From the IMG/VR virus record IMGVR_UViG_3300027804_000045, positions 86,744 through 150,743 of that record: a stretch of DNA of 64,000 bases; one strand, 5' to 3'. The notes under the pieces are model-generated. The model had not been told where the DNA came from and did no database searches. It saw only the letters and a program-made list of their open reading frames with translations. The position numbers were made by a program, and so were the translations under genes. Source of the DNA: a virus. Below are positions 1 to 64,000 of the stretch, in pieces (within the stretch, counting starts at the first letter, position 1; every line of letters starts with the position of its first letter).

Positions 1-649
1 ATACGTCTCCTGAAACTATCCCGCCAAAAGTTGTTCCTGTAAAAACTATAGGTCTATTGATGACAAAATCATTAGTGCTTAACACTGTTATAGAATTATT
101 TGTGTTGTCGGAAGCAAATGCTGATGTATCAACTTCCGGCAAGTTAACTTGAGACGTAGGCGGAGTCGGATAACCGCGAATAAGTCCAAATTCATTTATT
201 TCTAATCCTGGAGGCAATTGACCTTGCAATACACGTATCAATACTTCGTTCGTAGATATAGGATTAGAGTATTCGATAGGAAACTCAATCCATGTGCTAT
301 CTTCCGTAGTAAACAACAGTCCCTCAGGAGTTGTAAATAGTGGAGTTGCCTCTCCTGTTATTGTTATACTGAATGTTCTATCTTTAAATGCTGTGTTTGT
401 TCCATCACTAGCGGTTACACGAACAACAAATTCGCTACTTATGTCATTAGTAATGACTTGAGGAGTTCCAGAAATTTTACCGTCTTTTCGAAAAGAAAGT
501 CCTTCTGGCAAACTACCGCTTATTATTTCAAATTTAGTAATAGTATAGGGTAGTTCTGCTATCGCAGCAAGACGATAGACCATAGCAACTTCAGCAGGGT
601 ATACACCGATGATACCTGATGCTGTAACCCATGTGATTGGATTACTCAT
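1..649 (-). CDS. Virion structural protein with putative Ig-like (He_PIG-type) repeats, truncated at the window edge
   Basis: Not in the ORF track. ATG at 647-649 after GAGGA; translates MSNPITWVTASGIIGVYPAEV...SGSLPEGLSF..DGKISGTP...GQLPPGLEINEFGLIRGYP, which has two G-x-LP-x-GL...G-x-I-x-G-x-P units. Confidence 0.7.
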   Translation of the reverse strand, partial: MSNPITWVTASGIIGVYPAEVAMVYRLAAIAELPYTITKFEIISGSLPEGLSFRKDGKISGTPQVITNDISSEFVVRVTASDGTNTAFKDRTFSITITGEATPLFTTPEGLLFTTEDSTWIEFPIEYSNPISTNEVLIRVLQGQLPPGLEINEFGLIRGYPTPPTSQVNLPEVDTSAFASDNTNNSITVLSTNDFVINRPIVFTGTTFGGIVSGDV

Positions 650-658
650 TTTTTATCC

Positions 659-2710
659 TCAAGCATAAGTTGCGCCAACTGTATACCATTGCGTAGTAGT
701 TGGGGCAACATACTGAATTGTAGAACCTGCTGGTTGTGTGAATCCAGCATTAGTAGACAGTGTATTAATTATACCACCACTAGCAGGATATACTAATAAA
801 CTATTAGCACTTGTATTCGTTATAGTAATTACCATACCTGCAACTGCTGTAGGTAGTACTACACCTTGACCAGTTGACACTGTTGAGACAACATCTATTT
901 CTTTTGTAAGTGCTGTGGCTGTACCCTGTGTTGATCCTGCGGCACTTATACCGGTAGCCACGCTGCGTATATGATAAGATGTTACAGTTACATTTGCTCC
1001 GCTTATATTACCTGATGTAGTGAGTGAAGTCAACGTACCTACCGAAGTGATGTTTGGTTGTGCCGCTGTTGTTACCGTACCTGCTGTAGTTGCGCTTCCT
1101 ACAGTGCCTGTCACATTCGCGCCCGCAATATTTGTAAGGCCTGCACCATTGCCATAATATGCGCCTGTATTGACAATTACGTTACCGGTAACAGTTACAT
1201 TGCTGTTTGTCTTATTAAACGTAAAGTTAGCATTACCGTTGCCAACACCATTGTCATTAAATTGAACTTCAGTATTTGCACCGCCTATTGCACCAGCTGG
1301 GCCAGTCGCTCCTGTAGGTCCCACGATACCAGTAGAGCCTTGTACACCTGTTGCACCTGTAGGTCCTAGATCTCCTGTAGCACCTTGAATACCTGTCGCT
1401 CCTGTCAGACCTGTAGCACCGACTGGACCTTGAATGTTTCCTACGTCACTCCATACTCCGCCGGCTTTCACCCACAAGTCTCCAGTATCTTCAGCAATGA
1501 CACCATTGCCATCAACTGCGCTAGGGAATGCCGCGTTTAGAGTTGCTTGAGGAGTACCACCTACTGTAGGAACGCTTCCTATGATTGTTACACTAGTACC
1601 TGCTGGGCCAGTAGCGCCTGTAGGGCCTGCGACACCAGTCGCACCTGTCGGGCCAGTCGCACCTACTCCAGTAGCACCAGTTGGACCCGTTAAACCTGTA
1701 CTACCTGTTGGGCCTGTTATGCCAGTAGCACCAGTAGAACCTTGCGGTCCTGTAGCACCAGTCGCACCTGTTGGGCCACCGCTTGGGCCAGTAGAACCAG
1801 TAAGTCCCGTCGCCCCAGTAGCACCAATACCGGTCGCCCCGGTTTGGCCACCTGCTGATATAGCGGCATAACCTGTCACTGAACTTGTGAATGTCAATGT
1901 AAGCGTATTAGCCGTATTGAATGTGATTGTAGGATAGTCATATCTACCTACAAAACTATTACCAGTGCTATCAACTGGTTCAACGTTCACATATAAACTG
2001 TTGAGATTGTGAGTTACGTTCCACGTTGTCGATGACGAACTTTGTGTGTGGATGTATGCGCCGCCAGCTGCACCTGTAGCGCCTTGTGGACCAGTAGCGC
2101 CGGTTGCACCAGTTAAACCAGTAGCACCCATTGGTGTAAATATATTGACTGTCCAAGGCGTATAAGGACCAGTACCACTACCCTGTCCACCTGTCACATT
2201 TACAACTAATGCACCTGTCGCTATATTATATGACTGAACTACACCAGTCATATATTTGTCTGTCTCACCGTCAGCAATGAAAATAATATTTTGAAAGGCA
2301 ACGTAGGGTAAACCGGTATCTACTGTGCAAGAAATAGTCGACGGAATCTCTAGATTGATTGATGCTGTTGTGCTTGTTTGATAATCAAGCATAGGTCCAG
2401 TAGCACCCATGCCACCATAACTTATCGCGGCATATCCTGTTTGCGGTGACGCAAAAGTAATAGTAAGTGTATTAGAATTTAAAAAGCTTATAGTAGGATA
2501 AGTAAGAGGGCTTACATTTTGATTTGCACTATCAATTACTTCAACGTTAAGATATCGCTCTCCCAAATTATGATTTACAGTCCAAACTGATGCTGCCACT
2601 AATTGTTCGTGGGTGTAGGTACCACCTGTTGGGCCAGTAGCGCCTTGAACACCGGCTATAGCCGGTAACCATGTTGATGTCAAACTATCGTAATATTTTA
2701 ATACACCCAT
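659..2710 (-). CDS. Collagen-like (G-X-T) tail/head fibre protein
   Basis: Long GAT/GPT triplet tracts, two W-x-V-x-HNL domains, and a C-terminal domain shared with the neighbouring gene. Confidence 0.8.
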
Positions 2711-2738
2711 AATATTCTACTATTTATTGACCTATATG

Positions 2739-5135
2739 TTATGCGTAACTTGCTCCGACTGTATACCACTGTGTCGCGCTTACAGCAAAGTACTGTAAAC
2801 TTGCACCGGCTACATGAGTATAAGCTGTGTTGGTCGACAACGTATTAATCGTTGCGCCTGTTGCTGGATATACGTTTAAACTTGTCGCGCTTGTATTATT
2901 AACTATGATTACCATACCTGCAATTGCTGTAGGTAATACAATACCTTGCCCTGCACTTACTGTGCTTACAATGTTTATATCTTTTGTTATTGCTGTCGCT
3001 GTGCCTTGTGTTGATCCGGCAGCACTAATACCAGTCGCTACACTTCTTAAGTAATTACCACTTAAAGATATATTTTCTGTCGTCAGAGTATTAGTATCTG
3101 TGCGATATGTTAGATCAACATCTCCACGCAAAATCTGATTAGTTGTTCTGTTCTCAACAAATGTAGGATAATATGTTGTTGTTAACCCATTTGTATTTGT
3201 TATATCGATAGTAGTAGCATTAGACAATGCAGGACCAGTAGCACCTGTTGCTCCTTGCGGACCTGTTGGGCCTCCTGCAGGACCAGCTGGGCCAGTCGCA
3301 CCTGTCGCACCTATACCCTCAATACCTGGCGTGCTAGTATCATACCATAATACAGTTGTATCTACGGGTTGAGTAGGTCCTTCAACTAAACCTGCTACAC
3401 CAGTAGCGCCAGTCGCTCCTGTGCTACCAGGTATACCTGCCGCTCCAGCTAGATTTACCTGCCAACTACTGTACACATTACCTAATGTGCCTACTACACT
3501 AGATACGCTAACTATCATCACTCCTGTTGCACTGTTATATGCGGCAACAGTAGCAAACATACGTTGCGCTAAACTATGCGCAATAGAAATTTCTTGACCG
3601 GTAGCGTATGCTAAACCTATACCTACTGTCAATGTTGCTGGTCCGGTAGCGATAGTAAGTGATGTATTACTTGTTGTGAAATATCTATCGCCAGTAGCAC
3701 CAGGAACACCTGTCGCTCCAGAAACACCAGTAGCACCAGTAGCACCGAGACCTGTAGCGCCTTGTGGACCAGTAGCGCCGGTAGCGCCTATACCTGTAGC
3801 GCCTTGTGGACCAGTAGCGCCGGTAGCGCCTATGCCACCTATACCCCAAGTTAGATTTCCGGTGCCGTCTGTGGTTAATACTTGTCCTGATGCGCCACCA
3901 AATATTTGAACTTTATTAGCATAACCTAAGTTTGCTATGCCACCAGTCACATGTAAATTAGGTGTTGTTAGTTCAACATTTAAATAAATTTCATCTATAT
4001 ATCCAACATGACCATTTGCGAGAATATCTGTATCAAACGTTGTTTGTAATTGTCCAAATTGTACTACATTTGGTTGTGCGTTTACTGAAATAGTAACGTT
4101 ACTATTGGGGTATACGCGAATATTTGATGAACCGTTTTCAATTTCGGTAATATTACCGATAGATAGATTTGATAATCCGCCACCGTCGCCAACAAAATAT
4201 GTTGCGTTAACATTACCGATCACATTTAAATTACTATTAGCAGCATTAAAAATTAAATTAGGACTTGCTGCAAAATTATTGCTACCATCATTATATTGAA
4301 TTTGACCTGCGCCGCCAGCTGGATATTGTAAATCCCAAGGTAGGCCATTTGCATATAATAAGTTATCAGTGCGTACATTGCCTGCGCTGACTGATGATGC
4401 ATTGACAAAATTTGCTTGAGCAAGATTGCCTAAATTTGCGTTACCGGATATTATGTTTCCTGCTGTTAATAATCCAGTGACATTTGCTGTAGCAATATTG
4501 GCTGTATTCGTAACAGTTAAATTTGAAGTGCTTACAACATTTGAAGCATTAATATTTGCCGCGTTAACAGTATTAGAAATATTAGCAATATTAGCTGTGA
4601 TAACATTACCCACAGCAAGATTAGCGTTGCTAGTTATGTTATTTGCTAATATGTTACCTGTAACGTTAAGAGTAGTTAGGTTTCCTACATTACCGAAAAA
4701 GTTTGTTGCTGTGATGTTGTTTGTCGCTACAACATTGCCGTTAGCGATTGTGACATTAGGATTGCCCGGACTTATATTGCCTATAATCAGTGATTCGTTG
4801 ATAACTGTATTGTCAAGCAAATCAATCCATAGATTTGACAACCCTGAATCGATAATGATTTGATCTAATTCAGATCCTGGAGTTAATCCTACGCCTAAAC
4901 TTTGTGTTTTTACTTTTAGTTGATAAAAGTCGTTACTGATGATAACATTACCAAAAGTGGGATTTACGGTTAAGCCCTTCTCTTTTTTGGCACGATTGAT
5001 GGATAAGACGCCGCTAGATGTCTGTAATTGATATAATTCATTAAAGTTTTCTTGTGCTTTTTGAAACCCAGTGCGTATCGCATCTGCATCTGGATCATCG
5101 GGAAAACTACCGAAATCTATATTCTGCTGTGCCAT
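2739..5135 (-). CDS. Collagen-like fibre protein with a baseplate-anchor-like N-terminus
   Basis: N-terminal QNIDFGSFPDDPDADAIRTGFQK resembles T4 gp9/gp10-like anchors; Asn-rich beta repeats; G-X-T tracts. Confidence 0.75.
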   Translation of the reverse strand: MAQQNIDFGSFPDDPDADAIRTGFQKAQENFNELYQLQTSSGVLSINRAKKEKGLTVNPTFGNVIISNDFYQLKVKTQSLGVGLTPGSELDQIIIDSGLSNLWIDLLDNTVINESLIIGNISPGNPNVTIANGNVVATNNITATNFFGNVGNLTTLNVTGNILANNITSNANLAVGNVITANIANISNTVNAANINASNVVSTSNLTVTNTANIATANVTGLLTAGNIISGNANLGNLAQANFVNASSVSAGNVRTDNLLYANGLPWDLQYPAGGAGQIQYNDGSNNFAASPNLIFNAANSNLNVIGNVNATYFVGDGGGLSNLSIGNITEIENGSSNIRVYPNSNVTISVNAQPNVVQFGQLQTTFDTDILANGHVGYIDEIYLNVELTTPNLHVTGGIANLGYANKVQIFGGASGQVLTTDGTGNLTWGIGGIGATGATGPQGATGIGATGATGPQGATGLGATGATGVSGATGVPGATGDRYFTTSNTSLTIATGPATLTVGIGLAYATGQEISIAHSLAQRMFATVAAYNSATGVMIVSVSSVVGTLGNVYSSWQVNLAGAAGIPGSTGATGATGVAGLVEGPTQPVDTTVLWYDTSTPGIEGIGATGATGPAGPAGGPTGPQGATGATGPALSNATTIDITNTNGLTTTYYPTFVENRTTNQILRGDVDLTYRTDTNTLTTENISLSGNYLRSVATGISAAGSTQGTATAITKDINIVSTVSAGQGIVLPTAIAGMVIIVNNTSATSLNVYPATGATINTLSTNTAYTHVAGASLQYFAVSATQWYTVGASYA
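3750..3833. repeat. Exact 42-bp tandem duplication inside the collagen tract
   Basis: ACCTGTAGCGCCTTGTGGACCAGTAGCGCCGGTAGCGCCTAT x2; 33 bp of it recurs at 2072-2104. Confidence 0.9.
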
Positions 5136-5189
5136 CTATCCAGTATCCTTTAATATAGTATTTATCGTTTTTATAGCAAAGCAATTGCC

Positions 5190-5222
5190 AAAAAAATACC
5201 CGGTGATTAGCCGGGTATTTTT
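5190..5222 (-). terminator. Intrinsic terminator
   Basis: ATACCCGG-7 nt-CCGGGTAT flanked by A/T runs, downstream of the 1676-aa gene. Confidence 0.85.
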
Positions 5223-5240
5223 AACTATATTAACGACAAA

Positions 5241-8200
5241 TTACTTTGCTAGACCTGCTAGTTTCTTCCAGGCTTTAACATCTTCGTCGCCTTCTCTTGC
5301 TTCTTGACCAGCAATAACAGGTATTGTAGTTTGACCTGTTGATTTAGGCTTGTTCAATCCACCGCTGATAGTCTGAGTCATAAAATCAGTATCGCGTGTG
5401 AATGCTGCATCTGTGCCTTTTTGACCTGCATCATTTGCCCATTCATCAAGTTTTGTCTGTTGCATGACACTCTTTAATAATTCATCACTATCGCCTTCCA
5501 TTCCAGGCATACCCTTTAACATTGCGTCAAGTTGTGCCTTTAAACTATCCATATCAGTAGTATTTAGGGCGTCCTTTTCACTTGGTTCACCAACTCTTTT
5601 TCCAGTAACTTTTACTGGTTGCAACATATCATCAGTTGGTGGAATAGTTCTTGTAGCATCTTTATCCCCTGTTGGGACTCTACGACCAGTGACCTTAACT
5701 GGTTGCAAATCATCAATGCTAGGTTTTTTTAATCCTCTACTCTTTAACCATGCTGCTAATTCATCATATGTATTTGCACCTGATAGATTTAACAAATCAC
5801 CTAGTTGTCTGTCTCCTGGCAATTCTTGATCTTTAGGTGTTGCTCTCTTTGATGTTACATCTACAGGAGGTAGAACATACTTATCAAAGTCTGCCATATT
5901 CACTTTTGATCCACCAGGAAGTGTGATGTATTTTTCATCTTCCTGGCCCATGTTACCTATTCCGTATCTTCGTAATGTTCCGCCTAGATTTTTTGAAATG
6001 GCTGCAAACTTGTCCTGCATATTTTTGAATATATCATCAAAATTTGTCTGCATATTTGACATAGCAGGAGTGTTGCCTGCCATGTTTGGCATTGATGGCA
6101 TTGTTGGCATCTTGAAATTCTTCATAGCATTATCATATTCTGCTTTTGAAGCTGGTTTGCCATCTACTTCATATGATGAAGTATTGCTTGATTGATTTTT
6201 TACATCAAATTCTGGCATGCCATCAGCACCTTTGCCTAGATTTTCTGCACCAGGTAATGAAACTACTTCGGCTTCAGGACTATCAGGCTTGTCAATGTTA
6301 TCTAATTTTGACATGATGTCTTTCATAGAACTATTGACATCACCCGCATCTTCATTAGTTGCACCACCTTTTGATGCACCACTCAATGCTAATGCGCTGT
6401 CAATCTTGCCTGCATCAGCTTGGCTTTGTTCGTAACCTTCACCATCATCTTCAGCGACCATGAATTCGCGCTGATCTAATGTTTCGGTTTCACCTACTTC
6501 TTCTTTGTCTTTTTTGAATGCGCTTGCTGCACGTTTTGCTAGCATAGCAGTTTTAACAGGATTTGCTAATGCAGCACGACCTGCAAGACCTGCTAATCTA
6601 CCTAATGCTGCTAATGCTGGTGCAGCTTCATCAAGTTGATCTGACTTTATTTGCGCTTCAATTGTAGTTTCTAAAACTTCTTCAGTTTTTTTTTCACAAC
6701 CGCATGAACTTTCCATCATACCGCATTCATTGCAAGTATGCTCTTCTTCATGTCCATGATCATGTCCGTGACCATGATCATCGTGCGATTCTAAACCAGT
6801 TAATTTTGATAATAAGTCATCCATGCTTGGCATGTCATGACCATTAAATTTAGGTGCGCCATAATCACTTGCTGTTGCAATAACTGTTGGTTCAGCAGGT
6901 GTCAATACTGATTCTTTATCACCGAAACCACCTAAACCTACTTGCTTGATAAATGCTAATAGTTTTTCACTATCGCCATCTGTAGCTGTAACGCTTACGC
7001 TGTTTGGGCTACCTTCTTGACCAGTTGACATTGATACTGAAAGACCTTCATTAACGACTTTGCTTTCTGTTAATAGTGCATTAAGTTGATTTTCTAAATC
7101 TTCAAATGCGTATGTTTCTGAAACATCTTTATCTTTGAATGTTTGACCAAATGCTTTAAATGTGTCACCTGGTGTAGTTTTTGCTTTGTGCTTCAACCAA
7201 TCACCTTTGTCCATTTCATCTAAATCATCTTCTTGCATTTGTTGTGCTGCTTGCTGACCGATATTGCTTAAGTTTGCACGGCTTTGCATTACAGCGCCCA
7301 TGTTTGATGAGCCATCTTGTTTAGTTGCAGCAACGCCACCTACATTCATTTGTGGTTGTTGCGGCATAGCAGTAGCAACTGGCTTCACAGGTACATTTGC
7401 TTGCGGAGCAGGATTAGTTGCTGAAGTATTTACCTGTTGTGCTTGTGGCTTTTGAACTGGTACTGCTGCCATTTGATTTGTATTTTCATCGACAGCGCCA
7501 AAACTTGCCATGTCGTCTACGACATCTTGTGATGTTTCTTCATCAACATAACCACGACCTGGAACAAGTCCATAGCATTCTTCTAGGCCACACTTGTAAC
7601 CTTCAAAGTAATGCTTTGCTTCTTCCATATCTTCGTAGTGTTTTACGCGGCATGGTTGCTCACGTAGACCGTGTACATAGCCTTCGCTATATGCTGCTTT
7701 TAATAGATTGCTCATAGATTCATTTACCTTCTTTTTCTTTTTGTCAGCTGCTGCCTTCTTCATTGATTCTTTTTTATTACCGTCATTGTCAAGATCAATG
7801 AAATCTGGCTTTGCCTCCAATACGTTATCGCTGCGACCAGCGCCTAGTCCTGCACCATAATCTGGGCCTGACTTTGGAATTTCTGCTTCTTTTACTTTCT
7901 TGGGCAGTTTACTTACTTTCTGACCATGACTCTTTTTAATAAATTCTTTTGCTACATCTTGACTTACGCCTGTTTTCTTGGCAACACTCTTGTCACCTGC
8001 TACGGCGTGCATCAATTTTGCTTGTTGTTGACTTGCGAATTTCTCGTCAACCTTTTCTTCTTTCATTGCTGCACCTTCACCTTTCTTCCAGCCACCTTTC
8101 GCTCTTAAAGCAAAATTGATTTGACGCATTTTCTTTGCTTGTGGACTATTTTCATCGTGCGGTCCAGACTTCTTTAGTTTAGCAAGCATGGATTTCAATT

Positions 8201-10271
8201 CTTCAACAGACTTGTCTTTGTACTCGCCTGTCGGTTTTACAACATCAGCAGGTTTATCTTTTTTGAAAGCATTATATATGACTCCGCCTCCTCGCTTGTC
8301 CATTTGAACCTTTAGTTTTTCAGCTTCATCTAGCATTTCTTCTGCAGGTTCTTTTTCTGGAGCATTGTCTTTACCGCGTTTTTTACCCATATAGTATCCC
8401 TGATCGTCTTTTCCGATGTTGAAAAGTTTTCTAAATAAACTCTTTCCATCACCCTTAACGTCAGGTTCTTTTTCTTTTGGTCCTAATTGTGCTCCTAATC
8501 TTGTATTAAGATCACCTACTGCGCCTGCATTTTGACTTGCTATTTGTGACCATCTTTCTGGGTTATCTTTATAAGTTACTGTTTCAATTTCCCCACTAGG
8601 ATTTCTTACCTTGAATGCATAATCAAGAGGCACATTAGCATCTATTTGATTTCTTCCAACCATGCTGTCATATTTTTCTTTTGATACAGGTCTAGTTCTA
8701 CCAGTATTTGGATCTCTGATTTGATAACTTGTTTTTACATCTGCCTTTGCAGGTTCTTCTGCTGGCTCTGATGGTTGTTCAACATCACCTGCTGCGTCTA
8801 CTGGCTCTTGATTTACAGTATCAACATCTTTTTGTAATTGATCTAATGTATCGTCTTTAGGTGCTGCTGGTTGAGCAGGAGCCTGTGTGCTACCGGTTTT
8901 TAAATAATTGTTTAATTCATCATATGTATTAGCACCGGCAAGATTTAATAGGCGGCCTAATTCTGCATCGCCTGGTTTATCTTGATCTTTAGGTTGTGTT
9001 CTCTTGCCTGTTACTGTTACTGGTTCTAATTCGTCTGCTGCATCTGATGGTTGTTCTGGTTTCTCATCAGCTTTAGCATCTGCCGGCTTCTCATCAGCTT
9101 TAGCATCTGCTGGCTTCTCATCGGCTTTAGCATCTGCTGGCTTTTGATCATCTGCAGGTGCGGTGCTATCTCCTGCTTTTTGCGCTCTTAACTTGTTTAA
9201 TAAATCTATATTACCTTGATAATCTCTTGGTCTATTTTTATAGGCTTCAGGATCTAATCTACGAATCTCTGCTCCTACTTTACCATAGCGTTCTTCATCA
9301 CTCATTCCTGCCAATTGTTGAATTCTATCAATTTCATCAGGTTTTTCGGCTGATGGGGGAGGAGTTGCGCTAACATCCGCTACAGATGAGATAGTAAGAT
9401 AGTTTGGTGCTTTTGGTGCATCTGGTGCTACAGGAGCGACTGGCTGTGCAGATGCCGCAGGAGCCACTGGCTGTGCTGGAGCAGCAGGAGCTACCGCTGC
9501 TGGTTTATTGTCTGCTGCGGTTGCTGGTTTATTATCTGCAGCAGGTTTATCGTCACCCGCTAATGCAGCCATGCCTGCTGCGCCGGCGCCTGCTCCTATT
9601 GCAGGACCGCCTCTTGATGTTGCTGCACCTGCTTTTGATGCTAATGATTGATTTGGTAAATTAATTGCACTTTGAGGATTTTTAAATCCGCTAGCAAAAT
9701 TCTTAAACGGTTTACTGAAATCGTCGCCGTATTTTGCACCTAATTTTAATATATCGTCGATGCCTTCTTCTATGCTATCTTCAGCAACTTGCTTGCCTGA
9801 TGTTTGCACTGATGCTCTTTTAGCAGCAGCTAGTGCTGCTTGTTGTTGCTGTTGTTGAATTCTATTTGGTGGAAGTATGATGCTCAAACCTCTTGCACCT
9901 AATCTACGTAGCATATCATTGACAGCTACCCCTGCTTGTCCAGGAACATTCACGTTTAAAAATCCTGCTTGTCCTGGTACTGGTTTATTATCTGGACCAA
10001 CTACAGGAATAGGAAACTGACCTTCGTTTAATATTTCTTGTTCAGTTTCTTCAAAATATTCTTTTAATGATTTCTTTTTCTTATCATCATATCTGATATC
10101 AGCAGCAACTTTCTTGCCTGCTTTTTCGGCGCGTTCATCGTCACTACCCTTATGATCTTCATCATATTCAATATCCTTAGTGACTTCTTCGCCTGCCTTT
10201 TTGGCCTTGTCATCTTTTTCGGCTGTTGATTCAGCCTCATTTACTATTTGTAGAAATTTCTTAAATTCCAT
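5241..10271 (-). CDS. Large low-complexity protein, probable internal head protein processed by the prohead protease; contains TonB-box-like motifs
   Basis: 1676 aa; more than 20 [ILVM]-x-E motifs; DxDxDG motif; His/Cys-rich tract; internal repeats; lies in a late operon. Confidence 0.6.
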   Translation of the reverse strand: MEFKKFLQIVNEAESTAEKDDKAKKAGEEVTKDIEYDEDHKGSDDERAEKAGKKVAADIRYDDKKKKSLKEYFEETEQEILNEGQFPIPVVGPDNKPVPGQAGFLNVNVPGQAGVAVNDMLRRLGARGLSIILPPNRIQQQQQQAALAAAKRASVQTSGKQVAEDSIEEGIDDILKLGAKYGDDFSKPFKNFASGFKNPQSAINLPNQSLASKAGAATSRGGPAIGAGAGAAGMAALAGDDKPAADNKPATAADNKPAAVAPAAPAQPVAPAASAQPVAPVAPDAPKAPNYLTISSVADVSATPPPSAEKPDEIDRIQQLAGMSDEERYGKVGAEIRRLDPEAYKNRPRDYQGNIDLLNKLRAQKAGDSTAPADDQKPADAKADEKPADAKADEKPADAKADEKPEQPSDAADELEPVTVTGKRTQPKDQDKPGDAELGRLLNLAGANTYDELNNYLKTGSTQAPAQPAAPKDDTLDQLQKDVDTVNQEPVDAAGDVEQPSEPAEEPAKADVKTSYQIRDPNTGRTRPVSKEKYDSMVGRNQIDANVPLDYAFKVRNPSGEIETVTYKDNPERWSQIASQNAGAVGDLNTRLGAQLGPKEKEPDVKGDGKSLFRKLFNIGKDDQGYYMGKKRGKDNAPEKEPAEEMLDEAEKLKVQMDKRGGGVIYNAFKKDKPADVVKPTGEYKDKSVEELKSMLAKLKKSGPHDENSPQAKKMRQINFALRAKGGWKKGEGAAMKEEKVDEKFASQQQAKLMHAVAGDKSVAKKTGVSQDVAKEFIKKSHGQKVSKLPKKVKEAEIPKSGPDYGAGLGAGRSDNVLEAKPDFIDLDNDGNKKESMKKAAADKKKKKVNESMSNLLKAAYSEGYVHGLREQPCRVKHYEDMEEAKHYFEGYKCGLEECYGLVPGRGYVDEETSQDVVDDMASFGAVDENTNQMAAVPVQKPQAQQVNTSATNPAPQANVPVKPVATAMPQQPQMNVGGVAATKQDGSSNMGAVMQSRANLSNIGQQAAQQMQEDDLDEMDKGDWLKHKAKTTPGDTFKAFGQTFKDKDVSETYAFEDLENQLNALLTESKVVNEGLSVSMSTGQEGSPNSVSVTATDGDSEKLLAFIKQVGLGGFGDKESVLTPAEPTVIATASDYGAPKFNGHDMPSMDDLLSKLTGLESHDDHGHGHDHGHEEEHTCNECGMMESSCGCEKKTEEVLETTIEAQIKSDQLDEAAPALAALGRLAGLAGRAALANPVKTAMLAKRAASAFKKDKEEVGETETLDQREFMVAEDDGEGYEQSQADAGKIDSALALSGASKGGATNEDAGDVNSSMKDIMSKLDNIDKPDSPEAEVVSLPGAENLGKGADGMPEFDVKNQSSNTSSYEVDGKPASKAEYDNAMKNFKMPTMPSMPNMAGNTPAMSNMQTNFDDIFKNMQDKFAAISKNLGGTLRRYGIGNMGQEDEKYITLPGGSKVNMADFDKYVLPPVDVTSKRATPKDQELPGDRQLGDLLNLSGANTYDELAAWLKSRGLKKPSIDDLQPVKVTGRRVPTGDKDATRTIPPTDDMLQPVKVTGKRVGEPSEKDALNTTDMDSLKAQLDAMLKGMPGMEGDSDELLKSVMQQTKLDEWANDAGQKGTDAAFTRDTDFMTQTISGGLNKPKSTGQTTIPVIAGQEAREGDEDVKAWKKLAGLAK
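9061..9145. repeat. 27-bp tandem repeat (KPADAKADE x3)
   Basis: Three near-identical ttctcatcRgctttagcatctgcYggc units. Confidence 0.85.
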
Positions 10272-10282
10272 GATAAAACCTC

Positions 10283-10915
10283 TTACGCCATCGCGCCTGT
10301 TTTTGGTTTAGCAGGGCGTGTGATGTTTGTCATTGGGCTCTTGTTGCCCTTTGATTTATCATCTAGGTATGGCTTGAATGGATCGAAACTGTCTGGAGTG
10401 CGCTTTGCATCATAAGGAATATCTTTGCCTTGGAAACCATCCTTGCTTTGTGCTTTGATGCTATCTAGATATGAATTACCATAATCTTTATTTGCTTTTT
10501 TAGCTGCATCGCCCGCATCTTCCATCTCTTCATGTGTCAATACAGGACTATGTTCCATCTGATTAGCATACTGTTCGCTTTCACTATTGATGCTGTCGTC
10601 ATATTTGCTATCAACTAAACGTACATAATTTACATTATAACCTAATAGTTGTGCCAACTGTTGCACCATTGGTTCTGTAGCAGGATAACGGAACTTGCAA
10701 CGTAGTAGTGTTACTGGTTCGTTGCTTAAGCCTGGAAAACCATAAGCATCTTTAGCGATAGGAAGTGTCTTAGGTGTGATTGGAGTTGCTGGATCAAACT
10801 TCTTTAGATTGTGAATGAACAAATCTATGAAATTTTTATCAATTTCTCCAGCAATTTTAATTGTTACATCATATAAATGTACACTTTCAGCAATGTATTG
10901 TTTTAGGCTTTTCAT
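10283..10915 (-). CDS. Hypothetical virion/head protein
   Basis: N-terminal MKSLKQYIAE propeptide-like motif; TAAATA at 10935-10940. Confidence 0.6.
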   Translation of the reverse strand: MKSLKQYIAESVHLYDVTIKIAGEIDKNFIDLFIHNLKKFDPATPITPKTLPIAKDAYGFPGLSNEPVTLLRCKFRYPATEPMVQQLAQLLGYNVNYVRLVDSKYDDSINSESEQYANQMEHSPVLTHEEMEDAGDAAKKANKDYGNSYLDSIKAQSKDGFQGKDIPYDAKRTPDSFDPFKPYLDDKSKGNKSPMTNITRPAKPKTGAMA

Positions 10916-10949
10916 ACGTATATCCTGTATCTAATATTTATCACTAATT

Positions 10950-11423
10950 TCAGTTTTTACTTATCAAGGACTTAAGTAATTCATTACGGTCAAGTACTTT
11001 CCCTTCACCTAACGGGGTAGCCTCGATCTTTTCTTCCTTACTTGCAAGTTTCTGATCAAGACCTGCTTTTTTAAGTTGTAACTCAATCATCTTTAATTTT
11101 TTCTGTACTTTTGCTGTTTTTGCTGTGATGGCATGTCCTAACATAGTACCTGCGACATTAAAGATTTCGCTACTGTAGCGACTATCGACCTGCATACCTA
11201 GATCCATCAAATCTTTATAACTGTTTTTAGCTAGGTCAGCAAGATCGTCCATCTCATGGTCCGCTACTTCTAACCCACGCACCTGAGGTAATGCGTTCTC
11301 AATCTTTTCTAGATTGTTAAGTGCTGTTTCTGTAACTTCTTGTGTTTCAGGGGGCAATTCTATGTCTTTGCTTTCTTCAGTACCACTTGCAAGTTCAAAC
11401 AACTCTTCTAACTTTTTGGTCAT
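10950..11423 (-). CDS. Probable terminase small subunit (gp16-like)
   Basis: Helical, 157 aa; LMDLGMQVDSRYSSEIFNVAGTML..A..AK...K pattern loosely resembles T4-like gp16; late promoter upstream. Confidence 0.45.
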   Translation of the reverse strand: MTKKLEELFELASGTEESKDIELPPETQEVTETALNNLEKIENALPQVRGLEVADHEMDDLADLAKNSYKDLMDLGMQVDSRYSSEIFNVAGTMLGHAITAKTAKVQKKLKMIELQLKKAGLDQKLASKEEKIEATPLGEGKVLDRNELLKSLISKN

Positions 11424-11435
11424 GAAGTATTTATT

Positions 11436-11873
11436 TTAACTTTTGCCCTTCTTATAGAAAAGATCGTCCTCTGTAATGACTCTGAATGTCAATCCTGCCT
11501 TCTTACAATAGGCAGTTGCTGCTGCCCATTTTGCATGGTTTACTGCTACAGCTGCTCTATCTCTAGCACTTGCTGTTCTACTTTCTATAAGGCTTTGCTT
11601 TTTGGGCTTTATTTCAACAAGTTCAGCCCTCTGTCTTCCATGCTTATCTTGATATTGCACAAAAAAATCCGGCACATAAATCGTGGATTTGCCGGTCAGT
11701 GGATTTCTATAGGGTATCTGTATAGATTCGCTGGCCCAAGATATCACGCTATCATGATTGTCACAAAACATCATAAATGTTAATTCCCAACCACTGCGAT
11801 ATCTAGGTACATGAGTGCCTATATACTTACCTTTGTTTTTGCACTGATATTTGCCTTGAGCAAAATTTGCCAT
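11436..11873 (-). CDS. Head completion protein (T4 gp4-like, TnsA-type nuclease fold)
   Basis: KYIG..YRSGWE..FM.FCD, WASE..IPY, YVPDFF and EIKP motifs; start taken at ATG 11871-11873. Confidence 0.85.
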   Translation of the reverse strand: MANFAQGKYQCKNKGKYIGTHVPRYRSGWELTFMMFCDNHDSVISWASESIQIPYRNPLTGKSTIYVPDFFVQYQDKHGRQRAELVEIKPKKQSLIESRTASARDRAAVAVNHAKWAAATAYCKKAGLTFRVITEDDLFYKKGKS

Positions 11874-11874
11874 A

Positions 11875-12237
11875 TTATAATACAACGTTTCTTGCTACTG
11901 CCTGATTAGGAGTAGGAACTACTGCTAATCCATATAAGCTAGTCTTTGATTTGAAACTGTTAAAGTAATAAGCCATTATTTGACTTAAATCAACTTTTGT
12001 TTTTGCTCTACCTTGTAATTCTTCAAGCAAAACCATAGCATCTATACCGTTCGCTTCTGCCATTCTAAAAAATACAGCAGTAAAATTTGCTGCTATTTGT
12101 TTTGTGTCACATACGCTATCAAAATAACTTTTAACGTAGTCATATTGATTTGTGGGAATAACTGTATTTTGTTTGTAAAAGGCATCAAAAATTTTTACTG
12201 TTTGTTCTTGTGTTTGTCTTTGTATATCGTACAACAT
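11875..12237 (-). CDS. Hypothetical protein
   Basis: 120-aa ORF coupled within the tail operon. Confidence 0.65.
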   Translation of the reverse strand: MLYDIQRQTQEQTVKIFDAFYKQNTVIPTNQYDYVKSYFDSVCDTKQIAANFTAVFFRMAEANGIDAMVLLEELQGRAKTKVDLSQIMAYYFNSFKSKTSLYGLAVVPTPNQAVARNVVL

Positions 12238-13475
12238 TAGATTGGTCCTCTTACTCTAGGTTGGCGCGGTGAAGTGGTAGAAGGTACTTGAGAACCTGCT
12301 GTTGGATCTCCTCCTACTACGCCCGGTTGTGAACCATTAGATATTGTAGGTGAACCTGCACCATTGTTTGTAGGTGTCTCTTGTTTTACAGGAGTTTGTG
12401 TTTGTTGATTACGTATTGTAGGTCCTACTTTTAACTGACCTAAGGCGCCTAATAGTAAATTTTCAGCTTCTTGTTTAAGCGCGGTTTTTGCATTATATGA
12501 TTTATAATTGTTATAAGTGGCACCTGCTATCTTTATGGCACCTAAAATATTTTTATCGCCTAATGCATTTACAAATCCACCTATACCGTCTACGAACCCA
12601 CCCTGACCTAATATCTTGCCATTAGCTCCGGGAACAGTGATAGGACTTAATTCTCTATCATAATTTGCTGCATCAGCAAAGTTACCTGTCTCGATATTAG
12701 GTAATGTTTCACCATTGAATGCACCTTCGTAATATTGCACTGTTTCGTATTCGATAGTCATACGATTTTGCATCACTCCGTTACCTTGATCGTAATCATA
12801 AGAATCGTGAGCAAAATTTGCAATCATTGGATTTATTAATTGATAAGCAATATATTGGTGTTGATTAAATCCATACACAGTTATATTATTAAAAAAAGGT
12901 TTTTTAGTATTTGCGCCGGATGCATTTGTGCTTATCTCGCCTACATATCCCCAGTCAAAACTACCTTGCGCATCATCACTATAAGTATTTCTTGTATTAA
13001 AATCTGCTTGTGTGCTTTGAGTTGTGTTACTACCTGGATTTTTTGATAGTTTAGCAGCATCTTTATAATAATATGTATAATATGCATACCACAACTTGTT
13101 TATAACGTTACTATTATCATCATGAAAAGTAATTTCTACTGGATCGTAATTGATCTTAGTCTGAACAATTCTTTTGCGATTATATTGATTTAGTGTATGT
13201 GTCGCAAAACGATAGCTAGGTAATCTTATATCTTTGACTAATAATCCATAATTACTAAAATTTGCTGTCATCGTTGAATCAAGAGCAGCTGGATTAATAT
13301 TAAAATATGTGTGAAAAAGAAACTTGAATTTAGGAGCAAGAGCATAACTGTCGCTTACGAAAGTTTTGCTAGCGTGAGTGAAGTCTCTTAAGTAGGCCCC
13401 GCTAGGAGCCCCCGGTGTTCCTAAGAAAGCACCGAGGGCATTTTGTAATTGCTCACCCCAATAACCTTTAGCCAT
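12237..13475 (-). CDS. Tail-tube-fold baseplate protein (gp19/gp48/gp54-like)
   Basis: LVKDIRLPSY...YNRK......YDPVEITFHDD tube-like motif; follows the tube gene. Confidence 0.65.
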   Translation of the reverse strand: MAKGYWGEQLQNALGAFLGTPGAPSGAYLRDFTHASKTFVSDSYALAPKFKFLFHTYFNINPAALDSTMTANFSNYGLLVKDIRLPSYRFATHTLNQYNRKRIVQTKINYDPVEITFHDDNSNVINKLWYAYYTYYYKDAAKLSKNPGSNTTQSTQADFNTRNTYSDDAQGSFDWGYVGEISTNASGANTKKPFFNNITVYGFNQHQYIAYQLINPMIANFAHDSYDYDQGNGVMQNRMTIEYETVQYYEGAFNGETLPNIETGNFADAANYDRELSPITVPGANGKILGQGGFVDGIGGFVNALGDKNILGAIKIAGATYNNYKSYNAKTALKQEAENLLLGALGQLKVGPTIRNQQTQTPVKQETPTNNGAGSPTISNGSQPGVVGGDPTAGSQVPSTTSPRQPRVRGPI

Positions 13476-13490
13476 TTAGGTTACCTGGTA

Positions 13491-14126
13491 TCAGGTTACT
13501 GTGCCGACTCCGCTAGCCAAACTACCTGATAGTAATCTGCCGATTGGTGCGCCTACGCCACTTGCTAGTGGTGTCTGCAATGCATTATCATAGCAAATTG
13601 TTAACTGAATAGTTACAGCATCACTTTGGCCATAGTTTAACTGTTGGTAGTTAGCTGTACGTAACCAGCAACCATATAGTTCCCAAGTTTCTAGTACTAC
13701 TGGTGCTGAAGTGCCGTTACCACCATCTAATATTTCAATATTAGTTTGGAACTTGTAATCTTGACCTGCTGCTGCTGAAGCCTGTTCCATGAAGTCTAAT
13801 TGCTTTTGTAACTGCTGGCCAACTGCCTTAGAAACTTCACCTGTAGCTTCATCACGAATCGTGCATGTGATGTCTGTCCACTGATGCTTACCAGCTAGTT
13901 TTACTGTGCTGTTGTAAACAGGTAGTGTTACCTGATCAAACTGTACAGTTGGTCTTGCTACGTCAACGATTTGTCTAGTAAGACTTAAACCTGCTAATGT
14001 GTCTACGCCAAAGTTTAGAAACTTAACTCTAAAGCGATATTGTAGTTTAGGCATTAATAAGCCTTGGTTACCAGAACCTCCGTCACTACCAGCAACTGAC
14101 ATTCTGTTTAATGATATTGCAGCCAT
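13491..14126 (-). CDS. Tail tube protein (gp19-like)
   Basis: KLQYRFRV, KLAGKHQWTDIT.TIRD and WELYGCW motifs; directly after the sheath gene. Confidence 0.85.
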   Translation of the reverse strand: MAAISLNRMSVAGSDGGSGNQGLLMPKLQYRFRVKFLNFGVDTLAGLSLTRQIVDVARPTVQFDQVTLPVYNSTVKLAGKHQWTDITCTIRDEATGEVSKAVGQQLQKQLDFMEQASAAAGQDYKFQTNIEILDGGNGTSAPVVLETWELYGCWLRTANYQQLNYGQSDAVTIQLTICYDNALQTPLASGVGAPIGRLLSGSLASGVGTVT

Positions 14127-14147
14127 TTTAGTATTTCTCCATAATTC

Positions 14148-14155
14148 TATTTATA
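14148..14155 (-). promoter_or_regulatory. T4-type late promoter
   Basis: Exact TATAAATA upstream of the tube gene. Confidence 0.75.
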
Positions 14156-14162
14156 ACTCTAA

Positions 14163-17100
14163 TTATCCCTGATTTCCAATCTCACCGGTGTTCAATATAC
14201 GTACTGGGATGTAGATGAATTCAGCAGCCTTCACTGGCTCAATTGCTACGTCGATCCACAACTCATTACGATCTATTCTTGCTGGTGTGTTGTTTGACTC
14301 ATCGCAAACAACCAAGTAATCATAGATACCTCTCTTCGCAATTAGATCAATCATCAATGATTCAACTACGCCAGAAATTTCTTGGCGTGTTGTTGTGTCA
14401 TTTGGTTCAAATACGAATGGTCTTGCTGCGATAGTCAATTGACGACGGATATAAGCAACGAGTCTTGCTACGTTAGTTCTATCCAATGCGCTCTGGCTAT
14501 TGAATGATGTCTTGTTACCATAGTTCAACAAGCCGTTACCAGTGAAGAACACTAGTGGGTTGATGAAGTTTTCATACAATGTATCACGAATACCCAGTCT
14601 TGTCTTAGTAGTGATAAACTCGCCAGTCGTGCTGTCAAGATAACCGATGCTTAACGCATTATCGATGATACCACGACGAACACCTGCTGCTGCGAACCAA
14701 GGATAAGCGATTGTATCGTTGCGCAAGAATGTGCGTAGCATCATGTGGCTTGCTGGAACCGCTACTTCGTTACCACTTAAGTCTGTTGCTAGACCACTTG
14801 GATAGAACAAGCCCATATAAGTATTGCGTGTCACTAATCCTGCTTCACCTGTGCTTGTCGCACCTGCTGCGTTAGTTGCCCATGCTTGAATTGCTGTTGC
14901 ACTTTCTGGTAGACGCATTGGAGTGTCACCTAAAATGTAGCAAGTCTCGCCGCGGGCACCGTTGACTTCAATCATATTTGGCTGACATTCAGGATAATTT
15001 GGTGTAGCCATTAGATTAAAGAAGTTATCTTCATCACGTATCGCTGTATTAGTTGCTAATACGCTGCGTAGTGATTCAACTACCATTGCACGTTGTGCCT
15101 TGCGACCCATGTAAGGACTGCCATTTGATTGTAATCCACTTACACTTACCCAAGTGCTGCGAATTGTTGGCAATGTTTCGTCTGGGAATGAAACAGCATT
15201 GAAGTAGTTGCTTCTATATTGTTTTACGTTATTACCGCTACGACGAGTATTGAACAACAAACATCCTACTGGATATAAATTTGCTGCTGGGGCATCCAAA
15301 TCAGTATTATTGCTTGTTAGCAATGATTTGATAGTTGGAATTGGATCGTTTGCTGGGTTGATAGTATCTTGATTGCTTGACCAACGAGCGTCAGCAAATA
15401 CGATACCAGTTGAACTTGTTTGATCGCTATTATCGATCAATACCCATTTATCTTCGCCGTCAACATTCTGCCAGCGGCTGATTACTGGATAATTTTCAAG
15501 TGCTTCAGCACTGGTATCTACCCACAAATCACCATATGCTAATGCTGTACCGTCTGATTGTGTAGTTGGTATACTTGCGCTTACAAGCGGACCGTTTGGA
15601 TCAGTTGTGTTTGTACCTGATGGTAGTGGGAAACCGCTACTATCAAAGTTTACGTTACGATAACCTTTCCAACCTGTTGAAGTTTTAACCATGACATCAA
15701 CTTCATCTGTCACACTATAATACCAATTAGTATTATTTGCTGGAGTTTCAGTTGGGGCACCTTCATTTGCTGTATAGCTGAATTCTACCCAATTACTTAG
15801 TTGAACTTCGTAATGATAATCAGGAACGTTTGGTTCGCCGCTTGAGAATACATAGCCAAGCACAGCGCCGCCGGCGCCTACATTATTAATTACGATTTCT
15901 AGATCGTTAGCTGATGTACCGCCCAAGTCAGTACCTGCAAAAGTTACTGTATCTCCTACAACATAACCAGTACCACCTGCGTTGATTGTACCCCCTAGAT
16001 ATTGGTCATTAACTGCGATAGCCACTGAGATTTGTAGCCCTGCACCTGCACCTGACGTGCTGCTTTGCGCGACATCAAAACTAGTGAATTCGATAAAGCC
16101 TGGTTTGCAACCATCTGTTGATCCAGCTACAAATCCTGCTTCAGCCATCAATCCATTTGAAGTACCTGTCGTATCGTCAATGTCGTTGATTCTAATTGAT
16201 CCACCCAATGTATGAGTGATTTGAATTGCACCGTCTGTAGTCACTTCAGCCGTTGTGTAAGGAACGCTTGCTAACTGCCAGGCTTCTACGAAATCTTCAG
16301 CAAAAGTATTATCTGCCAAAGTCATTGTATAAGGACCTGACCAAGCTGTGCTGTTTGGAGTAGTGATAAAGATTGATGCTGTATATGGACCTGCATCGAA
16401 ACTTGGGCTAGTGTTAGTGCCAGTCACTACAGTTGGGCCTGTTGCTAGACGCTTCCAGAAATATATTGGTCCTGGATGAGCTGGAGCAAAAGTAAAATTA
16501 TATGAATACTGTGCATAAATCGTGCCAGCTGGAATTGCTTGACCACCTGTCGCATCTAGCGCGTCGATAGCCGCTGCGTCTCCATCAGCCAAAGTGATAG
16601 TTTTTGCGATCCAGGCATCTACTGTACCGTCATACTCTGACATTACAGGATTGAAACCGTTACCTGCTGCGCCTATCTTTATCCATACAGAACCGCTAGG
16701 ACGTGGTTGTGATTGACCTGTCTGCCATAGTGGTTGTTGTGATGCTGTACCTAAGAAAAAGCTTGGTGAGAAATATGCACCTGCGGTAATACCTAGGTCA
16801 GTCAATACTGTACCAGTACCTGCAGCAATATCTACTCTTTTCTTTGTATAAATTAACAAACGTCCAGCTGAATTGACTCCTGCTGATAGATTTGACCAAC
16901 CCAAATCATTGATAGCACCAGCAACGCCTGTTACATTATTTGATCCAAGTCCAGGAACAGTGATTGTTGCTGTTTGTGGATTTAAGTTTTGATCAGTAAT
17001 TGTGACGTTAAAAGTTTGTCCTGCTGTTAATGCTGGATTTGAATTAGCACCAGTAATTGAAGGTACTGTATCATGCCATTCGTTACTGTCCAATGCTACC

Positions 17101-17738
17101 CATTCATTAAATGAATTCTTATAGAAAAATTGCTGAGCCGTTGTCGCTGTTGGGACCGCTGTAGTTTGCAATGCGATCACAGCGTATGATCCTACAGAAC
17201 CTAAATACCCTGCTGGAAGACCACCGACTACGTTATCTGCATCTGTTATAACTAAAGGATCTTGAAGTGTGAACTGACCTGTAGTTGCATTAAATTCATA
17301 GATACCCCAATTAGTCAAAGTTGTATCTAACCAATATGCGCCATCATCTGGAGCGCCTACTGGACGTCCTGTTTGACCTACTAAACTTGCCAAATCAATA
17401 TCGGCGCGTAGTGCATACACGCGATTTGTCACACCTAGTGCAGAATATGCAGCTAGTAATCCATATTCGTTTAATTCGTAACCTTGAATTGGAGCACCGT
17501 TTGTTGTTGTGTAAAAGAATGGGTTACCGTATAAAGATACTAGATCACGCTGACTAGTTACTAGATATAACTTTCCTGCATTCGCAGCTGTTGTACCTAA
17601 TGCTACGCCTGTATCTGTAGGGTTCGCTTTATTTGCCGCTGTTGCAAAGACAACCAACGGAACTGATCCTGTTTGGGCTGGAAGATATTGACTTTGGTCA
17701 ATGATTGTAACTTCTACGCCAGGTGATGTTAATGCCAT
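14163..17738 (-). CDS. Contractile tail sheath protein (gp18-like) with large insertions
   Basis: N-terminal ALTSPGVEVTIID; C-terminal PWFAAAG..RG, INP, NVARL, FEPND, CDESNNTP..IDRNEL, P.KAAEFI. Confidence 0.95.
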   Translation of the reverse strand: MALTSPGVEVTIIDQSQYLPAQTGSVPLVVFATAANKANPTDTGVALGTTAANAGKLYLVTSQRDLVSLYGNPFFYTTTNGAPIQGYELNEYGLLAAYSALGVTNRVYALRADIDLASLVGQTGRPVGAPDDGAYWLDTTLTNWGIYEFNATTGQFTLQDPLVITDADNVVGGLPAGYLGSVGSYAVIALQTTAVPTATTAQQFFYKNSFNEWVALDSNEWHDTVPSITGANSNPALTAGQTFNVTITDQNLNPQTATITVPGLGSNNVTGVAGAINDLGWSNLSAGVNSAGRLLIYTKKRVDIAAGTGTVLTDLGITAGAYFSPSFFLGTASQQPLWQTGQSQPRPSGSVWIKIGAAGNGFNPVMSEYDGTVDAWIAKTITLADGDAAAIDALDATGGQAIPAGTIYAQYSYNFTFAPAHPGPIYFWKRLATGPTVVTGTNTSPSFDAGPYTASIFITTPNSTAWSGPYTMTLADNTFAEDFVEAWQLASVPYTTAEVTTDGAIQITHTLGGSIRINDIDDTTGTSNGLMAEAGFVAGSTDGCKPGFIEFTSFDVAQSSTSGAGAGLQISVAIAVNDQYLGGTINAGGTGYVVGDTVTFAGTDLGGTSANDLEIVINNVGAGGAVLGYVFSSGEPNVPDYHYEVQLSNWVEFSYTANEGAPTETPANNTNWYYSVTDEVDVMVKTSTGWKGYRNVNFDSSGFPLPSGTNTTDPNGPLVSASIPTTQSDGTALAYGDLWVDTSAEALENYPVISRWQNVDGEDKWVLIDNSDQTSSTGIVFADARWSSNQDTINPANDPIPTIKSLLTSNNTDLDAPAANLYPVGCLLFNTRRSGNNVKQYRSNYFNAVSFPDETLPTIRSTWVSVSGLQSNGSPYMGRKAQRAMVVESLRSVLATNTAIRDEDNFFNLMATPNYPECQPNMIEVNGARGETCYILGDTPMRLPESATAIQAWATNAAGATSTGEAGLVTRNTYMGLFYPSGLATDLSGNEVAVPASHMMLRTFLRNDTIAYPWFAAAGVRRGIIDNALSIGYLDSTTGEFITTKTRLGIRDTLYENFINPLVFFTGNGLLNYGNKTSFNSQSALDRTNVARLVAYIRRQLTIAARPFVFEPNDTTTRQEISGVVESLMIDLIAKRGIYDYLVVCDESNNTPARIDRNELWIDVAIEPVKAAEFIYIPVRILNTGEIGNQG

Positions 17739-17793
17739 GTTCGTTTTTCCTATATGTTATATTTTGAGGGTAACAACCCTAAATGCTTAATAT

Positions 17794-17801
17794 TATTTAT
17801 A
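17794..17801 (-). promoter_or_regulatory. T4-type late promoter with a 5' leader hairpin
   Basis: TATAAATA followed by an AGGGT-TGTT-ACCCT hairpin before the sheath start. Confidence 0.75.
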
Positions 17802-17860
17802 ACAAATATGAAAAAAACGTCTATTAGCAAACCTTCGAAGGTTATTTACTAAATATCTTT

Positions 17861-18214
17861 ATGCCTATCACTAGACCAATGTGTAAAGAGTGTAACAAGC
17901 ATTATAGGGCTATAAACTATATACGTGAGGGGGTTACACATTATAGAAGTTTATGTGACCAATGCGGTAAAAAGAAACCCAAACTTAAGTCCAAACAGTT
18001 TTCTTGGGAAAAGTCAGGTTATAAAAAGAAAAACTATTGCGATATATGCGGATTTAAAAGCATATATCCTACACAAATGACTGTGTTCTATATAGACGGG
18101 GACTTAAAAAATAACAAATTATCTAACTTAAGAACTATATGTTTGAATTGCGTAGAAGTGGTTAAACGCAAAGAAGTGACTTGGAAGCGCGGTGACTTAC
18201 AAGTTGATTATTGA
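17861..18214 (+). CDS. Zn-binding HNH-like protein (catalytic His apparently absent)
   Basis: Four CxxC pairs; VFYIDGDLKNN..SNL..ICLNC. Confidence 0.65.
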   Translation: MPITRPMCKECNKHYRAINYIREGVTHYRSLCDQCGKKKPKLKSKQFSWEKSGYKKKNYCDICGFKSIYPTQMTVFYIDGDLKNNKLSNLRTICLNCVEVVKRKEVTWKRGDLQVDY

Positions 18215-18814
18215 GTCGACCTTACGATGTAATTCGTCTACTGTGCCGCTGTTATCAACATAGTAATCATAATTAAGACCAACACTGCTGTATTCACTAG
18301 CATGGATGTTATACTCCTCTAATATAGACTTAGCGTGTTTGTTACCGCGATTATATTGAAGTGCGGCATCATACCATTCGGGGTTGGGACCTCTATTGAC
18401 CCTAATAGTAATGCCCCCGGCGTTTTTGATGCTACGCAATTCATTAGGAAAACGACAGTCACTTATAACAATATTATCTTTAATCGTGCGTAGTTTATTC
18501 TCTACGCTAGCGATCCAAATATCATCATGAAACGCCCTGCGTCCTACTTCTGTACCCCATTGCTGCAATACGAAACGTGGCGTCAAATGTTGTATATTTA
18601 AACGTTCAGCCCACCAAGTATCAACCGTATCGCGCCACTCTCTGCTATAGTGAGTAGTACCTTCAAGTAATTCACGATCCCAATTGAAGATAGCAGCTAC
18701 TGCATCCTTGAGCGGACCAGCATAACTCATACGTTTAAAACCCTTAAACGTGATTAGATAATCGGCAATAGTATCTTTGCCGCTTCCAATAAAACCAGCA
18801 ATACCTACAATCAT
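18197..18814 (-). CDS. Deoxynucleoside monophosphate kinase (T4 gp1-like)
   Basis: GIAGFIGSGKDT P-loop, PR..LQ..GTE..R, ISDCRFPNE and HASE motifs. Confidence 0.9.
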   Translation of the reverse strand: MIVGIAGFIGSGKDTIADYLITFKGFKRMSYAGPLKDAVAAIFNWDRELLEGTTHYSREWRDTVDTWWAERLNIQHLTPRFVLQQWGTEVGRRAFHDDIWIASVENKLRTIKDNIVISDCRFPNELRSIKNAGGITIRVNRGPNPEWYDAALQYNRGNKHAKSILEEYNIHASEYSSVGLNYDYYVDNSGTVDELHRKVDSIINL

Positions 18815-18820
18815 GTATAC

Positions 18821-18849
18821 AGTATAATAAAATTTTAAGGGGATGTCAA
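18821..18849 (-). promoter_or_regulatory. Sigma70-like promoter giving a leaderless start
   Basis: TTGACA-17-TATACT-6 nt-ATG. Confidence 0.75.
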
Positions 18850-19631
18850 CCTTGAATCCAAGTTAATGGTTGACTGTAATCTTGATATCTGCGTAAATCT
18901 TCAAGCAATCTTTCTTGGTCTGCCTTGCCTTCTGCCTTCATGTTACCGCCATTGAGGGTAGTACCACCGCCCGGTCCAGCAATAGTTCCAAACTTCTCGC
19001 GGGCTTCACCGATAATAATTTTTAATTGTGCTAATATGAAATCAGCGATCCAAACACCTGCACCCGGATCTTGTAATAATTCTGTTTCTGGTCTGATCAT
19101 ATCAGCCCAGATCAATACACGCTCGCCGGTACCCTTAAAGTCACGCACAACACGCAATACTTTTGTTACAGGGTTGAATGTATATGTCACATAACCACCG
19201 AACATACGGGCTGCCAACTCGACATAGCCCGCATAGAAATCATATGTAGCCATGCCACCTGTATAGTTATAATTCAAGAGATAGGTGTTTAATATCGCGC
19301 TACTAAATGGATCAAATGATGTCGAACTTGGACCAGTTTCTAGACCTACTGTTCTACGAAAAATGGCGCGAACGTTGATGTACTCAGAGGGAAGAGTATA
19401 TGTATCAACATTCTTTATGATAGTCATCAACGTGTAACTTTCAATAGTAGCATTTTGAGCGCGTTGACGATAAATTTTAATAGCATAATCGTAAGCGGCT
19501 TCATAGTGCTGTGGGTCCAACTCTAAATCAATGATGTCACCACCTAAGCGTAATCTTAGGTTGTTAAACATCGTTTCTTTTAGTTGCTGTAAATTAGCGT
19601 TTGTTGGTACTGAAAGTGGGTCCGCTGACAT
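18846..19631 (-). CDS. Neck protein (gp13-like head-tail adaptor)
   Basis: LRLGGDIIDLEL, GEAREKF..I.GPGGGTTLNG; TATAAATA at 19654-19661. Confidence 0.85.
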   Translation of the reverse strand: MSADPLSVPTNANLQQLKETMFNNLRLRLGGDIIDLELDPQHYEAAYDYAIKIYRQRAQNATIESYTLMTIIKNVDTYTLPSEYINVRAIFRRTVGLETGPSSTSFDPFSSAILNTYLLNYNYTGGMATYDFYAGYVELAARMFGGYVTYTFNPVTKVLRVVRDFKGTGERVLIWADMIRPETELLQDPGAGVWIADFILAQLKIIIGEAREKFGTIAGPGGGTTLNGGNMKAEGKADQERLLEDLRRYQDYSQPLTWIQG

Positions 19632-19656
19632 GATTTATTTCCCGATACTATCTTAT

Positions 19657-20421
19657 TTATACGGGACTCTCGTAGAGGTCAGCTATGCTCTTTATGGGGC
19701 TAGGAACTAATTTTTGACTTAATAAGTAAGGAAGAACGAATTCGGTCGCTATCTTTATATGATTTTTTGTATCGTGATGACCTGCTGTCATTCCGTTAGA
19801 TATAGGTTTAAGATCATTGTGACTGACGAATTCTTCAACAAAAGAAGGCACTATATTAAAATTATCTACTAATTTTTGATATCCGTGCTTTTGTAGATGC
19901 TTTGTGATGTCAAGTGTCCATGCAAAAAATACTAAAGGTATTTTATATATTTTTGCTAAATTATCCATCGCTAGCATAGTAGATACTATCTTATGATCTA
20001 AATTATACTCACTTGTAATAACATTATCTTTAATAAACTGATCAAGATCATTATGAAATTTTTTTCCTACCATGCGCTGTAAATTTTGTATGTTTTCAGT
20101 ATGATTGAATGTATAAAAGTTAACTAATTTATGATTAAAGGGTCCTGTTAAATCTTCATAAGGAAAACTTTCATGTGATGACAGGTAATCTAATCCGACA
20201 GTAAATCGGTTAGAGTCTGTTAATTGCACTACCAAAAGATTTGGATTATAGCGATCCAACAATTCATGAATTTTTAAAGTGTTGATTTCATTTCCTGCAC
20301 CGGCACTATATGCCATATGTAGTTCAGCATCAATAATTTGTGACAATGGTACAGGCCAAGGAAGTCCTGCATAGTAACTGCTATGAGAGCAACCTATTGT
20401 CGCTAGCCGAAACTTACTCAT
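19657..20421 (-). CDS. Hypothetical protein, SGNH-hydrolase-like
   Basis: GCSH near the N-terminus, GAGN, C-terminal GHH. Confidence 0.45.
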   Translation of the reverse strand: MSKFRLATIGCSHSSYYAGLPWPVPLSQIIDAELHMAYSAGAGNEINTLKIHELLDRYNPNLLVVQLTDSNRFTVGLDYLSSHESFPYEDLTGPFNHKLVNFYTFNHTENIQNLQRMVGKKFHNDLDQFIKDNVITSEYNLDHKIVSTMLAMDNLAKIYKIPLVFFAWTLDITKHLQKHGYQKLVDNFNIVPSFVEEFVSHNDLKPISNGMTAGHHDTKNHIKIATEFVLPYLLSQKLVPSPIKSIADLYESPV

Positions 20422-20429
20422 AGTTGAAT

Positions 20430-20879
20430 TTAAAGATCGTTTGCTCTACGATTCTCGCTATGGTAAACGTCAAACTTGCCGCCCGGATAACGCGCTTCAA
20501 GTTTCTTTACGTTCTCTGCTATAACATCATTTGGATTGAGACCCAATGAGCGGCAAGCATTGATCCAATACCACATGATATCACCTAGTTCACGCTTCAT
20601 ATGAAAGTGTGCTTCTTCATTAAGGGGCTTGCCCTGAAACACGATCTTCTTTACGATTTCTTGAAACTCACCTGTCTCGCTACCAAGACCAATAGCACCA
20701 CAAAGCAATAATGGTACATTGATATCTGGACCATGAACATACTCACCGTTCGGACCATATGACTCATAATTAGCGTCGATGCGATCAAGACGATTCATAA
20801 ACTCAGTTAGGTCTTGACTAGGCTTGCTAGTGACTGCCTCTACGAAATCCTTATATTTGTTTAGATCAACTTGGCTCAT
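20430..20879 (-). CDS. mazG: MazG-like nucleotide pyrophosphohydrolase
   Basis: GL.SE.GEF.EIVKK, ELGDIMWY and N..KL..RYP motifs. Confidence 0.85.
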   Translation of the reverse strand: MSQVDLNKYKDFVEAVTSKPSQDLTEFMNRLDRIDANYESYGPNGEYVHGPDINVPLLLCGAIGLGSETGEFQEIVKKIVFQGKPLNEEAHFHMKRELGDIMWYWINACRSLGLNPNDVIAENVKKLEARYPGGKFDVYHSENRRANDL

Positions 20880-21073
20880 ACTAAATCCTTAAACATCTGT
20901 CGTCGTCCATTCTCACCTAACGTAGCATCAAAGATTTCTCTTGTGCGTTGCATCATAGCACATGCCAACATCAATTGATCATTACGATCATTCGTTGACA
21001 AGATAGCGGTATCAATTACCGTCATCAATGTTCGCATACGTTCTTCGATTGGATCAAACTCATATTTACTCAT
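20876..21073 (-). CDS. Hypothetical protein
   Basis: 65-aa coupled ORF. Confidence 0.65.
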   Translation of the reverse strand: MSKYEFDPIEERMRTLMTVIDTAILSTNDRNDQLMLACAMMQRTREIFDATLGENGRRQMFKDLV

Positions 21074-21074
21074 A

Positions 21075-22205
21075 TTAAAATGCCCTCAAGATAATCATAT
21101 TCGCATTGAAGCGACCGTTCGGCTTTGCCGATACCGCCTTGATGTTATCAAAGAATTTACGTGCAGCAGGCTTGCTACCCATAATCTCTTTGATTTGCTG
21201 TTCGGGCTTACGTAGAGTTTTGATTTCTGATTCCTTAGTACAGAAACCAACTACAGTATTGCCCTTGACGCTAATGCTCTTAGTGTACTCGTCAGCAACA
21301 TAGTGATGAAGTTTGCGCTTCTTAGTGTCGTAGACCCAAGCCTCGCTACAGTTATGTAGTTTAGTCGGGCTTACACTCTCAAGTTCAAGTTTCTCCAACT
21401 TGAAGTTCTTGAGATACTTGAGACGCTTGACAACCTTTTCTACCGGTACAGGCTTCTTAGCGCGGGGCTTCTTGCCTGCCTTCTTGAGATTGATGTACGC
21501 ATTGAGATCGGCGATGACAGTCTGAATAGTATTGATAATGTTCTTCAACTGAACCTTACCAAAACGCTCATAGGCTTCATTCAACTGTTCGTCCTTACCT
21601 GCAAGGACCTCTTCATACTCATAGAGTTTGCCTTCCCACGCACTGACCAACATAGGTACATGTTGCGGGAGAATGTTGCGCTGAGACAACAAGTCCATTG
21701 CCTTGATGCCTTCCTTACCAGCACCAGACTTCAGATAATCATCCCACAGACCCTCAAGTTCACCACCAACTTGCTGAGTGCGCTCACGCATAATCTCCTG
21801 CACGTTGGGGCGATTACTTACAGGGGCTTCCTCGTCAGAGGTATCGACCGTTGTGAACGATACCAGACGATCTACCTCACTCTGAAGTTTAGCCAACGTG
21901 TCGTTTGACACTACACTTCCCCTCAGGATACAACGCGCTAGCCAACCATAAGTGGTCTTGACATGCCTATCGTTGACACGGCGTATGCTTTTAGCAACTT
22001 GTTGTTTGCCCGCAACATCTAGATATTGGGCGATGAATTCTTTAGCGTCCTTGTTATCGTAAAAGTGATTATACCAATTGAACGCCTTAGCGAGTTCCCA
22101 TTCAGTCACGACCAGATCAGCATTGAAACTGGGTTCGGGACCAATGTGCTTCAAGTCAAAGTCCTTAGGCTTCAACTCTCTGATTTCTACTTTGTGCTTT
22201 ACCAT
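21075..22205 (-). CDS. Hypothetical early protein
   Basis: 376 aa; AACGGAG RBS; own sigma70-like promoter. Confidence 0.7.
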   Translation of the reverse strand: MVKHKVEIRELKPKDFDLKHIGPEPSFNADLVVTEWELAKAFNWYNHFYDNKDAKEFIAQYLDVAGKQQVAKSIRRVNDRHVKTTYGWLARCILRGSVVSNDTLAKLQSEVDRLVSFTTVDTSDEEAPVSNRPNVQEIMRERTQQVGGELEGLWDDYLKSGAGKEGIKAMDLLSQRNILPQHVPMLVSAWEGKLYEYEEVLAGKDEQLNEAYERFGKVQLKNIINTIQTVIADLNAYINLKKAGKKPRAKKPVPVEKVVKRLKYLKNFKLEKLELESVSPTKLHNCSEAWVYDTKKRKLHHYVADEYTKSISVKGNTVVGFCTKESEIKTLRKPEQQIKEIMGSKPAARKFFDNIKAVSAKPNGRFNANMIILRAF

Positions 22206-22234
22206 GACAACTCCGTTGTTTCACTAATTTATAT

Positions 22235-22284
22235 ATTTTACGCTAAAACAGGGCTAAAGTCAATACCTTTGTAAGTCATTGATT
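22235..22284 (-). promoter_or_regulatory. Sigma70-like promoter with an upstream IHF consensus site
   Basis: TTGACT-17-TAAAAT; AATCAATGACTTA (WATCAANNNNTTR) on the minus strand at 22272-22284. Confidence 0.7.
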
Positions 22285-22302
22285 TTTATACTAAATACTA
22301 CT

Positions 22303-24027
22303 ATGCCCAAACTGTCGCTGTATCATCCAACAAAATCTAATGATTACAAGTACTTTGATAAGGTAATTTCAGAGCAATTCACTGTTGGTGGCACGGATTT
22401 ATATATTCACAAATACATAGGTCCAGTCGCTCAGACCCCCAGCGTAGACTATACACAACCCCAGTATATAAGTCCAGATCCATTACAGATACAGGACTTA
22501 CTGTTTTTAGAAAATCGTGATAGGAAGTACGACACGAACATTTACAGATTGCGTGGTCATTATAATGTTCAGAACCTTGATTTCGATCTAAGCCAATTTG
22601 GCTTATTCTTGAATAATGACATAATTTTCATAACCGTTCACTACAACGACATGATCGATATCGTTGGTAGAAAACTTATGGTGGGCGACGTTCTTGAACT
22701 ACCGCACTTGCTTGATTATAATCCTCTTAATGAAACGATACCGGTTGCGCTAAAACGTTTCTATCAGATTACAGACGCAAACTTCGCAAGTGAAGGATTT
22801 AGTCAAACTTGGTATCCACATCTATGGCGCATTAAGTGTGAGCCATTAGTTGATAGCCAAGAATTTAGCAACATACTCAAAGAGCCAATCAATCAAGACA
22901 ACTATCTTGGAGATTGGGACAAGAATAAAGTTTATCCGCCTGGATATATTATCAGTTACGGCGACAAGAATTATGAATCAATAAAAGAAGTTCCTGCCGG
23001 CATAGCACCGCCTAATGAGGAATATTGGAAATTAAGTACAGAACAAAATCTAAAAGACATTTTATCAACTTACAATAAAAATTTACAAGTCAACGATGCT
23101 CAACTACAAGAAGCAAAGCGTATTGTACCTAAAGCAGGATACAACAATAATGATCTATATGTTGTTCCTACATATGGTATATACCAAAGTAATGGTGTGT
23201 TATCTGATAAATTAGATCAGCCAGCTCCACCTGTTAATGTAGTTACTTATAGCGGCGGCGCGCCACAAACTGGAAGTTACGCGACGGTAGTTTATATGCG
23301 TAACCCCAAGTTTAAAAATCCTAGTGTCGGTTTAAGAATCAGCAAAGACGTTATCAACAGTATTTGGGATATGACTGCTGACAGCGATTTGTCAGATAAG
23401 TTTGATAAATTTATTCAGGCTAATTTAGAAGTAAGTGAAACTAAACCGCATGTGTTAAAAGAAGGTTCAGGTACAAGAGCATTGCAAGGTGACAAGTATC
23501 TAACAGTACAATCAATGGGCCCAGTTACTGGGCCATACGGTACAGCGGATAATACTTATGCTACTGCTGATGCTGATCCTACACAGCCAGGATTTACTGG
23601 AACGATTAGCACACAGATGGACTGGCGTGCTGACTGTGATCCTGCATTCCAATATATCACTCGCGCAAGTCCTCGTAGTTTTGGATACAGCGCAGGTTAT
23701 CTGACAGGTGATGCGATTCCTCCAAACGGCTTACCGAGCGGCGCCGGTATCGCTTTCCCACAAAACCCTCAAGTGGGAGATTACTTTTTACGTATAGATT
23801 ATTTTCCGCAAATATTATACCGTTGGGATGGACAAATTTGGGTAAGAATCTCAACTAATGTTAGAACAGAGACAGGATTCACAAATACAGATCAATCACA
23901 AATTTCGGGATTCATCAACAATCAATCAGATATATACTTTAATAATTCTGAAAAGGTGATTCCATCGGCGCAACCATTATCAAGTATTTTGGACATCGCT
24001 CCTGACAATATACCACCAATAGAGTAA
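22303..24027 (+). CDS. Neck/head-closure protein (gp14-like), extended
   Basis: LFLENRDRKY, LSQFGLFL.ND, GDVLELPH and W.PHLWRIKCEP motifs; ATG 5 nt after TAAATA at 22292-22297. Confidence 0.75.
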   Translation: MPKLSLYHPTKSNDYKYFDKVISEQFTVGGTDLYIHKYIGPVAQTPSVDYTQPQYISPDPLQIQDLLFLENRDRKYDTNIYRLRGHYNVQNLDFDLSQFGLFLNNDIIFITVHYNDMIDIVGRKLMVGDVLELPHLLDYNPLNETIPVALKRFYQITDANFASEGFSQTWYPHLWRIKCEPLVDSQEFSNILKEPINQDNYLGDWDKNKVYPPGYIISYGDKNYESIKEVPAGIAPPNEEYWKLSTEQNLKDILSTYNKNLQVNDAQLQEAKRIVPKAGYNNNDLYVVPTYGIYQSNGVLSDKLDQPAPPVNVVTYSGGAPQTGSYATVVYMRNPKFKNPSVGLRISKDVINSIWDMTADSDLSDKFDKFIQANLEVSETKPHVLKEGSGTRALQGDKYLTVQSMGPVTGPYGTADNTYATADADPTQPGFTGTISTQMDWRADCDPAFQYITRASPRSFGYSAGYLTGDAIPPNGLPSGAGIAFPQNPQVGDYFLRIDYFPQILYRWDGQIWVRISTNVRTETGFTNTDQSQISGFINNQSDIYFNNSEKVIPSAQPLSSILDIAPDNIPPIE

Positions 24028-24030
24028 TTC

Positions 24031-25407
24031 ATGGCACAATTTTTTTACGACAATCAGATACGCAGATTCTTATTACAGTTTGCGAAAATCTTTAGTAACT
24101 GGTATGTGACTAAAGGCAAAGATCCCAACGGCAATGATATTCTTGTTCGTGTACCTGTGATGTATGGTGATCAAAGTAGACAGGTTCAGACGATTATACA
24201 AAATAATAGTCCAAGTTCTTTGCCTAGCGCACCGATGATAACTTATTTTATCACAGGTTTAGAGTACGATCAGAAACGTACACAAGAACCTTTCTTCGTT
24301 GAAAAGCTACAAGTAAGACAGCGCGCCTACAATAATGAAACTGAATCATACGAAAATACACAAGGTCAGGCATTTACAATCGAACGTCTTATGCCTGTTC
24401 CTTATACGCTTAGACTACAAGTAGATTTTTGGACAACAAACTATAATCAAAAATTAGAATTAATCGAACAATTAGGAACGATTTTCAATCCTAGTTTAGA
24501 AATACAAAGCACAGATAACTTTGTTGACTGGACATCATTGACAGTAGTTTATCAAGACGGATTAACTTTTAGTTCACGCACTATTCCTATAGGCACAGGA
24601 AATCCAATAGATGTTTTAAGCTGGAAGTTTTATATTCCTATATGGATCAGTACTAGCAGCAAGCTCAAGAAAATGGGCGTCATACATAAAATTATCGCTA
24701 GCATTTACAAAGGTACAGCACTACAAGACATACAAGATGAAGATTTATTATTAGGAACACGACAGAAAATAAGTCCTTTTGGTTACAAAGTATTATTGAT
24801 AGGAAACAAATTACAATTATTACCTGCCAATGAAGCATTCTACCCACCTAACACAGATTTAAATGACCCTTCACCTCCCAACACTGATTTGTATTGGACT
24901 AGTTTACTGAATGCTTATGGGGCGTGGAAGCCAGGTATTAGTCAAATTTGGTTACAGAATCCATATATGGAAAATGATATTGTTGGAACTATAGTGCCTG
25001 ATCCTGTCGATGATAGATTACTAATCTATAATATAGATCCTGACACGCTACCTCAAAACACACTCAATCCGGTAGATAGCGTCATTAATCCTCAATTAAC
25101 TGGTCCAAACGCAGGACTTCCAGGCCCTATTAACGGTAGAAGATATCTAATCGTTGAAGATATAGGTAGTGAAGGTAATAGTACAGTAGCATGGGGCGAT
25201 TTAGTTGCTGAAGCAAATGACATAATACAGTTTGACAGTTCTACGATGTCATGGTTTGTTTCATTTGATGCAAGCGAATGTACCACTGTAGAATATGTGA
25301 CTAACCTTACTACAAATTTACAATACCGTTATGTCGATCAAGAAGGACAATGGATGAAGAGTTACGAAGGTTGGTATGGAGAGGGCGATTACAGTATTGT
25401 AATTTAA
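24031..25407 (+). CDS. Tail sheath stabiliser / tail terminator (gp15-like)
   Basis: FFYD.QIRRF..QF..IFS, VP..YG, PVPY.L and LIEQ....FNP motifs. Confidence 0.8.
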   Translation: MAQFFYDNQIRRFLLQFAKIFSNWYVTKGKDPNGNDILVRVPVMYGDQSRQVQTIIQNNSPSSLPSAPMITYFITGLEYDQKRTQEPFFVEKLQVRQRAYNNETESYENTQGQAFTIERLMPVPYTLRLQVDFWTTNYNQKLELIEQLGTIFNPSLEIQSTDNFVDWTSLTVVYQDGLTFSSRTIPIGTGNPIDVLSWKFYIPIWISTSSKLKKMGVIHKIIASIYKGTALQDIQDEDLLLGTRQKISPFGYKVLLIGNKLQLLPANEAFYPPNTDLNDPSPPNTDLYWTSLLNAYGAWKPGISQIWLQNPYMENDIVGTIVPDPVDDRLLIYNIDPDTLPQNTLNPVDSVINPQLTGPNAGLPGPINGRRYLIVEDIGSEGNSTVAWGDLVAEANDIIQFDSSTMSWFVSFDASECTTVEYVTNLTTNLQYRYVDQEGQWMKSYEGWYGEGDYSIVI

Positions 25408-25430
25408 TAGAATACTGATAAACTATATCT

Positions 25431-25832
25431 ATGCAAAACACTTCAGCAGGATTATTCTTTTACAGTAAAAATACCGGAAGATTTTTGTATTTGCTACGTA
25501 GCGACAATAATTGTAGTTGGGGTGTGCCCGGAGGAAAAATAGAAAAAGATGAAACCTTGTTAGAAGGTATAGAAAGAGAATGCATGGAAGAGATAGGATA
25601 TTTTCCTAATGATGCAAAATTAGTTCCTATCCAAAAATTTGTTAATAATACTTTTACGTATCATACATTCTTTTGTGCCGTCGACGATGAGTTTGTACCT
25701 ATTTTAAACAACGAACACATAGGTTATGCATGGGTAGGCATGAATCAGCACCCGAAACCAATGCATCCAGGATTATTCAGCACAGTAAACATTGATATAG
25801 TTAGAGAAAAGTTAGAAACACTCACAAAATAA
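25431..25832 (+). CDS. NUDIX hydrolase
   Basis: Nudix box GGKIEKDETLLEGIERECMEEIG. Confidence 0.9.
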   Translation: MQNTSAGLFFYSKNTGRFLYLLRSDNNCSWGVPGGKIEKDETLLEGIERECMEEIGYFPNDAKLVPIQKFVNNTFTYHTFFCAVDDEFVPILNNEHIGYAWVGMNQHPKPMHPGLFSTVNIDIVREKLETLTK

Positions 25833-25856
25833 AAACGGGGCTTTCGCCCCGTTTTT
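25831..25856. terminator. Bidirectional intrinsic terminator
   Basis: AAAAACGGGGC-TTTC-GCCCCGTTTTT between convergent genes. Confidence 0.9.
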
Positions 25857-25875
25857 ACTAGTCATTTGACTATTT

Positions 25876-26193
25876 TCACTGCGATAAAAACATTTGAACT
25901 GCTTCGACCCCAGTAGCACCTAACAGTGCTGCTGCCCCCATGAGCATCCATTTTATTTTCTCAAAGCCGGATACTTTTTCTGAGAGTTCTTCATGTTGTT
26001 TCACTGAGATGTCATTATACTCTTTTAGTAGTAGCTTAGTCTCAGTCATATTTCTATCTAAACATTCATGAAGGTCTTTAACATCAGTTTTGAGTTCATC
26101 AACTTTTTCATGTAGGTTTTCGACCTCAAGTTGTAGAACCGCAACTTCTGTAACTGTTTGCTCAAATTTAATTTTTCTAGCAATAGTAGCCAT
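25876..26193 (-). CDS. Coiled-coil protein with a C-terminal membrane segment
   Basis: Heptad pattern followed by WMLMGAAALLGATG. Confidence 0.6.
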   Translation of the reverse strand: MATIARKIKFEQTVTEVAVLQLEVENLHEKVDELKTDVKDLHECLDRNMTETKLLLKEYNDISVKQHEELSEKVSGFEKIKWMLMGAAALLGATGVEAVQMFLSQ

Positions 26194-26205
26194 TACAATA
26201 CCCTA

Positions 26206-27327
26206 TTAAGCGTTTGTAATAGTGACTACAGGTGGTAGTGATGCATTTGCGTTCGCAGCGATTGCTGAGTTGAACGATGCGATAACATCAGGATTGACAT
26301 CTGCCAATACCGCTGTACCTGTACCTGAACCTGCACCAGTAGCAACGAATGTGATACCAGTCATGTTGGCGAATGCGCCAACAGCAGTCCAATCAGTATT
26401 ACCTGCATTATAAATGGTATATACTGTACCCTGTACTAGTGATGAGGCTGCAACCTGTGCCGGGAACACCTCTGAATTATAATCATTCAATGATGAAACC
26501 TTGCTTGTTGCTGTGTTAGCATAAGTTGCTGTAATAGTCATTGTGTTTGGTGACAATGCTGTGTTAGCAACATTTGCTGTATAGCAAGCCTGAGTTAAGC
26601 CTGAAGTAGTACCAGTTACTAGATATTTTGTCTTACCTTTCTGACGAACGATAAAACCTGCTTCTGGTGTACCATATATATAAGCACCGCCTGAAACGTT
26701 TGCTGTAGCGTTTGCTGCGAATGTAGCAAATACAGCATTTGCGTTTGCGATGTCATCAATAGTACCAAGTAGGTTACCATCTACGTCATAAACGATTGTT
26801 CCATCAACAAATGTGTTTGCAAAGTCTGTACCCACACCGTCAATGTTTGGACTATCATCAGCTACAGTAATTGTGCCAGTACCTGATATACCCATGCATA
26901 CACCAACCAATACTTGTGAACCGTAGATTGCTGTATTGCCACCAACTACGCCATATGTATTTGCGTTAGTTGCTGGATAGCCTGCACCACCGATTGGATT
27001 GTTGAAATATGCATCAACAACGCCTACTGTTGCAGCTACAGTGCCTGAATCTGTGGCTAATGCAAATTCAGTGTATGTTGGATTTGCTGAAAGTTGTGTT
27101 TCTGAAACAGTGAATTCACTGTTTGGACCAGCATTGACAACTGATAGAATCCAATATGTAGTACCTGCAACTAAGTTGCCGATATTGCTTGCTGGGATGA
27201 ATGGCATACCAGCAATGATACCTAAATTAGTAAAATTAGCGTTTGTAGTTACTAAATTTGTACCTGTAGTTGTATCTGTAATTGTTACAACTGCCTGTGC
27301 TTTTGCGATTTTAAGTGGACGACCCAT
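26206..27327 (-). CDS. Virion structural protein (beta-rich)
   Basis: T/A/G/N-rich; FIVRQKGKTKYLV motif; late promoter at 27414-27419 and AGGAG RBS. Confidence 0.65.
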   Translation of the reverse strand: MGRPLKIAKAQAVVTITDTTTGTNLVTTNANFTNLGIIAGMPFIPASNIGNLVAGTTYWILSVVNAGPNSEFTVSETQLSANPTYTEFALATDSGTVAATVGVVDAYFNNPIGGAGYPATNANTYGVVGGNTAIYGSQVLVGVCMGISGTGTITVADDSPNIDGVGTDFANTFVDGTIVYDVDGNLLGTIDDIANANAVFATFAANATANVSGGAYIYGTPEAGFIVRQKGKTKYLVTGTTSGLTQACYTANVANTALSPNTMTITATYANTATSKVSSLNDYNSEVFPAQVAASSLVQGTVYTIYNAGNTDWTAVGAFANMTGITFVATGAGSGTGTAVLADVNPDVIASFNSAIAANANASLPPVVTITNA

Positions 27328-27336
27328 TGTTTTGTT

Positions 27337-27412
27337 CTCCTATAATGCCGGGTTCTAGCCGTTACGCGGCGGGGACCGCATAAGTCCATAACAACAACGT
27401 CATGAACATACT
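27337..27412 (-). promoter_or_regulatory. Structured 5' leader (candidate cis-regulatory RNA)
   Basis: Three stems: CATGAC/GTTATG, TTATGCGG/CCGCGTAA and CGG/CCG. Confidence 0.45.
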
Positions 27413-27448
27413 ATATTTATCAAAAAATACTATTTTATTGCGTGATTA

Positions 27449-28006
27449 TTATGTGGTTGGTCCACCAGCTGCTGGAGTTGCTAGAACGCCAGTCGTGCCA
27501 GTGTTAGGATGAGGCATACCTAATTCAGTAATGCTAAATTCTTCTGCGCTGCCACCACCGACATCTAAGAAAGATACAACATTTCCTTGACCCACGATGA
27601 TACTATTTTGAACAGTATTTGCAGGAATGATTGTTGAGTTAGCATCTGCTACAGTATATGGAACACCATATGGATTATATCGTGCAGTACCACCTGATAT
27701 TGCTACTGCGGCGTTAGCAGTCAATGTTAGACTTGTATTGTTAGCAATAGATTTTACAATTCCTACTGTACTACCTGCTGTGTTTCCTATCCAAGCACCT
27801 ATATTTAATTGTGACAAAAATGCTGTACCTGATCCAGTAACAGTGTCACTAGTTGTAGCGCAAGTTACAGTACCAGTTAGTGCAACATTAGGAAAACTGG
27901 TAGTATATTGAATTGGTGAGGCTGTAGTAGCAATTCTAACTTTGTCGGTTGCTATATTTGCTGATGCTGTGGCTGAACCACTTGCTGTATATACGTATGA
28001 TGCCAT
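27449..28006 (-). CDS. Virion structural protein
   Basis: TVTGSGTAF..L motif; late promoter at 28025-28030. Confidence 0.6.
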   Translation of the reverse strand: MASYVYTASGSATASANIATDKVRIATTASPIQYTTSFPNVALTGTVTCATTSDTVTGSGTAFLSQLNIGAWIGNTAGSTVGIVKSIANNTSLTLTANAAVAISGGTARYNPYGVPYTVADANSTIIPANTVQNSIIVGQGNVVSFLDVGGGSAEEFSITELGMPHPNTGTTGVLATPAAGGPTT

Positions 28007-28033
28007 TGTTTTAATCCTGTGTTGTATTTATTC

Positions 28034-29428
28034 TTAAATTCTTCCAACCAATACTTCAACTACACCTTCATCATCTGTCAATTTATTTGTTATTGCTTTA
28101 CCTATAACAGTACCGACCTTAGGCATAGTTATTGCAGCTTTAGCTAATCCATTACCGGCGCTGATTAGCATATCTCCCTTGCTTATCTTACCTATAACTC
28201 TAACTGGAACACGACCAATTAGTGCGATCATGACTGGGTGCTCTGTATGTAAGCTTCCATTCATAACGTATGCAGGTTCGCTAGATACTACACCTGCAAT
28301 TTTATTACTTTCTGATCCTGCTACTGTTACCTCTTGCTCACCACCAAATTCTAACACCGTGCCTGGAATGTAGTTTTTATCCGCGGCATAATATTCAGCA
28401 AGGTCAGCATAAGTCGCTTCTAATCTTGATCCTGATGTTAACGTCCAGTTGCCAGTGATAGTACCTGGTGTTGCAGCGGCACCTGTTGTTATAGATGTTA
28501 GTACTAACGGATTTGAACCTGTAATGGTTAAATTTGTAAAACTTGCATTTCCTGCTGTAACGTTTGCAAGATTTGCTGTACCACCGACTGTTAGATTTCC
28601 ATTCGCTGTGATGTTGTTACCGACTATAATATTGCCGGGGCTTACTGTTAAATTGTTAGTTGTTTTATTAAATGTAAAATTAGCACTTGCATCTAACAAG
28701 TTGTTTGTATTAAATTGAACGCTTGTAGTCACGCCTGCGGCATTTGCTGAACCTTCGCTCCCGGTCGGTGCACAAGTTAAAATACCGCCTGATACATATG
28801 TGCCAAAACCTGTTGTATTGACAGGCGCTGTCAAAGTAATATCTGAATATAAAGCAAATGAATTATTAGTTAAGTTTCCAATGAAATAAGAATTTCCATT
28901 TACTTGTGTCATTCCTGTTACGCCTGTAATCGTAACTTCTGACCCATTTGTCAAATAAATATTTTCCGCGGTAGTGACAATGCCCGTGATAGCTTTACTA
29001 ATATTAGCGATGTTTGCTGTCACAAATACTTTAGGAGTCCAGCTTAAATTTCCTGTGCCGTCAGTAGTAAGCACATAATTAATACCGCCGCCTTGGATTG
29101 CGACATTGCTTACATCTCCTAAATTTACATATCCACCTGCGTCGCCGCCCCTGTTTACCCAATTGTCACCATCATATACTAATACTTGGCCATTAGCTAA
29201 ATTTAAATCGTTTATGTTTAAATTAGAGTTGCCGGCGCCATCTAATTGACTAAATGAGATATCAGAGTATGCAGTTAGAACTTCGACGTTTTCTGTGTTA
29301 CCTGTAGTTTTACCAATAAAAAGACGATTAACGTCTGCCGCAAAACCAAATTCTGCTTGATCTAATTGCGGCAAATCAACTAATTCACCGTAACGTTGTT
29401 GAATTTTAGAAATCTGTATAATTGACAT
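28034..29428 (-). CDS. Tail fibre/spike-like protein with a C-terminal intramolecular-chaperone (peptidase G2-like) domain
   Basis: N-terminal IQQRYG...LPQL..AEFG.A.D..RLFIG; C-terminal ADLAEYY, GVVS..PAYVMN, ALIGRVPVRV.G...KGD. Confidence 0.7.
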   Translation of the reverse strand: MSIIQISKIQQRYGELVDLPQLDQAEFGFAADVNRLFIGKTTGNTENVEVLTAYSDISFSQLDGAGNSNLNINDLNLANGQVLVYDGDNWVNRGGDAGGYVNLGDVSNVAIQGGGINYVLTTDGTGNLSWTPKVFVTANIANISKAITGIVTTAENIYLTNGSEVTITGVTGMTQVNGNSYFIGNLTNNSFALYSDITLTAPVNTTGFGTYVSGGILTCAPTGSEGSANAAGVTTSVQFNTNNLLDASANFTFNKTTNNLTVSPGNIIVGNNITANGNLTVGGTANLANVTAGNASFTNLTITGSNPLVLTSITTGAAATPGTITGNWTLTSGSRLEATYADLAEYYAADKNYIPGTVLEFGGEQEVTVAGSESNKIAGVVSSEPAYVMNGSLHTEHPVMIALIGRVPVRVIGKISKGDMLISAGNGLAKAAITMPKVGTVIGKAITNKLTDDEGVVEVLVGRI

Positions 29429-29470
29429 AGTTGTACTTACACCGGTAGTACAACTATTTATGCTTTTATA

Positions 29471-30160
29471 TTACAGGAATTGAGTGTAATATTCTTCTAT
29501 TCTGTGAAACCATTTGTCTGTGTATGTGTCGAATTCCTTACCTTCAACTATAAATTCCTGATATTTATTATCAGCACTACACATAAAGACTACACCCTTA
29601 CGTATGTTAGTTCCATACACTTCATTATGTGCTGTAGCATAAGCGGATAATTGAAGAAAATAGTCATCGATCCATTCGCGCTTTTTAGGCTTGTTAGTTT
29701 GCTTATGGTCCATGATGGCCTCTGAACCCTCATGTATCCCAACAAGGTCTGTAGTTCCCGCATATACTTCAGGGAAGTAAAGACTGACTTCTGTTCCCCA
29801 AAATTCCTGACACTTACTTAACCCTTTGTCAATGATAGTCTGAGCCATCAGATGACTTTGTATACTGTAAGGATTGGTACCGGGCTTTCCTGTATCTCCG
29901 GTTTTCACATGATTTTCTAAAAACTTGTGCATACGAGTCCCACGACCCGCTGCCTCTGTAGTTATTTCTTTTGCCTTCTGCTCGCCTACCCGCTTACGCC
30001 ATTCACGTAGTGCTTGCTTTGCTTCTTCGGGTTTAGTTGCATCCAGTATCGTGGTGACACTGGGAACAGCATATCCATCTGGGGTCATATATTTCCTTGA
30101 CCCATTAATGGTTTCGCGCTTCAGTTCTTTGTAGGGAAATTTATTAGGTAAGTATATCAA
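29471..30160 (-). CDS. PD-(D/E)XK exonuclease
   Basis: PSVTTIL, RGTRMH, YAGTTDLVG, MDHKQ and QLSAYA motifs; start placed at the TTG overlapping the iscA stop. Confidence 0.8.
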   Translation of the reverse strand: MIYLPNKFPYKELKRETINGSRKYMTPDGYAVPSVTTILDATKPEEAKQALREWRKRVGEQKAKEITTEAAGRGTRMHKFLENHVKTGDTGKPGTNPYSIQSHLMAQTIIDKGLSKCQEFWGTEVSLYFPEVYAGTTDLVGIHEGSEAIMDHKQTNKPKKREWIDDYFLQLSAYATAHNEVYGTNIRKGVVFMCSADNKYQEFIVEGKEFDTYTDKWFHRIEEYYTQFL

Positions 30161-30477
30161 ACAGTAAAACTCTCGCCGCAACCGCAGCGTCCTGCTTCGT
30201 TAGGATTTAGAAATTCAAATCTTTCATTCAATCCTTGCTTGATATAATCAATCGTGATGCCATCCAATAACCTTTCAGCTAATGGATCTACGAACAAAGT
30301 AAAATTATCGTAATGTTGATGGAATCCTGTTACAGGAGTATCGGCAAACTCAAGGGTGTATGCGTAACCAGAACAGCCTGTTTTCTTCACGCCTACAAGT
30401 ATCCCTATACCTTTGCCGCGCTGTTCTAGTTGTTCTATAAATCTTTGTTCAGCTTTATCTGTTATTGTTATAAGCAT
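30157..30477 (-). CDS. iscA: A-type Fe-S cluster carrier (IscA/HesB)
   Basis: GCSGYAY and CGCGESF motifs. Confidence 0.92.
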   Translation of the reverse strand: MLITITDKAEQRFIEQLEQRGKGIGILVGVKKTGCSGYAYTLEFADTPVTGFHQHYDNFTLFVDPLAERLLDGITIDYIKQGLNERFEFLNPNEAGRCGCGESFTV

Positions 30478-30485
30478 TTCAATAC

Positions 30486-30514
30486 ATTATAGTGCAATTG
30501 TTGTATAAAAACAA
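30486..30514 (-). promoter_or_regulatory. Sigma70-like promoter, near-leaderless start
   Basis: TTGTTT-17-TATAAT-8 nt-ATG. Confidence 0.6.
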
Positions 30515-30517
30515 CTT

Positions 30518-30853
30518 TTATTTGCCCAATGCTTTTTTAGCCATCTTTGCTACTACTTCTTTGCTTTGTTCTGGAGATGGCATTTCTGGTGTTTTAGGTT
30601 GCTGTGGTAGACCTTTGAAAACAACTTCTTGACCCTTTACGTCAGATATTACTGACTTAAGTGGATCGACTTTTATCATGTTGTAAATGTCTTTGTTAGA
30701 CAATACAACATCAAAACTGTCAAAATATTCAAGCAACTGATCTAACGTCCAGTTACTGGTAATCTCGCCCTTTTTGATAGCCTGCTTTAATTGGTCACTT
30801 GCTGATATGATATTTACCAGCAACTCCTGATCTGAAAATTCAAAGAGGTACAT
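30518..30853 (-). CDS. Hypothetical (probable head) protein
   Basis: N-terminal MYLFE motif; late operon. Confidence 0.6.
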   Translation of the reverse strand: MYLFEFSDQELLVNIISASDQLKQAIKKGEITSNWTLDQLLEYFDSFDVVLSNKDIYNMIKVDPLKSVISDVKGQEVVFKGLPQQPKTPEMPSPEQSKEVVAKMAKKALGK

Positions 30854-30856
30854 TAC

Positions 30857-31552
30857 TTACCTCTTTTCGCGACCAACTCCACCTACTGGTGCTGCTTCTG
30901 GCTCTTCGGCTGGAACTTCGGCAGCTACTTCAGCTCCGATCAATTCACCGTCTGGTTCTTGTTTTGCTGCGATATCTGTCACAGCAACTTCTTCACCGCC
31001 GCTTGGTGCACCTAATGCTGACATGTCGCCTTGACCTGTCATAGCATTCATAGCACCTTGTAGCATTTGCTTGCTTTGGCTTAAGCACTGGTTTAAAGCG
31101 GTTAGTGCTTCGCTGGCAGCCTGGTTGAATGTTTGTGATTCATTAGCACCAATCTCGCTTTGTATGCTATCAGTCAATGCAGGTAATTCTTTAACTAACA
31201 TATTGTTAGTTTCTTCAAGCATTTTCTGAAGTTGATCTACCATATCTTGGGCTGCTAGAATAACTTGTGATTTTTCTACTTCCGCATTTTCTACAAGAAT
31301 TCTTGATGGTTTCAATGTCTTAAAATGTTCTAATAATGCTTGGCTCATGAATACTAATTTCATGTAACTAGGATCATTTTGTGCTGCATAATAATTAGGC
31401 ATCATACGTGCTTCTTTGATAAGACCATTAATTCTAGTCATCATGGATAATGTCTGGCCATATGACAAATTTGAAGGGTCAAAGTTGTAATCAAAATTAG
31501 CTCTTAATGCTTTGACAGCGACATTTTTAGATGTTAAATCATTCATTTTCAT
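30857..31552 (-). CDS. Hypothetical (probable head/scaffold-associated) protein
   Basis: Helical and acidic with IKE/LVE motifs; TAAATA at 31579-31584. Confidence 0.6.
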   Translation of the reverse strand: MKMNDLTSKNVAVKALRANFDYNFDPSNLSYGQTLSMMTRINGLIKEARMMPNYYAAQNDPSYMKLVFMSQALLEHFKTLKPSRILVENAEVEKSQVILAAQDMVDQLQKMLEETNNMLVKELPALTDSIQSEIGANESQTFNQAASEALTALNQCLSQSKQMLQGAMNAMTGQGDMSALGAPSGGEEVAVTDIAAKQEPDGELIGAEVAAEVPAEEPEAAPVGGVGREKR

Positions 31553-31598
31553 AAAATAAATCCCGAGTTATAATAATATATTTATCACAATTCCTAGA

Positions 31599-32072
31599 TT
31601 ATAAATCCTGATTGTCCTTATATTTTCTGCTTTGAATATGCTTGCTTAAAGCTGTATAAGTATTGATTTCTTCTAGGATCTTACGTTTTTTAAGTTTTGC
31701 TTCTTGCAGTTTAGCACTGTAAATTGATGAATTTTCACATTTTTTATCTACCAATCTGGTGTGATTTTGTATAGCAGCATCCAAACTTACTAGTTCATTA
31801 TCTAATTCTAACACCCTTCTGACATCTTTATAGTTCTTATTATTATTTAAAACACACCAAGTTACAGCATGTTTTAAAAAATAGAAAACATAAAAAGTAT
31901 CTTCTCCTCTCTCCTGAAGTAGATACTCTCCATCTTTATTTTCTATTAAGTAACGACCAAACAGGTTATAGGATCCGTCATCCTCACGGACTATAAAAAG
32001 ATCCTTGATCTTAGTTTTTATATCTGTTTTTGTCACTCTAGTATTTAACAAAGTATATGTTTCTTTTCGCAT
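31599..32072 (-). CDS. Hypothetical protein (true start may be the TTG near 32050)
   Basis: ORF track; overlaps the upstream stop. Confidence 0.55.
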   Translation of the reverse strand: MRKETYTLLNTRVTKTDIKTKIKDLFIVREDDGSYNLFGRYLIENKDGEYLLQERGEDTFYVFYFLKHAVTWCVLNNNKNYKDVRRVLELDNELVSLDAAIQNHTRLVDKKCENSSIYSAKLQEAKLKKRKILEEINTYTALSKHIQSRKYKDNQDL

Positions 32073-32481
32073 TTGTTATATCCAAGTTACTATCAATGTT
32101 CGGCCATTGGGTGTCACATTTGACCATAGGAACTTCTTGGCAATCTTTATACAAATATCCTAATTCTTCTATCCCATCCTCAAATACTGAGGCGTGTTGC
32201 ACTTCAAAATCAAAAGTCCATACGGGAATCTTATTGTCCGTATAATATATACCAAACTTATGATTTGAAATATCAGATAAGCACAATCGCTTAGGATCAG
32301 AACTAATATCCGGCTGTGATCTTAAAGAAATCACTTGTAAAATAGTATCAAAATTGCATTGCGTGTTTCTTTTACGAACCCATTGAGCAACATCATCTAT
32401 ATCATCTCCCGGCTTTGCTCTATTAAGAGTACCGGTCCTTGTGATATCAAATAATGTGTAGCAAGCAATTCTATGAGACAT
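32038..32481 (-). CDS. Hypothetical protein
   Basis: YTLFDIT.TG and NFDTILQVISLRSQP; ATG 4 nt after TAAATA. Confidence 0.65.
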   Translation of the reverse strand: MSHRIACYTLFDITRTGTLNRAKPGDDIDDVAQWVRKRNTQCNFDTILQVISLRSQPDISSDPKRLCLSDISNHKFGIYYTDNKIPVWTFDFEVQHASVFEDGIEELGYLYKDCQEVPMVKCDTQWPNIDSNLDITNAKRNIYFVKY

Positions 32482-32498
32482 GCCGTATTTACAGCAAT

Positions 32499-32528
32499 AA
32501 AAAAGCCCGAGAATTTTACTTCTCGGGC
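32499..32528 (-). terminator. Intrinsic terminator
   Basis: GCCCGAGAA-6 nt-TTCTCGGGC followed by a T run on the minus strand. Confidence 0.85.
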
Positions 32529-32555
32529 CTCATTCGTCTCAACTAAAACTAACTA

Positions 32556-32945
32556 TTAGTTAGTGAAAGTTGCTGATGCTGCTGTAGTTACAGCATAGCC
32601 TAGAGCTGCTGTTAGTGCAACGTCTAAACTACCGCCGTTAGCAAAGTCCCATGCGCCTACTGGATATACTGCAACTGCTAGTGTATCAGTGTTTGCACCT
32701 ACTTCAGTATATTCATATAGATATACTGTTGCTAATTGCTGAATAGTTTGGAAAGCAATTGCTAGGTCTGCACCACTTGGTGATGCTGCGCCTGTGAATG
32801 TAACTGTACCGAAGTCCAACTTTGGACCTTGTGGCTGAACTGTCTTACCTGAATTTACAGCATTTAGACCAGCGTTTGTATATTCTGGTGCGTCTAAGTG
32901 TAATACCTGTTGAAAGTCGCCATTGACTTTTGTAAATTGTGCCAT
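32556..32945 (-). CDS. Small, probably abundant virion protein
   Basis: Own late promoter (32993-32998), 5' hairpin, GGAG RBS and terminator. Confidence 0.6.
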   Translation of the reverse strand: MAQFTKVNGDFQQVLHLDAPEYTNAGLNAVNSGKTVQPQGPKLDFGTVTFTGAASPSGADLAIAFQTIQQLATVYLYEYTEVGANTDTLAVAVYPVGAWDFANGGSLDVALTAALGYAVTTAASATFTN

Positions 32946-33027
32946 TTTCTAAATCTCCATATTAGTTTGAACCCCTGTGAGGTTCATACTATTATTTATG
33001 CCTGGCTTTAAAAAATATGGTTTTGGG

Positions 33028-34170
33028 CTATTGTTTTGCGGCTAAATTTTGACGGCTGAAACCCAATCTATCTACATATTTTAGCCCCTGACAGACAAAT
33101 CCTTCTTGGCTTTGCTGACCTGACTGTAGATAGCCCTTGACCGGGCTTTGTTCCGCAGCTTGATTTAATTGTTCGACAAGATTCATTTTAAGTTGATAGA
33201 TTGCAGCCCAAATTGTAAACAGCCCTACTATGCCTTGTTTGTTATTATTAATATGGTCAGCTAGTTTTTTCTTCATACTGTCTGTCATAGGTCTTTCTTC
33301 AAAATAAGTTAAAAAGTCATCACTTAAATTTGAAAGATTGTTAGCAATAATTTTCTTGTTTACATATGTTGTGAATAGTTGACTAAAACTATTTCTGGCT
33401 TGCGGTGCTGTATTAAGCAATTGCTCTACAGCCCTGCCATATTTAGAAATTTTCTTTTTAGCATCGGTAATTAACGATTTATCTAATGTTATTGTAGGAA
33501 CTATAGGCATCGCGCTAGGAAGTATTGCTACATCACTATTATTGATCAAGCCTCCTAACGTACCATCTAGACTTTGAGCATCATTCGTACTTATAGCATC
33601 GGGTGCTATATATTGGTGTACCGCAACTCCTGCTATCTTGTTGCTTAAAAGTTTACCTACATCGCTATCAACATCGACTGTATAAGTTATACCGTTAGGA
33701 TTCGCTTTAAATTTATAAAAACCCTTTTGGTTTTTGAGCGGCTGGTTGAAGAGTAAGTCGCTCCAGTAATAGCCTTTTGTTCCTTTGCTTGCTTTTTGCA
33801 AACCGGGCCAGATATTCCTAATGAGATTCGTAAGTTCTGCACGATCAACACCTCTTTGTTTATCATATTCAGCAAATGCTTCTGGACTATAAATTTTACG
33901 TCCCATGCCATCTACACGGTTAAACATATGTTTATCCATGATGCTAAATTTGTTATTTGTACCCCTGCCGAAAATCAAGGCAGGATAACCGTCCCATTTA
34001 ATTGTGATTGCTTGTGGATTTTGTGAACACGCTATGATAGAATTTACCGCTCTATCAGCGCCATTTACACCCTGTAGTATGACCAAATCTTCTGGATGGT
34101 CAAGATGGCCTTTCGCTTCAGTTAAAAGATCTTTTAAAATATTTCTTGTCTTAATGAAAAAGTCTAACAT
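33028..34170 (-). CDS. Nucleotidyltransferase/RNA-ligase-like protein
   Basis: TIKWDG (motif I KxDG), EGFV and LKYV near the C-terminus; LLTE propeptide-like site. Confidence 0.55.
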   Translation of the reverse strand: MLDFFIKTRNILKDLLTEAKGHLDHPEDLVILQGVNGADRAVNSIIACSQNPQAITIKWDGYPALIFGRGTNNKFSIMDKHMFNRVDGMGRKIYSPEAFAEYDKQRGVDRAELTNLIRNIWPGLQKASKGTKGYYWSDLLFNQPLKNQKGFYKFKANPNGITYTVDVDSDVGKLLSNKIAGVAVHQYIAPDAISTNDAQSLDGTLGGLINNSDVAILPSAMPIVPTITLDKSLITDAKKKISKYGRAVEQLLNTAPQARNSFSQLFTTYVNKKIIANNLSNLSDDFLTYFEERPMTDSMKKKLADHINNNKQGIVGLFTIWAAIYQLKMNLVEQLNQAAEQSPVKGYLQSGQQSQEGFVCQGLKYVDRLGFSRQNLAAKQ

Positions 34171-35000
34171 TAATAGGTGCCTGGTGACGTTCGTGCTTGG
34201 TTAGCCATCTCAATAGCCCAGGCTATATCAGCAATTTTAGCTAGGTCATCTTTCAACGTGTTGTTTGCATAACTGTTAGGTAAGTTTTGAAGTATTGTGT
34301 TTATTTGTTCTACGCCTGAAGATAAGTCAATGCCTTTTAGGTATGGAGCAATAAAATGATCTCTTGTCCATTGTGATATGCTCTTGACTTCTTCGTTAAT
34401 AAGGCTTTCATACAACCTTTGCATTTTAATATATTGAATGGCTTCGGATAAAGATTGTGCTAAAAGTTTATCTAATAATACCTGGTAGTCAGGATTTGCT
34501 AATTGATTTTTGTCGTTTATCCAACCCTGCTTAGTTTTCGTATAATTAATACCATCTAATGGTACAACGATCGGTTTCCATTGTCCGGTTTCTTTATCCT
34601 GTCTCATTGTAGGCTTCAAACCAGGCTGTGCTTGTTGTTTTCTTGGTTGTCTTTGCTGTGTTGGTTGTCTTGGTTGTCTTTGCTGTCTTGATCCGGATTG
34701 CTGTGTTTGCTGTTGTGATACCGAAGGTTCATCGCGTAGTGTTGGAAAATTCCCTGACAATACATTTGACTGTGGGTCTAACAAACCTGCTTTTATAGCG
34801 GTGTTGATTGCATTTGCGCCGTTATTAACAAAGTTCTTAACAAAATTGTCGTATGCTAATTGCTGTTCTTTCGATAATCCGCTTTTGCGTCTGGCTTGCC
34901 AATTTTTAAAGGCACTAAAACCTGCAGGGGTATCTTTATTACCTTTAACACCCTTATAAAGATTCTCTATATTATCGAGCCAGCCTTCACTTATCTTCAT
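34170..35000 (-). CDS. Hypothetical (probable head) protein with a Q-rich linker
   Basis: MKISE, LSE and INE motifs. Confidence 0.6.
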   Translation of the reverse strand: MKISEGWLDNIENLYKGVKGNKDTPAGFSAFKNWQARRKSGLSKEQQLAYDNFVKNFVNNGANAINTAIKAGLLDPQSNVLSGNFPTLRDEPSVSQQQTQQSGSRQQRQPRQPTQQRQPRKQQAQPGLKPTMRQDKETGQWKPIVVPLDGINYTKTKQGWINDKNQLANPDYQVLLDKLLAQSLSEAIQYIKMQRLYESLINEEVKSISQWTRDHFIAPYLKGIDLSSGVEQINTILQNLPNSYANNTLKDDLAKIADIAWAIEMANQARTSPGTY

Positions 35001-35235
35001 TTTTCTTTCTCAACGATTTAGCAAAGCGCGTTGGTTCTTTACTTTTAATAGCGGAAAGAAGTTTCTTTTCTAAAAGTTCAGCTTTTTCTGGACTGTAATT
35101 TCTATAAATCAATTCTACTAAATTAATAGCACTAGTAATCACGTTATTTGCTCTATTTTCAATTACGTGATTCATGTCTCTATTACTGCCTATAGACTCA
35201 AGTTCTTCCAGCAGACTACGTGTGCGCTTTTGCAT
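34987..35235 (-). CDS. Hypothetical protein
   Basis: 82 aa; ATG 7 nt after TAAATA. Confidence 0.65.
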   Translation of the reverse strand: MQKRTRSLLEELESIGSNRDMNHVIENRANNVITSAINLVELIYRNYSPEKAELLEKKLLSAIKSKEPTRFAKSLRKKNEDK

Positions 35236-35265
35236 AATGTAGTATTTATCAACAAACGGGTCGTT

Positions 35266-36669
35266 TTAATTCTTTAAATTGTTCAATAAACTACGTAGTT
35301 TTGCGCTCTGTACGTTAGCCTTTATATTCTTGTTTTCTTCTTCCATAGGGGCAATCTCGGTGTTTGTGCTGGATCCTATAGAACTAGTAGCCTTGATTTG
35401 GCTTAGTAGTTGACTTCCTGAAGGCTGGGGTTTAGGGGCACTCTCTCCATCATCTGTGATACGCAACGTCTCGACATCGAATTTGAGTTCGATTTTCTGA
35501 CCTACCCCCGAACTACTACGTGTTTTCATCAACTGTATCTGATACAATCCACGCTCACGCATACTACGACTTGTAAAGATACCAAATACGTTGTCTGCTG
35601 TATTGATCTTACTGATACCACCACTGATGTGACTATGATCAAACTCAATCTCTTCGACCGCGCTACGATTCAACTGACTTGCTGTGACGAACAATACGTT
35701 CAATTCCTTAGCAAGGTTACGCAATTCTTCTGAAACATACTTGTCCTTGACGAACAAATCGCTTGGGCTGACCTTTGCGCTTACGGGCATGATCAAGTCC
35801 AGATAGTCGATGCATAAAAAGTCACATCTCATACCTGTTTGTACTTGTAGTTCTTTTACATATGCTCTGATATCGTTGACGTTGCTTTGTGCTGGCATAT
35901 ACTTGATGCGTAACTGACCAGCCTTCTTTGCGACCATCTTGACCTTCATTTCAACATTGTCTAGATCCTTAAAGATTTCTCTTGTGCTAGTATCAGTCAT
36001 CATACTATCCAATCGCATACTACACAAGCCCTCACTCAACTCAAGCGTGATGTATACACCATTCAGTCCATTCTGTACCCAGTTGACTGCAAGATTTTGC
36101 ATGATCAAACTCTTACCAGAACCAGAACCACCTGCAAAGATTTGTAGTTCGCCGCGATTGAAACCACCATATAGTTTCTGATCAAGTGTAGGCCAGCCTG
36201 TGCTGTTCTGTCCATTGTTTGATTTCAATGCCATCAAACGACCACGGGGATCAGCAAAGTAATCTGTACCCATGTCCTTCTGTAGAGAAATCTGAACAGC
36301 ATCTTTGATCAGTTTCTCTACAGGTCCATACTCGCCCTTCTCAAGATGATCAGCACTCTTAAGAATAGCCCTCTCAAGTTCTTGTCGTTTAGTAAATGCC
36401 TCAAATTCTTCTAGAAACCAGTCATAGTGTCCTTCATCAAGTTCTTCTAGTCTGTCGATACTGATATCTGTAGTTGCCTTGATTTGTACTGGCTCAGGCA
36501 TGACATTATATTTTTTACTATGGTCGATAATAAATGATGCTACTGGACGCAATCTACGATCAAAATTTTCAGCGTTCATGATATTCATGACACGAGTATA
36601 TAATTCTGCGTTTGTGACCATCATACGCAAGAATAATGTTTGTACATCAATGTTGTAGTCGTTTATCAA
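35266..36669 (-). CDS. Replicative DnaB-like helicase (gp41)
   Basis: GGSGSGKS Walker A, YITLELS, IDYLD, TASQLNR and KTR motifs. Confidence 0.93.
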   Translation of the reverse strand: MINDYNIDVQTLFLRMMVTNAELYTRVMNIMNAENFDRRLRPVASFIIDHSKKYNVMPEPVQIKATTDISIDRLEELDEGHYDWFLEEFEAFTKRQELERAILKSADHLEKGEYGPVEKLIKDAVQISLQKDMGTDYFADPRGRLMALKSNNGQNSTGWPTLDQKLYGGFNRGELQIFAGGSGSGKSLIMQNLAVNWVQNGLNGVYITLELSEGLCSMRLDSMMTDTSTREIFKDLDNVEMKVKMVAKKAGQLRIKYMPAQSNVNDIRAYVKELQVQTGMRCDFLCIDYLDLIMPVSAKVSPSDLFVKDKYVSEELRNLAKELNVLFVTASQLNRSAVEEIEFDHSHISGGISKINTADNVFGIFTSRSMRERGLYQIQLMKTRSSSGVGQKIELKFDVETLRITDDGESAPKPQPSGSQLLSQIKATSSIGSSTNTEIAPMEEENKNIKANVQSAKLRSLLNNLKN

Positions 36670-37624
36670 GTTGCTTCCTCTTTACTTCTACTTTGATCTT
36701 ACTGTTTGTTGCTGATTGTAAGATACTTAGTAATGTAGCGACTTTTCCATATTTTATTACGGCGTCGTTAACATCCTTTATATCATCTTCCCAATTTGGG
36801 ATGCTGACATAGAACCCTAAATCTAATGCTCTATCGCAAATCTGTATTCCTGTTTTATCTTGATCAGGTACTACGATCACTTTCTTGTTTAGATTCTTTA
36901 TAATTTCTGCTTGCTGTTCGCTAATCGTATTGTGTGCCAATGCGCAACCATTAATACTTAATGCGTCAAATATACCTTCTACAACGATACAGACGTTATA
37001 TTCTGGTTTTTGTAAGTCAATGCCGAACACAAAACCCTGCTGCTGTTCGTTGATGAACTTTGGCGTGCGATCATCTAAGTACCTACTAGTGTGACCCACT
37101 ATTTTGTTTTCATATGTGTAGGGTATGATTACACGATTTGCCTGACGACCTTCACTATCAGGTGTACACATGAAAGGATAATCGTTGATATTTATTTTTC
37201 TATTAGTCAAATAGTCAACATAAATTTTGTGTGTTGGATTATTAACATCAATTAATTCTGCTTCGGGCAAACTCATTTCTTTAAATTTAATTTTCGCTTT
37301 TTCACGTTTGACCTTTACAAAATCTAACAAATCTTTGTGTTGTAAACTTTCCAAACTATATTTGTTGATATCATCTTTATCTAAACCACAATAAGATAAT
37401 AATGTGCGTGTGTTTTTACTAATGCTACGACCTAACACAAAATTACATTTAAAGCCACAATTAAAACAATGATAACTCCAGTTTTCACCATCAAACTTTA
37501 TGCCACCTCTACTACGGCGATCGGCTTTATGTCCGCGATAATGGCAACAGACAGCATTGAAACTTTGCCATCCGCTCTGCGTAACTTTTTTCTTGCCTGG
37601 AATCAGTTGAAGAATATCAAACAC
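36647..37624 (-). CDS. DNA primase (gp61-like)
   Basis: Zn-binding CC-H...HCFNC; TOPRIM VEGIFDA, PDQD..G and KDVND motifs; GTG start. Confidence 0.9.
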   Translation of the reverse strand: MFDILQLIPGKKKVTQSGWQSFNAVCCHYRGHKADRRSRGGIKFDGENWSYHCFNCGFKCNFVLGRSISKNTRTLLSYCGLDKDDINKYSLESLQHKDLLDFVKVKREKAKIKFKEMSLPEAELIDVNNPTHKIYVDYLTNRKININDYPFMCTPDSEGRQANRVIIPYTYENKIVGHTSRYLDDRTPKFINEQQQGFVFGIDLQKPEYNVCIVVEGIFDALSINGCALAHNTISEQQAEIIKNLNKKVIVVPDQDKTGIQICDRALDLGFYVSIPNWEDDIKDVNDAVIKYGKVATLLSILQSATNSKIKVEVKRKQLDKRLQH

Positions 37625-37672
37625 TCAGTAATTATAACAGAGTGTTGCGAAAAAACAAATACTATTGGTAAC

Positions 37673-38473
37673 TTATCTTGCCAAAATATTTGATACAGCA
37701 CCAGTATTACTTGTGAATACCATTCTTACGAAAGGATGAAAACCCTTTATAGTATATCCAACTGTTTCTGTTGTCTCTAAATAGGAATTGCCTGTGATAG
37801 GATACCAATCAGTGAGAGTGCTACTAAATGTTCCTTCGATCCCTACATCACCGTTGAATTCATATAGATGTGCTTGTATAGTAAGTATAGGATTATCGTT
37901 AGTATTGATTACTGAACTATAATAAGTATTAGCGTTTGGTAATACGTTGTCGATACTATTATTGCTATCAAGATTAGGGAAAGGTTGTCCTGTAGGAATC
38001 GTGACCATCTCGCTAGGTACGAAACTTGGAAGTACGCTATCTACGATGTTGATCTGACCTCGGGCGCCGGCTGCAGGATCTACAAAAACGGGATATCCAA
38101 ATTCCCCGACAGGAATCTCAAGGCTATAATGACACATCTGAGCTGGTATATCTTCTAATTCAGCAGCATTAAGTTGAAGATAAGCTATACCAGTCAATGG
38201 TAATTCTAAAGTAAGGCCCTTACGTATCAATACTTCGGTACCATCATAGTTAATAATACGGCAAACGATGTTTTTGCCTGTAATATCGACTGGTTTCTGC
38301 TCTTGATTCAAGAACTGAAACTGTAGTTTATTGTCTACCCCTTTGTGTAGCATCATTGTTTTAGCATATACTGGCATAAAGGCCCTCGGACTGTTTCCTG
38401 ATAATAGGATGACAATCTGACGCTGTGTAAAAATAAATGCTGCTGTTGAATATCCTACGTTTGTTACAGTCAC
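37673..38473 (-). CDS. Structural protein (baseplate-like Ig fold, tentative)
   Basis: KGVDN...F...NQEQKPVDITG motif; late promoter at 38493-38498. Confidence 0.5.
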   Translation of the reverse strand: MTVTNVGYSTAAFIFTQRQIVILLSGNSPRAFMPVYAKTMMLHKGVDNKLQFQFLNQEQKPVDITGKNIVCRIINYDGTEVLIRKGLTLELPLTGIAYLQLNAAELEDIPAQMCHYSLEIPVGEFGYPVFVDPAAGARGQINIVDSVLPSFVPSEMVTIPTGQPFPNLDSNNSIDNVLPNANTYYSSVINTNDNPILTIQAHLYEFNGDVGIEGTFSSTLTDWYPITGNSYLETTETVGYTIKGFHPFVRMVFTSNTGAVSNILAR

Positions 38474-38550
38474 AGATTATCACTCCTAACTGTATTTATG
38501 AGTATAAAAATAAAATATTTTTATGGAAACCCAATTATAAATAATAATCA

Positions 38551-38934
38551 ATGACGATTGCTAAAGATTTCTTTAAAAAATTGAGTGACAACCATCCATT
38601 CATCACGATTTTGTCATTCGCTGGCCAGGATTATGTAGGTATAGTTCAGAACCGCGATGACCAATGCACCAGCATTTATGATTACGGATCTATCGTAGAT
38701 TCTAAGTCTAAAGAGTTATTTCTAGAATTAGGTGAAGTTTGGTGGTGGGAAAGTAATCGTCAAATTCCTATAAACATATTTCTGAAGCAAGAATGGGTTC
38801 TTTTTAAGCCCTATTTAAAAACTTTTAATAATAAAAACCTCGAAATACTACATGGTCCTATCGTTTGTTTAAGTGAGCTTAACAAACGTAGAACGAAAAG
38901 AAAAAGTATCACACTAGTAAAGAGATTTCCTTAA
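38551..38934 (+). CDS. Hypothetical protein
   Basis: YVGIVQN and WWWESNRQIPI; ATG 7 nt after an exact TATAAATA. Confidence 0.7.
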   Translation: MTIAKDFFKKLSDNHPFITILSFAGQDYVGIVQNRDDQCTSIYDYGSIVDSKSKELFLELGEVWWWESNRQIPINIFLKQEWVLFKPYLKTFNNKNLEILHGPIVCLSELNKRRTKRKSITLVKRFP

Positions 38935-39411
38935 TTTCTTCTTACGCCTGTTTTTGGCCATTTCTAAACTTAATTTTCCAACTCTTGTGTCAAAACACAC
39001 ACCGTCTAGATGATCTCTCTCATGTTGAAAAACTCTACCTATAATACCCTCAAACTCAGATATAATTTCTTCCCCTAAAGCATTATAATATTTTACTTTT
39101 ACTTTTTCATAACGTTTTACGTTAAGCCATAGATTAGGGAAACTTAGACATCCTTCTTGGTCCATATACTCGCCTGTACCTTCTAATATTTCAGGATTAA
39201 TGCAGGCGAATAATTTTTGTTCGTTACCCATGACAAATATTCTTTTAAGTATACCGACTTGGGGACCGGCTAAACCAATACCGTTATTCTCCATCATTGC
39301 TTTTGCCATGTCTCTGATAAGCTCTGTAGGATCTCCGTCTGAATTGAAGTCCCAAGGTGTTGCTTGCTGTCTTAATACTTCATCGTTTTCTTTGACTAGT
39401 TTAATTTCCAT
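38914..39411 (-). CDS. def: Peptide deformylase
   Basis: GIGLAGPQVG, EGCLS and QHERDHLDG motifs. Confidence 0.95.
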   Translation of the reverse strand: MEIKLVKENDEVLRQQATPWDFNSDGDPTELIRDMAKAMMENNGIGLAGPQVGILKRIFVMGNEQKLFACINPEILEGTGEYMDQEGCLSFPNLWLNVKRYEKVKVKYYNALGEEIISEFEGIIGRVFQHERDHLDGVCFDTRVGKLSLEMAKNRRKKKLRKSLY

Positions 39412-39979
39412 TTTCCACCAATAGATTCATGTGTACTACAACTAGATGTGCGTATGCGATACTATGTGATTTTTTAAATACATATCCGCCTACATCTTTT
39501 TCCCAGACTGTTTGTGCAATTTCTTTCCAGCTTTTGCCTATCAAATGTTTTTTACCAGGACGAATGATCGCAAGAAACATCGCTAATCTTGGAATGCTGT
39601 TTATAGGTTCAGGCATAGTTTGCATTTGATTAAAGTGATTGCCTAAATGTATTAATTGCTCGACAAAATTTTTATCGTTTAGTTTATTCCAATCTGGTTC
39701 GCGCATCAAAGAAATTAGATGATCTTCGTCTCGTACCATATTGTATACATGAACGTTGAGTAAATCTAATTTGATATATCCCCTATCTTCGGCTTCTTCG
39801 TAGTCCAATGATGACATATCATTTATAGGATCATAGGGAATATCAGTCACATAAATTCCTGTGTTATGCTTACGTGTATCCTGTTTACGTATGCTTGCTT
39901 TGATATTAGGTATGATAGATAAGATTTTATCTCTATCACCCAAGTCAATATCGATGTCGCTATTAAATTTCATTGCCAT
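39401..39979 (-). CDS. Miniature DNA polymerase III alpha (DnaE)-like catalytic domain
   Basis: SDIDID, KHNTGIY, GYIKLDLL, IRPG and YVFKKSHSIAYA motifs in DnaE order. Confidence 0.8.
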   Translation of the reverse strand: MAMKFNSDIDIDLGDRDKILSIIPNIKASIRKQDTRKHNTGIYVTDIPYDPINDMSSLDYEEAEDRGYIKLDLLNVHVYNMVRDEDHLISLMREPDWNKLNDKNFVEQLIHLGNHFNQMQTMPEPINSIPRLAMFLAIIRPGKKHLIGKSWKEIAQTVWEKDVGGYVFKKSHSIAYAHLVVVHMNLLVENGN

Positions 39980-40236
39980 GCCAATAAAAATAGTATTTCT
40001 TTCTCTTCATCTTTGATTTCAATTAAACATTTCGCCGGCTGGCCTACTATCCTAAATATCCAACTTTCACGGTCTTTGCTACGCCATTCTATAAATTGAC
40101 CTACGGTACTCATACTAAATCTACGGCCATCTTCATAATAATTTTCTTGTATATTGTTGCACAGCCATTCTAACATTTCTTTATGTTTACTATATGGTAA
40201 CGTATGTCTCCGAGATGCTTTCACAATCTTTTTCAC
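39970..40236 (-). CDS. Small hypothetical protein
   Basis: Coupled ORF; C-terminal IKDEEKEILFLLAW. Confidence 0.6.
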   Translation of the reverse strand: MKKIVKASRRHTLPYSKHKEMLEWLCNNIQENYYEDGRRFSMSTVGQFIEWRSKDRESWIFRIVGQPAKCLIEIKDEEKEILFLLAWQ

Positions 40237-40781
40237 CTAGTAAGTCCGAGTTTTTTATAAGCCTGTTGCACAACAATAGCCTGACGTTCCGCGTCATCTA
40301 CTGCTCTGTGGCTCGTAACATGTCCCCCGTCTTTTAATTTAACACCGGCGAGTTCGTAAAGAGTGCGCGTATCTCGTACAGTATAGAATGGCCATGGTAT
40401 AGGATTAGGCCTATCAGTAAAAACTTGTCTGAACGCTGTCTCAGCCACAACAACGTCGAATGCCGCACCGTTACTCCATACAGCCCTGCGATTCCATCCG
40501 AACTTGTAAAGTTGCTCTAGGCAATCAACAAAACTGATTCTATCACGATCACCCATGGCTTCTTCTTGAGCCTCAGTACTTTGTTCGCTCCACCAACGTA
40601 TCGTATCATCGTTAATCACGCGATTATATTTTTCTGTTTGTTCTTCGATAGTAGGCCGCAACTCTAATCGTTCAACAACACCGCTACCATACGGATCAAA
40701 TCGTACACAGCCAATAGTAAGGATAACACAATAAGGACTTGTGTCTAATGTCTCCATATCTATCATTATGTCATTTGCCAT
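40233..40781 (-). CDS. DEDDh 3'-5' exonuclease
   Basis: IMIDMET, WSNGAAFD, RDTRT and H.A.DDA motifs. Confidence 0.88.
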   Translation of the reverse strand: MANDIMIDMETLDTSPYCVILTIGCVRFDPYGSGVVERLELRPTIEEQTEKYNRVINDDTIRWWSEQSTEAQEEAMGDRDRISFVDCLEQLYKFGWNRRAVWSNGAAFDVVVAETAFRQVFTDRPNPIPWPFYTVRDTRTLYELAGVKLKDGGHVTSHRAVDDAERQAIVVQQAYKKLGLTR

Positions 40782-41046
40782 ACTTAAGAATATACACTAA
40801 AAATTTCTTCTCGTCAACTACTTTGTAGTCGTCGCTCAACATACCTTCAATATTTTCAGTAGGTCTGAAACCATATTTGTTTTCTAACCATTTCATGTAT
40901 TCTCTATGATCTCTACTACCCGTTTCGCTCCTAAATTCTAATTTAAGGTCTTTGAGATTTTGCCAATACTTCCAGCGTGCCTTCCGTTTTTCAATATCAG
41001 CGTCATCATCATCGTAGTCTTGAAAATCTTTAGGGACGTTTACCAT
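40771..41046 (-). CDS. Small hypothetical protein
   Basis: Coupled ORF; C-terminal VVDEKKFLVYILKY. Confidence 0.65.
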   Translation of the reverse strand: MVNVPKDFQDYDDDDADIEKRKARWKYWQNLKDLKLEFRSETGSRDHREYMKWLENKYGFRPTENIEGMLSDDYKVVDEKKFLVYILKYGK

Positions 41047-41743
41047 TGCTACTCCAAACGTTATCTACTTCTTTAACTTCACTAAGAATACTTTTATGTA
41101 AGTAGTTTAATAACAACGCCGATCTGGGTTTGTCAGAATTGTTAGGCATGCTGCTGTGTAAAACTCTACAATTATAAACGAGTAATGTACCTTTAGGCAT
41201 ATCGTGCTGCTTAACATTTTCCATAAACCAGCGATCAAAGGTTCCTTTATAACATTTACTGATTTCAAAGTCTCGCTTTTGACTAAATGGTACAAGACCG
41301 GTAGCAGCATTATTTTTGTTCACATCTTCTAATGTGATTATACACTGAATACCTAATAGTCTTTTATCTAAATTCCATTTTTCAAACCTGTGCGGGGTAT
41401 CAACGTGTGGACTTATCCACTGACTACCAGGATTGATAGTTACTGTATCGCTAGCATAGAATGTAATGCCCGAAAAGTTATTTTGTATAACTGGATCTAC
41501 AAGTTTCTTGATTGCTTGAAAAGGTTTATAATCGTGTACTGTTTGACTCCACCACACGCTCACATCTTCTAAATTTTTGATATTATCGCGTTCAGCATAA
41601 ACTTTTTTACTGCTGCTAGCACGTACAGGATATAAATCTTTTAGGATAGCTTTATAATCAGCAATTAGTAATGAAGGAACGAACCCAGGAAGGATAACAT
41701 ATCCTTCTCCTGATTCTAATTTTGCTTTTATTTCTTTACTCAT
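41030..41743 (-). CDS. PhyH-like 2OG-Fe(II) dioxygenase
   Basis: HVD iron ligands, LED......T..VP.S, G......LHSS.PN...PR. Confidence 0.8.
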   Translation of the reverse strand: MSKEIKAKLESGEGYVILPGFVPSLLIADYKAILKDLYPVRASSSKKVYAERDNIKNLEDVSVWWSQTVHDYKPFQAIKKLVDPVIQNNFSGITFYASDTVTINPGSQWISPHVDTPHRFEKWNLDKRLLGIQCIITLEDVNKNNAATGLVPFSQKRDFEISKCYKGTFDRWFMENVKQHDMPKGTLLVYNCRVLHSSMPNNSDKPRSALLLNYLHKSILSEVKEVDNVWSSNGKRP

Positions 41744-41946
41744 TCTACTTTTAGACTAAACCAAATCGCGTCTGTTTCTTCTTTAAAACTAAAATCCATA
41801 TAATTTTTACATATGCTAGTCGTAAATTTGTCTCCGGGTAACCCGAAATATTCAATAGCTACAGCACAGATTTCATTCCAGTTTTGATTATAATCATTCC
41901 AGCCTATCCTCACCCGATATTTATTGTTATCAATAACCACCGGCAC
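41740..41946 (-). CDS. Small hypothetical protein
   Basis: C-terminal FSFKEETDAIWFSLK. Confidence 0.6.
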   Translation of the reverse strand: MPVVIDNNKYRVRIGWNDYNQNWNEICAVAIEYFGLPGDKFTTSICKNYMDFSFKEETDAIWFSLKVE

Positions 41947-42637
41947 GTAGTAACTCCTTTATTTCCGGGATAAGATGTTTTGATTTCGTGAATTTAATAG
42001 CCCATTGTTCTGGATTGATGTAATCAAATATCATCTTTTCTTGCGTGATATCTAAATTACTTATAAATTCTTTGCCAGATTCACTATGATACAAGACCCA
42101 TGGACTGATTTTTCCCTTTGTAATCATAAAACAGATTTTGTTTTTATTTCCATACCTTAAAACATCTTTGACAACGATTTTATCTTCATTTGCTAGTTCG
42201 ATAAATGTTTCAATAGTTCTAGTAATACCATCAAACGGATCTTCTGTTTTGCACCAGTCAATAATAAACTTTGTATAATTACTATCTTTATTCCAAGTAT
42301 CTATGCTTATTTGATTTTTCAATAACCAATCTACATATCTAGGTACATTTATAACTTGTGCATCTACACAGTAATTACCGAACTTGATAAATGCTGTATA
42401 ATACGCCGACTTGATAAATTCGTTATAATCTTTTTGTTTTTTGTTAGTATGTTTGTTATAGAATTGAATCCAACTAGTGTATCCGATCCGGCTTCCATGC
42501 TGGTCGCGATCCTGCCACCTGCGCTTAGTCTCACAAAGATGTTTAGCAATACTAGTTTCTCTTACGAAACTCTTACCGCAAAATTCACATAGATGTTTAG
42601 TTTCCACATTCGGAATCATATTTAAGTATATCATCAT
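41930..42637 (-). CDS. Hypothetical protein with an N-terminal zinc finger (start uncertain)
   Basis: CEFCGKSF.RE.SIAKHLC. Confidence 0.65.
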   Translation of the reverse strand: MMIYLNMIPNVETKHLCEFCGKSFVRETSIAKHLCETKRRWQDRDQHGSRIGYTSWIQFYNKHTNKKQKDYNEFIKSAYYTAFIKFGNYCVDAQVINVPRYVDWLLKNQISIDTWNKDSNYTKFIIDWCKTEDPFDGITRTIETFIELANEDKIVVKDVLRYGNKNKICFMITKGKISPWVLYHSESGKEFISNLDITQEKMIFDYINPEQWAIKFTKSKHLIPEIKELLRAGGY

Positions 42638-43184
42638 CTGTCACTATTTGGCTTAATGTGTCAATATCTTCTAGTTTGAGATCAGGAAACTTTTTTGCTA
42701 GAGTATATTTCCTATGTTGTATCTCAACATAAATTTGAGAAATCTCAGTCAAATCTTTATCACTCGCGTTCTTATAAATCTTTTTGTAATATTCTTTTAT
42801 GTCTTTAACTGTTGCCTTTTCTTTTAAAGATGCAACGTTATCTTTGATAGACGGTATGTAGTTATGAAATTGTTTGCCCTTGCCGAGCCCGCTAGAACAC
42901 AACATCAGCCATTGTAGTTTGGGATGATTTTGGATATGATCGTCAAACATGTGCTTATTGCTGAACTCATTAGTGCTTAACAAATGATATTGCTGTAGAT
43001 CCGATCTACCTGTGACACTACTCATAAAGATAACAAGCATATAAGGATTGAACTTTTGTTTTTGTTCTTCTGACAATCTGTCATAGTAACTGTAATCCTT
43101 ACGATCAATGGCGGCTAAGGCTTCGAACAAGTCAAAGTCTTGCTTCTCAAGCTTCTCGTCAGTTGGTATCTTTGCTTTCGCCAT
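42597..43184 (-). CDS. Clamp-loader small subunit (gp62-like), tentative
   Basis: DLFEALAAI..K, FNPYML and H....I motifs; replication context. Confidence 0.5.
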   Translation of the reverse strand: MAKAKIPTDEKLEKQDFDLFEALAAIDRKDYSYYDRLSEEQKQKFNPYMLVIFMSSVTGRSDLQQYHLLSTNEFSNKHMFDDHIQNHPKLQWLMLCSSGLGKGKQFHNYIPSIKDNVASLKEKATVKDIKEYYKKIYKNASDKDLTEISQIYVEIQHRKYTLAKKFPDLKLEDIDTLSQIVTDDDILKYDSECGN

Positions 43185-43344
43185 ACAATTCTACCACAGC
43201 ATTCTCGCCCCAAATCTGAGCGTAGTCAAGTGCTTCTTGTTCCGTATCAAACAGTTTAGGCTGCATTTGAAACTTGCTATCGCCCTCAGTTACCCATAAG
43301 AAATCACCATCGGGCCAATAAACTTTTACGCCGTACTTCATCAA
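43159..43344 (-). CDS. Small hypothetical protein
   Basis: 61-aa coupled ORF. Confidence 0.55.
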   Translation of the reverse strand: MMKYGVKVYWPDGDFLWVTEGDSKFQMQPKLFDTEQEALDYAQIWGENAVVELYGESKDTN

Positions 43345-43841
43345 AATACCTGATTGTAGTCAACGATTTCGCAATTGCGGCTTATCTCTTTGACGAAATA
43401 AACACAGCGCGGCTTTTCACCATCATCAATCGGTACGCATAAGAACTGCCCGTTACGTAGTCTTGGAGCATACCAAGTTACATCATGATAGATATCTACG
43501 ATTTCGATTGGTACGAATGAGGGACTAAATGCGCTGAGTGGATTGAATTCAAACGCGCTGAACCCACGATCATTAAGACTACTAAGCGGTAATGTTTCAA
43601 GATCTCCATGTTCTTTTTCGCCAATTAATACTTGCCAATCTAACGGCATCTTGATATTGCGATTACCAACTTTTAATACAAGAGCAGGAGTGTTAAATGA
43701 TTCTAGAAATATTAGCGGGATAAAATGATAGTCAACATTTTGCGGATTGCTATTATCCAATATAGCGAATCGTAGATCATCTATCTCTTCGGGTAGTGTC
43801 TCTAAATTATAATATTTGTTATCTAATGTTAGTATTCTCAT
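43341..43841 (-). CDS. Hypothetical beta-rich protein
   Basis: 166 aa; own promoter. Confidence 0.7.
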   Translation of the reverse strand: MRILTLDNKYYNLETLPEEIDDLRFAILDNSNPQNVDYHFIPLIFLESFNTPALVLKVGNRNIKMPLDWQVLIGEKEHGDLETLPLSSLNDRGFSAFEFNPLSAFSPSFVPIEIVDIYHDVTWYAPRLRNGQFLCVPIDDGEKPRCVYFVKEISRNCEIVDYNQVF

Positions 43842-43847
43842 GTTGTT

Positions 43848-43876
43848 ATTTTACGACAAAAATAATTAATAGTCAA
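43848..43876 (-). promoter_or_regulatory. Sigma70-like promoter giving a leaderless start
   Basis: TTGACT-17-TAAAAT-6 nt-ATG. Confidence 0.75.
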
Positions 43877-45320
43877 GTTTTTCAATGCTAAATGGATACT
43901 TTGCTTCCTTATAATATGCCTTGCGCTGTGTCAAATGACGTTTAGCAAATTTACAATCGCTAGTGATATCCCAAATCATCACATGTTCTTTATCCTCAGC
44001 CTTACGAATTCCTCGCCCGATACTTTGGATAACTCTGACAAATGATTTGCCCGGTTCAATCAATACTAGATTAAAGATGCGCGGTATGTTGATACCTACT
44101 GCTGCAACACCATAAGTCGCTACGATGATTTTGTTAGCACTAGTTTTGACTTCATCGTATTCTTCTTTACGTTCAGTGAGTTTTGTCTCACCCGAAATGA
44201 ACACACTATCAGGTAAACGTGATACCAATTCACGCCCTGCATTGACGCGATCAACAAGTATTAGTGTATTACCGGTATCTTTAATACTGTCAATTAATTG
44301 TGCAATTTTATCTAAACGTTTCTCATCTTCTAATAGATGTTTTAATTCACTTTGATAATTAGTAAATTCAACACCGTCTTTCATCTGTACGATATTGACA
44401 TGACATTGCGCAAGTACGCCCTTCTCTTGTAATTCAGCTGCACTTAACTTTCCTATCACAGGTCCCAGACTTACAAGCAGTGCTACCTGCTCATATACAG
44501 CCTTAGGTATAGTACCGGTCAATCCCCATCGAATGGGAATCTGGCTGAATGGACCAGTCAACAATTGCTTCAGTGCATCAGCCTTAGCCATATGCACCTC
44601 GTCAACCATGACACAAACAACATCTTCGATAAACTCTTTGATGTTGACTTCAGCTTCACCTGCTTTAGTATTCTTTAACAGATTGTTGAGGCTCTGCCAA
44701 GTACAGATAGTATGTGTCTTATTATACTCTTTGCGATCACCGAAATATACACCAACATCTAATCCAAGATTGATATAGTCCGCTTCAGTCTGCACGACAA
44801 GGCTCTTGTTGGGCACGATAACAATGCTACGGCCATAATACTCTACGCTTTTTGACAAAGCCGCAGTCATGATAGTCTTACCGGCGCCCGTCGCTACTTC
44901 CTGAATACATTGTGGGTTCTTCAAAAAGTTATTGACGATATCCACCTGATAGTCACGTAGCATGATAGGCTTGCCTTCTTCGACATGCCCTTTAGGCCAT
45001 ACCTTGTTAGAAAAACTATCATCTTTTATTTCATCAAAACTAAAAGTTGTTTTATATTCACGTAAGTCTACTAGTTCAATATCATAATCGTACTCTTCAA
45101 GTATCGGAACGACATCTGTGAGTAGATTGATATAGGTGCTACCCGCAAGGCTGCAATAACTGACCTTACCATTCCATCTACCAAGACGGACCGCAGGAAG
45201 GTATCTTGCACCAGGAACTTCATGCTCAAACTTTTTCATTAATGCCTTGCGGCAGTCTAACTCAAGACCTTCGATCTTACAGTTGACTTCATCCTTGATT
45301 ATTATTTTGGCTTCGCGCAT
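43866..45320 (-). CDS. uvsW: UvsW-like SF2 helicase
   Basis: LRDYQ, ATGAGKT, DEVH, GLTGT and QSIGRGIR motifs. Confidence 0.92.
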   Translation of the reverse strand: MREAKIIIKDEVNCKIEGLELDCRKALMKKFEHEVPGARYLPAVRLGRWNGKVSYCSLAGSTYINLLTDVVPILEEYDYDIELVDLREYKTTFSFDEIKDDSFSNKVWPKGHVEEGKPIMLRDYQVDIVNNFLKNPQCIQEVATGAGKTIMTAALSKSVEYYGRSIVIVPNKSLVVQTEADYINLGLDVGVYFGDRKEYNKTHTICTWQSLNNLLKNTKAGEAEVNIKEFIEDVVCVMVDEVHMAKADALKQLLTGPFSQIPIRWGLTGTIPKAVYEQVALLVSLGPVIGKLSAAELQEKGVLAQCHVNIVQMKDGVEFTNYQSELKHLLEDEKRLDKIAQLIDSIKDTGNTLILVDRVNAGRELVSRLPDSVFISGETKLTERKEEYDEVKTSANKIIVATYGVAAVGINIPRIFNLVLIEPGKSFVRVIQSIGRGIRKAEDKEHVMIWDITSDCKFAKRHLTQRKAYYKEAKYPFSIEKLDY

Positions 45321-45465
45321 TAGTTAATTCTATCAAACATTGCTTGCATAAGCAATCATTATATGACTCTGTGATGTCCAATCTAATGTAGGGTAATGTA
45401 AAACACCAACAATCGTTTGATCCTGTACACTCCATTTCACAATCACATCTACTACAATTCTTCAT
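45289..45465 (-). CDS. Cysteine-rich CWC family protein (58 aa, not in the ORF track)
   Basis: MKNCSRCDCEMECTGSNDCWCFTLPYIRLDITESYNDCLCKQCLIELTNARSQNNNQG. Confidence 0.75.
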   Translation of the reverse strand: MKNCSRCDCEMECTGSNDCWCFTLPYIRLDITESYNDCLCKQCLIELTNARSQNNNQG

Positions 45466-45467
45466 CG

Positions 45468-46469
45468 TTATCTTATATCAATAGCCCTAGAATTGGTTAG
45501 AGATATTACCTTTACTATATTTTTGTCATTAGTTTTATGAAACGGTACCATTGAAGAAAATGTTTTAATCAATACATAGGGGCGTTCTGTATTCATTTCA
45601 TTAGCAGGCAAATGACTTATTCCGCTATCAGATAATTTCATCTTTACTTCGTTGCTAATATTTTTATTATATATGATATCTCTGGATGTAATAACAGTAT
45701 CTATTTTTAATGCCTTTAACCATTCACATAATAAATCAGTCTGATCCAGATCAATTGTGCTACTAAACTGACTTGCGAATTTCAATAAAGGATCTTGCGT
45801 GATTGCTTCATCGATAGCAATACCATATTGACATAGCTGAAATAAAGTTTCCGGGTTATCATTCAAATCAATATGAGATATAGCCTCTAGTACATAAGGA
45901 TTGCTACCTACGATATAAAAATTATCATGTCTTTTGATCAAAGTAGGATACCAATATTTTATATTTTTGAATTCACTGATATGATTAAGCAAGTTAGTGA
46001 TTTCATCACAGAAAGAATAGTTTTTAAAATGCTTAGTGATAAGTTCTACCGCGTGTTTCAAACTTATAGTGCTAAACGGTGCTGTATATATCTTTTTAGA
46101 TTTATCCCACACATATGCATTATATTTGAGTCTACGCAAATCCTGTATGAATTTAGAATTGAACGGGCTTTTAATAATGAGTTGTCCATTTTCTAAACTA
46201 AGATAAGCTTGTAAGAATTCTTTTTTACTTTCAACTATAGTTGAATCCCACTTTAAATTTAATAAGTGATCTAAGTTATGGTTTTCCTTTTTAAGCTGAC
46301 GCTGATATTTGTTTAAAAGTTTATCAAACAATATACTTTGGTTAGTTGTTAAAGTATTTTTTTGATCAATTATATGGATAAGATTATTGAAAAAAGAATA
46401 ATCTTTTTTACTGACATGAATGTAACCTTTTAAAAGGTACTTTAACAAATCTTCTTTTAAATTAAACAT
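45468..46469 (-). CDS. Hypothetical protein
   Basis: 333 aa; SPFN.KFI..LR...WD segment; promoter TTGAAC-17-TATAAT at 46475-46503. Confidence 0.65.
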   Translation of the reverse strand: MFNLKEDLLKYLLKGYIHVSKKDYSFFNNLIHIIDQKNTLTTNQSILFDKLLNKYQRQLKKENHNLDHLLNLKWDSTIVESKKEFLQAYLSLENGQLIIKSPFNSKFIQDLRRLKYNAYVWDKSKKIYTAPFSTISLKHAVELITKHFKNYSFCDEITNLLNHISEFKNIKYWYPTLIKRHDNFYIVGSNPYVLEAISHIDLNDNPETLFQLCQYGIAIDEAITQDPLLKFASQFSSTIDLDQTDLLCEWLKALKIDTVITSRDIIYNKNISNEVKMKLSDSGISHLPANEMNTERPYVLIKTFSSMVPFHKTNDKNIVKVISLTNSRAIDIR

Positions 46470-46517
46470 AAAATATTATATCTTTTTTTGTTAGACTGTT
46501 CAATGTAGTTTGGTGTT

Positions 46518-46544
46518 AAAGGAAAGAGCCCCTTACGGGGCTCT
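46518..46544 (-). terminator. Intrinsic terminator
   Basis: AGAGCCCC-GTAA-GGGGCTCT followed by TTCCTTT. Confidence 0.75.
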
Positions 46545-46568
46545 CGCCTTTGCGCGGGTAACGGAGTA

Positions 46569-47600
46569 TCAAGCCCGACGCATAACAGTAGACTCAGCAA
46601 GTGCGCGCCAATTACTGGAGTTAACCTTGACCAAATCAGCAATCTTGAGAGCCATGCGCATCGACAACTCACGCAGTCGAGCCTTGTTGTCCCACATGAA
46701 CTGCAACACCTGATCACCCTCATCAAACTCAAACCCATAGTCACGGAACAGACCACCGTCAGTATCACGATGCACCTGCTTGATGCGCAGCAACTTGTCA
46801 CGCTCGGTGTCAATCGTCAAGTCAAGAAAGTGACAGCGTGACTGAAGTGCCTCGAGGTGATCCTGCAACTTCTTGCTCTTGAGGTGATCAAACTTAATGT
46901 TAGTGATGAAGATCACCGAACCGTTGAAGTCGAACGCATCAGGGATACCTTCGCGGCGCAACATGCTACTATCACTGTTCCAGTAAATTCGACGGCGCTT
47001 ACCACTGTCAAGTGCCGCCTTGAGAATGTTGAGCGACAAGTCATCCATGAGAATGCTATCGCAATCATCAAACACCAGTACGTGATTCTTATCGCTATGC
47101 TTGAACAACGTAGCATAGAGACCAAGAGCCGTCATAGCACCCTTGATGACCTCATACTTGAGAGTCTTACCAGCAAGCCGATCAAACATCGACGCCTTTT
47201 CCAACTGCTGCTCGACACCGAAACTCTTACCAACGCCCGGGGGACCACTCACGATCATAGCGCGAATGCCGCCGTTCGTAGTAGCCTTAGCCATCTCGTC
47301 AAGAATCGCAAAGCGGGTAGCGATACGATTCATAGCCTCGTCATCAGTCTCAACTGCTGCAGGGGCCTGCGCAACAACTTCAGTCATATCACCCTCACCT
47401 GAAATGAATTCAAAGTCATGCTGGTCCTCGACCTTGATCTTTACAGTATCGATACCAGCGTAATCACTAAACACACCGTCATTACGAACAGTGATATAGT
47501 TACCCTTCTTACCAGATTGAAAACCACGAACCAACTTGAACTGGGTGTTGATCACAGGGATACCGCGATACGACCCACTCTTTACAAGAACAATTGACAT
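46569..47600 (-). CDS. AAA+ family ATPase (early gene)
   Basis: GPPGVGKS Walker A, VFDDCD Walker B, FITN and ALQSR motifs. Confidence 0.85.
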   Translation of the reverse strand: MSIVLVKSGSYRGIPVINTQFKLVRGFQSGKKGNYITVRNDGVFSDYAGIDTVKIKVEDQHDFEFISGEGDMTEVVAQAPAAVETDDEAMNRIATRFAILDEMAKATTNGGIRAMIVSGPPGVGKSFGVEQQLEKASMFDRLAGKTLKYEVIKGAMTALGLYATLFKHSDKNHVLVFDDCDSILMDDLSLNILKAALDSGKRRRIYWNSDSSMLRREGIPDAFDFNGSVIFITNIKFDHLKSKKLQDHLEALQSRCHFLDLTIDTERDKLLRIKQVHRDTDGGLFRDYGFEFDEGDQVLQFMWDNKARLRELSMRMALKIADLVKVNSSNWRALAESTVMRRA

Positions 47601-47633
47601 AAAACACTCCGTTAGTGAACAATCAATATAACT

Positions 47634-47692
47634 ATTATAGCAACTTACAGGAAAATAGCAAGAACTATAAATCCAACAAAATCAACGACTTA
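47634..47692 (-). promoter_or_regulatory. Early promoter with an IHF site
   Basis: TTGCTA-16-TATAAT; AATCAACGACTTA (+ strand) at 47680-47692. Confidence 0.7.
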
Positions 47693-47885
47693 GCAAATCA
47701 AAGTACTGATTTTTTAGCCGAGAAACATCGTCATCTGACACATAAAAGTCCGTCTGTGGATCCCAATACTTGCCCTCTTTAGGGTCATAGTATAACACCG
47801 CTCCTGACGGGTAGTAGAAGGGACCTTCAAGACCTCTACGCGGGCCATACTTAGCATCACGCTGTGGTAGCACACGATATCCCAT
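47682..47885 (-). CDS. Small hypothetical protein
   Basis: MGYRVL...GLEGPF...VLYYDPKEGKYWD. Confidence 0.7.
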   Translation of the reverse strand: MGYRVLPQRDAKYGPRRGLEGPFYYPSGAVLYYDPKEGKYWDPQTDFYVSDDDVSRLKNQYFDLLSR

Positions 47886-47921
47886 ATTAGCCCCAATCCT
47901 CAAGATTCCAGTTGGACATGA

Positions 47922-48107
47922 TCAAAACCCCATCAGTTTGGCTGCTTGCTTTTCAGTCAGCAGCGTTGCCTCTGACACAAGAGCCTCAAAGACTTGTCGA
48001 ATTTCGTTGCGGTAGGTCAACTTCTGACCAGCAACCTTCAACACGCGACCATAAAGTCGAATGCCATAGAACTCAACACAAATCGGATCACCTTGTTTGA
48101 TCTTCAT
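47922..48107 (-). CDS. Small hypothetical protein
   Basis: MKIKQGDPICVEF...; coupled by TGA-T-ATG. Confidence 0.6.
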   Translation of the reverse strand: MKIKQGDPICVEFYGIRLYGRVLKVAGQKLTYRNEIRQVFEALVSEATLLTEKQAAKLMGF

Positions 48108-48108
48108 A

Positions 48109-48312
48109 TCAACCCCAATCCTTGAAATTCTGACTAGACTCGTTATCGTCAAAGCCCTGGTAGTACTCGTCAATTTGTCGCAGGGTCATACGCTCCTCAG
48201 TAACGATTTCGCTACTGTAAGTGTCGCCCACATAGTAATGGGGCTTGCGACCACGACGATAGTAACTGTCAGCACTACCGCGATCATAAGGACCACCATG
48301 TCGCTTATCCAT
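48109..48312 (-). CDS. Small hypothetical protein
   Basis: MDKRHGGPYDRGSADSYY; AACGGAG RBS. Confidence 0.75.
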   Translation of the reverse strand: MDKRHGGPYDRGSADSYYRRGRKPHYYVGDTYSSEIVTEERMTLRQIDEYYQGFDDNESSQNFKDWG

Positions 48313-48342
48313 CGTATTTCTCCGTTCATTCAGCATATAGAT

Positions 48343-48402
48343 ATTATGCGCCCAAACTAGGCCTAGGTCAAGAACTTTAATTCCATGTAAATCAATAACT
48401 TA
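48343..48402 (-). promoter_or_regulatory. Early promoter with an IHF site
   Basis: TTGACC-17-CATAAT; AATCAATAACTTA at 48390-48402. Confidence 0.75.
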
Positions 48403-48502
48403 CGACGCCTCATAAAACCGCATAGGCCTGGATATAAGCGGAAGAGGACGGGGATATGTCTGTCTATGACTATCCCCGCCCACACGCTCTAAAGCGTTCC
48501 TA

Positions 48503-50218
48503 TTAATTAATAGACAACACCTTTTGACCCTTATAAAATTTCCAAGCATTAGGTGTAGCACTTGAGTATGAATTGCTAGGATAAAGTAGCAAATCCATAA
48601 TTCCGTCTTTATCAAAATCGTTGACGATTGACGATGCAGCTCCGCCCCAACCTAAATTACCGACAGCAACGATTTTACTCATATCGTAATAATCGAAACC
48701 ACCCTTCTTGTCATTTATATAGATTATGGGTAGACCATTTTCGCTAAAGGGGTACATCACAATGTCGTTGTACTTGTCACCGTTAACATCCTTGCAATCG
48801 AAATTGTTACCCAGTTTATCCGTTTTCTCATTACGTATATTTAAAGGAACTTCAGTGATAGTGTTGCCGACTACCTTAGTGGCCTTAAATACTGATAGAC
48901 CATCCTTTAAATTATTTTGCTCAACAGTCATACCCTCGTAATAGTTAGGTATGATTGCACCAGCAAGCATGAACAATACAACATTATCACCGTCCGGACT
49001 AAGTTTCATTTGGCAACTCTCAACAAGCCCTGCGATAGTAATGTGCTTGTCATTTAACTTGAATACAGGCTGTGATCCACCCTGCTCACCATTATACGAA
49101 ATGGTATTAACTGTACCCACTTTAGGAGCAAGCACCAATGATTGTAGATTAGACCACATACCGTTTGTGTTTTGAACATGACCTTCAACTGTAGTGAAGT
49201 TGCCAAAACTGTTTGATGCTTGCAACAGATAATTTGTCCAAGTAGCGGTACCTTGCGAATTGTAAAATTGAAATGTCGTGGGACTGACTGATGGGGCGCC
49301 TGCGCTCAACTTATGAGTTCCTGCGCTATCAAACAAGAATGATGAGGTATTATTGACAGACGTAAAGCCATTGCCATTCACAAAGATTTCATTCTTGATA
49401 TTATACCCAATACCAATACTATGATACCAACTAGGAGTGCCAAACTGTCTGATAGTATAGGTAGATCCAGTAGATACAAGAGCCGCCATTGGCGCAAATA
49501 TATCAAACATGTTGGCGGTCAATCGTCCATCTTCTTGATTCATGGCATACACTAAATCTTCCTTGCCATCATTATTAATATCACCTCGCGCTACTTTGCG
49601 AGAGCATCCACCCAAACTGTTGCTACCAGGCAAATATTTTGTTGTCTCGTTAGTAAACTTACCATTGTCAAATATAAAAATTTGCACTTGGCTTCTGCAG
49701 GGTGTGTTTCCTACTGCCTTACCAAAGTTTTCCATAGACCACAAGTGTACGACAAGATCATCCTTCTTGTCGCCATTTACATCTAGATATGTTGTGTTAC
49801 TTGCGACGGTTGGTTTGTATGGTCTATCAACTGTAATACTATTACTTACCTCAGCAAAGTATCCTTTGATAGTAACAACAACCTGCGCTGTCGTTGTTGA
49901 GTTGCCATTAGTACAATTGAGTGTGTAAGTATTTGTACCTGGGGCAACAGTCGAAAAATTCTGTGTACCGTTGAGCGAGATATTTCCAGTCCAAGAACCA
50001 CTTGCACTACATGATGTGGCATTACTGGCAGACCACGTAAGTGTAATATTATCTCCCTGAAATACTTCGGTAGACGTAGCATTCAAGGTGACACTAGGTG
50101 ATGATACGCTACTGGGAGTTTTGCTGGAACTTTCGCTGCCTCCTCCCCCTCCCCCGCAACCTACAACGATTGCCGAGGTAAAAAGCAAAGTACCTACATT
50201 AAGAATCTTTACACTCAT
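48503..50218 (-). CDS. Lipoprotein with an Ig-like domain and FG-GAP/VCBS repeats
   Basis: Signal peptide ending IVVG-C followed by GGGGGG; four DxN/DxDG repeats (DVNGDKKDDL, DINNDGKEDL, DVNGDKYNDI, DFDKDGIMDL). Confidence 0.8.
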   Translation of the reverse strand: MSVKILNVGTLLFTSAIVVGCGGGGGGSESSSKTPSSVSSPSVTLNATSTEVFQGDNITLTWSASNATSCSASGSWTGNISLNGTQNFSTVAPGTNTYTLNCTNGNSTTTAQVVVTIKGYFAEVSNSITVDRPYKPTVASNTTYLDVNGDKKDDLVVHLWSMENFGKAVGNTPCRSQVQIFIFDNGKFTNETTKYLPGSNSLGGCSRKVARGDINNDGKEDLVYAMNQEDGRLTANMFDIFAPMAALVSTGSTYTIRQFGTPSWYHSIGIGYNIKNEIFVNGNGFTSVNNTSSFLFDSAGTHKLSAGAPSVSPTTFQFYNSQGTATWTNYLLQASNSFGNFTTVEGHVQNTNGMWSNLQSLVLAPKVGTVNTISYNGEQGGSQPVFKLNDKHITIAGLVESCQMKLSPDGDNVVLFMLAGAIIPNYYEGMTVEQNNLKDGLSVFKATKVVGNTITEVPLNIRNEKTDKLGNNFDCKDVNGDKYNDIVMYPFSENGLPIIYINDKKGGFDYYDMSKIVAVGNLGWGGAASSIVNDFDKDGIMDLLLYPSNSYSSATPNAWKFYKGQKVLSIN

Positions 50219-50250
50219 ATACACTCCAAGTTAAGTATAACGATACAAAT

Positions 50251-50310
50251 ATACTAAAATAATATAGGAAAAAAGTCAATTATAAAATATATAAGGAAAT
50301 CAATGACTTA
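50251..50310 (-). promoter_or_regulatory. Early promoter with an IHF site
   Basis: TTGACT-17-TAGTAT; AATCAATGACTTA at 50298-50310. Confidence 0.7.
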
Positions 50311-50312
50311 CG

Positions 50313-50350
50313 TTAAAAAGGAATTGGGCGATTTCTCGCCCAATTGTTTT
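50313..50350. terminator. Intrinsic terminator
   Basis: AATTGGGCGA-TTTC-TCGCCCAATT hairpin with T runs nearby on both strands. Confidence 0.75.
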
Positions 50351-50367
50351 CAGGTAAAAAAACGATA

Positions 50368-50457
50368 TCACTTCACTTTTTCAAGTTCAGCAATCGAACC
50401 AGCAACAATAGCCACAGCACCTGCGGTATAACCGGCAGCACGTAATTTCAAATTCAA
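50368..50457 (-). CDS. 29-aa micro-ORF, possibly a deletion remnant
   Basis: AAGGAG RBS, TTG start, MNLKLRAAGYTAGAVAIVAGSIAELEKVK. Confidence 0.4.
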   Translation of the reverse strand: MNLKLRAAGYTAGAVAIVAGSIAELEKVK

Positions 50458-50467
50458 AAATTACTCC

Positions 50468-50680
50468 TTACTTCTTGAGTTCGTCAACAATACGTTCTTG
50501 TTCCAATTCTAACATAGATACACGGGCTTGATACATTCCGTATACCATCCAAAGCAAAACTCCCGCTAGGAAAATAACAATACCATATTTGGGCGAGAGA
50601 TAATCAAGAAACAATACAGTCCCTGCGCCGGCAGCCAATCCGCCAAACGTCTGAAGAAATGCCTTAGTACGAACCTTCAT
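50468..50680 (-). CDS. Small two-TM membrane protein
   Basis: AAGGAG RBS; promoter TTGACA-17-TAATCT upstream; two hydrophobic segments. Confidence 0.7.
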   Translation of the reverse strand: MKVRTKAFLQTFGGLAAGAGTVLFLDYLSPKYGIVIFLAGVLLWMVYGMYQARVSMLELEQERIVDELKK

Positions 50681-50745
50681 GTAATACTCCTTTGATTTAT
50701 TGAACACAATATATAGATTACACGATACTATATGTTGTGTCAAGC

Positions 50746-50934
50746 CTATAATTGCTTTTGACCACAAACACATTGCCCATTTACGAACTTGTGGTCGCAA
50801 ACATCATCTATTTGTAAACTCTCGTATAATTTTGGAACGATACGTTCCAGTTCTGGGTATTGCTGTAATGTTTCTAGCGGAAGATTTTCAATAGTGTTTA
50901 GAATCAGTTGTAGTTTATCACGAACCGTTGTCAT
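50746..50934 (-). CDS. Small hypothetical protein with a C-terminal Cys/His motif
   Basis: CDHKFVNGQCVCG. Confidence 0.55.
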   Translation of the reverse strand: MTTVRDKLQLILNTIENLPLETLQQYPELERIVPKLYESLQIDDVCDHKFVNGQCVCGQKQL

Positions 50935-51185
50935 TGATACCTCAAAGTATGTAACCTATCAATTTCATACTTGAATGTTTTGATACTATCACAGATAGCA
51001 TATGGCATGTTATCTACTTTCAGCTTGATAAATGTGTCGTTGTATACACAAACTTCAATATCGATGCCATTATATCTGAAAGTCACACAAGTATACTTGC
51101 TGTCTATTGAAACTTGAGGTTTAGTGTCTAGGTAATTCTTTTGTGTATTAAGGTAGGAAGTGATGAGATGTGTGATATTTGTCAT
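50931..51185 (-). CDS. Hypothetical protein
   Basis: ATG directly after the uvsY stop. Confidence 0.55.
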   Translation of the reverse strand: MTNITHLITSYLNTQKNYLDTKPQVSIDSKYTCVTFRYNGIDIEVCVYNDTFIKLKVDNMPYAICDSIKTFKYEIDRLHTLRYQ

Positions 51186-51187
51186 TA

Positions 51188-51646
51188 TCAGGATACCGTG
51201 ACATCTTCCATGCCGGCTGTGCGCAAGCGAACAATATGACCCAATTGCCATTGCTTGCTATCAAGACCCTTCATGATACCCAACCACTTGTTACGCAAAA
51301 GTGCTACCTCGTTGATTAGTACTTCAAAGTCAATAACTTCATCTTCGCCGTCAACATACTTTTCCGCGTCACGGCTTGTCAATGCTCTATTATATCCTTC
51401 CAGATATTTCTGAAAGTATTTACGCCTCAACTTACGCAATTGTATGTTGAGATAATTCAATACAGCCTCAATCTCTTGTAGTTGATTGAAACGCTGTTCT
51501 GTGATGCCGGGTAGGTTTGAGATATTCTTTTCTACCTTTCCACCTACCCTACAATCCCATTTTGCTTGCTCTAATTCTGATTCATAGTGCGCTATGAAAT
51601 CAGGGATTACGCTTAAATCAGTTGTGATTCTGGTATACCAGTTCAT
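51188..51646 (-). CDS. uvsY: Recombination mediator UvsY-like
   Basis: DAEKYVDGE..V and K.LDSKQWQL..IV.LR motifs; near uvsX. Confidence 0.75.
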   Translation of the reverse strand: MNWYTRITTDLSVIPDFIAHYESELEQAKWDCRVGGKVEKNISNLPGITEQRFNQLQEIEAVLNYLNIQLRKLRRKYFQKYLEGYNRALTSRDAEKYVDGEDEVIDFEVLINEVALLRNKWLGIMKGLDSKQWQLGHIVRLRTAGMEDVTVS

Positions 51647-51649
51647 TCA

Positions 51650-51907
51650 TCACCAATTGTCGTCATAATCCTCGTCATCTTCTTCCTCTTCTTCGTATTC
51701 TTCCTCTTCATCTTCTTGTGAAGCAATGTATGCCTTTACAGCATCCATTACATAGGTGTCTCTACGAAATTCTGCCTTGATATCACTTGCTTCATAATCA
51801 TTTTGAATTAGAACATCTACAAGTGATTCAGCGGCATCTGGAAGAACCGTTTCATCGATTTCGCTTTTTAGTGCGCGCCAAACTTCGTGTATAACAGTAA
51901 TACTCAT
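51650..51907 (-). CDS. Small acidic hypothetical protein
   Basis: Poly-E/D C-terminal tail. Confidence 0.65.
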   Translation of the reverse strand: MSITVIHEVWRALKSEIDETVLPDAAESLVDVLIQNDYEASDIKAEFRRDTYVMDAVKAYIASQEDEEEEYEEEEEDDEDYDDNW

Positions 51908-51912
51908 CTGTA

Positions 51913-52971
51913 TTATTCCTCCACTACAGAATTTGTATTACTTATCTTTGTTTGACGATTTTGATATTCTGACATTACTTTGTCAAGACAACCATCTTCA
52001 TTGCTTTCCCAACCTTTGCGGAAGAACTTGATGACTTCGCCACTATCAGTTGTATAGACAAGGCGATTGCCTTCTTTCGTCAAAATATTTGCCTTCTCAA
52101 ACAAGTCAAGCAAGCCACTATATGGATTCATACCAGTCTCATAAGGAATCTTTACTTGAACGCTTTCGAAAGGCTTTGCGTAACGAGTTTTCATAACCTT
52201 ACATGCGCTACGAATACCACGCACTTCGCTGATCTTGTTGCCTTCATCATCTTCCTTGAGTTTGAGTTTCTTCATAGCGACAACAATACTTGACGCATAG
52301 ATGAAGCCTTGACCGCCGCTGATTTTATCATCAGGGTCAAACATGTCTTGTGAAGCATATGTGTGATTAGTTGCGACTAATCCTACGTTATGACTACCAA
52401 ACATGTTGACACAGTTACGAACAAGACTAGTGAGTGCCTTAGGCTTGCGACCCATATCACCCTTCATATCACCTGCTTCAAACTGATTGACATCAGTTGG
52501 AGTCAGCAACATACCTAGACTGTCAATGATGAAAAGAACTTTAGGCTTGTCATCAGCCGGAAGCGTCTTGTAGTTCTTCATAAATTCTGAAATTGTTTTA
52601 GCAACGTCATCGATCATTGCCATGTTCAACTTCAACAATTTATCTTCTGCGGTATCAACACCAAGTGCCTTCAACCAATCTTCATCAAGCGCATTTTCAG
52701 TATCAACCAATACAACGAAAATGCCTTGCTGTTGTGCGTGACGAACTAAGTTGCCAGAACAAATATATGATTTGCCTGAACCTGATTCACCTGCAAATAC
52801 AGTTACCTTGCCTAGTGGGACTCCCTTGTTGAAGTCTCCACTAATAAGATAATTGAGAGCGTGGTTACCAGTACTGATCCAGTCAGTAGGATCATTGAAA
52901 CCAATACTGAGACCTTCAATACTTTTTGTAATGTCTTTTCTAAATTTTGATACATCGAATGGTTTTGCCAT
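51913..52971 (-). CDS. uvsX: UvsX/RecA-like recombinase
   Basis: GESGSGKS, DTENA, IIDSLG, NHTY and SGG motifs. Confidence 0.95.
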   Translation of the reverse strand: MAKPFDVSKFRKDITKSIEGLSIGFNDPTDWISTGNHALNYLISGDFNKGVPLGKVTVFAGESGSGKSYICSGNLVRHAQQQGIFVVLVDTENALDEDWLKALGVDTAEDKLLKLNMAMIDDVAKTISEFMKNYKTLPADDKPKVLFIIDSLGMLLTPTDVNQFEAGDMKGDMGRKPKALTSLVRNCVNMFGSHNVGLVATNHTYASQDMFDPDDKISGGQGFIYASSIVVAMKKLKLKEDDEGNKISEVRGIRSACKVMKTRYAKPFESVQVKIPYETGMNPYSGLLDLFEKANILTKEGNRLVYTTDSGEVIKFFRKGWESNEDGCLDKVMSEYQNRQTKISNTNSVVEE

Positions 52972-52972
52972 G

Positions 52973-53173
52973 TTACTTACTACCCTTCAATTGAACAACG
53001 ATATCTTCACGGTTGATTGCCCTTAACCAAGTGTTCAAACGTGCTACGATAACATTATCATCTTTGGGGTTGTCAAAATTGACATTGCAATCCATAACAG
53101 TATCCCCGCTGTCTGCCTCGCGGCTGCTATAGTTTAGTGTAAAACTTTCATTGATTTTTGTGACCTTTGCCAT
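52973..53173 (-). CDS. Small hypothetical protein
   Basis: GAGGA RBS. Confidence 0.6.
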   Translation of the reverse strand: MAKVTKINESFTLNYSSREADSGDTVMDCNVNFDNPKDDNVIVARLNTWLRAINREDIVVQLKGSK

Positions 53174-53182
53174 AAATTCCTC

Positions 53183-53419
53183 TTATTTCAAAATATTTCT
53201 TTTAGCGATTCTATCATTGAATGCTATTTTGTCAAGCATATCAGGACAACTGTCCGCGATACGGTCAAGTTCATAATCATTTGGATAGTGTCGCAATGCA
53301 CCACGCGCACGATCACGGACGATGCTCGGCACCCTAGGCGTCTTGCCCGGATCGCATAATTCCTCAAGTAGTTTCTTACCCTGCTTTAGTGCGCGGTATC
53401 TTTCGTCTGGTAGTGTCAT
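53183..53419 (-). CDS. Small hypothetical protein
   Basis: MTLPDERYRA...TPRVP..VR.RA...LRHYP; GAGGA RBS. Confidence 0.7.
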   Translation of the reverse strand: MTLPDERYRALKQGKKLLEELCDPGKTPRVPSIVRDRARGALRHYPNDYELDRIADSCPDMLDKIAFNDRIAKRNILK

Positions 53420-53443
53420 GGTAGTTTCCTCAGTTTAGGAGAA

Positions 53444-53463
53444 GGGAGAGATTACTCTCTCCC
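53444..53463 (-). terminator. Hairpin after gp32 (weak terminator or stabiliser)
   Basis: GGGAGAGA-GTAA-TCTCTCCC. Confidence 0.55.
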
Positions 53464-53471
53464 AAATACTA

Positions 53472-54476
53472 TTAGGCCTTCTGTTGACGGGCACGGATCA
53501 TCGCTAAAATGTCCTGTGCCTTATCGCTAGAAGTACTCTTAGGAACAACTACGGGTTCACTCTTTGATTCTGATTCTTCGACATCATGTACGTCCCCATG
53601 ACCATCCGCTACTACCTTTTTACTAGAAATAGTTAAGGTAGACGTTTCAGTTACATGAGGAGGAACTGATGCATTTGCAGGAGCTTCAAGTCCATATGGA
53701 CGATAGTATGCGCCCCACTTTTCGTTATCGTAAGGCTTGCCGTCTACTGAAGCCTCAAACATCTCCTTGATAACACGGAGTTCTGATTCGCTGGGCTTCT
53801 TGGGCAAGAAGTCAGCAAGATTGAATAGACCATGTGCTTCGATAGCGGCCTGTTCTGCTTCAGTCAATGGGCTTTCTTTACGTGCCCAGTTACTAGTTGA
53901 ATAATCAGCATAGCCACCCTTGCTAGTCTTTTTGACGTTGAAATCTGTACCGTTCAAGTAATCGGTTGGGATGTTTTCCATTTCAACATCCATCAAACTT
54001 GACTTGATGATTGTGAAAATTTGTGGGCTAATAACAAATCTGCGAATTGGATTAGCAGGAGTTACATCGTTACCGATTGGGTTCTGACGAACAAAACCTT
54101 GAAACAAATAACTACGCTTCTTCCAATACTTGTTAGCCATTTCTTTGAGAGTATCATCTTTGTACCAAGGACGTACTTCTGCCAAGATAGGACAGTTATC
54201 GCCATACATTTCTACGCATGGGACTTGTACAACTACTTGCTTCATGTTTGGATCACCCTTGATACCATTGAACGGCAACTTGATGATCTGACGTTCTACC
54301 CAGAAAAATGTGTTTGAACTATTTGCGTCTGGAAGGAAACGAATAGTGGCAGTAGTGCCTTCTTCCATATTCCAGTGTGGGTAGATTGCGTTATCTGACT
54401 GGGTGCGTTGACCCTGACCTGACTTCTTACTTTCTTGTGCCGCGAGACGGGCACGGATATCTGCTAGACTTGCCAT
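53472..54476 (-). CDS. Single-stranded DNA-binding protein (gp32-like)
   Basis: IRFLP, C.....CP, KTSKGGYADYSTS.W; next to uvsX/uvsY. Confidence 0.88.
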   Translation of the reverse strand: MASLADIRARLAAQESKKSGQGQRTQSDNAIYPHWNMEEGTTATIRFLPDANSSNTFFWVERQIIKLPFNGIKGDPNMKQVVVQVPCVEMYGDNCPILAEVRPWYKDDTLKEMANKYWKKRSYLFQGFVRQNPIGNDVTPANPIRRFVISPQIFTIIKSSLMDVEMENIPTDYLNGTDFNVKKTSKGGYADYSTSNWARKESPLTEAEQAAIEAHGLFNLADFLPKKPSESELRVIKEMFEASVDGKPYDNEKWGAYYRPYGLEAPANASVPPHVTETSTLTISSKKVVADGHGDVHDVEESESKSEPVVVPKSTSSDKAQDILAMIRARQQKA

Positions 54477-54560
54477 AGTATAATCTCCTTTGTTGTATGC
54501 CTAAGTTGAGCCTAAATGTGTTTTGTGTTAGTTGTCGGAGACAACTTGACACATACTGAT

Positions 54561-54588
54561 ATTATACAATAAAATCAATATGTGTCAA
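54561..54588 (-). promoter_or_regulatory. Sigma70-like promoter for gp32, embedded in a long inverted repeat
   Basis: TTGACA-16-TATAAT. Confidence 0.7.
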
Positions 54589-54644
54589 TGTACTTATACT
54601 TGTTATGGATGTAAAAAATATATCTATTTGACCAAATTAAAAAT

Positions 54645-55034
54645 TTATTCTTTCCAAATTAATTTTACTTCATCCCACAATGCTGAGTCCTTCCAAACTA
54701 AGTTTGGTTCATCCCATATATATGATTTGCCATCAGTAGGCATAGCTGTTGGAGCTGTCCATCTACAGACTGATTCATCTAACACCCAACTATCATATGG
54801 TTTTGGGGAAATGAATGCATCGCGTGAAGCGTCATAGGTAAAATCTACGTCGGCAAAGTTAGCGCGTATCATGCCTAGTTGATGGGTTTGTTTCCAGTTA
54901 CCACCGTGCTGTGCTACACAGTAAGCAATGCCTTTTGCTTCGCTTTCTACTCCGTTATCAAGTAATTCATTGTCATCAACTACAATGACCTCAGTGACTA
55001 CATTATTTTCATTTAATTTTGCAAAGTGTGCCAT
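54645..55034 (-). CDS. Tail-fibre-associated small protein
   Basis: MAHFAKL.ENNVV..VIVV, YD..RDAFI.PKPY.SW.L.E..C.W.AP. Confidence 0.6.
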   Translation of the reverse strand: MAHFAKLNENNVVTEVIVVDDNELLDNGVESEAKGIAYCVAQHGGNWKQTHQLGMIRANFADVDFTYDASRDAFISPKPYDSWVLDESVCRWTAPTAMPTDGKSYIWDEPNLVWKDSALWDEVKLIWKE

Positions 55035-55035
55035 T

Positions 55036-58032
55036 TTATTTTCCTGCTAGTTTTGTGATACGATCAAGTAATAATTTATGCTCATCATAAATTATACTTT
55101 CGCTTGCACCTACTAATTTTCCTACTGCTCCTTTTGGTCCTACCTTTTCAGTTGGACCTAATTGTCCTACACGCTTTTGGTTAGCATCTAAATCTTCTGA
55201 TACTTCTTCATCTTCTTCGTTAAACTTATCTTTTACCCATGCACCTGCGTTTTTAATTCTTCCAACAACTGGTTGACTATTATAGTTATATCCATATTTT
55301 GAATAACCCATATCAGTCATTTGTTTGTCTGCTGCGCCTTGCTGTGCTTTATAATTTGCTTTGGCTTGTGCAGGATTAATTGCTAACTGCTTATCAATTT
55401 CGACTCTTGATTCTGGATCAAGTGCATCATACTCTTTTTTAAATCCTTCTGGATCACGTTTTTGTCTGTTTTGAAGATTGCCCGGCATGTCTCTGTAATA
55501 AACTTTATTGAGGTCTCTTACAGCACCGCCCATAGCAGGCATCATTCTATCAACACCTTTTGACAATAGTTTTGTAGCATCAATGTTACCTTCTTTGTCG
55601 GTAGATGCTTTGATATCTTTTTGCATGCCTTTGTCAATTGAATAACCTTGTGACATACTATCAAAATCTTGTTTAGGTATTTTGAGTTCGCCGCCTTGCT
55701 TTTGCATTTGTGCGCTTTGTTGGGCAGTATTTAAATTGTCAATATCTTCCGCTACACCTCGCTTGTGATGTGCGTACAGTGCGTTGTCTGCATCTCGTCT
55801 ACTGGTAAATTTTTGTGGACTTAATTTATCACCATACTTAAATCCAAATTTTCCATCTTTATATTGAACAACTGAACCGATTGTTCCAGTTTTAAAATCA
55901 TTTAAATTACTTATTTCTCTGTAACCTTCATCTTGTTCCTTAATTTTTTTATACTCACCTGCAGGAACTTCATATGGTAATTTTTTAATTTTTGGTGTAC
56001 CATCACTTGATTTTATCTCATGTGGGAGAGTTTTAATTTTTGGTTTGCCATCACTTGGTTGTATTTTATATGGTAGTGTTTGCAAGCCAGGCAAGCTAGA
56101 TTCATCTATATTATCATCTGTCTTATCTCTAGCTGCTTGTTCTGCTTTCTTGCGATTTTGTGATACGAACTTAACACTGACACCTAAATAATCTGCTAAA
56201 TCACTATCTGACATTTTTTCAATAGGTGCATCGCCGGTTCCTGACTCTTTGATTCCATGATGTAATCCTTTTGCTTTTTTCTTTATTGAGGCTTTTGTTG
56301 CTCCAGGATAATAATAGCGAAAATCTTCATCCAAATCAAATGCGTCAAGATTTGACTTAACTGTATTTTGATTATGCTTTAATGTTTCTGCGCCTGGTGC
56401 TTCATCTAACATTTTATCAGCAGGAACTGCCAATGATTTAGTTGTACTATCAAGTTTAGTTTCATTAGTGATATTGAGTTTGTCCATCAATATCTGTGCA
56501 ACGTCATCAGTTGCTACTTCATAGCCTTCATCATCCATTAAACTTTCATATTCATCAATGATGCTATAAATGTCGTTGCTGTTTAAACCTTTCTCACCTT
56601 TTAAACTTTGAAAAATAACTTCGGCTACTTCATTAGTGTCAGCCATTTTTTTTTGACTGACTTCCTCTGCTTCTGCATATCTTTCTTTTGGTCCAGGTAT
56701 GTGTGGCTTTTTAGGTGGCTCTTTTTTTTCGGAATCTGGCTCAGATTTTGGCTCAGATTTTTGTTTTGGCACATATTGTATTTCACGTTTAGTGCTGAGA
56801 GGTAATTTTACCTCTACTTGTTCGTATTCGTTTCCAGCGTAATCAACAATTTTGCCGCCCTTATTATATAGTTCTGGCCTCAAAATTTTGATTTCATCGT
56901 CAGGCCACTCATCGTATTTTGGTTTTGGAATACTTTCACTTATGTTTGGTGTTACATCTTCTGCGCCACCTTCGCCTGCATTACCTGCTGTATCGCCATC
57001 AGTTTCTTCACTTGCTTCGCCGCCGTCGCCGCCTTCAATCAAACTTTGTGCCCATTTGTCTAATTCTTTAACTTCATTCATTTCGTTTAAGTTCTTTGAT
57101 AAACGACTTAATATTGGTAATACGCTTTCAATACGTGGGTCTAGTGTTTCTCTCACAAACAATTCGTTCAATGAATTTTCATCTGACTCTTCATTTAATA
57201 CAGGTGTATAACTTTCAAAGTATTTTACATAACCTTTATGAGTAGTCATTCTACTTAATGTTTCGCGTAAGTTTTGATAATGCGAAACACCTTCATTGAC
57301 CAAACGTTGTGCTGACTCGTTGAACTGACCATTACGTGTGGCTCGAACGAATCCTGCCATCTTTGTGTATTCTTCTACAAGTGTGCTGATATGTTTTGCT
57401 TTATCATCATAAGGTGTACCACCTTCTGCGATATGGCGTGCAAATACTCTTGCTAGACCAGGACGATTGGTTGGAATCAAGAATCTTTCACCGTGTGCAT
57501 TCTCTACGAAAATTCTTGCGATATTGCGAAAGCGTTGTTCACCCTCTTCAAGTTGACGAGTATGTTGAAGAATAATCTTTACAGTTGGAACATTATCGCT
57601 GTAACTTGATTTTTTACCTAGAGGATAATAACCCTCTTCTAGTTTTTCTTTCTCTTTCATAATCGTCCTCTTTTTCATATCATGCACTAATTGGCCTTTG
57701 TTTGTCTTTAGTTCAAAACCTGCATTCTTATCGCGCTTCCAACCACGTAATAAATTGAAAAATGTCTCAAACTCCGGACTTTTCATCAATTTAGGATCTA
57801 TCCAAAGTACTATGTTCTTTTTATCTTCAGCGCGATTCTTTTTGAGTTCTACCCCTATCCAACCCTGACCTGCTGATATACCGTTTTGGTCTTTTAACTC
57901 AAAACGAATCACATCACTTTCTTCAGGATTAGGTGTTTCTTTACCTGTGCTATCCAATCCTTTAGGATCGTAACCTCTACTTTCAAGCATATCATAGAGG
58001 TCTGACTTTAAACTTTCTAAACTTATGGCCAT
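55036..58032 (-). CDS. Large acidic protein, probable protease-processed head protein
   Basis: 998 aa; globular-looking N-terminal third followed by many [ILV]-x-E-delimited segments; TAAATA 5 nt before ATG. Confidence 0.6.
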   Translation of the reverse strand: MAISLESLKSDLYDMLESRGYDPKGLDSTGKETPNPEESDVIRFELKDQNGISAGQGWIGVELKKNRAEDKKNIVLWIDPKLMKSPEFETFFNLLRGWKRDKNAGFELKTNKGQLVHDMKKRTIMKEKEKLEEGYYPLGKKSSYSDNVPTVKIILQHTRQLEEGEQRFRNIARIFVENAHGERFLIPTNRPGLARVFARHIAEGGTPYDDKAKHISTLVEEYTKMAGFVRATRNGQFNESAQRLVNEGVSHYQNLRETLSRMTTHKGYVKYFESYTPVLNEESDENSLNELFVRETLDPRIESVLPILSRLSKNLNEMNEVKELDKWAQSLIEGGDGGEASEETDGDTAGNAGEGGAEDVTPNISESIPKPKYDEWPDDEIKILRPELYNKGGKIVDYAGNEYEQVEVKLPLSTKREIQYVPKQKSEPKSEPDSEKKEPPKKPHIPGPKERYAEAEEVSQKKMADTNEVAEVIFQSLKGEKGLNSNDIYSIIDEYESLMDDEGYEVATDDVAQILMDKLNITNETKLDSTTKSLAVPADKMLDEAPGAETLKHNQNTVKSNLDAFDLDEDFRYYYPGATKASIKKKAKGLHHGIKESGTGDAPIEKMSDSDLADYLGVSVKFVSQNRKKAEQAARDKTDDNIDESSLPGLQTLPYKIQPSDGKPKIKTLPHEIKSSDGTPKIKKLPYEVPAGEYKKIKEQDEGYREISNLNDFKTGTIGSVVQYKDGKFGFKYGDKLSPQKFTSRRDADNALYAHHKRGVAEDIDNLNTAQQSAQMQKQGGELKIPKQDFDSMSQGYSIDKGMQKDIKASTDKEGNIDATKLLSKGVDRMMPAMGGAVRDLNKVYYRDMPGNLQNRQKRDPEGFKKEYDALDPESRVEIDKQLAINPAQAKANYKAQQGAADKQMTDMGYSKYGYNYNSQPVVGRIKNAGAWVKDKFNEEDEEVSEDLDANQKRVGQLGPTEKVGPKGAVGKLVGASESIIYDEHKLLLDRITKLAGK

Positions 58033-58054
58033 AGTAATATTTAGTCCAAAAGAC

Positions 58055-59602
58055 CTAACTCAATACAGCAAAGAAGGGTAATGGCTGTATGATCTCATCG
58101 TGGTCACGCATTTGATTTCCTAGATCATAATGGAAATCAGTTAATTGCTGTAACATACGAACAATCAATAATGTAGCCATGACCAGATCGTCTGTTTCTC
58201 CTATTTTAGCACTATAACTCCCGCCTAATGCTACAAAGTTTTTAAGTTCTGAAATTAGTGAACGACTATGCAATTTCATCTTTTTACTTTCTAATAGCGT
58301 TTTAAATTTAGCACAAGCGGTCAATTTTACTTTGTGTGTCGTATTAAATCCTTTACGTTTTTTACCAAGCTCACTAAAGAAAATACCCGGGATATTTGTC
58401 TCCCCGAATTCATTTAAAGAGATGAGGGCTGCTTCGCCTATACTGTTATTTTCTAAACTATAGTAAAGACTATTGGGGTCTCCCGTGCATTCTACGATAT
58501 ACTTGTTGATATCGGCTAGTAGTTTAACCTGTTGAGGAATCTCTGTCTTATTATGCTTCCACTCACCTATCTGTGTAGTTGTATTTGCTTCAAATATTTG
58601 AATAGCTGCTGGATCACTACCTGTACCAAGACTTGGATCTAGTGCGACCACGTAGATGTTACCTTTCTCTGGTTTTTTATACCAGCGTACTTGACCCATA
58701 CGATGTATAGGTTCTATACCTTCTAGTTGAATTAGAGTGTTAGGATTGATTAGTGTTTCGTCAGCTATAATGAACTCACAGCCGATTTCACGATTGAAAC
58801 GATCAAGACCTAACTGACTCTTCATCTCTTCAGCCCACTTCTCATCACGACCGGGCTGTTCGTTCCAATATGATCTATATGCCTTGAATCCGTTTACACC
58901 TACATCTGTCTTGTTACCGAATTCATCTTCTGTCTTGTTAGCACCCTTCCATATTAATGCGAACTGATCTTCGTCACTGTTTGGGGTACTAGTGATGATA
59001 GCCTTACCACCTGTTGACAATGTTGGAGTAATTGATGTCCAAAATTGCTCTGCGATTGTTGGTCTAACGAATGCGAATTCGTCAAGATATAACAATGAGA
59101 TAGACATACCACGACCAGTATTTTCAGTTGTCGTGGCTGATACGATGCGGCTACCATTCTCAAAATCTAAACTACCTTTATTATAAGTAGTCACGCCTGC
59201 TTTGATATGCATAGGACAGTTTTCATATGCATAACGAATACGTTGCATGATTTCTTGCGCGCCTGTATATTTGTGTGCGGCGATCAATATAGTGCTGTCG
59301 GGTACAAACATAGCATACCATAATAGATATCCAGCAGCACTTGTTGACTTACCACTCTGACGAGGCATAAGTGCGATTGAATAGCGATAATTATGATAGG
59401 TATGTATCAAGCGTTCTTGATATTGATATGGATGATACAACATGCTTCCGCGTGTAGGGTGCTGTATGTAAAAGAAGTTATCCATGAAATATAGATAACC
59501 GGTATCAGGATCACAACACTTTACAAAGTCATCTAACTCTTGTTGAGTTTTGAAAACTGTTTTTACATATGGTTGTTTTACTAATGTGTCGGCTTGTGCC
59601 AT
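58055..59602 (-). CDS. Terminase large subunit (gp17-like)
   Basis: YQ, PRQSGKS, LDEFAF, ITSTPN, DPSLG, ENN and DDLVMA motifs. Confidence 0.95.
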   Translation of the reverse strand: MAQADTLVKQPYVKTVFKTQQELDDFVKCCDPDTGYLYFMDNFFYIQHPTRGSMLYHPYQYQERLIHTYHNYRYSIALMPRQSGKSTSAAGYLLWYAMFVPDSTILIAAHKYTGAQEIMQRIRYAYENCPMHIKAGVTTYNKGSLDFENGSRIVSATTTENTGRGMSISLLYLDEFAFVRPTIAEQFWTSITPTLSTGGKAIITSTPNSDEDQFALIWKGANKTEDEFGNKTDVGVNGFKAYRSYWNEQPGRDEKWAEEMKSQLGLDRFNREIGCEFIIADETLINPNTLIQLEGIEPIHRMGQVRWYKKPEKGNIYVVALDPSLGTGSDPAAIQIFEANTTTQIGEWKHNKTEIPQQVKLLADINKYIVECTGDPNSLYYSLENNSIGEAALISLNEFGETNIPGIFFSELGKKRKGFNTTHKVKLTACAKFKTLLESKKMKLHSRSLISELKNFVALGGSYSAKIGETDDLVMATLLIVRMLQQLTDFHYDLGNQMRDHDEIIQPLPFFAVLS

Positions 59603-59610
59603 ACCAGTAT

Positions 59611-60777
59611 TTAGACGACAAAACCTGGCTTGTAAACTGTTTTACCCTTCTCTGTCACAGCAGTTAGTTTCTGTTTTCTATTAGCACCTTCTGCGTAGCT
59701 GGCATGAACCCAACCACTGTTAGGACCTTCTTTTGGATCATAGAACTCAAGTATGATTTGATCGAACTCACAATTCTCTGCAACCCACTTTGCTAATTCT
59801 GGATTAGGTAATCCATCAATCTCAAAGTCTACTGCCTGTCCATTGCAATGCTGACTCTTGCTGCTTCCGCCGACGGCAGCGTTAAGAGCGGGGCCGCGAT
59901 AACCACTGTTAATACGAACAGGCTTGCCAAAATGATTGCGAACTGGTTCAAGGATTTTCTCGCATACCAATTTGAGATTTTTTGCGTGTGCTGGTCCTGG
60001 TGTGTTGTCGATGCGTTTTCTGATTGCTGTTTCACTTTTTGTAAACTCATTTAGTTTGAAATGTGGGCTAAGTTGCATGTCTGGTGTTACTACCATTGCT
60101 GGTGCAGCCGGTGCACTTGGTGCTGTTGCTTGAGGTGCTGAAACTGCCACTACGGGTGCTGCCCCCGCTGTCCACATAAAGTATTTTTTTGTTTTCTCGC
60201 TACGATCAGCAAGACCATGTGTGCCACCATTGATCTTTTTAGTCAATGATAATATTGCTGCGTCAGTAATACCCTGATCGCAAATAGCCCATAACTTATT
60301 TCTTTCAAAGAAAAACATCGCACTCTCAAATGCTAGTTCAGTAGCAACAATGTCTGGATTGCTCATCACATCGGGACGATTGCAATACTTTGCGAATGCT
60401 GCATAGTTATCTTTGCCTGTCAACTGTAATGCACCACGACCACGATAGCGCCAGCCATCTCCGCTAGCTTCTGGACCATTGCCCATGCGACTTGCGTATA
60501 CACGGTTAGCAATCTTTTCTGGCTGTCTAGCATAGCGATTTGCTGTTGCCATATCTGGGAAATACTTTTTGAATGTTCCTATCAATCCAGCAGCATTGTA
60601 GTTTAGATTTTCAGTGAATGCCTTATATCCACCTGTCTCATGTGCTGTTTGAGCAAAGAAATGTGCTGCTCTAGCAGGTGACAATTTATAATATGCCATT
60701 GCTGCTTTGAATGTGCCTGGACCCCAAGCACCATCGGCTGCTATACCTATTTTAGTTTGTAAACTTTTTAGGCTCAT
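59611..60777 (-). CDS. Endolysin: peptidoglycan-binding + GH19 + peptidase M15A domains
   Basis: LQ...G..ADG.WGPGT; AQTAHETGG..F.ENLNY and YRGRG.LQLTGKDNY; SGYR, SQH..GQAVD and WVH. Confidence 0.9.
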   Translation of the reverse strand: MSLKSLQTKIGIAADGAWGPGTFKAAMAYYKLSPARAAHFFAQTAHETGGYKAFTENLNYNAAGLIGTFKKYFPDMATANRYARQPEKIANRVYASRMGNGPEASGDGWRYRGRGALQLTGKDNYAAFAKYCNRPDVMSNPDIVATELAFESAMFFFERNKLWAICDQGITDAAILSLTKKINGGTHGLADRSEKTKKYFMWTAGAAPVVAVSAPQATAPSAPAAPAMVVTPDMQLSPHFKLNEFTKSETAIRKRIDNTPGPAHAKNLKLVCEKILEPVRNHFGKPVRINSGYRGPALNAAVGGSSKSQHCNGQAVDFEIDGLPNPELAKWVAENCEFDQIILEFYDPKEGPNSGWVHASYAEGANRKQKLTAVTEKGKTVYKPGFVV

Positions 60778-61106
60778 GCTATGTGATCGTCTGCTTCATC
60801 CATTAGTTCTAATGGTTCTTTTGCTGGGCCAAGTTCTGGCTGCTCTGGACCATCTTTCTTCTCATCTCTATTGTCAGTCTTGCCTAGCATGATGCCAGAC
60901 AATATGCCTGTAAGAAATGTTGCGATTGGTGTGATCAACTTGAAGAATTCAGCATCGTTAGGACTTTGCTGACCGATTGGTTGTGTCACAAAAATCAATG
61001 AGTATAGAACTACGAACACAATACCGACTAAGCAAACGGCAAGCAATATGCCGATTGAAAATCGCATTCTAGCATTTAGTTCTGCTTCTGTATATCTCTG
61101 TCCCAT
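60774..61106 (-). CDS. Two-TM membrane protein in the lysis cassette (holin/spanin candidate)
   Basis: Two hydrophobic helices and a charged tail; overlaps the endolysin start. Confidence 0.55.
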   Translation of the reverse strand: MGQRYTEAELNARMRFSIGILLAVCLVGIVFVVLYSLIFVTQPIGQQSPNDAEFFKLITPIATFLTGILSGIMLGKTDNRDEKKDGPEQPELGPAKEPLELMDEADDHIA

Positions 61107-61115
61107 ATAAACCTC

Positions 61116-61565
61116 TTACTTTATAGCAGCGTTGTGTGCTGCTGTATCAACTACTGTATTCATCGTCAAAACTTCTTCTTCAATACTTGCTGGAGTTCTA
61201 ACTAGAGCCTCATATTCATCACCTTCTGGATCCATGACGATATCAAGTTTGCTTGGCTTCTTCATATGTAATTTTGCTGTAGGAACTTCTTCTGTTGTTT
61301 CTGTTTCAGTATTGCCTTCATCACTACTTATTGCGGGTGAGCATGGCTCAGTAGTTTCTTCTGAAGTTTCTGTTGATGGTTCAATACTTGATGATTGTTC
61401 CATACTACGGCCCAATACATCACTGGTACAAGTTCCTTCAGCCTTACATACTTCGTTACTACACTCAAGTTTACCCCAATTTTGAGGGTCTTGACATTCA
61501 TAGCGGTATTTAGATTCACACCCTGCTAATAATATCAATGGTATAATTATCAAAAACTTCTTCAT
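61116..61565 (-). CDS. Cys-rich lipoprotein in the lysis cassette
   Basis: MKKFLIIIPLILLAG-C lipobox; RYECQDP.NW...EC....C...G.C. Confidence 0.7.
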   Translation of the reverse strand: MKKFLIIIPLILLAGCESKYRYECQDPQNWGKLECSNEVCKAEGTCTSDVLGRSMEQSSSIEPSTETSEETTEPCSPAISSDEGNTETETTEEVPTAKLHMKKPSKLDIVMDPEGDEYEALVRTPASIEEEVLTMNTVVDTAAHNAAIK

Positions 61566-61614
61566 TTTTTCTCACCTTATAGTTATTATTTGTTGGTAAG
61601 TCTTATGCTTCACA

Positions 61615-63252
61615 TCAAGTCAATTCTTGCCAGCCTAGTTCAGCCAATACATCAGCGTTGGGTGAGGTTGCGGCTAATGCCAATGTAACTACATCACTAA
61701 CACCCGCTAGTGTTCTTCCCAATTGGAACTGGAAGAAATCTGTAGCACTCAACTGTGTCAACTCTCTGGCACTAGCATATCCTGTTTGTATTTCTATACC
61801 GCCACTGATAGCAGTTGCAGCCAAATCATATTGCACAGTGCCAGTTGGACTGGTTCCTGCAAAAGTGGCTCCGGTCAATGTGGCATTTTGTAACAATGTC
61901 CAACGATAATAGTTTACACTGGTACTCAATACATCAATCTGTCTAGGGAAAACAATACTGTCCAATCTAGTGGGAGCAAGTCTGATGCTCACTACCGGAT
62001 AATAAACGCCACCTGTAGATAATCTTTTTGTTGTAGTTCCGGTACCTGCGGTCTGTGTAGTACCAAAACTATTATAGCCACCTTCACTGATAACTGTGCT
62101 ACAAATCTGCGTCATCATACTAGCACCGCTAGTTGCGCCTGTATTAGTTATCTCATAACGAATAGGCAATGTAGCAGTAGTCATATACACTTTGGTATTA
62201 CCGGTTTGGTTAGCGTGTTGGAATGTGTGGCATAGAATATACACACCGTTAATGATAAATCCCACACGTACATTACCTACACCCAACCACTCAACATCGG
62301 CATAATAAATCTGTGTACGGTCTGGATATAGTGTGATTCCTGAAGGATTATTTGCCCCGCCTGCACCGTTTAATCTATCACCATTCCAAGCATCTTGTCT
62401 TACTCGTTCTTCTATACCAGTAGATCCTGAGCGAATAACCACATAGTTAAATGTGCCATCATTCTCAAAGAACACGCCATCATTAGCACCAAACAATCCC
62501 ACACGCTGGCGTAGATTTGTCTTTGGAGTGTTCATACAAAATGTAAGCAATGTTAGTTGGCTCTTACCTGGTTGATAAGGGAACACTTTCATTGTTTCAC
62601 GTATTACTGAATCTCCGCTAGCACTTCCTACATTAAGTTGAAAACTACTTTGATTCTCTACGTACACTACATTAGCGGTGCCTGAAGTAGCAGTAGAAAA
62701 TTGATTATGGTCGTAATAGCGACTATTAGTATCAAACAATGTATATGGCTCACTAACACGCAATCTACCAAACGCATCACTTGTTGCACCACTGAACCCA
62801 GAGATAACAACATTAGCATCACCATTTAATGTAGCGTTTACATTACCTTCAATTGTCCAAGGATCCGTACCTTGAGCTACAGTTACATTACCACCTGTGA
62901 TGTTTGCGTTGATGTTACCACTTACTGGTAGTGTATTGCCTGTTAGATCAACATTACCTAAACTAGTTACACCAACATTACCTGATACAACAGCGTTGAC
63001 ATTAGGCATGGTGCCGATATCAACATTACCGGTAATGCCGACATTGCCATCAATCGTCAAACTGCCGCCGCCATCTACTACTGTGACATTTGATGTGATG
63101 CCAGCAATATTGCCCCCAGTAACAACTATATTACCTGTAACGGGAAATGGATTAGCTGTAGATACTACAGTGCTATTATTTTGTATATTTGCTGTAAGGA
63201 CAATACTGTCTACAACATTCGCATTAGTGTTTGCGTTGAAAAGGTAAGTCAT
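61615..63252 (-). CDS. Virion structural protein (fibre/lectin-like)
   Basis: V/N/G-rich repeats followed by DAFGRLRVSEPYTLFD, YQPGKS and WLGVG.VR.G. Confidence 0.6.
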   Translation of the reverse strand: MTYLFNANTNANVVDSIVLTANIQNNSTVVSTANPFPVTGNIVVTGGNIAGITSNVTVVDGGGSLTIDGNVGITGNVDIGTMPNVNAVVSGNVGVTSLGNVDLTGNTLPVSGNINANITGGNVTVAQGTDPWTIEGNVNATLNGDANVVISGFSGATSDAFGRLRVSEPYTLFDTNSRYYDHNQFSTATSGTANVVYVENQSSFQLNVGSASGDSVIRETMKVFPYQPGKSQLTLLTFCMNTPKTNLRQRVGLFGANDGVFFENDGTFNYVVIRSGSTGIEERVRQDAWNGDRLNGAGGANNPSGITLYPDRTQIYYADVEWLGVGNVRVGFIINGVYILCHTFQHANQTGNTKVYMTTATLPIRYEITNTGATSGASMMTQICSTVISEGGYNSFGTTQTAGTGTTTKRLSTGGVYYPVVSIRLAPTRLDSIVFPRQIDVLSTSVNYYRWTLLQNATLTGATFAGTSPTGTVQYDLAATAISGGIEIQTGYASARELTQLSATDFFQFQLGRTLAGVSDVVTLALAATSPNADVLAELGWQELT

Positions 63253-64000
63253 TATACGATTCTCCAGCCAGAACGATAAATCATGGCTATCGCTCCGTTA
63301 TTTATTTGTAGATTGAAACCATTGATATCATTATCTATTGTTCCTAAAGCAAGTATTGGATTATTTGAGCAGTTACCACTTTCATCTTTGATAATAATCA
63401 TTCTGCCATCTGTAGTAGTTGGAACAGTGATTGTCACATTGCCATTGTAGTTGACGCCTATATAATAATCACTAGGTTGAACAGTATAAGTTGAAGTAGT
63501 GACGAGAGTAGTATTCACTGTGCCTAATCCGGCTGGGCCAGTGGCACCTTGAGGTCCAGTAGCACCAGTTGCGCCGTCACTTCCGTTAGTGCCTGAGGCT
63601 CCAGTGGCACCTGTCGCACCACTACCAGTTGCCCCTGTAGCACCCTGAACACCTGTTGCGCCAGTCACACCAGTAGCGCCTTGTGGACCAGTAGCACCAG
63701 TCGCTCCTGTAGTACCAGCACCTGTGAGTCCAGTTGCACCGATTGGACCAGTAGCACCTATACCACCTGTATCACCTGCTGGGCCCTGTGGACCTGTCGC
63801 TCCAGTTAGACCTGTCGCTCCAGTTAGACCTGTCGCTCCCGTAGGTCCTGCGACGCCAGTATCACCCGTCAATCCAGTGGCTCCAATTGGACCAGTAGCA
63901 CCTATATCACCTGCAATACCTGCGGGTCCTTGTGGTCCTGTAGCGCCAGTAGCACCATCAACGCCCGTCGCGCCGGTGGGTCCTGTAAGACCAGTCAATC
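63252..64000 (-). CDS. Collagen-like fibre protein, 5' end outside the window
   Basis: Continuous G-X-T triplets followed by a DYYIGV...IIKDESG C-terminal domain. Confidence 0.8.

Follow-up and report, generated by a model that had tools for sequence, protein, structure and literature searches.

The 1676-aa protein P0001 of an uncultured freshwater phage carries four copies of a ten-residue motif that resembles the TonB boxes of bacterial transporters, and this motif is selected at the peptide level, as judged from its coding sequence and from its close relatives. Engagement of host TonB by fragments that carry these boxes is the best single mechanism that could be proposed; it is possible but tentative, and other binding partners taken together are at least as likely. 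In the window analysed here, a stretch of 64,000 nucleotides covering positions 86,744 to 150,743 of IMG/VR virus record IMGVR_UViG_3300027804_000045, the ORF and its boxes are located as follows:

5241-10271, minus strand: ORF P0001, 1676 aa, an acidic, mostly disorder-like string of small modules
9000-9029 (9000-9032 including the preceding E), minus strand: box 1, LEPVTVTGKR, aa 415-424, 18.4 bits, 77th percentile of real boxes
5844-5873, minus strand: box 2, LPPVDVTSKR, aa 1467-1476, 13.8 bits
5679-5708, minus strand: box 3, LQPVKVTGRR, aa 1522-1531, 11.4 bits
5595-5624, minus strand: box 4, LQPVKVTGKR, aa 1550-1559, 11.3 bits

All four motifs of the original prediction were recovered at their predicted positions in P0001. 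When all six frames of the 150,743-base record were searched for V-x-V-[TS]-[GAS]-x-R, the pattern was present within open frames at these four sites only, and the strict box pattern occurred in none of 20,000 shuffles of P0001. The acidic, disorder-like context that had been ascribed to the boxes was confirmed by the composition of their flanks, in which disorder-promoting residues make up 72-90% and the counts of acidic and basic residues (60 flanking residues) are 17/8, 11/5, 9/9 and 12/8 for boxes 1 to 4, respectively. The net charge of the whole protein is -56. In an AlphaFold2 model of aa 1385-1600 (pLDDT 49, built on an alignment of just 9 sequences), boxes 2 to 4 lay for the most part in coil at pLDDT values under 50, which holds for box 4 only in part. 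This model, like the one of conserved island 3 described below, was too weak for a fold search. A hydrophobic Gly/Ala segment had also been reported upstream of box 1:

9555-9602, minus strand: Gly/Ala-rich segment AIGAGAGAAGMAALAG, aa 224-239

The segment is present and weakly hydrophobic, but it is not a classical transmembrane helix, since no 19-residue window reaches a Kyte-Doolittle value of 1.2.

The argument for selection on the peptide comes from boxes 3 and 4, which are nearly the same at the protein level (one Arg/Lys change) while only 30 of their 48 bases are identical. The DNA has diverged to 62-65% identity while the peptide was kept. The motif occurs 26 times in nine close metagenomic homologues, each chain carrying two to four copies, and was absent from all 249 further proteins that were examined. 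Its restriction to nine proteins of one small clade means that it does not characterise the family as a whole, and since it is missing from most members it cannot be essential to the basic role of the family. Within the clade each member keeps at least one copy of at least 11.3 bits, and in a 216-residue alignment of the nine relatives 9 of the 15 invariant columns lie in boxes 3 and 4, with flanks that differ from one relative to the next. Eight of the 26 copies lack the V-T-G core (e.g. LQPVTIQSKK and LQPVTLQSKK) and score 7.1 bits or less, so that conservation is strongest in D-D-L-Q-P-V and the dibasic end and not in the V-T-[AG] core of real boxes.

These observations bear on the possibility that the repeats arose neutrally, by duplication within a fast-evolving linker of low complexity, and have no function, their TonB likeness being due to chance. 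P0001 is full of other short repeats (KADEKPADA twice, ADNKPA twice), and single look-alike windows arise about once per 15,000 residues, three windows of at least 11.3 bits being found in the remaining 44,868 residues of the record. However, the retention of the peptide over diverged DNA, the clustering of invariant columns in the boxes between differing flanks, and the persistence of a copy above the same score in every clade member make a neutral origin very unlikely.

For the comparison with genuine TonB boxes, the motifs were scored against a transporter-only matrix with the consensus LETIVVTATR, made from 94 transporter N-termini of 41 proteobacterial genomes with an E. coli-box seed. 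The predicted similarity of form held: the four boxes fall between the 36th and 77th percentile of genuine boxes, which have a median of 12.6 bits and an interquartile range of 9.7-18.1 (examples are LDPVSVTATR and LERVEVTGSR). They are also the top four windows of P0001, the next best scoring 7.5 bits, and 0.05 such windows are expected by chance per shuffled protein. The phage boxes match the matrix at L1, V4, V6, T7, G8 and R10 and, like those of transporters and group B colicins or pyocins, are ten-residue strand motifs in a segment that is predicted to be unstructured and is often acidic. The colicins also show that a foreign imported protein may carry a TonB box of its own.

Unlike TonB-dependent transporters and colicins, P0001 has no plug, barrel, receptor-binding or killing domain. 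Its motif is present several times per chain where real boxes occur once, lies far from the N-terminus of the chain unless exposed by cleavage, always carries a dibasic pair at positions 9-10 with Pro or Gly at position 3, and is degenerate in some copies. Real boxes do not typically have Lys at position 9, and all four boxes appear to fall outside the narrow enterobacterial pattern with D/E-T at positions 2-3. In addition, EDTVSVTATG, a folded strand of the family core in some members, scores 17.7 bits; together with the windows found elsewhere in the record, it indicates that scanning very many windows will find look-alikes. The degenerate copies, the Lys at position 9 and the look-alike 10-mers were counted against the TonB reading, while the fact that Proteobacteria are the hosts of all cultured phages whose sheaths are nearest was counted in its favour. 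Three 66-aa box segments matched no transporter family in NCBIfam and Pfam at E values up to 10, a PDB sequence search with two box segments gave chance matches only, and the TonB_C profile was not found in the 150.7-kb record. A single co-folding run that paired E. coli TonB 150-239 with aa 1510-1575, without controls, had a score of 0.00 and yielded no verdict, a result that counts neither way. Other assignments of the motif were rejected: a sortase LPXTG signal has a different spacing and would come with a membrane anchor, which is lacking here, a gp21 site inside the box would have Glu at P1, where none is present, and the resemblance to a TolA/TolB box is weaker than that to a TonB box. 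A dibasic protease site was likewise considered and set aside.

Boxes 1 and 2 are each followed by a module that had been described as duplicated:

8889-8999, minus strand: module copy 1, following box 1, aa 425-461, PKDQ..PGD..LG.LLNL.GANTYDEL, putative two-helix, HeH-like unit
5733-5843, minus strand: module copy 2, following box 2, aa 1477-1513, two short helices predicted

The duplication of box plus module is real, with 30 of 47 residues and 92 of 141 bases identical. The helices of copy 2 are an AlphaFold2 prediction of low confidence, and the match of this copy to the Ish1 profile (E 0.14, 13 bits) lies under the 26.6-bit cut-off. The position of two boxes beside this putative helix pair could point to a different role, in which the motif docks as a strand onto a phage partner, within the particle or during assembly, and the TonB likeness is convergent. 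The scaffold core, the capsid inner wall and the portal are candidate partners, as is DNA, by way of the dibasic end and the two-helix module. A resemblance to TonB boxes is shared by any short amphipathic strand that ends in basic residues, and the TonB-like strings in the structured strand of the family core, the conservation of D-D-L-Q-P-V and the dibasic end over the TonB-like core, and the appearance of P0001 as head cargo all agree with such a role. On the other hand, a clade-restricted motif implies an equally restricted partner, and 18 copies match the scores of genuine boxes at 6 of the 7 most informative positions, which convergence need not produce. Docking to a phage partner is conceivable, though rather doubtful.

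P0001 belongs to a large, so far unnamed family of modular jumbo-phage proteins, defined here, with more than 670 cluster representatives. The same protein is also encoded on a 204-kb contig. Member lengths span about 650-1700 aa in phages whose sheaths are similar (1191-1284 aa), and the variation resides in low-complexity linkers, not in a helical rod. The conserved parts of P0001 are the following:

7494-8051, minus strand: conserved island 2, aa 741-926, with a DUF3008-like peptide (aa 747-797) and a Cys/His-containing EGY..GL.ECYG unit
6627-7208, minus strand: conserved island 3, aa 1022-1215, entered after L-D-E-M-D and left after L-D-E, with a His-rich CxxC..CxC cluster
5244-5462, minus strand: conserved C-terminal module, aa 1604-1676, entered after K-L-D-E and ending in ..W-K-K-L-A-G-L-A-K

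The C-terminal W.KLAG motif is present in 210 of 257 family proteins. The AlphaFold2 model of island 3 is of low confidence (pLDDT 59, pTM 0.25) and does not form a long helix.

P0001 had initially been taken for a packaged head protein, and this proposal gained support from a family-wide leader, from hydrophobic-x-Glu residues at the module borders and from the presence of the same leader type on unrelated ORFs:

10233-10271, minus strand: N-terminal leader MEFKKFLQIVNEA, aa 1-13, ending in V-N-E and resembling the T4 capsid-targeting sequence
10283-10915, minus strand: upstream neighbour ORF, 210 aa, starting with MKSLKQYIAES, 11 bases upstream of P0001
Elsewhere in the record (G000 29657-31462): unrelated 601-aa ORF with a leader, starting with MDIRKILDIVTEAE and otherwise without similarity to P0001

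P0001 begins with MEFKKFLQIVNE followed by A, the putative cut lying between them. Leaders of other members include MDFKxLLSQLDQLNEA and MKDIMQKLAELEA, and [LIVMF]xE is found within the first 24 residues in 191 of 252 members. The same tripeptide precedes all 85 island-3 starts (85/85) and all 116 starts of the C-terminal module (116/116), and a V-A-E-type end to island 3 was seen in 204 proteins; the overall [LI]xE count is not enriched (10 against 11.2 expected). The 210-aa neighbour ORF adjoins the family gene in distant relatives too. These features fit a head-packaged precursor that would be cut by a prohead protease. The yardstick for this reading was the biology of the T4 capsid-targeting sequence and of gp21, in which the prohead protease works inside heads (PMC9026906). 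Like the gp21-processed T4 proteins IPI-III, Alt, gp22, gp67 and gp68, P0001 has a short N-terminal leader ending in hydrophobic-x-Glu, shares this leader with unrelated proteins of one genome, and contains hydrophobic-x-Glu module borders and acidic linkers. Unlike them, it is 5-10 times longer, has no sequence similarity to any T4 protein, and has its gene downstream of those for sheath and tube and not next to capsid genes. Neither Peptidase_S77 nor Gp23 was detected by profile in the 150.7-kb record (about 43% complete), and control searches were silent too; the lack of a gp21-like protease in this 43%-complete record was counted against the preferred explanation.

The location of the gene can also indicate that P0001 is a tail-internal, tape-measure-like or tube-lumen protein that is expelled first into the periplasm, where the boxes would act. 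In relatives on contigs of 337-348 kb the order of sheath, tube, tube paralogue, three to four small ORFs and P0001-family gene is kept, and this is the usual tape-measure place in contractile-tail modules. Against this, family lengths differ through low-complexity linkers despite similar sheaths, the low-confidence models do not suggest a long helix, and the leader and hydrophobic-x-Glu borders point to the prohead protease, which is active inside heads (PMC9026906). A place in the tail lumen is therefore unlikely. The gene position fits a tail tape measure, but the family has neither a near-constant length nor a helical rod.

The internal proteins of T4 are believed to end up in the cytoplasm and not to remain in the periplasm, and this destination was counted against a periplasmic action on TonB. 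Fragments of P0001 might likewise be injected into the cytoplasm, where the motif would bind a host protein, perhaps a defence or replication factor to which it adds a strand, and serve as an early, pre-made effector. Leader-bearing internal proteins of the T4 type are delivered with the DNA and vary between related phages alongside host defences (PMC9026906), and restriction to one clade is what would be expected of an arms-race element. No known cytoplasmic motif matches the boxes, however, and the sequence offers an analogy only, so that we consider a cytoplasmic effector improbable.

With TonB as the partner, the favoured single mechanism, the following course of events can be proposed. 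The source phage would be a freshwater T4-supergroup jumbo myovirus in which the short N-terminal leader takes P0001 into the prohead, and a gp21-type protease would cut it there at hydrophobic-x-Glu, which would release small modules as well as fragments that are acidic and disordered. The disordered linkers of one small clade would have acquired between two and four copies of [DE][DE]-L-x-P-V-x-V-T-G-K-R, with a small two-helix module after two of these. The fragments would exit the tail tip into the periplasm, ahead of or together with the DNA, and the boxes would add as a beta-strand to the C-terminal domain of host TonB in the way that transporter and colicin boxes do. As a result, the leading end could be tied to the proton-motive-force-driven TonB-ExbBD motor, or TonB could be occupied, so that TonB-dependent uptake stops. 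The most complete form of this proposal, in which a head-packed disordered protein grips TonB, TonB-ExbBD pulls or anchors the ejected protein and DNA, and the two-helix module holds the DNA, is decidedly unlikely.

It has long been asked why some tailed phages need membrane energy for the entry of their genomes. To our knowledge, TonB boxes have been known from outer-membrane transporters and from the bacteriocins that parasitise them, not from phage particles, and a literature search found no phage virion protein with a TonB box. Colicin B reportedly drags DNA through FepA (bioRxiv 10.1101/2021.05.11.443673). The g3p of filamentous phages binds TolA and is an example of a phage protein that parasitises an envelope system linked to the proton-motive force. 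As proposed here for P0001, it is a virion protein that engages the periplasmic domain of an energy-transducing inner-membrane protein at entry; it differs in using Tol and not Ton, in binding through a folded domain and not a linear motif, and in belonging to another phage type. If the TonB reading is true, the boxes of P0001 would be the first in a phage virion protein and would explain in concrete terms how genome entry can depend on energy. A TonB ligand packed in advance would offer an answer to the energy question that can be tested, or else a new, immediate form of superinfection and colicin exclusion. The combination of a leader with hydrophobic-x-Glu borders would make the family a natural carrier for clade-specific effector peptides.

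A scan of the whole protein matched no Pfam family, the ESM Atlas held no usable match, and no match to the gene was found by megablast and tblastn in 50,697 phage records. Relatives of the family were not found in 185,579 species genomes, which hence gave no clue to the host. A PHROG scan of the whole protein gave weak matches only, to aa 747-849. The region of islands 2 and 3 (aa 741-1216, 476 aa) likewise had weak matches only among the phage records, to RaK2/121Q-type phages, all of which fall on the DUF3008-like peptide (here aa 747-801). This peptide of about 50 residues is shared with virion structural proteins of RaK2/121Q-type phages (RaK2 ORF156, phrog_25121) and is the sole module in common (E 2e-6 to PHROG, 44-48% identity over about 55 residues), the remainder of the proteins being unrelated.

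The original prediction had placed four TonB-box-like motifs in the 1676-residue protein P0001, and translation of its open reading frame recovered all four.

5241..10271, minus strand: ORF of P0001 (5031 bases, 1676 residues)
9000-9029, minus strand: box 1, LEPVTVTGKR, aa 415-424
5844-5873, minus strand: box 2, LPPVDVTSKR, aa 1467-1476
5679-5708, minus strand: box 3, LQPVKVTGRR, aa 1522-1531
5595-5624, minus strand: box 4, LQPVKVTGKR, aa 1550-1559

When all six frames of the complete record (150,743 bases) were searched for V-x-V-[TS]-[GAS]-x-R, boxes 1-4 were the only matches within open frames, and the strict box pattern occurred in none of 20,000 shuffles of P0001; the boxes exceed chance expectation. 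The duplicated module that had been described behind two boxes was found as a 37-residue module after box 1 and after box 2, and the two 47-residue units of box plus module are identical at 30 of 47 residues and 92 of 141 bases. The peptides of boxes 3 and 4 are identical except for one Arg/Lys change, but only 30 of 48 bases are identical, with four synonymous third-position differences within the ten codons, which indicates that the peptide rather than the DNA is conserved. The acidic, disorder-like context was likewise evident, since 72-90% of the flanking residues are disorder-promoting and the flanks are for the most part net acidic. AlphaFold2 modelling of aa 1385-1600 (nine aligned rows) gave mostly coil with pLDDT below 50 for boxes 2-4, for box 4 only in part, and two short helices for the module. 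The Gly/Ala segment proposed upstream of box 1 is present at aa 224-239; its supposed hydrophobicity proved only weak.

For comparison with real TonB boxes, a matrix was built without any phage sequence. Plug-domain matches were taken from E. coli K-12 and 41 genomes sampled across its phylum, and the stretches preceding 94 plugs went into a ten-column matrix, seeded with seven E. coli boxes and refined by iteration (consensus LETIVVTATR). Real boxes, which include LDPVSVTATR, MAPVVVTAQR and LERVEVTGSR, had a median of 12.6 bits (interquartile range 9.7-18.1) when each was scored with its own sequence left out. Against this profile boxes 1 to 4 reached 18.4, 13.8, 11.4 and 11.3 bits (77th, 54th, 36th and 36th percentile of real boxes); they are the top four windows of P0001, the fifth-best having 7.5 bits. 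Such high scores on an independent matrix make the proposed TonB-box likeness objective, and judged by sequence the phage motif would pass as a TonB box. Three windows of at least 11.3 bits were found in the record's other 44,868 residues, and the structured core strand SPDSVSVTAT of island 3 (aa 1022-1215 of P0001) appears in some family members (P0132, P0134, P0127) as EDTVSVTATG, with 17.7 bits. Isolated look-alikes are therefore common and expected from a very large scan, and the latter case is a caution that ordinary strands can yield TonB-like strings. No link to transporters emerged from profile, PDB or atlas searches, and a profile search of the record detected no TonB-like domain encoded in the phage fragment. 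Group B colicins and pyocins are known examples of imported foreign proteins bearing TonB boxes; a literature search yielded no such example among phage virion proteins.

Among the metagenomic family members, only nine proteins (P0001 to P0006, P0198, P0256 and P0257) carry the motif, and a query spanning box 2 through box 4 found no match beyond this clade among longer proteins. In its general form, L-x-[PG]-V-x-[VIL]-x-[GS]-[KR]-[KR], usually with two acidic residues in front, the motif is present in 26 copies in the nine clade proteins and is absent from 249 others. Boxes 3 and 4 hold nine of the 15 invariant columns in a 216-residue alignment of the clade, and the linker around the boxes varies in length and sequence. 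The pattern is the signature of a selected short linear motif in a disordered region, acquired in one lineage. Eight of the 26 copies, e.g. LQPVTIQSKK, score 7.1 bits or less, so that selection is tighter on D-D-L-Q-P-V and the dibasic end than on the V-T-G core. P0001 carries a repeated, selected strand motif in disorder-like linkers, matching real TonB boxes.

P0001 has no Pfam family, and its sole PHROG match is weak (aa 747-849), covering a DUF3008-like peptide also found in the N-terminus of RaK2 ORF156, an annotated virion structural protein. Metagenomic relatives number at least 218 in 90% clusters, with 670 representatives at 50% identity, and range from about 300 to 1700 residues. Similarity is limited to islands at approximately aa 30-70, 678-723, 741-926, 1022-1215 and 1604-1676 of P0001, joined by variable, acidic linkers; the first of these islands is a module that other members have at a different place. 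The chain end W-x-K-L-A-G-[ILV] is present in 210 of 257 family proteins. A small module, KAGKKV.KDIEYD(E/D).HKG.DD, is present in two copies near the N-terminus of P0001 (10074-10196, minus strand; aa 26-66) and lies near the C-termini in the close relatives P0003-P0006, showing that modules move within the family. Two further features lie in and directly behind island 3.

6672-6794, minus strand: His-rich run followed by C-N-E-C-G..C-G-C, aa 1160-1200, in island 3
6507-6626, minus strand: second Ala/Gly/Leu-rich amphipathic stretch (AAPALAALGRLAGLAGRAALA..), aa 1216-1255

The first two Cys of the former are near-invariant in 43 aligned family members, and the cluster is a probable metal site. 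The latter starts immediately after the L-D-E site closing island 3; similar stretches are present in P0003, P0040 and P0154, and they may be membrane-active peptides freed by cleavage.

P0001 had also been put forward as a putative packaged head protein, and the family fits this at the sequence level. Its members share a conserved N-terminal leader (e.g. MDFKxLLSQLDQLNEA or MKDIMQKLAELEA; MEFKKFLQIVNEA in P0001), with hydrophobic-x-Glu in the first 24 residues of 191 of 252. All 85 recognisable island 3 starts are preceded by [LIVMF]-x-E-[MV]-[DSNG]; for the C-terminal module (aa 1604-1676), each of the 116 starts that could be recognised comes directly after [LIVMF]-x-E. In 204 proteins V-A-E or a similar site closes island 3. 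A leader of the same type, MDIRKILDIVTEAE, opens a 601-aa ORF outside the window (G000, the whole record, 29657-31462, plus strand), likely a second leader-targeted cargo; its body is unrelated and globular-looking and includes the Cys-rich stretch CPGAGACKLVCYA. Internal proteins of T4 are brought into the prohead by a capsid-targeting sequence of ten residues, which gp21 removes by cleaving after Glu, and related phages carry such leaders on diverse cargo (PMC9026906). Read against this biology, the leader and border sites suggest, as the best reading, that P0001 is a head-packaged precursor processed into small modules; it resembles T4-type processed head cargo on three sequence-level criteria. 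Searches for protease and capsid genes gave no match in the record, which is a virus contig from IMG/VR with a completeness of about 43%, and the controls of both were silent. The gene sits where a tail tape measure would be expected, but the 2.5-fold variation in family length, arising through low-complexity linkers, and the non-helical, low-confidence models speak against that function.

For the proposed head-packaged precursor, the family grammar suggests that the leader would direct packaging and that cutting at hydrophobic-x-Glu sites would yield one piece of about 395 residues (aa 1216-1610) carrying boxes 2-4 and another that includes both box 1 and the Gly/Ala segment. Judging by phage biology, these fragments would pass down the tail and reach the periplasm of a Gram-negative host, where the boxes might pair as an extra strand with the C-terminal domain of TonB, and binding would either link entry to the TonB-ExbBD motor or titrate TonB. 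Such engagement of TonB is a tentative and rather doubtful proposal; it is ranked as the most probable single mechanism because the sequence matches nothing else known. A phage partner, a cytoplasmic target and no function jointly deserve at least as much probability as TonB binding. The main interest of the motif is that it is cheap to test.

The 1191-aa sheath shares 44-45% identity with the sheaths of Pseudomonas phage PA5oct, Agrobacterium phage Atu_ph07 and Sinorhizobium phage Phosso, which places the source among the jumbo myoviruses of the T4 supergroup, and the record's DNA was found in metagenomes from ten freshwater and lake studies. The minus-strand order is sheath, tube, tube paralogue, four small ORFs, the P0001 gene and two tail-fibre-like genes; from the sheath to the P0001 gene it is kept in distant relatives (337- and 348-kb contigs).

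12237-13475, minus strand: second, longer tube-like protein, 412 aa, after the tube gene
11436-11885, minus strand: phrog_218 ('head closure') ORF; listed TTG start doubtful
10283-10915, minus strand: 210-aa ORF starting MKSLKQYIAES, directly upstream of the P0001 gene
2739-5135 and 659-2710, minus strand: two neighbouring tail-fibre-like genes, matching collagen-like PHROGs

The start of the 210-aa ORF closely resembles MKTYQEFIAE, the leader of T4 internal proteins; this ORF has no PHROG match, and a 208-210-aa homologue adjoins the family gene in distant relatives. Relatives of the phrog_218 ORF match Pfam Tn7_TnsA-like_N, which points to an endonuclease-fold protein conserved within the tail gene block. 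The counterpart of the 412-aa gene in L007, a contig of a relative phage (6342-8042), encodes 566 aa with a LysM match, a putative peptidoglycan-binding insert within the tube paralogue. Both tail-fibre-like genes close with a near-identical C-terminal peptide, ..TQWYTVGA[ST]YA, which suggests exchangeable fibre tips with one shared end.
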